Shown: positions 1-16,592 of the stretch, in pieces | Layout of the letters: the number at the start of each line of letters is the position of its first letter | Position numbering within the stretch: the first letter of the stretch is position 1 | Source: a virus | Taxonomy: Duplodnaviria > Heunggongvirae > Uroviricota > Caudoviricetes | IMG/VR virus record: IMGVR_UViG_2872169409_000009 | DNA length: 16,592 nt | Strand: one strand, 5' to 3' | Translations under genes and position numbers: made by a program | The notes under the pieces: model-generated | The model's database searches: none | Told to the model about the DNA's origin: nothing | Seen by the model: the letters and a program-made list of their open reading frames with translations, nothing else

Positions 1-789
1 TTATTTGATTTCAATTTTGTCCCACTCCCTGCCTCTGTCATCACGATACTGTGATGCCATGGTGTCCGACTTGTGCCCGAGAAGATGTTGAGCAAACTTA
101 TCGCTTATCTGCTTCTCATAGAGTCTTGCAGACAAACTGCGCAACTCGTGAAAGGTAGGTGGATCCCCTTCGAAGGAAAGACCTGATGCTTTTCGTGCGC
201 GCATAAAATACCTTGATACTGTGCCGGATGAAAGCGGTTCACGACGAGTAGATGCAATTATGGTTTCTCCGCCAAGAATCTCTTTGCATTTATCAAGTGT
301 TTCCTTCATTGATATCCCGAGAGCATCAACATGCAATGTTGTAGGGATGGCAATTTTTACGCCTGTTTTGCTTTGCTCGACATAAAGATATCCATCTACG
401 ATATCAGACCACTTCATTTCGCATAAATCACCAACTCGTTGCCCGGTAACAACAGCCAGTTCCATTGCAAGTCTGAGCCAACATGGTGATGATTCTGCTG
501 CTTGATAAATTTTCAGGTATTCGTCAGCCGTAAGTCTTGATCTCCTTACCTCTGATTTTGCTGCGCGAGTGGCAGCGACCGGGTTTGTTGTTATATGGCC
601 TTCAGCTATTGCCTCTCGGAATGCATCGCTCAGTGTTGATCTGATTAACTTGGCTGATGCCGCCTTGCCCTCGTCTATGTATCCATTGAGCATTGCCGCA
701 ATTTCTTTTGTGGTGATGTCTTCAAGTGGAGCATCAGGCAGCCCCCTCCTTATTGCTTTAATTTTGCTCATGTAATTTATGAGTGTCTT
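1..789 (-). pseudogene. int: Lambda-like tyrosine integrase, 5'-truncated: C-terminal 262 codons only, N-terminal ~94 codons replaced by IS911
   Basis: Minus-strand ORF 1..804 translates to ...KTLINYMSKIKAIRRG...HLLGHKSDTMASQYRDDRGREWDKIEIK, near-identical to my recollection of phage lambda Int from about residue 95 to the C-terminus. The first five codons of the track ORF (TTG start, MLTTS) are encoded by the IS911 terminus at 790..804. Stop codon is at 1..3. Confidence 0.9.
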
Positions 790-797
790 TGAAGTGG

Positions 798-1966
<1,169 letters not shown>

Positions 1967-2038
1967 TGGAGCACCTGTGTTGTTCTGAGGTGAGCATATC
2001 ACCTCTGTTCAGGTGGCCAAATTCAGTGTGCCACTTCA

Positions 2039-2284
2039 AAAGCTGAAAATGATGCTCTTCGGCGCAAGCTTGATAATGGTGGTCGGGTGCTCGTCAAAGG
2101 AAAATGCCCTGTGCCATCCTCAGCCGAAACCTCCAGCGCCTCCGGCATGGGCAATGATGCCACCGTCGAACTCTCTCCAGTTGCTGGACGAAACGTTCTC
2201 GGTATCCGGGACGGAATCATCAGCGACCAGACAGCATTGAGAATGCTTCAGGAGTACATCAGGATCCAATGCCTTGGGGGGTAG
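2039..2284 (+). pseudogene. Rz: Rz-like i-spanin, 5'-truncated (C-terminal ~81 codons; N-terminal TM and first coiled coil missing)
   Basis: Plus frame from 2039 reads KAENDALRRKLDNGGRVLVKGKCPVPSSAETSSASGMGNDATVELSPVAGRNVLGIRDGIISDQTALRMLQEYIRIQCLGG*, which aligns with lambda Rz from ..AKAENDALRDDVAAGRRRL.. to the ..EQCR C-terminus. The coding sequence begins abruptly at the IS911 end. Confidence 0.7.
2049..2240 (+). CDS. Rz1: Rz1-like o-spanin lipoprotein embedded in the +1 frame of Rz; annotated start and first codons lost at the IS911 junction, so function uncertain
   Basis: MMLFGASLIMVVGCSSKENALCHPQPKPPAPPAWAMMPPSNSLQ.. has a lipobox (VVGC) and proline-rich core like lambda Rz1 (..MMLCVMMLPLVVVGCTSK..KPPPPPAWIMQPP..). 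The lambda-type MLKLK n-region is replaced by IS-derived sequence; translation would have to start at the internal Met at 2049. Confidence 0.55.
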   Translation: MMLFGASLIMVVGCSSKENALCHPQPKPPAPPAWAMMPPSNSLQLLDETFSVSGTESSATRQH

Positions 2285-2372
2285 CGGTAATTTTACTCAT
2301 TATCCTTCAAATCAGATTCTGTTGTCAGAGGAATGGGGGAAGCTGGATTCGCAAGAGCTTTTTATGGGCAGT

Positions 2373-2882
2373 TTAGCTAAAAAAAGGCAACACGAAGCTA
2401 AAACTACCAACATAAAGTGCTGACCAGCTAGCAGCTGAAATCAGACTCACTGTATACACTTTCACTGGATGAAGTTGCAACATTCCTGCCACCAAAGGAG
2501 CAATGTAACGCAGCACGGCGATAAAGCGCGAAGTGAAAAGTATTGACACAGAGTTATTTTGCAACTGAAGGCGAACCCGTTCTATTGTATTGGAACGGCT
2601 CGATATTATACATGCAAGTTGAGGGATATGCCCAATTATTATACCAAGATGGTAATTAACGATCGTACCGCACCATGCGCCACTCATGACCGTGATTCCA
2701 GCTTCCCATGGTGAAAGAGTCGTCTTGCTGACTGTAATTACAGTGGCCATCATAATTGATGCTGGTGGCAATATCGCCGAAATGAGTAAAGTGGATTTTG
2801 TGAACGCTATTATAAAAAGAAGCCCCCATAGGCGATATGGATGAAGTACAAAATAGTTCATCAAAGCATTTATCCACTCCAT
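2373..2882 (-). CDS. Inner-membrane protein, DedA/YqaA-like (TVP38/SNARE-associated superfamily); prophage moron between the lysis and packaging modules
   Basis: 169-aa hydrophobic ORF with a DedA-type signature FTSRFIAVLRYIAPLVAGM (F..RF......R....AG). ATG at 2882 is preceded by AAGGAAAG (Shine-Dalgarno); the track ORF starts one codon earlier at a TTG. The gene is AT-rich compared with its neighbours and is transcribed opposite to the phage late genes. Confidence 0.55.
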   Translation of the reverse strand: MEWINALMNYFVLHPYRLWGLLFIIAFTKSTLLISAILPPASIMMATVITVSKTTLSPWEAGITVMSGAWCGTIVNYHLGIIIGHIPQLACIISSRSNTIERVRLQLQNNSVSILFTSRFIAVLRYIAPLVAGMLQLHPVKVYTVSLISAASWSALYVGSFSFVLPFFS

Positions 2883-3079
2883 CAATGTCTTTCCTTCTGT
2901 GAATTTTTCTTTGCTATTTAACCGTGATACGACTTAATTTAGGCTTAAACACCTTACATTTACAAGGTACTCCTGTGGGGGGCCCTGCCACGGAGCGTCG
3001 CAGGAGTGAGTGATGAGGAAGAATTAAAGCAACCTATTGTGACAGGCAGCGATAACAGTAAATCACAGGAAGCATAATC

Positions 3080-3844
3080 ATGGCAAAACCGGACTGGGAG
3101 GCCATCGAATCGGCATACCGGGCCGGAGTCCTTAGCCTCCGTGATATAGGCGAGAAATACGGCGTTACAGAAGGGGCTATCAGGAAGAGGGCCAAAAAGC
3201 TTGATTGGGCACGCAGTGGCGGTACGCAGGTTTGCAAAAATGGTACGCAAAAAAGGAAAGTGCGTACCAGCAGAAAGCCTGCCATTACTGGCCTTACACA
3301 AAAAAGTACGCAACTAAAAACAGAATCTACACCGGATACGAAACCGATACGCGGAATGCGTACCGATCCCCCGACTAACCCATTCCAACCCGGTAACCAG
3401 CAGGCATTAAAACACGGTGGTTATGCCCGTCGCCTTCTGCTCAAAGATGAGGTGATAGAGGACGCTAAAGCGTTGACGCTCGAGGACGAATTATTTCGCC
3501 TTCGTGCTAACAACCTTGTCGCTGCAGAGAATATTGGTCGGTGGTTGGTGTCGCTGGAAGATGCTAATGGGGACCAGGAAAGGAAGATGCTGATTGAAAA
3601 TATCAGCGCCGCCGAGAAAGCAATGATGCGCAATACAGTTCGTATTGAGTCCATCGTTGGCACGCTTGCGACGGTAGGAAAAATATTTGCTGATACAGCC
3701 TACCGCAAGGCCGCCACTGATAAGGTGTCTCTGGAGGCTGATCGTCTTCGCCGTGATGCAGGTATTGATGATGGCAATGGAGAGCGTGACCTCAATGACT
3801 TCTACTCTGACATCCAAACCGACGCTGAATCCGGCTTTACGTAG
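3080..3844 (+). CDS. Phage terminase small subunit (N-terminal HTH DNA-binding domain)
   Basis: 254-aa ORF immediately upstream of, and overlapping, the large terminase gene. N-terminus ..GVLSLRDIGEKYGVTEGAIRKRAKKLDW.. is HTH-like. RBS AGGAAG lies 8 nt upstream of ATG 3080. Confidence 0.7.
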   Translation: MAKPDWEAIESAYRAGVLSLRDIGEKYGVTEGAIRKRAKKLDWARSGGTQVCKNGTQKRKVRTSRKPAITGLTQKSTQLKTESTPDTKPIRGMRTDPPTNPFQPGNQQALKHGGYARRLLLKDEVIEDAKALTLEDELFRLRANNLVAAENIGRWLVSLEDANGDQERKMLIENISAAEKAMMRNTVRIESIVGTLATVGKIFADTAYRKAATDKVSLEADRLRRDAGIDDGNGERDLNDFYSDIQTDAESGFT

Positions 3845-4462
3845 TTTCTGGACTATGCGGGCACGTAACAAAGTGCTTTATGGTGGTCGGTCATCGTCAA
3901 AATCATGGGATGCCGCTGGCATTGCCATATTTCTGTCGAATAAATACACCCTGCGTTTTTGTTGTGCCCGTCAGATCCAGAATAAAATCGAAGAGTCGGT
4001 GTATACCCTGCTCAAAATTCAGATAGACAGGTTTGGTCTGCGGCACCGTTTCCGTATTCTGAACAACAAAATCATTAACCGGGTTACTGGCTCGGAATTT
4101 GTTTTTTATGGATTATGGCGCAACATCGAAGAAATTAAGTCACTGGAGGGGATCGATATGTTGTGGCTGGAAGAAGCCCACGCACTGACGGAATACCAGT
4201 GGAAAATTCTGGAGCCAACGATCCGTAAAGAGGGTTCGGAATGCTGGTTCATATTCAACCCCGGACTTGTTACTGATTTCGTCTGGCGCAACTTCGTTGT
4301 TGATCCGCCCGAAGGCACTCTCATCCGCAAAATTAACTATGACGAAAATCCGTTTCTGTCTGACACCATGCTTAAGGTTATCGACGCGGCGCGACGCCGT
4401 GATCCGGATGGTTTTAAACATGTGTATGAGGGCGTTCCGGAGTCTGATGATGATGCGGCAAT
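3795..4462 (+). pseudogene. Terminase large subunit, N-terminal ATPase fragment (interrupted by IS2)
   Basis: Track ORF 3687..4478 contains a Walker A-like motif (VLYGGRSSSKSWDAAG) and ..DMLWLEEAH.. (Walker B-like). The likely real start is ATG 3795, after a GGAG; the TTG at 3687 would overlap terS by 158 nt. The reading frame runs into the IS2 left end at 4463 and terminates at an IS-encoded TGA. Confidence 0.8.
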
Positions 4463-4553
4463 TAGACTGGCCCCCTGAATCTCCAGACAACCAGTATCAC
4501 TTATTTAAGTGATAGTCTTAATACTAGTTTTTAGACTAGTCATTGGAGAACAG

Positions 4554-4919
4554 ATGATTGATGTCTTAGGGCCGGAGAAACGCAGACGGCGTACCACACA
4601 GGAAAAGATCGCAATTGTTCAGCAGAGCTTTGAACCGGGGATGACGGTCTCCCTCGTTGCCCGGCAACATGGTGTAGCAGCCAGCCAGTTATTTCTCTGG
4701 CGTAAGCAATACCAGGAAGGAAGTCTTACTGCTGTGGCCGCCGGAGAACAGGTTGTTCCTGCCTCTGAACTTGCTGCCGCCATGAAGCAGATTAAAGAAC
4801 TCCAGCGCCTGCTCGGCAAGAAAACGATGGAAAATGAACTCCTCAAAGAAGCCGTTGAATATGGACGGGCAAAAAAGTGGATAGCGCACGCGCCCTTATT
4901 GCCCGGGGATGGGGAGTAA
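4554..4919 (+). CDS. insC: IS2 InsC (OrfA, transposition regulator)
   Basis: [56 protein letters not shown]... matches my recollection of IS2 InsC. RBS GGAGAA lies upstream of ATG 4554. Confidence 0.9.
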
Positions 4920-5782
4920 GCTTAGTCAGCCGTTGTCTCCGGGTGTCGCGTGCGCAGTTGCACGTCATTCTCAGACGAACCGATGACTGGATGGATGGCC
5001 GCCGCAGTCGTCACACTGATGATACGGATGTGCTTCTCCGTATACACCATGTTATCGGAGAGCTGCCCACGTATGGTTATCGTCGGGTATGGGCGCTGCT
5101 TCGCAGACAGGCAGAACTTGATGGTATGCCTGCGATCAATGCCAAACGTGTTTACCGGCTCATGCGCCAGAATGCGCTGTTGCTTGAGCGAAAACCTGCT
5201 GTACCGCCATCGAAACGGGCACATACAGGCAGAGTGGCCGTGAAAGAAAGCAATCAGCGATGGTGCTCTGACGGGTTCGAGTTCTGCTGTGATAACGGAG
5301 AGAGACTGCGTGTCACGTTCGCGCTGGACTGCTGTGATCGTGAGGCACTGCACTGGGCGGGGACTACCGGCGGCTTCAACAGTGAAACAGTACAGGACGT
5401 CATGCTGGGAGCGGTGGAACGCCGCTTCGGCAACGATCTTCCGTCGTCTCCAGTGGAGTGGCTGACGGATAATGGTTCATGCTACCGGGCTAATGAAACA
5501 CGCCAGTTCGCCCGGATGTTGGGACTTGAACCGAAGAACACGGCGGTGCGGAGTCCGGAGAGTAACGGAATAGCAGAGAGCTTCGTGAAAACGATAAAGC
5601 GTGACTACATCAGTATCATGCCCAAACCAGACGGGTTAACGGCAGCAAAGAACCTTGCAGAGGCGTTCGAGCATTATAACGAATGGCATCCGCATAGTGC
5701 GCTGGGTTATCGCTCGCCACGGGAATATCTGCGGCAGCGGGCTTGTAATGGGTTAAGTGATAACAGATGTCTGGAAATATAG
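4877..5782 (+). CDS. insD: IS2 InsD (OrfB, DDE transposase; expressed as the InsCD fusion via -1 frameshift at A6G 4871..4877)
   Basis: 301-aa ORF in the -1 frame relative to insC, with ..[11 protein letters not shown].. and a C-terminal ..[12 protein letters not shown].. motif. An A AAA AAG run sits at the orfA/orfB overlap. Confidence 0.85.
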
Positions 5783-5794
5783 GGGCAAATCCAG

Positions 5795-6527
5795 CAATCA
5801 TCAAACTGTCTTGGATAGAAGCCGCAGTGGATGCGCACAAAACGTTAAATTTCGAACCCAGTGGAAGAAAGCGTATTGGCTTTGACGTGGCTGACAGTGG
5901 TACAGATAAGTGCGCTAACGTTTACCGTCACGGATCCGTTGTTTTCTGGGCCGACGAATGGAAGGCCAAAGAAGATGAATTACTGAAGAGCTGCCAGCGT
6001 ACTTATCAGGCGGCGCTGGAGCGTGAAGCAGATATTGTTTACGACTCTATCGGTGTTGGTGCGTCTGCCGGTGCTAAATTCTCTGAAATTAACGCTGACC
6101 GGAAGAGCGAGAACGCATACGCGCGACGTGTGAATTACCAGAGGTTTAACGCCGGTGCTGGTGTGCATGAGCCAGATGACGAGTACAACGGCATCCCCAA
6201 CAAAGACTTTTTCGCAAATCTTAAGGCTCAGGCATGGTGGCTGACCGTTTCAGAAATACGTTTAACGCCATTAACAACGGAGAACAGTATCCTGTGGATG
6301 AGCTGATCAGCATAGATTCTCGTTGTCCGTTGCTTGAAAAGCTGAAACTGGAACTGACAACACCTCATCGTGATTTCGACCGTAACGGACGTGTGATGGT
6401 CGAAAGTAAAAAAGACCTCGCAAAACGCGAGATACCGTCACCAAACGTTGCTGATGCATTCATTATGGCCTTCGCGCCAATCGATACATCGCTGGATATC
6501 TGGGAACAGCTGGGGAGACAGGCCTGA
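5795..6527 (+). pseudogene. Terminase large subunit, C-terminal (nuclease) fragment; carries an additional frameshift near 6238..6243
   Basis: Removing IS2 and one copy of GCAAT restores the frame from 4462 into ..AAIIKLSWIEAAVDAHKTLNF..IGFDVADSGTDK... Track ORFs 5767..6306 and 6234..6527 are two overlapping frames of the same protein. Stop TGA overlaps the portal ATG (ATGA) at 6524..6527. Confidence 0.8.
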
Positions 6528-7993
6528 TGGCACGAAACAAACAAGCCCTGCGGCGAACTGTGCAGGCCACAGCTGATGGTTATGAGAATTTTATTGCCCG
6601 AGTAGGGATGCAGACACCTAACCAGCACTCAGCATCCACCTACCGGGCTAATTTCACCAGTCGTAACCGCATGCTGGTGGAATGGTCCTATCGTTCATCC
6701 TGGATCATCGGCGAAGCAGTCGATGCTATCCCGGATGATATGACCCGCAAAGGCATTCGCATCACTTCGGAAATTGATGCAAAAGATCGTGGCATTCTCG
6801 AATCACAACTGGATGAGTTGCAAATCTGGGATGCGCTGAATGACGTGCTGAAATGGTCGCGCCTCTACGGCGGCGCGGTGGGTTTCATCATGATTGAGGG
6901 GCAGGCACCAATGACCCCGCTGCGACCCGAAACCATCGGTAAGGGCAAGTTTAAGGGGATTCTCCCGCTCGACCGCTGGATGGTCGACCCGGCACTGACC
7001 CGCCGCATTAAAGATATGGGGCCGGACCTGGGTAAACCTGAGTTTTACGATGTGGTGACCACAGCAACGGGAATTCCTGCCTGGCGCATTCATCACAGTC
7101 GCCTGATTCGCTTTGATGGCGTCACGTTGCCATTTCAGCAGAAGATGACCGAGAACGAATGGGGAATGTCGGTTGTAGAGCGTATCTGGGATCGTCTTAC
7201 CGCGTTCGACAGCGCTACTGTCGGCGCGGCGCAGCTGGTCTACAAGGCGCATTTGCGTACCTACAGCGTGGAGAAGCTACGCGAGCTTATCGCACTTGGT
7301 GGTCCTGCGTATGAAGCGTTGCTGAAGAATATCGACCTGATTCGACAGTTCCAGAGTAATGAAGGCATGACGCTCATGGACTCGCGGGATAAGTTTGAAA
7401 CCCATCAGTACAGCTTCAGTGGTCTGGATGACATCCTTTCGCAGTTTGCAGAACAGATTAGTGGCGCTGTTGGTATCCCACTGGTGCGGTTGTTCGGACA
7501 GTCCCCGAAAGGATTTTCTACCGGTGATGCAGACCTTGCCAACTATTACGATCGCATCAGTTCGTTGCAGGAGAGGCGTTTACGTCTTCCGGTGCGGCGG
7601 ATACTGGACATCATGCATCGTTCGGAACTTGGCAAGCCGCTGCCGGACGATTTCACGTTTGAGTTTAACCCGCTCTGGCAAATGTCTGATGTCGATCGCT
7701 CAACGGTGGCGTTAAACACCACCAACGCAATCAGTACGGCGCTGGGTGATGGTCTGATGACACTGAAAGCCGCTATGACTGATTTGCGAGAAAATTCTGA
7801 CGTAACCGGCATAGGGGCATCCATTACCAACGAGGACATCGAGAATGCCGAAGATGAAGCGCCGCCCGGCATCGGCGAACCTGATGACGAACCGCAGGAG
7901 CCGTCAGGCGGAAATCCGGTATCGAACCAGCCTACGCAGGATAGCGAGGGCGGTCGGAGACATCGTAAATGGTCGCTACGATGGTTCAAATGA
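6527..7993 (+). CDS. Phage portal protein
   Basis: 488-aa ORF directly after the terminase genes with an acidic C-terminal tail (..EDEAPPGIGEPDDEPQEP..). Size and position are typical of portal proteins; family assignment (DUF1073-like) is from memory. Confidence 0.75.
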   Translation: MARNKQALRRTVQATADGYENFIARVGMQTPNQHSASTYRANFTSRNRMLVEWSYRSSWIIGEAVDAIPDDMTRKGIRITSEIDAKDRGILESQLDELQIWDALNDVLKWSRLYGGAVGFIMIEGQAPMTPLRPETIGKGKFKGILPLDRWMVDPALTRRIKDMGPDLGKPEFYDVVTTATGIPAWRIHHSRLIRFDGVTLPFQQKMTENEWGMSVVERIWDRLTAFDSATVGAAQLVYKAHLRTYSVEKLRELIALGGPAYEALLKNIDLIRQFQSNEGMTLMDSRDKFETHQYSFSGLDDILSQFAEQISGAVGIPLVRLFGQSPKGFSTGDADLANYYDRISSLQERRLRLPVRRILDIMHRSELGKPLPDDFTFEFNPLWQMSDVDRSTVALNTTNAISTALGDGLMTLKAAMTDLRENSDVTGIGASITNEDIENAEDEAPPGIGEPDDEPQEPSGGNPVSNQPTQDSEGGRRHRKWSLRWFK

Positions 7994-8627
7994 CAGTATC
8001 ACGGAAATTATTGCGGCGCTGGAGCGTTACAGTGAAATCATCACCCCCTGGGCGACAAAGGTCGCGGAAAACTTTACTGCGGACCTAACCCGGCAGAACG
8101 AGAAAGTTTGGCGGCAACACAGCAAGAACATCAGTCGCGAGCTCCGCAATCTTGTGGAAAGCGCTCCTGTGGGCCAGGTGATGCAATCCATCATCGCCGA
8201 ACAGGTCAAGTACATCAAATCTCTGCCTCTCGAGGCCGCAGACAGGGTGTACGACATCCAGAACAAAGCGATAGAGGCTGTTGTCACCGGTGGTCGGGCG
8301 GAGCAGTTTGCTAAAGAGATTGCATCTACCGGCGATGTTGCTAAGTCTAGGGCCGATCTGATTGCCCGAACGGAACTGGGAAGAGCAACGGGCGCGCTGG
8401 ATATGGCCCGAGCGATAGCTATTGGCTCGGATGGTTATATTTGGCGTACAGCCGATGATGGCGATGTCCGAGATTCCCACGATCACATGAAAGGTAAATT
8501 CGTCCGCTGGGATTCACCTCCAACTTTGGACGGCATGACCGGCCACGCGGGCGAGCTGCCAAACTGCCGCTGCTATAAAGAGATCGTGTTTGTTCGCGTT
8601 CCATTCGCAATGAAAAGGGCAGCATAA
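7845..8627 (+). CDS. Head morphogenesis protein (Mu gpF / SPP1 gp7 family); start uncertain, overlaps the portal 3' end
   Basis: 260-aa ORF with a conserved ..WRTADDGDVRDSHDHMKGKFVRWD.. core typical of Mu F-like minor head proteins. Candidate ATG starts at 7845, 7854 and 7884 all lie inside the portal ORF. Confidence 0.7.
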   Translation: MPKMKRRPASANLMTNRRSRQAEIRYRTSLRRIARAVGDIVNGRYDGSNDSITEIIAALERYSEIITPWATKVAENFTADLTRQNEKVWRQHSKNISRELRNLVESAPVGQVMQSIIAEQVKYIKSLPLEAADRVYDIQNKAIEAVVTGGRAEQFAKEIASTGDVAKSRADLIARTELGRATGALDMARAIAIGSDGYIWRTADDGDVRDSHDHMKGKFVRWDSPPTLDGMTGHAGELPNCRCYKEIVFVRVPFAMKRAA

Positions 8628-8630
8628 CCC

Positions 8631-9410
8631 ATGAAATACTTTTTTGAGACCAGGCTCGGGGAAACCCGATACCGCCTGGCTGACGGCTCGTTGCTGTGCA
8701 AAGACGTGCCGATAGGACGAACAGGTAAGCAGCTCTATGGTGCTGATGACCTGCCAAAACTGAAACCCGATAAGTTCGTTGAAATAGTCGTCACGCGTTC
8801 TCCTGAGCAGGTATTCCATCCGGCCACGCTTGCCTCATTCGAAGGGATGAGCATCACGATCCTGCATCCTGAAGATGAAAACGGGAATGTGCGGCTGGTA
8901 AATCCCGAGAACTGGAAAGTGCTTGCTGTCGGGCACCTCCAGAATGTCCGGCGCGGGACGGGTGAGCAGTCTGATTTGATGCTGGCTGACCTTATCGTCA
9001 AAGACGAAAGCGCCATTCAGCTTATCGAAGATGGCCTGCGCGAAGTGTCGTGCGGCTATGACGCGGAGTACGAGCAGACCGAGCCAGGTAAAGCCGAGCA
9101 GGTCGATATTACCGGAAACCATGTGGCTCTTGTCCCTAAAGGCAGAGCCGGAAATCGTTGTGCAATTGGAGACAGAGACACAATGGCAAATCAAAAGAAA
9201 AACTGGTGGAACCGCATGCGTGCGGCCATCAAGACAGGAGATGCCGACACCATGAACGAACTGGTGGAGTCGGCTCCCGCATCGGTTACAGGAGATGAGG
9301 GGGATTTGCCGCAGGGCGTTAATCTCAACATCAACCTGTCCCCGCAGCAACCACTACCGGACAAAGCACCAGAGATGGGCGGAGATCCAACCGGCGACAG
9401 TGATGATGAC
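8631..9410 (+). pseudogene. Putative capsid scaffolding/protease-like head protein, 5' part (gene interrupted by IS600 copy 1)
   Basis: ORF 8631..9413 terminates at a TGA formed by the first bases of IS600. Its frame resumes after the IS at 10675 and runs to 11118, giving a ~407-aa protein with an acidic, low-complexity linker. Function is inferred from position between the head morphogenesis and capsid genes. Confidence 0.6.
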
Positions 9411-9453
9411 TGAGGTGTACTGGCAATAGCGGACACTACCATTTGTTCTTTTT

Positions 9454-10272
9454 TTAAGCAGCCATCTGATGATATTTTTCCCTGAAGGCTGCCGGGGAGA
9501 TATTCCCCAGACGAGAGTGACGACGCTGACGATTGTAGAAAATCTCAATGTATTCCCGTATTACTGAGATGGCTTCATCCCGGTTATTAAAACGATAGTG
9601 GCTCAGGCTCTCATTTTTCAGCGTTCCCCAGAAGCTTTCCATCGGAGCGTTGTCGTAACAGTTACCTTTACGCGACATTGATGTTTTCAGACCAGACTGC
9701 TCCTGTATGACCCGGTAATCGTATGCGCAGTACTGTGAACCTCGATCAGAGTGGTGGATTAGCCCGGCAGGTGGGCGCTGGCTCCTGAGCGCCATAAACA
9801 GGGCTTTACCTGTCAGCTCTTTTGTCATGCGCTCTCCCATGGCGTAGCCGACAATTTCACACGTATAAACATCTTTGATGCCAGCGAGGTACAACCATCC
9901 CTCCTGTGTGGCAACATACGTCAGGTCCGCCACCCAGACCTGATTTGGTGCTGTAGGAGCGAACGTCTGGTTCAGCAGATTTGGCGCAACTGGCAGATTG
10001 TGGTTCGGGTTCGTAGTCGCTCTGAACTTGCGTTTCTGCTTACAGCGTAGCCTTAGCTCCTTACGAAGACGTGCCAGTCGGTCACGACCAACGATGATGC
10101 CATTCTCTGCCAGCTCCGTCTGGAGCCGCCGGGTTCCATATGTTTCGCGAGTGCGGATATGTGCCACCTTAATCTCCAGTTTTAGCCGCTCATCACTTTG
10201 TTTTCTGTCTGAGGGTTCATGCTGTACCCAGTTGTAATAACCGCTCCTGGATACACCAAATACCTGACACAT
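9454..10272 (-). CDS. IS600 OrfB transposase (copy 1; -1 frame relative to OrfA)
   Basis: 272-aa DDE transposase (..HHSDRGSQYCA.., ..RKGNCYDNAPMESFWGTLKNE..) matching my recollection of IS600 OrfB. Confidence 0.85.
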   Translation of the reverse strand: MCQVFGVSRSGYYNWVQHEPSDRKQSDERLKLEIKVAHIRTRETYGTRRLQTELAENGIIVGRDRLARLRKELRLRCKQKRKFRATTNPNHNLPVAPNLLNQTFAPTAPNQVWVADLTYVATQEGWLYLAGIKDVYTCEIVGYAMGERMTKELTGKALFMALRSQRPPAGLIHHSDRGSQYCAYDYRVIQEQSGLKTSMSRKGNCYDNAPMESFWGTLKNESLSHYRFNNRDEAISVIREYIEIFYNRQRRHSRLGNISPAAFREKYHQMAA

Positions 10273-10307
10273 CGCTTCAATAGGAAATTGTTGTCGCCAT
10301 TGTTCGA

Positions 10308-10610
10308 TTAACGCGTATTTTTCAGCGACTCCTGTGCAAAATACGCTGTTGCTTTTTTTAATATATCTCGCTCAAGGCGAGCTTCATTTAACGCCTTACG
10401 CAGTTGCAGAATTTCAGATTCCAGTTCAGCCAGCGTGCGGGAACCAGGAGTACCGAGCCCTTTTCTGGCGGCGGTAACCCATTGTCCTAAAGTGCCTTCA
10501 GGAAGAGATAATCGGGAAGCGCCTTCACTGATCGAAAGTTGATTTTCAAGAACCGTTCTGACAGCTTCGGCTTTGAACTCTTTAGAGTAACGTTGGGTTT
10601 TTCTGCTCAT
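10308..10610 (-). CDS. IS600 OrfA (copy 1)
   Basis: MSRKTQRYSKEFKAEAVRTVLENQLSISEGASRLSLPEGTLGQWV... is an IS3-family OrfA; it ends just after an A7G slippery run (minus strand, about 10353..10360). Confidence 0.85.
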   Translation of the reverse strand: MSRKTQRYSKEFKAEAVRTVLENQLSISEGASRLSLPEGTLGQWVTAARKGLGTPGSRTLAELESEILQLRKALNEARLERDILKKATAYFAQESLKNTR

Positions 10611-10674
10611 TATTAGCTCCTTCTGATGCCATTCTATTTCAGGAAGGAGTGTCCGTTAAACTCAGGCTACCTCA

Positions 10675-11118
10675 GACCTCAAAACATTACTGAAAGCCCT
10701 GCTGGCTAAGCTGGAAAGAAATGCCACGGGCGATAACGATAATAAGCCTGACGATAATCCGACCGGTGACGGCGAGGACGATGAAGAGGAAACCACGATT
10801 ACTGGTGACTCAGCCTGGCGTGCCGAAGTTATCGTTCCGGGTATCGATCTGAGCCGTAAGATGAAACCGACCGCGTTCAAACGCGAGGTTCTGGCTTCTG
10901 CTGACAAAACGCTGGTTCGCCAGATAGTCGGTGATGCGGATATCCGCAAATTACCGAAACAATCGGTCGACATGGCGTTTAATGCCGTGTCTGAGGTTGC
11001 CAAAGGGCGAAACACCCGCGCCACCACCGGCGATGCACAGCGCCTAAACATGGGCATGACCAGTATCGCTTCCCTGAACAAACAAAACGCTGAATTCTGG
11101 GCAAACCGTAAAGGGTAA
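10675..11118 (+). pseudogene. 3' part of the IS600-interrupted scaffold/protease-like head gene
   Basis: Same reading frame as 8631..9410 once the IS and one GAC copy are removed: ..LKTLLKALLAKLERNATGDNDNKPDDNPTGDGEDDEEE..MKPTAFKREVLASADK..AEFWANRKG*. Confidence 0.6.
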
Positions 11119-11121
11119 AAA

Positions 11122-11611
11122 ATGAATAATGTATTTCTGTACCGGATGCCTGTTGGCATTGCCGGGGCTGTCTCTCGCCCGCAGGACTTAACCGTCGAAC
11201 CGGTGGTCCTTAAATCCGATAACGCCTTCGCTGCCTATGGCCTGGCTGGTAAATACGATGATGACGGTTTTTTCGTGCCGCTGGCAGATGGTGATACCGC
11301 AGACAAGGTGAAGGGGATCTACGTGCGCCCTTATCCGACCACGTCGCAGCCGGACATGGTTCGCCAGGTGGGAACAGGCAAGAACTTCCCGGGCGACGCC
11401 ATGAAGCGTGGCTACGTGACCGTTAATCTCGGTTCTGATTTTGATGCCAGCACTATCAAAAAAGGCGATCTCCACTGATGAATCCATCAAAGTGCCTCTG
11501 GGTGGATTCATGTCCACGTCAGTCAGTGGCAAAAACGTGGTGCTGACCAACGCTGAATTCACAGGTGCCGGTGATGCTGACGGCAATGCAGAAATTTCCT
11601 GGAAGATTTAA
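11122..11611 (+). pseudogene. Small phage head protein (possible decoration or head-stabilisation protein) with an apparent frameshift in an A6 tract
   Basis: ORF 11122..11478 (118 aa) stops at TGA, but the next frame continues with clearly protein-like sequence (..ESIKVPLGGFMSTSVSGKNVVLTNAEFTGAGDADGNAEISWKI*) up to 11611. The frame change maps to the A6 run at 11458..11463. Confidence 0.45.
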
Positions 11612-11622
11612 GGAACAGACGA

Positions 11623-12564
11623 ATGATTACTTTTGATCAGGCAACCGTTGACAGCTCTGGTGCCTTTCTCATCGGGGAGCTGGAGAGACTCGACCAGACG
11701 CTGAACCTGCCACTGGTGGGGTACACCTGGAGCCGCGATATTCAACTGCGTGAAGACGCCTCCATCGCAGATGACATTTCCAGCTGGACGAATACCAGCT
11801 TCGCCGCTGCGGGTACTGGCGCAAATCCGAATGGAAAAAACTGGGTAGGCAAAGACTCAACCGCTATTGCTGGCGTGAACGTGGATATCGGCAAATCCGG
11901 TAACCCGCTGAACCTGTGGGGGATGGAACTTGGCTGGACGGTCATAGAATTGCAGGCTGCTCAGCAGGTCGGCCGCCCGATTGATACGCAGAAGTATGAC
12001 GGTATGCAACTGAAATGGCAGATGGATAACGATGAACAGGTATATGTTGGCGATTCCGCATTAAACCTGAAAGGCCTTGTTACCCTGGACGGCGTGCCTG
12101 TCAACAACGCTGCCAAAACGTGGGCAACCTCAACACCGGACGAAATCCGCGCAAGCATTAACCAGGTGCTGTCTGATGCGTGGGCCGCTTCTGGTTACTC
12201 TGTGGTTCCGCGTGATTTGCTGATCCCGCCTGAGCAGTTTGCTCTGTTGTCCAGCATCATCGTTTCATCTGCAGGTAACCAGTCCCTGTTGACGAACCTT
12301 CAGACCAACACCATCAGCTATCACCAGAACGGTGTTCCGCTGAATATCCGCGCGGTTAAATGGCTGAAAGGCCGTGGTGTGGGGAATAAGGATCGCATGG
12401 TTGCGTACACCAACGATAAAAAATACGTCCGCTACCCGCTGGTTCCGCTTCAGAGCGTGCCGGTGCAGTATCGCGGTCTGTATCAGATCGTCACTTACTA
12501 CGGCAAGCTGGGTGCAGTCGAGCCAGTGTACAAAGAAACCATTTCGTACGTTGATGGCATTTAA
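11623..12564 (+). CDS. Major capsid protein
   Basis: 313-aa ORF with a strong RBS (AAGGA), located after the scaffold and decoration-like genes, and followed by a GC-rich hairpin. Its composition and size fit a major capsid protein; I recall it as DUF2184-type but cannot verify that here. Confidence 0.7.
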   Translation: MITFDQATVDSSGAFLIGELERLDQTLNLPLVGYTWSRDIQLREDASIADDISSWTNTSFAAAGTGANPNGKNWVGKDSTAIAGVNVDIGKSGNPLNLWGMELGWTVIELQAAQQVGRPIDTQKYDGMQLKWQMDNDEQVYVGDSALNLKGLVTLDGVPVNNAAKTWATSTPDEIRASINQVLSDAWAASGYSVVPRDLLIPPEQFALLSSIIVSSAGNQSLLTNLQTNTISYHQNGVPLNIRAVKWLKGRGVGNKDRMVAYTNDKKYVRYPLVPLQSVPVQYRGLYQIVTYYGKLGAVEPVYKETISYVDGI

Positions 12565-12571
12565 CAGCCAC

Positions 12572-12592
12572 ATGGCCCCCTGGCGGGGCCAT
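12572..12592 (+). other. GC-rich hairpin (8-bp stem ATGGCCCC/GGGGCCAT, 5-nt loop) directly after the capsid gene; possible transcript-stability or attenuator element, no U-tract
   Basis: A perfect inverted repeat is visible in the sequence 8 nt after the capsid stop codon. Confidence 0.35.
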
Positions 12593-12605
12593 TAAGGATG
12601 ACCCG

Positions 12606-12804
12606 ATGGCAAAAAATGATGCAGTAATACACGTACATACCCCGTTTGTGCTCACGCTTCCCGACGGTTCTCGGCGCGAGTTTGTTAAAGGCCGTCATGT
12701 TGTGGAGGAAGACGTTGCCACGCACTGGTTCACTCGTGCGCACGCGGAAGTATCCGTTGGCAAAGCCACAGACGCGCGTAACGAGGTAAAAAATGCCAAA
12801 GAAT
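12606..12804 (+). pseudogene. Phage head-completion/adaptor-like gene, 5' fragment (about 66 codons) truncated by IS600 copy 2
   Basis: ATG 12606 is preceded by AAGGATG. The ORF MAKNDAVIHVHTPFVLTLPDGSRREFVKGRHVVEEDVATHWF.. runs into the IS600 end at 12805. Function is inferred from position only. Confidence 0.45.
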
Positions 12805-12847
12805 TGAGGTGTACTGGCAATAGCGGACACTACCATTTGTTCTTTTT

Positions 12848-13666
12848 TTAAGCAGCCATCTGATGATATTTTTCCCTGAAGGCTGCCGGGGAGATATTCC
12901 CCAGACGAGAGTGACGACGCTGACGATTGTAGAAAATCTCAATGTATTCCCGTATTACTGAGATGGCTTCATCCCGGTTATTAAAACGATAGTGGCTCAG
13001 GCTCTCATTTTTCAGCGTTCCCCAGAAGCTTTCCATCGGAGCGTTGTCGTAACAGTTACCTTTACGCGACATTGATGTTTTCAGACCAGACTGCTCCTGT
13101 ATGACCCGGTAATCGTATGCGCAGTACTGTGAACCTCGATCAGAGTGGTGGATTAGCCCGGCAGGTGGGCGCTGGCTCCTGAGCGCCATAAACAGGGCTT
13201 TACCTGTCAGCTCTTTTGTCATGCGCTCTCCCATGGCGTAGCCGACAATTTCGCACGTATAAACATCTTTGATGCCAGCGAGGTACAACCATCCCTCCTG
13301 TGTGGCAACATACGTCAGGTCCGCCACCCAGACCTGATTTGGTGCTGTAGGAGCGAACGTCTGGTTCAGTAGATTTGGCGCAACTGGCAGATTGTGGTTC
13401 GGGTTCGTAGTCGCTCTGAACTTGCGTTTCTGCTTACAGCGTAGCCTCAGCTCCTTACGAAGACATGCCAGTCGGTCACGACCAACGATGATGCCATTCT
13501 CTGCCAGCTCCGTCTGGAGCCGCCGGGTTCCATATGTTTCGCGAGTGCGGATATGTGCCACCTTAATCTCCAGTTTTAGCCGTTCATCACTTTGTTTTCT
13601 GTCTGAGGGTTCATGCTGTACCCAGTTGTAATAACCGCTCCTGGATACACCAAATACCTGACACAT
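12848..13666 (-). CDS. IS600 OrfB transposase (copy 2)
   Basis: 272 aa, identical to copy 1 except R67C (..RDRLACLRKEL..). Confidence 0.85.
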   Translation of the reverse strand: MCQVFGVSRSGYYNWVQHEPSDRKQSDERLKLEIKVAHIRTRETYGTRRLQTELAENGIIVGRDRLACLRKELRLRCKQKRKFRATTNPNHNLPVAPNLLNQTFAPTAPNQVWVADLTYVATQEGWLYLAGIKDVYTCEIVGYAMGERMTKELTGKALFMALRSQRPPAGLIHHSDRGSQYCAYDYRVIQEQSGLKTSMSRKGNCYDNAPMESFWGTLKNESLSHYRFNNRDEAISVIREYIEIFYNRQRRHSRLGNISPAAFREKYHQMAA

Positions 13667-13701
13667 CGCTTCAATGGGAAATTGTTGTCGCCATTGTTCG
13701 A

Positions 13702-14004
13702 TTAACGCGTATTTTTCAGCGACTCCTGTGCAAAATACGCTGTTGCTTTTTTTAATATATCTCGCTCAAGGCGAGCTTCATTTAACGCCTTACGCAGTTG
13801 CAGAATTTCAGATTCCAGTTCAGCCAGCGTGCGGGAACCAGGAGTACCGAGCCCTTTTCTGGCGGCGGTAACCCATTGTCCTAAAGTGCCTTCAGGAAGG
13901 AATAATCGGGAAGCGTCTTCACTGATCGAAAGTTGATTTTCAAGAACCGTTCTGACAGCTTCGGCTTTGAACTCTTTAGAGTAACGTCGGGTTTTTCTGC
14001 TCAT
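13702..14004 (-). CDS. IS600 OrfA (copy 2)
   Basis: MSRKTRRYSKEFKAEAVRTVLENQLSISEDASRLFLPEG...; differs from copy 1 at three residues. Confidence 0.85.
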   Translation of the reverse strand: MSRKTRRYSKEFKAEAVRTVLENQLSISEDASRLFLPEGTLGQWVTAARKGLGTPGSRTLAELESEILQLRKALNEARLERDILKKATAYFAQESLKNTR

Positions 14005-14068
14005 TATTAGCTCCTTCTGATGCCATTCTATTTCAGGAAGGAGTGTCCGTTAAACTCAGGCTATCTCA

Positions 14069-15700
14069 ATAAACCGTGCTGTGTAACTGCTGTGGATCAA
14101 ATCTGACCACAACTTTTTTCACTCCGGCATTCATTAATGCCATGTTGTAATAAACGTTTTTCGCGCCTTTAAGGGAGCCGCCAACTTTAAGCGTAAACTC
14201 GCCTTTGCGTGAAACGTTCACCGCCTCGGCAGGCAGTAACAGCATCCGTTTTTGTTCTTCGGTTGGCTTACGCACAATCGTTCTGGCGTATTCACGCTCG
14301 AAAACATCATCAAACGAGAGTTTGCCCCCGCACATTTCTGTTTCACGGCCTGTTCTGGCATTGAACATCGCCACACCTTCGGCAAAGGTTTTCAGAAACA
14401 GCTCTGCATCAACAGCGTGGTCGCCATAGTTATCAGGTTTTGCCTGCGGATTTGGCCCCGTATATGCGCCAGCCAGTGCCGGATGCTTATCAACGTATTC
14501 CTCAAGCCCACCAACACCGAAAGCACGTTCAACAGGTTTTGCCTGGCCCCAGCCTTTACCGGCAACAACGCTTGTCCAGTGCATTTTCGCACCCATCAGT
14601 AAAAACAGTCCTTTTGGATCGTCCTCTTTTACCTTAAAGCGGTAGCGATTGGGCGCGCCTCCCGTCAGCCATTTATTCGCAGCACCACGGGTGTTATCAA
14701 TGGTGATGTGAAAATCCTCCGGGATACTGTAGCGAGTCACAACATCCATGAACGAGAGGCGAATTGAATCAATGTTCTTGCTCACATCGCAGCGCCAGCC
14801 CAGAATTTTTCGGGTTTTCACATCCTGCCAGAACCATGTTTTCGGACGGATCACATCACCGTTAAACCAGCGTACAAAGACGTTATGCAGATAACCGTCG
14901 CCGTTGATCCACTGCATGGCGTCCAGGTGTTCCACAGTTCGCTGCTGTGCCGGTATCAGATGCATCAGTGCATGTTCACCTTCACGACAGGCAACAACCA
15001 TTGCCTCGTCCAGTTGCTGAATCCGGCGAAAGGCCGTGGCACGGGAGGGAATACTCCAGCCATGCTCGCGGACTGCCAGTTCCAGACGCTCATAACATTT
15101 GCGGAAGGCGGGTTTTTCCGGTCGCAGATAATCTGCAATCAGAAACTGCCAGGCATCCTCGTCAAATTCACTTTTGTGAACATTGCGACGGGATGCTCCA
15201 CGTCCATCAACAAGTGCAGCCGCCCAGTCAGGCTTCGCAAACTTCTGTACCTGGTAATACTTGTCCCGCAAAGTGGATGCGCTGACCTGGTAATGCCCTG
15301 CAACGGTCGCAAAAGCCGTTTTCGTTGAAATCCCCTGGTTCAGCATTTCGTCTGTGGCCTGAATTGAGGGCAACCATTTTTCAGCCAGGCTGCGCTGGGA
15401 ATCGCTGGCTTTATCCCATTTGCTCCATAGTACCTCACGATCATAATCATGAGCTTCCAGCGTGGGGCGGGCGATTTCAAAACATCCCTGACTGGTTTTA
15501 AATTTTCCTTGTTGGAGCAAAACTTCAGCTCGAGCAATGTTAGGAAGAGAAGATATATGGTATTCGTAAGCAACCCCTCTAATTCCTTCTCTTCTTCTCT
15601 TGAGCCATCCTTCTCTCTGAGCTCTTTTGTGAACCCCCATTAATGAACCAGGTAAACCAGATAAACCCATGCATTCAATTGCTGATATCCACTCTCTCAT
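14069..15700 (-). pseudogene. A: Mu/D108-like transposase A, 3'-truncated after codon 544 by IS600 (C-terminal domain III missing)
   Basis: 544-aa ORF ..[109 protein letters not shown].. is near-identical to my recollection of phage Mu MuA across the core. The N-terminal ~60 residues diverge, as in D108. The ORF ends ..PQQLHSTVY and its stop codon is provided by the IS600 terminus. Confidence 0.9.
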
Positions 15701-15929
15701 TGTGATCCCTTAGATATCTACTAGGCCAAATTTCCTCAGGTTTCATGTTTAAGGCGTCAGCAATAATGCGTTCACCTTTAGGCCATGGCCTGACTAATGC
15801 ATTTGCAAGCGTCCCGGTTGAATAACCTGAACGTCTGGACAATTTTGCCAGAGGGGTTCCTGTTTTTTTGAGGGCCGCAATCACGTCGGCCCGATGCCAA
15901 TCGTTACTCATCTTTCGCACACCAACCAT
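15675..15929 (-). CDS. ner: Ner-like early transcriptional regulator (Mu/D108 Ner, Nlp family)
   Basis: ..[56 protein letters not shown].. matches the Ner/Nlp signature. Lies immediately upstream of A and overlaps the A start by 26 nt. Alternative ATG start at 15911. Confidence 0.8.
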
Positions 15930-16082
15930 ATTGCGTATGATAAAGGGTTACCAAAACAAATAATTCGTCTTGATTATCTGTTTTATACATTACCAAATAA
16001 ACAAAACTGGTTTATATCAGTTAATGTGGTTTATTTTGTAATCCATTGATTTTTATATAGATAAATCTGGTAAACTTAGTTT
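15930..16082. promoter_or_regulatory. Divergent early operator/promoter region between ner (leftward) and c (rightward) with repeated TTACCAAA / TGGTTTAT / TGGTAAAC motifs
   Basis: 153-bp AT-rich intergenic region between divergently transcribed c and ner. TTACCAAA at 15948 and 15990, TGGTTTAT at 16008 and 16027, inverse TGGTAAAC at 16068. By analogy with the Mu O1-O3 operators and the Pe/Pc promoters. Confidence 0.5.
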
Positions 16083-16592
16083 ATGAAAAGCGCAAATGAG
16101 ATAAACCAGTGGATGACACCCAAACAAATTACTGAACTGGATGGAATGCCAGGGACAATACAGGGGGTGCATAAACGAGCAAAGAAAGAAGGATGGCCGA
16201 AGCGTTCACAAGAAGGGCGTCGCGGGCCTGGGGTTGAATATATCCCGGCAATACCGGCTATGCAAAAAATTGCTATCGAAGAAATGAATGCTGATACATT
16301 GAAAATGTTCTCCCTGTTAATCAATAAACTAGGAGAAAATGAAGTCCGAGAGATAGAGCTAAACATGGCTAAATATGGGCTTTCCGGATTAATGCAAGAA
16401 CGCCCCTCCATCTCCGTTGACACCCTATTGGCAACGCTGGGTATTGATCGCCAAACACTACAAACAGCTTTGGCGCTGCATAAATTACCTCCAGAAACTC
16501 GCCAAGAGATTTTGTCAATGTATGGTGTTCATAAACAGGAAGAGCCTGTAGCTCCTTTGTTGGAACCACAAGATGCGAAAAAAGCCGTATAA
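16083..16592 (+). CDS. c: Mu/D108-like c repressor (Repc)
   Basis: 169-aa ORF whose N-terminal domain (..DGMPGTIQGVHKRAKKEGWPKRSQEGRRGPGVEY..) parallels the A N-terminal domain (..[34 protein letters not shown]..). C-terminus ..EILSMYGVHKQEEPVAPLLEPQDAKKAV resembles the Mu repressor C-terminus (..QEPQEVKKAV). Transcribed divergently from ner. Confidence 0.85.
   Translation: MKSANEINQWMTPKQITELDGMPGTIQGVHKRAKKEGWPKRSQEGRRGPGVEYIPAIPAMQKIAIEEMNADTLKMFSLLINKLGENEVREIELNMAKYGLSGLMQERPSISVDTLLATLGIDRQTLQTALALHKLPPETRQEILSMYGVHKQEEPVAPLLEPQDAKKAV

Follow-up and report, generated by a model that had tools for sequence, protein, structure and literature searches.

Flipping of C55-P and a requirement for polymyxin resistance have been reported for DedA proteins (PMC12893004; PMC11474028), and UptA of B. 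subtilis is a C55-P flippase. YqjA, YghB and DbcA all depend on the acidic residues E39 and D51 to function (PMC6849406), and in UptA the equivalent glutamate hydrogen-bonds the second arginine and a tryptophan (PMC11474028). YqjA was modelled as a dimer, with an interface made of the re-entrant hairpins bearing E39/D51 (bioRxiv 10.64898/2026.09.20.752871). A further point of comparison is a slot in lambdoid phages directly after Rz, where lambda bor and borD of prophage DLP12 are located as small envelope-protein genes antisense to the late operon and with a promoter of their own. In the borD promoter, 12 nt separate a perfect PhoP box from the -10 hexamer downstream of it, and the gene belongs to the PhoP regulon (PMC5740661). 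PhoP boxes are direct repeats, (T/G)GTTTA-N5-(T/G)GTTTA, for which the architecture rule gives a distance of 12 nt to the -10 hexamer downstream (architecture I/II, PMC3335776); a range of 11-13 nt was accepted here.

The DNA analyzed here (the window, a stretch of 16,592 nt) is part of a defective, IS-riddled lambdoid prophage that occurs in Shigella flexneri and in a few E. coli. A dedA-like gene lies in it antisense between an Rz/Rz1 remnant and a TerS-like gene, in the place and orientation of lambda bor, as had been proposed in a preliminary description that regarded it as a moron in the bor slot. The following features were assigned:

2039..2284, plus strand: C-terminal remnant of Rz (PF03245) with embedded Rz1 (PF06085), detected with Pfam in 2013-2284
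2275..3072, no strand: 798-nt segment between the lysis and packaging modules, delimited by blastn break-points and empty-site annotation
2362..2953, minus strand: conserved mobile unit consisting of ~70 nt of promoter region, the CDS and ~12 nt downstream, defined by a three-way DNA alignment
2373..2882, minus strand: CDS of a 169-aa DedA/VTT-family protein, based on the ORF list, Pfam PF09335 (52.4 bits) and the starts of homologues
3080-3844, plus strand: ORF of 254 aa in the TerS position, first gene of the packaging module, based on the ORF list and gene order

Colinearity with the intact 'lysis protein' of a related sequence begins at window position 2039, and the N-terminus of Rz was removed by an IS3-family element that ends near 2038; the integrase is likewise cut by an IS3-family element. 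The ORF in the TerS position gave no Pfam match and is labelled 'terminase small subunit' in the Klebsiella phages GZ7 and ST405-OXA48phi1.2. Downstream of it, a Terminase_3 TerL interrupted by IS2 is followed by the portal gene. An Rfam scan of the whole window returned no match.

A related Klebsiella phage contains a 208-nt spacer at the site of the 798-nt segment, which therefore comprises the moron insert plus unique flanks, and empty sites were present in Klebsiella phage ST16-OXA48phi5.2 and E. coli 8178. The dedA-like gene was found in 6 of 5426 E. coli genomes, whereas the adjacent TerS module occurred in at least 112. As most prophages with the same packaging module are devoid of the gene, it is a true moron and independently acquired, in agreement with the initial view of a cargo gene. 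Its lower GC content, also pointed out before, was confirmed (0.426 with a GC3 of 0.40, against 0.51/0.50 for TerS and 0.54/0.59 for the portal gene; window overall 0.503). The mobile unit is common to the Citrobacter phage and chromosomal copies, and homology ends on both sides of it. A second, unrelated prophage (C. youngae, with a lambda GpA-type terminase) also carries the gene antisense, directly after the lysis genes and before the packaging module. A tblastn search of phage GenBank yielded only distant DedA matches at 24-30% identity, and for several of these the contig, although labelled as phage, probably contains host DNA; the gene is thus absent from the sequenced free phages in that collection. 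An IMG/VR contig considered as a third phage context was rejected, since it represents the end of a Mu-like prophage beside a chromosomal dinI-dedA locus.

Translation from the ATG at 2882-2880, the start matched by homologues in the alignment, to the TAA stop at 2375-2373 yields 169 aa, while the TTG at 2885-2883 chosen by RefSeq would give 170 aa (ORF 2373..2885, minus strand). The protein is hydrophobic (GRAVY 0.87), carries a net charge of +6 and contains no Asp. The identical protein is encoded on at least 1000 contigs, mostly of S. flexneri, in which the ORF is intact and its neighbors are disrupted. It already bears the RefSeq name "DedA family protein" (WP_011069285.1); a literature search found neither a paper naming the accession WP_011069285 nor anything relevant linking DedA proteins with prophages. 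Assignment to the DedA family, suggested at the outset, was supported by a match of residues 41-161 to the Pfam VTT_dom PF09335 (E=9.2e-14) above the gathering score of 33.9 bits, by the presence of PF09335 in 21/21 homologues and by an hhalign alignment to YqjA with 97% probability. The label 'YqaA-like', however, has to be dropped: when the E. coli K-12 paralogues were scored against the subfamily profile, YabI reached 60.8, DedA 58.7, YqjA 57.8 and YghB 43.7 bits, but YqaA only 8.7 bits. By these profile scores, the protein belongs to a small Enterobacterales subfamily nearest YabI and not YqaA, an assignment that is new. Scores stayed far below the cut-offs of the NCBIfam equivalogs of YghB/YqjA type or UptA, NF008102, NF052604 and NF052605 (31/236, 19.9/250 and 16.3/300 bits, score/cut-off); the value of 31/236 refers to PRK10847 and that of 19.9/250 to UptA. 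The outgroup proteins nearest to the subfamily are DedA-PAP2 fusions. Some sources call members of the subfamily 'YabI'.

E. coli YabI (254 aa), the best-scoring K-12 paralogue, aligns from residue 2 and shares with the window protein the short N-terminus, an E/K-S-x...L-P-x-x re-entrant motif, a non-acidic residue at the D51 position and the RF....R......AG motif with a Trp. YabI keeps the Glu (LESL) and reads PGT, whereas the window protein reads TKST and PPA, and YabI is ~85 residues longer at the C-terminus. Unlike the dedA-like gene, yabI is a core E. coli gene and neither phage-borne nor linked to mgtE. YqjA, YghB and UptA have in common with the window protein the VTT core, both Arg (R130/R136; R112/R118 in UptA), Ser52 and the Trp, and the AF2 model suggests that re-entrant helix-turn-helix segments, each followed by a long helix, may be shared too, but the window protein is devoid of the ~50-aa C-terminal helix and the ~10-residue N-terminal insert of YqjA/YghB. 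The AF2 model, computed from a 58-sequence alignment, is all-helical (pLDDT 85, pTM 0.79), with predicted helix breaks at residues 36-40 (around P39-P40) and 119-121 (R119-F120) that precede long helices at 58-84 and 139-168. PDB sequence and Foldseek searches found no solved DedA structure that could serve as comparator for this model, and in BFVD the best matches were giant-virus VTT proteins and not significant.

Another difference concerns the re-entrant loop. E39, G50 and D51 of YqjA correspond to K29, P40 and A41 in the window protein, with MAFFT and hhalign agreeing on the E39 and D51 columns, and the impression that the canonical acidic residues are missing was therefore correct. The membrane-embedded E39 and D51 are essential in YqjA/YghB, and UptA too needs the glutamate, its E32 pairing with R118, whereas R130/R136 and S52 of YqjA are retained as R119/R125 and S42, as is W153. 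At all of these positions (K29, P40, A41, S42, R119, R125 and W153), conservation reaches at least 95% across 56 full-length genomic copies, the subfamily signature being F-x-K-S-T...L-P-P-A-S, and the alignment of these copies contains no column that is at least 50% acidic. When 1.84 billion representatives were searched with the profile, all matches with K at the E39 column belonged to the subfamily, while outgroups have E. YabI and many outgroup DedA proteins likewise have a non-acidic residue in place of D51 but keep the E. Loss of the D51-equivalent is normal in the YabI-like clade, and the E-to-K exchange alone is peculiar to the subfamily. The C-terminal DedA signature noted earlier is present, although its spacing was misread: the window protein reads F..RF....R......AG instead of F..RF......R....AG. 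Between phage and chromosomal copies dN/dS was 0.14-0.24 (0.24 against the C. youngae phage copy), indicating purifying selection and not decay. The suspected divergent variant thus belongs to a whole subfamily in which these exchanges do not vary and on which purifying selection acts.

Upstream of the window copy, three elements were recognized:

2891..2897, minus strand: Shine-Dalgarno-like GAAGGAA, 8 nt before the ATG, read from the sequence
2916..2921, minus strand: putative -10 hexamer TTAAAT, predicted from upstream alignments and a motif scan
2935..2951, minus strand: degenerate PhoP-box-like direct repeat TGTTTA-AGCCT-AAATTA, found by motif scan

The gene thus has its own Shine-Dalgarno sequence, as expected from the first inspection; Citrobacter copies read AGGAG or TGGAG at this position. 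TTAAAT is kept in all Citrobacter and Shigella copies and in most Enterobacter copies. The PhoP-like box of the window has three mismatches and an intact first half-site and lies 13 nt from TTAAAT, while the C. youngae phage copy (TGTTTA-GGCTC-GATTGA) has two mismatches at 12 nt from the -10, an architecture like that of borD; the loose composite PhoP box/-10 pattern occurs at a background of 0.2 per kb. Sites for ArcA, PmrA or other OmpR-family regulators were also considered for the direct repeat; preference was given to PhoP in view of the perfect boxes and the mgrB-mutant transcriptome described below, although the degenerate window copy might still be a site for one of the others. A scan of positions 2000-3300 detected neither a consensus sigma-70 promoter upstream of the gene (3 promoter-like sites against 1.8 expected) nor an intrinsic terminator. 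Neither intergenic flank showed RNA structure on either strand when folded (z-scores from -0.8 to +1.2), and a GC-rich inverted repeat at ~2962-3000 was no better than shuffles.

Chromosomal relatives of the gene are found in a different setting. The E. hormaechei copies share 49-50% identity with the window protein and contain KST...LPPAS. The order mgtE / dedA-like / SDR was seen in most of ~28 Enterobacter/Lelliottia loci, with an SDR match missing in a few; the dedA-like gene is divergent from mgtE in these genera, and an M-box riboswitch (113 bits) lies upstream of mgtE. Linkage to mgtE extends to Hafnia and Arsenophonus, with differing orientations, whereas phage and Citrobacter copies travel without mgtE. 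In 1.57 Mb scanned, 22 perfect PhoP boxes were found, and 22/22 are located ~103 nt upstream of the dedA-like gene. Most of these 22 Enterobacter/Lelliottia loci contain a second, proximal box exactly 12 nt before TTAAAT or TCTAAT, so that distal and proximal boxes fit architectures I and II of PMC3335776. The motif scan found no PhoP boxes at the Kosakonia, Hafnia, Morganella and Arsenophonus copies. In a published transcriptome of E. hormaechei with mgrB deleted, the DedA family protein next to MgtE rose 23.1-fold, MgtE itself 19.6-fold and the SDR 3.1-fold (PMC10434160). From synteny and product names, we infer that this DedA protein, N5F16_08430 of E. hormaechei ST89, is a chromosomal orthologue. 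N5F16_08430 has a perfect PhoP box and a second one, whereas the prophage-borne window copy has a single degraded one. Phage and Citrobacter copies retain the proximal box only, and as this box is degraded in the Shigella/E. coli copy, where a 1-nt insertion and G-to-A changes are seen, the present regulation of that copy is uncertain.

Taken together, we favor, with somewhat better than even confidence, the idea that the mobile unit, with its promoter region, Shine-Dalgarno sequence and gene for an inner-membrane protein, is a self-contained lysogenic-conversion cassette derived from the PhoPQ system, which encodes a YabI-clade DedA variant handling a phosphate-headed lipid. The ancestral copy would have been chromosomal and part of the PhoPQ / low-Mg2+ response, and phages would have captured the gene with its promoter-proximal PhoP box, in parallel to the PhoP-activated borD of DLP12 in the same slot. 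By analogy with characterized DedA proteins, and in view of the DedA-PAP2 fusions in the nearest outgroup, the biochemical function is probably the handling of a phosphate-headed lipid without the conserved carboxylate for proton coupling. K29, R119 and R125 might line a cavity in which the lipid is bound or flipped; the likeliest substrate would be undecaprenyl phosphate, with an anionic phospholipid as the alternative. Such an activity could support PhoP-driven envelope remodelling, for example by carrier recycling for L-Ara4N or O-antigen, and a lysogen would gain additional envelope-remodelling capacity under host-like stress. Since E39 is essential in YqjA/YghB (PMC6849406), a Lys at this position could also mean loss of transport.

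A bolder version of this idea, put forward tentatively and rather unlikely to hold in full, is that the KST/PPAS subfamily consists of carboxylate-free DedA flippases or lipid-phosphate binders that are induced by PhoPQ together with mgtE, were captured by phages with a PhoP-responsive promoter as conversion genes and, through a greater envelope-remodelling capacity such as C55-P recycling for L-Ara4N or O-antigen, aid the fitness of Shigella and Citrobacter lysogens in the host. Lacking the carboxylate, such proteins would not depend on proton coupling, and PhoPQ would induce them when Mg2+ is scarce or cationic peptides attack.

Among the alternatives, the protein might be a non-transporting, regulatory or dominant-negative DedA that heterodimerizes with host DedA proteins or sequesters lipid, and it might give phage superinfection exclusion or envelope modulation. 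Exclusion or conversion is often the role of small inner-membrane proteins encoded in the bor slot. Having an invariant Lys instead of the essential Glu, the protein could not cycle, and both the requirement for E39 and D51 in YqjA/YghB and the placement of the modelled YqjA dimer interface at the re-entrant hairpins fit this proposal. We nevertheless regard it as unlikely. Most members of the subfamily are chromosomal, non-phage and co-regulated with mgtE, which argues for a housekeeping stress role rather than an anti-phage one, and the PADLOC-DB models of anti-phage defence gave no family for the window protein at E values up to 1. Furthermore, R119, R125, S42 and W153 are strictly conserved, as expected of an active site, and the non-acidic D51-equivalent is already found in YabI and many outgroup DedA proteins.

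A role as Mg2+-homeostasis accessory appears just as improbable. Instead of handling carrier lipids, the protein would then work alongside MgtE and help the cell to acquire Mg2+ or to adapt its membrane, a role that has been proposed for XdfA of Xanthomonas. The mgtE linkage is maintained in four genera despite the differing orientations, a divergent region with PhoP boxes is common to the gene and the M-box-controlled mgtE, the two are co-induced, and XdfA and K. pneumoniae DedA proteins have been tied to Mg2+/divalent-cation homeostasis (PMC10470534, PMC10846249). Against this, the protein has a net positive core and offers no conserved acidic residue as a ligand for Mg2+, mgtE does not accompany the phage and Citrobacter copies, and when divalent cations rescue DedA mutants, this is usually taken as an indirect envelope effect. 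That the Shigella prophage gene is a silent passenger heading to decay, intact only through recent acquisition and a clonal lineage, is highly doubtful: the prophage is defective, the PhoP box is degraded relative to Citrobacter copies, consensus promoter and terminator were not found, and the 99-100% identity among Shigella/E. coli copies makes selection within the lineage not measurable, but the ORF is intact on at least 1000 contigs while its neighbors are disrupted, dN/dS against the C. youngae phage copy is low, every subfamily-invariant residue is kept, and no damage is seen in the Shine-Dalgarno sequence, the -10 hexamer or the first PhoP half-site.

The favored reading, a PhoPQ-derived cassette for a lipid-handling DedA variant, introduces nothing categorically new, and the DedA annotation of the gene pre-exists. 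New are the YabI-nearest subfamily, its K29/P40/A41 exchanges, the selection acting on it and the mgtE/PhoP-box context of the chromosomal orthologues. The role of the conserved Glu/Asp relative to the Arg pair in DedA proteins is still being worked out, and the subfamily offers a natural experiment on the DedA carboxylate, being conserved and under purifying selection with a Lys in place of the otherwise required Glu. The PhoP boxes, the region shared with the M-box mgtE and the 23-fold induction in the mgrB mutant provide a physiological setting for the subfamily, which becomes a candidate for the PhoPQ-dependent colistin-heteroresistance network of the Enterobacter cloacae complex. For lambdoid phages, the locus would be the second example, after borD, of a bor slot occupied by a PhoP-type envelope gene; in this case the product is a polytopic inner-membrane DedA protein, whereas Bor is a 97-aa outer-membrane lipoprotein of unrelated sequence and fold.

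The window covers part of a lambdoid prophage that is defective and riddled with insertion sequences. It contains the DedA-like gene, and the following features were identified:

1-804, minus strand: integrase fragment, adjoining an IS3-family element
798-2038: IS3-family element (HTH_Tnp_1 and rve), abutting the integrase fragment and cutting off the N-terminus of the spanin Rz
2039-2284, plus strand: C-terminus of Rz with embedded Rz1 (Pfam PF03245, PF06085)
2373-2882, minus strand: DedA-like gene
3080-3844, plus strand: ORF of 254 aa in the small-terminase position, no Pfam match
Downstream of this ORF: Terminase_3 large subunit, split by IS2 (4463-5795)
After the large subunit: portal gene

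The ORF at 3080-3844 (plus strand) is mostly annotated as 'hypothetical protein' and, in a few Klebsiella phages, as 'terminase small subunit'. The prophage of E. coli FDAARGOS_943 (L001) is otherwise 99.7% identical to that of the window and also carries IS2 in the large-terminase gene (L001 13999-15331, window 4463-5795). The insertion sites are 220 bp apart, and thus the gene was knocked out twice independently. Window 9411-10674 and 12805-14004, both missing from L001, each contain the same ORF pair (272 aa and 100 aa); they appear to be copies of another, candidate IS.

All features given in the preliminary description were recovered. The DedA-like ORF, described there as a gene for a multi-pass membrane protein, is uninterrupted, and its product is hydrophobic (GRAVY 0.87, net charge +6), lacking Asp and containing three Glu, none of them conserved. 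The described AT-richness was likewise recovered (GC 0.426 and GC3 0.40, versus 0.51-0.54 in the flanking phage genes and 0.503 in the window), as was a Shine-Dalgarno sequence of its own (GAAGGAA, 8 nt 5' of the ATG). The search with the Pfam VTT_dom model (formerly SNARE_assoc) gave a significant match (E=9e-14, 52.4 bits versus a gathering score of 33.9), placing the protein in the DedA family; the absence of such a match, named in the preliminary description as a refuting outcome, did not occur. The C-terminal signature is present and reads F..RF....R......AG, the two spacers having been transposed in the preliminary description. The exact protein (169 aa, or 170 aa from a TTG start; RefSeq WP_011069285.1) was found in at least 1000 public contigs, the majority from S. 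flexneri and others from S. sonnei, S. dysenteriae and E. coli. It is named 'VTT domain-containing protein', 'putative membrane-associated protein' or 'DedA family protein', so that the family annotation already exists.

The gene is transcribed antisense to the late operon in the bor slot, as had been described: both slot and orientation are shared with lambda bor, which begins 32 nt past Rz on the opposite strand, and with borD of the E. coli K-12 prophage DLP12. The adjacent TerS module was detected in 207 E. coli genomes (coverage of 80% or more in at least 112), the DedA-like gene in six, which are also its only carriers among 5426 complete E. coli genomes. Empty sites were found in Klebsiella phage ST16-OXA48phi5.2 and in a prophage of E. 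coli 8178, which share Rz and/or TerS-TerL with the window and harbor one short forward ORF only between the Rz and TerS genes; window 2275-3072 (798 nt) corresponds to 208 nt in the Klebsiella phage. The unit alignable to copies elsewhere (2362-2953) comprises approximately 70 nt upstream, the coding sequence and approximately 12 nt downstream, and its homology ends abruptly at both sides. A 78%-identical copy is located, again antisense and directly after the lysis genes, in an unrelated C. youngae prophage with a lambda-type Nu1-like/GpA terminase and a GH19 endolysin, where three more small genes separate it from the terminase. Taken together, the gene is very probably a real moron, a 'DedA-family moron'. 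IMG/VR holds 14 further Shigella-type contigs in addition to the C. youngae one, and no close relative was found in the GenBank phage collection. A third viral IMG/VR contig was left out of the count because it covers the terminal part of a Mu-like prophage next to a dinI-dedA locus on the chromosome. Directly upstream of, and adjoining, the moron in the C. youngae prophage (L020 5793-6002, minus strand), an 80-aa stretch is 60% identical to the RrrD-type lysozyme of the Shigella/E. coli prophage; the working endolysin there is the GH19 enzyme, and the stretch may be a recombination scar between different lysis cassettes.

A word-indexed search returned only 21 relatives. In a profile search of 1.84 billion representatives, 12 matches at E < 1e-30 were followed by a gap to approximately 1e-19, and a scan of one genome per species yielded 64 loci. 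Identity to the window protein is 100% in Shigella/E. coli, 57-78% in Citrobacter, 72% in Kosakonia, 46-53% in Lelliottia and about 30 Enterobacter species, 43% in Hafnia, 37-43% in Arsenophonus and 36-38% in Morganella. The subfamily profile scored E. coli YabI at 60.8, DedA at 58.7, YqjA at 57.8, YghB at 43.7 and YqaA at 8.7 bits, so the earlier label 'YqaA-like' had to be dropped. Since its scores fall far short of those required by the YghB-type and UptA equivalog models, the protein is filed as a distinct variant in the YabI-like clade and not as an orthologue of a characterised protein. Outgroup relatives are DedA proteins of 200-250 aa and DedA-PAP2-LssY_C fusions of 650-700 aa. In the fusions, the nearest relatives outside the subfamily (P0040, P0043 and about 90 other profile-search matches), the DedA domain is N-terminal, an architecture that suggests putative coupling of lipid-phosphate flipping to dephosphorylation.

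The preliminary description had noted that the first membrane region seems to lack the usual acidic residues, and the alignments bear this out. YqjA E39/G50/D51/S52 lie opposite K29/P40/A41/S42 (MAFFT and hhalign, 97% probability), and R130/R136 opposite R119/R125 (MAFFT and hhalign). In YqjA, YghB and DbcA, E39, D51, R130 and R136 are needed for function (PMC6849406); the window protein belongs to the same DedA/VTT superfamily, and would work like its members, but lacks the acidic pair by which the characterised YqjA/YghB/DbcA type is defined. S52 of YqjA is functionally important, and the charged residues lie at the centre of the modelled dimer (bioRxiv 10.64898/2026.09.20.752871). The corresponding Glu in UptA of B. 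subtilis, E32, was modelled as hydrogen-bonded to the second Arg R118 and to W146, and all three contribute to C55-P binding (PMC11474028). Among 56 full-length genomic copies, conservation reaches at least 95% at each of K29-S30-T31, S35, L38-P39-P40-A41-S42, R119, F120, R125, P129, G133 and W153, and no alignment column is acidic in 50% or more. Of the 150 top-scoring profile matches, only subfamily members carry Lys opposite E39. The next relatives retain Glu, but S, A, T or V is frequent opposite D51; YabI, for instance, keeps Glu with a non-acidic D51 column (LESL...LPGT). Loss of Asp is therefore a feature of the clade, while Glu-to-Lys is the subfamily's own fixed change, a carboxylate exchanged for an amine with the Arg, Ser and Trp partners all kept. 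An AF2 model (58-sequence alignment, pLDDT 85, pTM 0.79) predicts a helix-break-helix arrangement near P39-P40 and again near R119-F120, with a long helix after each, in line with the pattern expected of DedA proteins. The conserved K/P/A substitutions are under purifying selection: dN/dS ranges over 0.14-0.24 in comparisons between the copies of the Shigella and C. youngae prophages and two from Citrobacter chromosomes, indicating that the protein is maintained and not decaying.

The 70-nt upstream block holds a direct repeat, TGTT(T/G)A-N5-GATTGA, located exactly 12 nt ahead of TTAAAT in three copies, that of the C. youngae phage and two on Citrobacter chromosomes. One of the chromosomal copies, from C. 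amalonaticus, shows saturation at synonymous sites (dS 1.4-1.8) and divergence across the remaining upstream region. Most Enterobacter/Lelliottia copies have a proximal repeat, (T/C)GTTGA-N5-TATTTA, 12 nt before TTAAAT or TCTAAT, and those carrying an upstream box have, about 37 nt beyond this repeat on the upstream side, a distal perfect PhoP box that in most cases reads TGTTTA-AGAAC-GGTTTA. All 22 perfect PhoP boxes in 1.57 Mb (64 loci, both strands) are at this distal position. The layout is that of PhoP-activated Salmonella promoters of architecture I/II, where the box precedes the -10 by 12 nt (PMC3335776), and the subfamily is probably PhoP-regulated in Enterobacter. No PhoP boxes were found upstream of the Kosakonia, Hafnia, Morganella and Arsenophonus copies. 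In two Kosakonia loci (L023, L025; 72% identical) the element TGGTATAAA, extended -10-like, was observed approximately 30-60 nt upstream with no PhoP box, and the gene seems, from its upstream sequence, to have come under another promoter. The box is altered by a 1-nt insertion and G-to-A changes in the window and in every Shigella/E. coli copy (TGTTTA-AGCCT-AAATTA, 13 nt from the -10); these changes and the spacing make PhoP control of the window copy uncertain, a possibility somewhat short of even. A close parallel is DLP12 borD, an envelope gene of the same slot accepted as a PhoP-regulon member (PMC5740661), with a perfect box (TGTTTA-GGGTT-TGTTTA; L086 3947-3963, minus strand) 12 nt before a TACGAT -10-like hexamer. 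The bor slot of lambdoid prophages thus already hosts a PhoP-activated envelope gene.

In Enterobacter/Lelliottia, mgtE and the dedA-like gene are transcribed divergently, and in most of these genomes an SDR gene in convergent orientation comes after the latter; mgtE linkage was also seen in Hafnia and Arsenophonus. A strong M-box Mg2+ riboswitch (RF00380, 113 bits) precedes mgtE, and in E. hormaechei (locus L033, 5672-5841 on the minus strand and 5866-5960) the mgtE promoter region is shared with the divergent dedA-like gene and its two PhoP boxes. Riboswitch and transcriptional (PhoP) Mg2+ control therefore meet in one 390-nt intergenic region. In the published transcriptome of a colistin-resistant E. 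hormaechei ST89 mutant deleted for mgrB, encoding the PhoQ inhibitor, the consecutive genes N5F16_08425 (MgtE), N5F16_08430 (DedA family protein) and N5F16_08435 (SDR) were up 19.6-, 23.1- and 3.1-fold (PMC10434160). By synteny, N5F16_08430 is the chromosomal orthologue of the subfamily.

We propose that phages captured the gene with its proximal PhoP-type promoter and that the copies would be expressed from the prophage. The protein may bind or flip a phosphate-headed lipid at a K29/R119/R125/S42/W153 site and, having no conserved carboxylate, would dispense with the proton-linked step that has been proposed for YqjA-type proteins. The preferred candidate substrate is C55-P, because DedA proteins act as C55-P flippases on which polymyxin resistance and L-Ara4N modification depend (PMC12893004, PMC11474028, PMC6849406), because demand for carrier-lipid recycling rises on PhoPQ activation, and because the nearest outgroup proteins are fused to a PAP2 phosphatase; the C55-P mechanism itself is advanced tentatively and may well prove incorrect. 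Less probably, the Lys-for-Glu exchange could mark a non-transporting or dominant-negative variant, and the mgtE/M-box setting could point to an accessory of Mg2+ homeostasis. A silent passenger would have to be set against the purifying selection on the protein.

In the searchable literature, the K-for-E subfamily, its PhoP/mgtE/M-box setting and its capture by two prophage types were not found described. The gene does not represent a new type of system; it is a plausible new PhoPQ-regulon and conversion gene, and the subfamily offers a clean experimental means of testing how DedA proteins work.

Follow-up and report, generated by a model that had tools for sequence, protein, structure and literature searches.

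Two IS600 copies around a capsid-gene segment of Shigella flexneri: a recent insertion and an old recombination scar

The 16,592-nt window analyzed here, an IMG/VR virus record, contains two IS600 elements in direct orientation around 2.1 kb of phage head genes, and the second of them joins DNA of two unrelated prophages. How did this pair arise, and is it a mobile unit or a product of genome decay? Sequence comparison identified the window with CP026792.1 at full identity, and its junction proteins are named Shigella flexneri in their source records, including strain 2a 2457T. This part of the S. flexneri chromosome is heavily decayed; copy 1 is a recent simple insertion in it, and copy 2 is the scar of an old recombination that connects two dead prophages. 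The pair is an ordinary, well-documented kind of Shigella genome decay, a type of event already known from published genomes.

Two decayed prophages in one window

The features of the window are collected in Table 1. The integrase at the left end lacks its N-terminal arm-binding part, and leftward of it the same genome continues with ybhC-ybhJ-ybhI-ybhH-ybhD. The adjoining IS911 is flanked by CTT and AAA, with no target duplication, and is a second chimeric junction in the window (integrase' / 'Rz). The Rz/Rz1 remnant behind it, called as Rz1 in the gene annotation, is 99.6% identical to the FDAARGOS_944 prophage, with collinearity beginning inside the 'lysis protein' gene of the latter. The exact DedA/VTT protein is present in 5113 index blocks, while a Pfam search with the small-terminase candidate gave no significant match. 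Within terL, IS2 carries a 5-bp duplication, GCAAT, evident from its flanks and from a 5-bp overlap in the alignment to the intact relative (L001).

Table 1. Features of the window with their positions, strands and the basis of each assignment
Feature	Position	Strand	Basis
Tyrosine integrase, 5'-truncated; prophage at lambda attachment site beside ybhC	1..789	-	Pfam Phage_integrase, E = 8.9e-41
IS911	790..2038	-	Annotation in E. coli matches; ends and flanks read; orfA and orfB Pfam matches
Rz/Rz1 lysis gene, 3' remnant; lambdoid-early / SEN34-like prophage	2039..2284	+	Collinearity with FDAARGOS_944
DedA/VTT-domain moron gene	2373..2885	-	Pfam VTT_dom
Putative small terminase, 254-aa hypothetical protein upstream of terL	3080..3844	+	Position in intact relative
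Large terminase gene (terL), PBSX-type, split by IS2	3795..6534	+	Pfam Terminase_3
IS2 within terL	4463-5793		IS2 orfB match
Portal protein, DUF1073 / Phage_portal_3	6527..7993	+	Pfam, E = 3.3e-106
Mu-F-like head morphogenesis protein	7884..8627	+	Pfam Phage_Mu_F and gene call
DUF2213 head gene, 5' part, scaffold/protease-like, interrupted by copy 1	8631..9410	+	Pfam DUF2213, E = 1.3e-41
IS600 copy 1	9411..10674	-	3-bp GAC duplication; empty sites in relatives
DUF2213 gene, 3' part	10675..11118	+	Collinear with L001 18050-18493
Cement/decoration protein gene, frameshifted	11122..11478	+	Pfam XM1_gp53_minor_capsid / Phage_cement
Major capsid protein DUF2184 (PF09950), intact, 313 aa	11623..12564	+	Pfam, E = 2.5e-86
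STY1053-family gene, cut after codon 66 of 73	12606..12804	+	Breakpoint on L001 at 20196/20197
IS600 copy 2, recombinant (best reading)	12805..14068	-	Flanks AAT/ATA, no target duplication
Mu-like transposase A (MuA), codons 1-544 of 662	14069..15700	-	Pfam HTH_Tnp_Mu_1/2, DDE_2, partial Mu-transpos_C
Ner-like regulator	15675..15929	-	Pfam HTH_35, E = 5.3e-29; position as in UMNF18 Mu-like prophage
Mu c-type repressor	16083..16592	+	Pfam HTH_Tnp_Mu_1

The initial annotation had called the head genes lambdoid. This label suits the intact relative, FDAARGOS_944, only in its early and lysis modules, which display the lambda-like order int-xis, cI-cro, replication, Q-like and lysis, and of which only the Rz remnant is left in the window. 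The label does not fit the head and tail genes, where genes of the lambda siphovirus type were not found; the structural genes form a myoviral, SEN34-like module (PBSX terL, DUF1073 portal, DUF2184 capsid, DUF3383 sheath and baseplate). The same head module, consisting of PBSX-type terL, DUF1073 portal, Mu-F, DUF2213, cement, DUF2184 and STY1053 genes, is found in SEN34-like / vB_EcoM-689R2-like temperate myoviruses (95% nucleotide identity) and in the ipaH-carrying prophage of FDAARGOS_943/944 (99.4-99.6%). Compared with these relatives, the window prophage is truncated by IS911 on one side and by IS600 on the other, carries internal insertions of IS2 and IS600 and a frameshift in its cement gene, and lacks the neck, tail and ipaH part at this locus.

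The interval between the IS600 copies (10675-12804; 2,130 bp) consists of head genes. Alignment to L001 placed a 17-bp deletion after position 11468 in the cement gene, leaving 118 of 168 aa. At the border with copy 2, the gene described initially as a truncated lambdoid head-completion gene is indeed truncated, but it is a STY1053-family gene of the SEN34-like myoviral module, overlapped by a DUF4054 gene of which the first 4 codons remain (12793-12804). The resulting 81-aa STY1053 fusion ORF, named in S. flexneri 2a 2457T, occurs in 471 index blocks.

On the other side of copy 2, the MuA domain set is preceded by a ner gene and a divergent c repressor, resembling the Mu-like prophage of UMNF18 in c-ner-A order, MuA domain architecture and nucleotide sequence (93% identity). 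In contrast to UMNF18, only the left ~2.9 kb remains next to copy 2, B and all late genes are missing from this locus, and MuA is without its last 118 residues. The truncation at codon 544 noted earlier holds, as 544 Mu-derived codons stand against the 662-aa UMNF18 protein; the ORF (14066-15700) ends at a TGA (14066-14068) supplied by the IS600 end. The Mu-like prophage sits in dpiA: its left end is immediately outside the window, as is the 3' half of dpiA, with 'dpiA-dcuC next in one locus (L004), and in another (L025) the dpiA halves share 5 bp, K-12 654201-654205, the Mu target duplication. In the window genome, the right end of this prophage is missing at the copy 2 locus.

Two IS600 copies with different flanks

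Judged by sequence, both elements are IS600 of the IS3 family, 99.6-99.8% identical to the 'IS3-like element IS600' annotated in E. coli RefSeq genomes. Each carries two intact minus-strand ORFs, orfA (100 aa, HTH_Tnp_1) and orfB (272 aa, rve); the source annotation gives a joined product of 385 aa, a putative frameshift fusion. The imperfect terminal inverted repeats, with ends TGAGGTGTACTGGC... and TGAGGTAGCCTGAG..., have a terminal TGAGGT and an internal CGGACAC in common, and one end of copy 2 reads TGAGAT. Base-by-base comparison at an offset of 3394 revealed two 1264-bp direct repeats with 11 substitutions (99.13% identity), in agreement with the initial claim of two same-orientation copies about 99% identical. 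The roughly ten substitutions had been described as scattered; the count was close, but all 11 fall within IS positions 449-1260, after 448 bp without any difference. That the copies are not a recent duplicate pair is supported by the lack of copy 1 in most genomes with copy 2, but not by the ~1% divergence, which is unsafe as a clock because orthologous IS600 elements in sibling genomes vary in SNP pattern, a variation that indicates gene conversion among IS600 copies.

The boundaries of copy 1 read ...GATGAC / IS / GACCTC..., a 3-bp duplication whose match would occur by accident with a chance of 1/64. Re-reading of the flanks agreed with the GAC duplication reported for this copy, as did the empty site with a single GAC found in >25 related loci, including L007 and S. 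flexneri 5b 8401 (CP000266.1). In sibling genomes, the uninterrupted DUF2213 gene encodes 406 aa. The 260-aa fusion ORF made by copy 1 occurs in 107 index blocks, compared with 471 for the copy 2 fusion ORF, and copy 1 is missing from most genomes having copy 2. This distribution and the flanks mark copy 1 as a late insertion into the DUF2213 head gene, specific to one sublineage.

Copy 2, on the other hand, is bounded by ...AAGAAT / IS / ATAAAC..., and careful re-reading yielded no matching 3-bp repeat, as had been noted at first. The boundary cannot be moved to create a duplication, because copy 1 and its empty site fix the IS ends.

The chimeric junction at copy 2

The STY1053' / IS600 / 'MuA junction is conserved in 19 loci, identical in all 10 of the contexts displayed, and is present with both flanks in S. 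flexneri 5b 8401 (CP000266.1). Intact relatives run on past both breakpoints: in FDAARGOS_944 the neck, sheath, baseplate, tail fibre and ipaH genes follow, and in UMNF18 the remainder of MuA and MuB. Neither copy 2 junction was present in the intact phages and E. coli genomes searched. These observations bear out the proposal that copy 2 is an IS-mediated scar fusing two unrelated prophages, and by its distribution the junction is older than copy 1 and widely shared in S. flexneri.

An assembly error across the repeated IS could produce such a chimera, as IS600 is multicopy and short-read contigs do break there (L005, L006, L037 and L038). Yet the same junction with both flanks recurs in IMG/VR contigs and in many independent megabase-scale contigs, most of them >4.4 Mb (including CP026788.1, CP000266.1, CP007037.1, LR213452.1 and CP033510.1), and we consider this explanation hardly credible.

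Both halves of the junction also exist apart from each other. STY1053' / IS600 is joined to a tail-fibre region in one S. flexneri locus (L020), while IS600 / 'MuA is joined to the Mu tail-fibre gene S' in situ in dpiA in SFJ17B, CP100042.1 and UGYT01000001.1, where the 5-bp Mu duplication is retained. Of the 11 distinct IS600 sites in the fetched loci, 8 show no duplication and have half-junctions in common. Since each half-junction is joined to a different sequence in further S. flexneri genomes, the best reading of copy 2 from these sequence contexts is a recombinant between two IS600 copies.

A different origin would be intramolecular transposition of a single IS600 between the prophages, which would form an adjacent deletion or inversion without another IS600 already in place. 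This predicts the lack of a target duplication at copy 2, and it would also accord with our searches, in which neither the STY1053/DUF4054 site nor the MuA site yielded an IS600 with a matching duplication; original simple insertions at both sites are hypothetical for this reason. However, the separate half-junctions, each with IS600 and another partner, imply that IS600 copies stood at both sites. Moreover, IS3-family elements transpose by a copy-out/paste-in route via a circular intermediate, and adjacent deletions are not typical of this mode. The flank geometry also misfits one deletion or one inversion. We therefore regard a single transposing element as unlikely.

Specifically, the left chromosomal flank corresponds to K-12 799.6->807.3 kb and the right flank to K-12 654.2->663 kb, both forward. 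Read against the K-12 map, the copy 2 junction is neither of the deletion type nor of the single-inversion type, and joining 807 kb forward to 654 kb forward needs more than one rearrangement. This geometry excludes a simple deletion and a single inversion alike. Of the initial suggestion of an IS-mediated deletion or recombination, recombination agrees with the half-junctions elsewhere, while a simple deletion disagrees with the K-12 flank order. The partner junction, which had been proposed as a target for searching, was not recovered: IMG/VR gave 0 matches to Mu S'...GTT or ...ATA / IS600 / AATCAAAGTCTGCC... or an equivalent, nor did the fetched loci contain one.

Origin and fate of the IS600 pair

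The arrangement superficially resembles a composite transposon such as Tn9 or Tn10, in which a passenger is flanked by two copies of one IS. Had the pair brought in the capsid segment as a unit, two full-length, apparently intact IS600 in direct orientation around 2.1 kb would be expected, as observed. The outer flanks, however, share no duplication (GAC before copy 1, ATA after copy 2), the bracketed DNA is native, being collinear with the neighbouring head genes in the intact prophage, and siblings have copy 2 without copy 1 and with the DUF2213 gene uninterrupted. In contrast to Tn9 and Tn10, copy 1 and copy 2 were not acquired together. The resemblance pointed out initially is formal only, and arrival as a transposon can practically be dismissed.

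The initial annotation had also proposed the direct repeats as a substrate for deletion of the capsid gene. In fact, S. flexneri UGYS01000001.1 (L034) reads DUF2213'-GAC / one IS600 / ATAAACC-'MuA, which is exactly the product predicted for a copy 1 x copy 2 deletion, although this rests on one assembly, in which repeat collapse is formally possible. The IS alleles of this genome fit a crossover within the first ~660 bp.

Taken together, we consider it very probable that copy 2 is an IS600 x IS600 recombinant, that copy 1 is a later insertion, and that the pair can delete. In this history, a prophage combining lambdoid early/lysis and SEN34-like head/tail modules has an IS600 in its STY1053/DUF4054 overlap, at ...AAGAAT, as the junction and its relatives display. 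A Mu-like prophage entered dpiA with its 5-bp duplication, and an IS600 occupies its A gene at ATAAACC, codon 544, as seen in the in situ loci. Homologous recombination between the IS600 at both sites may then have generated the hybrid copy 2, probably as one among several rounds of IS600/IS911 exchanges, and the junction would have become fixed in a large part of S. flexneri. With STY1053' as its neighbour at one end and 'MuA at the opposite end, such a hybrid would carry no target duplication. Later, in one sublineage, another IS600 moved into the DUF2213 gene 3.4 kb away by the usual IS3-family transposition, creating the GAC duplication and the direct-repeat pair; in one genome, recombination within the pair has removed one IS and the capsid segment. 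The order of events and the lineage arrangement regarded as ancestral are inferred.

The head-gene block, from the portal to the intact major capsid gene, persists in hundreds of S. flexneri assemblies with both ends truncated. It might be kept by selection, for instance to supply capsid parts to a different mobile element, the IS600 pair then serving as an on/off deletion switch; we consider this very improbable. Set against such selection, both terL and DUF2213 are disrupted by insertions, the cement gene carries a frameshift, and the capsid gene is missing from one strain. Nothing suggests that the arrangement is more than a by-product of IS expansion and prophage inactivation, with no sign of function.

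IS-mediated rearrangement and prophage decay are reportedly also evident in the 2457T genome. Comparison of S. flexneri 8401 with 301 disclosed IS-mediated inversions, IS600 ones included, and a translocation (PMC1550401); the locus described here involves the same element and the same process, with nothing different in kind, and shares with those rearrangements that IS copies without duplications mark recombination breakpoints. Its own history (half-junction partners, late copy 1 and natural deletion variant) was not found described in the literature searched.

The finding has little significance beyond bookkeeping. It carries a warning about prophage predictors and short-read assemblies, in which these two unrelated prophage remnants cause breaks or may be fused, and the presence or absence of copy 1 together with the junction partners could serve as a lineage marker. 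For Shigella, the locus is a worked example of a duplication-less IS600 as a marker of a recombination breakpoint, and it illustrates that nearby direct IS repeats do delete intervening DNA in nature.

Gene layout and the IS600 pair

The chromosome CP026792.1 (4.63 Mb, assembly GCA_002950235.1) is 100% identical to the window, and the source names for the junction-specific ORFs assign them to Shigella flexneri, with 2a str. 2457T among the strains.

Features of the window in left-to-right order
Feature	Position	Strand	Remarks
Tyrosine integrase gene	1-789	minus	5'-truncated
IS911	790-2038		flanks CTT/AAA, without duplication
Rz/Rz1 remnant	2039-2284		
DedA/VTT-domain gene, moron-like	2373-2885	minus	between lysis and terminase genes
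Putative small terminase gene			after the DedA-family gene
PBSX-type large terminase gene			split by IS2 at 4463-5793, 5-bp duplication GCAAT
Portal gene, then Mu-F-like head morphogenesis gene			after the large terminase gene
DUF2213 head gene			broken by IS600 copy 1
IS600 copy 1	9411-10674		
Cement/decoration protein gene	11122-11478		17-bp deletion after 11468, frameshift
DUF2184 major capsid gene			intact
STY1053-family gene			ends after codon 66, at IS600 copy 2
IS600 copy 2	12805-14068		between STY1053-family gene and Mu-like transposase A
Mu-like transposase A (MuA) gene		minus	544 of 662 codons; stop codon from IS end
ner-like gene and c-type repressor gene			right end of window

The cement gene of the window encodes 118 aa versus 168 aa, and the copy in S. 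flexneri 5b 8401 (CP000266.1) is intact. An independent IS2 lies in the same large terminase gene of E. coli FDAARGOS_943, 215 bp away. The DedA/VTT protein, whose gene looks like a prophage moron, occurs as an exact sequence in 5113 index blocks, a number that no junction ORF approaches. To the right of the window, dcuC (7005-8389 of the surrounding locus) is divided into two ORFs of 257 and 213 aa; it is intact (461 aa) in several siblings, and the split form is probably a pseudogene specific to this strain.

When the window is compared with itself base by base, shifted by 3,394 bp, the IS600 copies prove to be 1,264-bp direct repeats differing by 11 substitutions, every one in IS positions 449-1260. 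Each matches annotated IS600 elements (IS3 family) of E. coli genomes at 99.6-99.8% identity, and both retain intact orfA (100 aa) and orfB (272 aa) on the minus strand. Copy 1 has GAC on both sides; the left flank of copy 2 is AAT and its right flank ATA. Re-examination of the copy 2 flanks disclosed no matching 3-bp duplication; since copy 1 and its empty site fix the IS ends exactly, the boundary cannot be shifted into one. The initial annotation had described both copies, their flanks and the bracketed segment accurately. Copies of this sort are usual in these genomes: of the 11 distinct full-length IS600 sites in the fetched loci, 8 are without duplication, and several have half-junctions in common.

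Many related loci, CP000266.1 among them, carry copy 2 together with an uninterrupted 406-aa DUF2213 gene, in which the empty copy 1 site reads ...GATGAC/CTCAAA.... The 260-aa ORF fusing truncated DUF2213 to the IS has 107 index-block listings, and the 81-aa fusion of truncated STY1053 has 471. Copy 1 is thus a simple insertion of late date. Orthologous IS600 copies of the window and three siblings (L007, L031, L036) differ mosaically at several positions, which suggests that copies within one genome undergo gene conversion, so that the divergence of about 1% would be no clock.

Two truncated prophages joined at copy 2

The prophage to the left of copy 2 is 99.4-99.6% identical to the complete prophage of E. 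coli FDAARGOS_944 and 943, which combines lambdoid early and lysis genes with a SEN34-like myovirus late module, is flanked by ybhA and pgl and has ipaHb at its end. In this relative the left breakpoint reads ...GCCAAAGAAT/CAAAGTCTGCC..., within the overlap of the STY1053-family and DUF4054 genes, and the genes for neck, sheath, baseplate and tail fibre come next. The Mu-like part matches a complete Mu-like prophage of E. coli UMNF18 at 93% identity; there the right breakpoint (...GGGTGTAACA/ATAAACCGTG...) lies inside the 662-aa MuA gene, followed by MuB. The un-rearranged tail region and Mu-like B that the initial annotation had proposed to seek are thus present in these relatives and, because these run on past both breakpoints, both prophages are truncated at copy 2. 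A search of phage records and of 5,426 complete E. coli genomes gave neither of the copy 2 junctions. The intact left-prophage relative at ybhA-pgl in NZ_CP065613.1 (4286289-4329172) carries the T3SS effector gene ipaHb at its end; given this gene, the head-gene block of the window is probably a vestige of an ipaH-carrying phage.

The arrangement of truncated STY1053, IS600 and truncated MuA was kept in 10 of 10 contexts shown, of which 8 are complete chromosomes, as well as in several contigs from IMG/VR. Each half also occurs with another partner. In the locus L020, IS600 links truncated STY1053 to a tail-fibre/DUF4376 region; this partner could have come from a deletion in place within the left prophage, though its best FDAARGOS_944 match lies in another prophage. 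In SFJ17B, CP100042.1, UGYT01000001.1 and two IMG/VR contigs, IS600 links truncated MuA to that end of its own Mu-like prophage which bears truncated tail-fibre S, gin, com and mom; the prophage lies in situ in dpiA, with its 5-bp Mu duplication at K-12 654201-654205. The dpiA locus of several S. flexneri genomes (L025, L053, L060-L062) reads mom-com-gin-truncated S, IS600, truncated A-ner-c, and this remnant is an internal deletion associated with IS600. As each half-junction has another partner elsewhere in S. flexneri, IS600 copies once stood at both sites. Copy 2 marks an old recombination event, and the best account of it is a hybrid IS600 formed by homologous recombination between the copies at these two sites. 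The proposed IS-mediated fusion of two prophage remnants is borne out by the intact relatives and these half-junctions.

Chromosomal flanks and the reciprocal product

A deletion had been one of the origins proposed for the copy 2 junction, and the chromosomal flanks do not fit it. Left of the window, ybhD-ybhH-ybhI-ybhJ-ybhC corresponds to K-12 799.6 to 807.3 kb in forward orientation, ending at the lambda attachment site; on the right, truncated dpiA-dcuC-pagP...dacA corresponds to 654.2 to 663 kb, likewise forward. A backward jump with unchanged orientation is neither one deletion nor one inversion and requires at least two events. IS-mediated inversions between S. flexneri genomes, one of them IS600-mediated, have been described, as has a translocation (PMC1550401).

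IS911 forms a second chimeric joint, linking the truncated lambda-site integrase to an Rz remnant that stems from another prophage. The integrase could be taken as part of the left prophage; since it lies at the lambda site by ybhC and the intact relative at ybhA-pgl, it belongs to a different prophage, joined via IS911. The left partner of IS911 varies among S. flexneri genomes (the ybhC-integrase side, the cstA/entH side or a primase/DnaB prophage).

A reciprocal product of the exchange would carry GACCTTATTGTT/TGAGGTGTAC on the side of the truncated Mu S gene or ...CTCA/AATCAAAGTCTGCC on the DUF4054 side. Exact-pattern searches of IMG/VR for IS600 followed after 0-6 nt by CAAAGTCTGCCAGCGG, and for ACAATA/IS600, gave 0 matches. 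DNA beyond both breakpoints was in none of the S. flexneri loci compared for it; only E. coli reference loci have it. Searching with the exact Mom and tail-fibre sequences yielded nothing but the in-situ Mu remnant or contigs that stop at the edge of IS600; no hit came from a genome in which the window's junction has been shown.

Other leads to the partner were discarded. The neck terminator, truncated dpiA fragment and Mom cluster representatives are not exact Shigella sequences; P0138 is simply a frameshifted dpiA allele of an E. coli; and an IpaHb match belongs to another ipaH prophage remnant, one lying between yfhH and yfhL, and not to the partner. This second remnant, of the same phage type (L070-L079, e.g., CP182555.1 2549928-2571754), has truncated int joined through IS600 to a truncated baseplate gene without duplication (AAA/AAC), and IS2 in its tail-fibre region.

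Loss of the capsid segment and prophage decay

In one assembly, UGYS01000001.1, a single IS600 stands between the left flank of copy 1 (truncated DUF2213) and the right flank of copy 2 (truncated MuA), and the 2,130-bp capsid segment is absent. Its IS alleles equal those of a sibling's copy 2 from position 661 on, so that the crossover falls within the initial ~660 bp. The predicted product of recombination between copies 1 and 2 thus exists in this assembly, in line with the suggestion that the pair is deletion-prone. The suggested likeness to a composite transposon does not hold: the two outer flanks are unlike each other, the DNA between the IS copies is the prophage's own and collinear with it, and the copies were acquired at separate times. 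IS600-scarred prophage decay of the kind seen here is ordinary for Shigella, and the phenomenon can be seen in genomes that were published from the early 2000s onward.

Follow-up and report, generated by a model that had tools for sequence, protein, structure and literature searches.

The left end of phage Mu (AF083977) carries the repressor gene c, ner and the transposase gene A, and the annotations of D108, SfMu and PhiR68_1 give the same order. In the Mu transposase, MuA, subdomain IIIα is needed for assembly and cleavage, and subdomain IIIβ contacts MuB and ClpX (PMC3362531). SfMu is close to D108 in its regulators, with c and Ner proteins 89% and 98% identical to those of D108, and Mu-related remnants have been inferred by hybridisation in many Shigella flexneri strains, where PCR for a SfMu-type c-ner region was negative (PMC4406740).

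Here we describe a Mu-type locus in a window of 16,592 nucleotides (the whole stretch of DNA analysed), which is an exact substring of S. flexneri CP026792.1 (the source genome). As in the IS-eroded cryptic prophages of Shigella and the ‘SfMu remnants’, a prophage fragment is bounded here by an insertion sequence in an IS-rich mosaic, in this case containing IS600, IS2 and IS911. We consider it highly probable, taking the explanation as a whole, that the region is a one-ended relic, the left end of a Mu-type (Muvirus) prophage in the S. flexneri chromosome, which was inserted in dpiA, was cut back in an IS600-associated rearrangement and may retain some residual activity of c. No description of an attL-c-ner-A′ relic in dpiA was found in the searchable literature on Shigella, phage Mu, dpiA/citB and dcuC, apart from the general statement on remnants in the SfMu paper.

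A Mu-type left end in dpiA

The ORF map and Pfam matches place c divergent from a ner-A operon, with a short operator region between them, and together with attL, which lies just beyond the window, c, ner and truncated A (A′) are collinear with Mu, in agreement with the gene order claimed in the earlier note. The repressor gene c (16083..16592, + strand) encodes 169 amino acids, with an N-terminal winged-helix domain and a C-terminal tail ending in PQDAKKAV. It is separated from ner by a putative regulatory region (15912..16082), interpreted by alignment with six relatives. On the − strand, ner can be read as an 84-amino-acid ORF (15675-15929) or as 78 amino acids (15675..15911) from the ATG at 15911 that is used by relatives; its 3′ end and the start of A share 26 nt, an arrangement also found in intact relatives. 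The A′ fragment, also on the − strand (14066-15700 including the stop codon; coding 14069..15700), has 544 amino acids and spans subdomains Iα, Iβ, Iγ, IIα and part of IIβ. No structured RNA was matched by Rfam in 13900-16592 at E ≤ 0.1.

A left end had been predicted a few hundred bp to the right of the window, and a Mu-type end is indeed present in CP026792.1, 337 bp out and 96.2% identical to Mu bases 1-338. Matches to the MuA-site consensus occur at the positions and spacing of L1, L2 and L3, and the sequence closes with the terminal CA of a Mu end (...TGAATCAATACA), directly followed by host DNA. Together, attL and the 3′ end of c are 92-97% identical to Mu. The relic is inserted in dpiA, and its flank corresponds to dpiA-dcuC in 5416 of 5426 E. 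coli genomes. We suggest that a Mu-type prophage entered this host gene in an ancestor from which the sampled S. flexneri strains descend.

Besides gene order and orientation, the relic shares with Mu the A core, attL, L1-L3, the c tail (...KKAV) and the homology between c and subdomain Iα of A. It differs in that the immunity cassette (0.96 kb) has been replaced, c has 169 amino acids against 196 in Mu, ner carries 12 extra C-terminal residues and the 26-nt overlap with A, and A stops at Mu residue 545, with no B and nothing further to attR.

A rare immunity cassette

Using blastn breakpoints against Mu, D108, SfMu and PhiR68_1 together with 100-nt sliding identity, we delimited a divergent immunity cassette at 15521..16483, comprising A codons 1 to ~60, ner, the regulatory region and c codons 1 to ~134. 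Mu-like sequence flanks it on both sides; the A core (window 14069-15520) is 97.6% identical to Mu at the DNA level, and the A core of D108 and SfMu, which have the same architecture, shows 97% DNA identity to the relic. Within the cassette, c is 38% identical to its counterpart in Mu, 33% to that in D108 (28-30% by tblastn) and 37% to that in PhiR68_1, and ner is 68% identical to Mu and 54% to D108. Residues 1-75 of A are 47% identical to Mu and 51% to D108 (47-51% across Mu, D108 and PhiR68_1). These values set the relic apart from the Mu-type immunity group and equally from the D108-type group, and the BLAST-type comparison proposed in the earlier note went against its own suggestion of D108-like immunity. 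SfMu differs from the relic as D108 does, in c (33%), ner (54%) and attL (~80%).

The only other carriers of this cassette that were encountered are intact Mu-like prophages, in E. coli UMNF18 and in Salmonella enterica, at 85-96% DNA identity. Judged by residues 1-75 of c (91%), Ner (99%), residues 1-75 of A (85%) and common repeat positions, the relic would belong to a UMNF18/Salmonella-type immunity group, which is defined in the present analysis and unnamed in the literature. These prophages (L005, L014, L015 and L017) have the same immunity type and c length, a near-identical DNA-binding domain, the overlap of ner with A and the same placement of ATAAACCAG-type repeats. Unlike the relic, they are complete, with an A of 662 aa followed by B, kil, gam and further genes, and they occupy other chromosomal sites; their regulatory region has a perfect 13-bp palindrome and an extra 9 bp, both lacking in the relic, and their attL is only ~80% identical to that of the relic, which is Mu-like. 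In the 50,697 deposited phage genomes, no c exceeded 36% identity in the summarised search, the individual comparisons with c of Mu and PhiR68_1 giving 38% and 37%. The cassette is a separate and rare immunity type, represented in 1 of 5426 complete E. coli genomes and in none of the deposited phage genomes. The negative PCR with SfMu c-ner primers in S. flexneri fits the presence of a different immunity cassette in the relic.

The c protein matches Pfam HTH_Tnp_Mu_1 (4.5e-12) and the DNA-binding domain of the Mu repressor (PDB 1g4d, 2e-10). Its winged-helix domain (PF02316) recurs at the N terminus of A′ (6.7e-43), both proteins match PDB 1g4d and 1tns, and the two N termini are identical at 24 of 59 positions, compared with 26 of 64 for the same pair in Mu. 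A relationship between the DNA-binding domain of c and subdomain Iα of A had been proposed from the window alone and is borne out by these matches. The motif given for it, GVHKRAK.EGW, is right for c (GVHKRAKKEGW) and off by one residue for A, the shared form being GVHKRA[KQ][KR]EGW.

As the earlier note had it, the c and ner frames are full-length, with lengths that agree with those of intact prophage relatives. Relative to these, c shows 85-87% identity and no private change in residues 6-55, and Ner (Pfam HTH_35, 5e-29) matches its counterpart in the UMNF18 and Salmonella prophages at 77 of 78 residues, the lone change being I19T. The dN/dS values of c (about 0.2) and ner (0.03) are low, mostly as a record of the history of the prophage before its death, and do not demonstrate present constraint. 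The exact c protein is present in 6687 blocks of an assembly index, S. flexneri wherever checked, with eight places returned, including S. flexneri CP000266; in at least one S. flexneri assembly (P0005), c is frameshifted through its DNA-binding domain.

Truncation of the transposase at IS600

A′ aligns with residues 1-545 of the 663 residues of Mu A, with 493 of 544 positions identical and 118 C-terminal residues gone, close to the ~120 estimated previously; the description of A as a dead, C-terminally truncated transposase was well founded. Pfam matches cover HTH_Tnp_Mu_1, HTH_Tnp_Mu_2 and DDE_2 (5e-134), and the catalytic triad is kept in subdomain IIα (D268, D335 and E391, corresponding to Mu D269, D336 and E392). 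Retention of the catalytic core, as stated earlier, is supported by these residues, but the loss is not confined to domain III as had been supposed and begins inside subdomain IIβ. Mu-transpos_C is matched only at profile positions 1-50 of 61, the match to PDB 4fcy stops at chain residue 469 of 529 (60 residues of the construct absent) and that to PDB 1bcm stops at 298 of 327 (29 residues absent). A′ is missing the last part of the IIβ barrel together with the whole of domain III, and so does not have all the features of a functional MuA.

An in-frame continuation of A, which would have overturned the earlier account of a truncation, was absent from the window and from 21.6 kb of the source locus. 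Searches with Mu A residues 540-663, MuB and Mu bases 2950-4500 (tblastn and blastn against the window and this part of the source genome) gave no match (E > 0.1), and attR, the 3′ part of A and the B gene were not found within the same 21.6 kb. The locus in this interval is therefore without the two ends (attL and attR) and MuB of a transposition-competent Mu element. On published MuA biochemistry, the element would be unable to transpose or replicate, because subdomains IIIα and IIIβ and the right end are missing. A′ also appears to be under relaxed constraint: its core has 11 nonsynonymous and 4 synonymous private changes, against 5 and 19 in five intact relatives (Fisher p = 0.002), and three further nonsynonymous changes are found in A′ of the source strain.

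The homology to Mu stops at 14068, where the end of an IS600 copy (12805..14068, − strand, 1264 bp; orfA 13702-14004 and orfB 12848-13666, with Pfam HTH_Tnp_1 and rve) abuts A codon 544. The junction reads ...GGCTATCTCA|ATAAACCGT, and the other IS600 copy in the window ends in ...GGCTACCTCA. The terminal TCA of the element, TGA on the − strand (14066..14068), serves as the stop codon of A′. This copy has no 3-bp target duplication (flanks AAT and ATA), whereas the second copy (9411-10674), which differs at 11 of 1264 positions, has a GAC duplication on both sides. To the left of the 12805-14068 copy lie head genes of a vB_EcoM-689R2/SEN34-like phage unrelated to Mu; the two flanks come from unrelated phages and lack the direct duplication of a simple insertion of this IS3-family element. 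The junction between IS600 and A is identical in all nine S. flexneri places examined (eight loci and the source genome). Neither the IS600 junction nor its missing target duplication features in the earlier note.

We propose that an IS600-associated rearrangement removed everything past A codon 544 and joined the relic to an unrelated, likewise decayed prophage. The deletion possibly arose by an IS600 adjacent deletion or by recombination of two IS600 copies, perhaps with inversion, and other parts of the genome could still hold what is left of the prophage.

Changes in the regulatory region

Three ATAAACCAG-type repeats (15978-15986, 16007-16015 and 16026-16034) lie in the region between ner and c at positions kept in relatives. 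The repeat motif occurs 13 times in the window against 3.2 expected, and 8 of the 13 occurrences fall within 15643-16332. CTAAGT-type Ner sites of Mu have no counterpart near ner when the Mu and window spacers are set side by side, so a Ner site cannot be assigned by homology. The scan for promoters and terminators did not exceed shuffled expectation (3 found, 2.4 expected); TTCGCA-16-TATGAT (15914-15941, + strand) is a weak pointer to a c promoter. No evident Shine-Dalgarno sequence precedes the c ATG, but intact relatives have the same weak context for ribosome binding and the same c start region (GGTAAACTTAGTTTATGAAA), and both are therefore native features.

Substitutions ‘private’ to the cassette were at one stage considered as evidence of decay and were dropped as unpolarised, the Shigella copy being the outlier of six sequences. 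Changes were retained as derived only where they were polarised by the outgroup sequence L016. In the alignment with six relatives, 9 bp are deleted between 15991 and 15992 in every Shigella copy, with the loss of one ATAAAC repeat, and two substitutions degrade a 13-bp palindrome (15953-15965 and 15972-15984) that is perfect in all intact relatives. The −35-like hexamer has changed from TTCACA to TTCGCA in the Shigella copies, and the −10-like TATGAT is kept. Two extra polymorphisms, at 16003 and 16008, occur among S. flexneri strains. Given the derived deletion and the changes in the palindrome and −35-like hexamer, repression or c expression may already be impaired. What had been called an intact operator keeps its remaining repeats, and its intactness is doubtful in view of the deletion and substitutions in conserved elements.

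Discussion

Read from sequence, c and ner have full-length frames and appear unaltered at conserved DNA-binding positions. If any activity remains, it is most likely that c binds ATAAAC(CAG)-type repeats in the c-ner spacer and near the start of its own gene, which would keep the early promoter of ner and A′ shut. The block would extend only to superinfecting Mu-like phages that share this immunity type, and such residual immunity would be a by-product of incomplete decay, not a selected function. The locus is an ordinary prophage relic, and its sole unusual point is the rare repressor (immunity) type.

The relic could instead be a wholly inert wreck in which c and ner are no longer expressed or regulating and their open frames await inactivation. 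The deletion, broken palindrome and weakened −35-like hexamer in the c-ner spacer speak for this, as do the lack of an evident Shine-Dalgarno sequence at c, promoter-like sites that are not above chance and the IS elements that riddle the surrounding region. We hold it to be somewhat unlikely, since the start context of c is equally weak in intact relatives, the other repeats and the −10-like TATGAT are kept, and neither coding sequence has a disabling change. Selection for c, and perhaps ner, as a domesticated module conferring immunity to Mu-like phages of the same type, or regulating host genes, seems to us quite unlikely. The intact frame and wide occurrence of the exact c protein would suit it, but clonal inheritance can explain that spread. 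Residues 6-55 of c are free of private changes while A′ gathers nonsynonymous ones; the strains compared nevertheless differ by too few changes in these two genes for constraint to be detected (c has a single synonymous change and ner has none, with ~1.2 and 0.6 expected at the rate of the relic). Homoimmune prophages do occur in E. coli and Salmonella, yet their type is rare, c is frameshifted in P0005 and the regulatory region carries a derived deletion and substitutions. A further reading, to which we give only a slight chance, sees in the relic an uncharacterised heteroimmune Mu-family group beside Mu, D108/SfMu and PhiR68_1, with c kept for standing immunity or host regulation and the operator changes as an adaptive rewiring by which c expression is freed from Ner and lytic control.

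Two other readings concern A. The gene may be split, not truly truncated, if an IS600-mediated inversion relocated the remainder of the prophage, including the 3′ part of A, within the chromosome; the missing target duplication is the expectation for a recombinant IS600 copy, and hybridisation in the SfMu paper suggests further Mu remnants in many S. flexneri strains (PMC4406740). This is unlikely, as neither the window nor 21.6 kb of the source genome holds anything Mu-like past codon 544, and even with the remainder elsewhere, A would still be interrupted and the relic still without a right end. It is very improbable indeed that A′ serves as a trans-dominant inhibitor that binds Mu ends and the enhancer and poisons the assembly of transpososomes by Mu-like phages that enter the cell, whatever their immunity type. 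A′ keeps Iα, Iβ, Iγ and the DDE core, and the end-binding region has at least 97% DNA identity to Mu, D108 and SfMu, but constraint on A′ appears relaxed, with the excess of nonsynonymous changes continuing in the source strain, and NCBI pipelines often give A′ no protein call. With its IIβ β-barrel 29 residues short of the crystallised domain, misfolding is likely (PMC3362531), and if c works, the early promoter driving A′ would be off.

The reading that we prefer, a one-ended relic in which c may have some residual activity, bears first on annotation. An entry for this locus should describe the remains of a Mu-like prophage in dpiA whose transposase is a pseudogene truncated by IS600, and should not suggest a possibly active element. 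Its insertion inactivated dpiA, which encodes a citrate-responsive response regulator. The IS600 event is an example of IS elements welding prophage wrecks together in Shigella. For the Mu family, c, ner, the Iα-coding part of A and the operator are another case of a 1-kb unit swapped en bloc between otherwise near-identical Mu genomes, and if the repressor is still made, the locus would offer a simple example of superinfection immunity encoded by a relic.

Structure and insertion site of the relic

Three genes at the right end of the window are arranged in the order and orientation of the phage Mu left end: a truncated Mu-type transposase gene (A′, 14066-15700, − strand, a 544-codon ORF), the small helix-turn-helix regulator gene ner (15675-15929, − strand) and the repressor gene c (16083-16592, + strand, a 169-codon ORF), with a spacer of ~150-170 bp between ner and c. 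Pfam placed A′ in the Mu transposase families HTH_Tnp_Mu_1 (residues 9-141), HTH_Tnp_Mu_2 (148-255) and DDE_2 (256-472, 5e-134), Ner in HTH_35 and c in HTH_Tnp_Mu_1; c also matched the solved structures 1g4d (the Mu repressor DNA-binding domain, 2e-10) and 1tns (MuA subdomain Iα). The N-termini of c and A′ are identical at 24 of 59 positions (26 of 64 in Mu itself), and the motif that the earlier note saw in both is real, reading GVHKRAKKEGW in c, with one residue of the pattern misquoted.

Shigella flexneri CP026792.1, the genome matching the exact A′ protein, contains at least the last 12 kb of the window without a mismatch. The final base of the window is that of the c stop codon, and this point lies in mid-chromosome, at no contig end. 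The 337 bases that follow in CP026792.1 are 96.2% identical to Mu bases 1-338, match the MuA-site consensus RAARYRCGAAAR where sites L1, L2 and L3 should lie, and have the Mu terminus (...CTTCAAGTGAATCAATACA) at their end. Host DNA comes directly afterwards: the 3′ part of dpiA and then dcuC, neighbours by annotation in 5416 of the 5426 complete E. coli genomes. These Mu-like bases, with their L1-L3 sites and adjoining host DNA, bear out the prediction of an attL beyond the window, and dpiA is the insertion site of the prophage. The neighbouring dcuC (7005-8389 of the source-genome locus L019, outside the window) is split into two ORFs of 257 and 213 aa in CP026792.1, but in other genomes of the species it is a single gene of 461 aa; the two-ORF form is probably a frameshift pseudogene in that strain. 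The exact c protein occurred in 6687 blocks of a public assembly index, with S. flexneri 8401, CP000266 among the eight places listed.

Truncation and decay of the transposase

A′ aligns to residues 1-545 of the 663 in Mu A, with 118 residues missing. Its last Mu-derived codon is TAT at 14069-14071, and an IS600 copy (12805-14068) supplies the stop codon with its terminal TCA (TGA on the − strand). The Pfam Mu-transpos_C match covers only positions 1-50 of 61, and matches to the Mu transpososome chain 4fcy and the core domain 1bcm stop at residues 469 of 529 and 298 of 327, respectively. The catalytic DDE residues are present (D268, D335, E391). The earlier note had assigned the loss to domain III, all of which is indeed gone; the loss is larger, with A′ stopping 29 residues short of the end of crystallised domain II. 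In MuA, no insertions are tolerated in the IIβ β-barrel or subdomain IIIα, IIIα is critical for structural transitions of the transpososome, and IIIβ is the contact region for MuB and ClpX (PMC3362531). The absence of the end of domain II and of all of domain III therefore gives good support to the view that transposition has been lost. The missing right end alone would be enough to abolish transposition, and the element is immobile.

Searches of the window and of 21.6 kb of the source genome gave no match to Mu A residues 540-663, MuB or Mu bases 2950-4500. The truncating IS600 has no 3-bp target duplication (flanks AAT and ATA); a second copy (9411-10674) has GAC on both sides, a clean target duplication. 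The junction between IS600 and A is common to all nine S. flexneri places examined, so the event is old relative to those strains; it may have arisen by an IS600 adjacent deletion, or by recombination between two IS600 copies, possibly with inversion. The second copy, which splits a DUF2213/Pa193_gp24-type head gene, is missing from eight other S. flexneri loci and is thus a recent, strain-specific insertion.

Private changes over the 471 core codons of A′ number 11 nonsynonymous and 4 synonymous, compared with 5 and 19 for five intact relatives together (Fisher p = 0.002), and where A′ of this strain departs from that of other S. flexneri strains (14779, 15072 and 15432), all three changes are nonsynonymous. 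By this substitution pattern A′ behaves like a pseudogene. A dominant-negative role is unlikely, because A′ has decayed and its β-barrel is cut.

This strain and the eight other S. flexneri genomes show 0-6 differences across ~4.6 kb of head genes (4816-9410; 0-4 in seven of the eight) and at least 14 across the next 5.9 kb (10675-16592). Of the latter, seven fall within the truncating IS600 and six within the Mu relic; apart from the three in A′, the relic has two in the spacer (16003 and 16008) and a synonymous one in c (16151). Gene conversion among IS600 copies could be the source of only the IS part of these clustered differences.

The adjoining prophage

No Mu DNA lies left of the truncating IS600. 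The + strand there carries head genes that belong to an unrelated type of phage; they share 95% identity with vB_EcoM-689R2 and are related to Salmonella phage SEN34 as well. These genes are broken by IS2 and IS600, with the IS2 ORFs (4509-5782) splitting the terminase large subunit, and adjoin a putative lambda-type integrase (1-804, − strand). The integrase is truncated by IS911 (ORFs at 798-2002), and a 170-aa membrane-protein ORF lies at 2373-2885 (− strand). The last ~10 codons of an 81-aa ORF of phrog_6497 (unknown function; 12606-12851) are replaced by read-through into the IS600 end, and the left flank of IS600 is thus the very 3′ end of that phage gene.

A rare immunity cassette

On the basis of blastn breakpoints and sliding identity, we delimited a divergent cassette of ~0.96 kb (15521-16483), comprising A codons 1 to ~60, ner, the spacer and c codons 1 to ~134. 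Identities to Mu, D108 and PhiR68_1 are 38%, 33% and 37% for c, 68%, 54% and 54% for Ner, and 47%, 51% and 49% for A residues 1-75; the D108-like immunity proposed earlier does not hold. Intact Mu-like prophages of E. coli UMNF18 and Salmonella enterica have cassettes with 85-96% DNA identity to that of the relic (c 85-87%, Ner 77/78 and A residues 1-75 85% identical). They occupy other chromosomal sites, have a 662-aa A along with B, kil and gam, and look like phages that are alive or were until recently.

The cassette flanks are Mu-like, with an A core 97.6% identical and a c 3′ end (from 16484) and attL that are Mu/PhiR68_1-like (92-97%), whereas the homoimmune UMNF18 prophage shares only 73-92% identity with the relic in these last two segments, indicating that the cassette has recombined into different Mu backbones. 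The immunity type is rare: the cassette type was present in one of 5426 complete E. coli genomes, a protein search returned ten relatives only, and no c more than 36% identical was found among 50,697 deposited phage genomes. The SfMu paper (PMC4406740) used PCR and Southern blot to infer Mu-related remnants in many strains of S. flexneri, on which its SfMu-type (D108) c-ner primers did not work, as would fit the different cassette of the relic.

Regulatory sites and residual function

Spacer changes were called between all Shigella copies and all intact relatives and polarised using L016, a more distant relative. A 13-bp inverted repeat with a 6-bp spacer, AAAACAGATAATC-N6-GATTATCTGTTTT (15953-15984), has two mismatches (11/13) in all Shigella copies and none in the E. 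coli and Salmonella prophages or any relative. In L016, compensatory change on both arms keeps the symmetry, which argues for a dimer binding site, and the palindrome is a good candidate for a Ner or repressor site of this immunity type. All Shigella copies also lack 9 bp (GTCACATAA) between 15991 and 15992, and have TTCGCA as the −35-like hexamer upstream of c, compared with TTCACA in relatives. The 9-mer ATAAACCAG (≤1 mismatch) occurs 13 times in the window against 3.2 expected, with eight sites within 15643-16332 and several position-conserved in relatives; the repeats are candidate repressor or enhancer sites. One of them is taken out by the 9-bp deletion.

The spacer is less well preserved than c and ner. 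The relic c has the length of c in intact prophages, zero private amino-acid changes in its DNA-binding core (residues 6-55) and a Mu-like C-terminal tail; Ner has a single difference, I19T, at a position variable between immunity types, and the 12 extra residues at its C-terminus and the 26 nt that ner shares with A are normal features of this type. dN/dS relative to intact relatives is low (~0.2 for c, 0.03 for ner), and this mostly reflects history before prophage death. A variant c in the S. flexneri assembly P0005 (NCBI, 86-kb contig) has its DNA-binding helix region altered by a compensated frameshift (…GQYRGCINEQRKKDGRSVHKKGVAGLGFKY…), which reflects either an error in sequencing or a lineage with c already inactivated.

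If still made, c would bind the remaining repeats, keep the early promoter off and shut out only phages that share this rare immunity type. Some residual repressor activity is an even prospect. A fully inert wreck is possible and rather less probable. Real selection for immunity or regulation is improbable.

In Shigella, prophages are normally eroded by IS elements. The novelty here is small: the exact anatomy of the relic, dpiA::attL-c-ner-A′::IS600, and the recognition of its immunity cassette as distinct from those of Mu, D108/SfMu and PhiR68_1.
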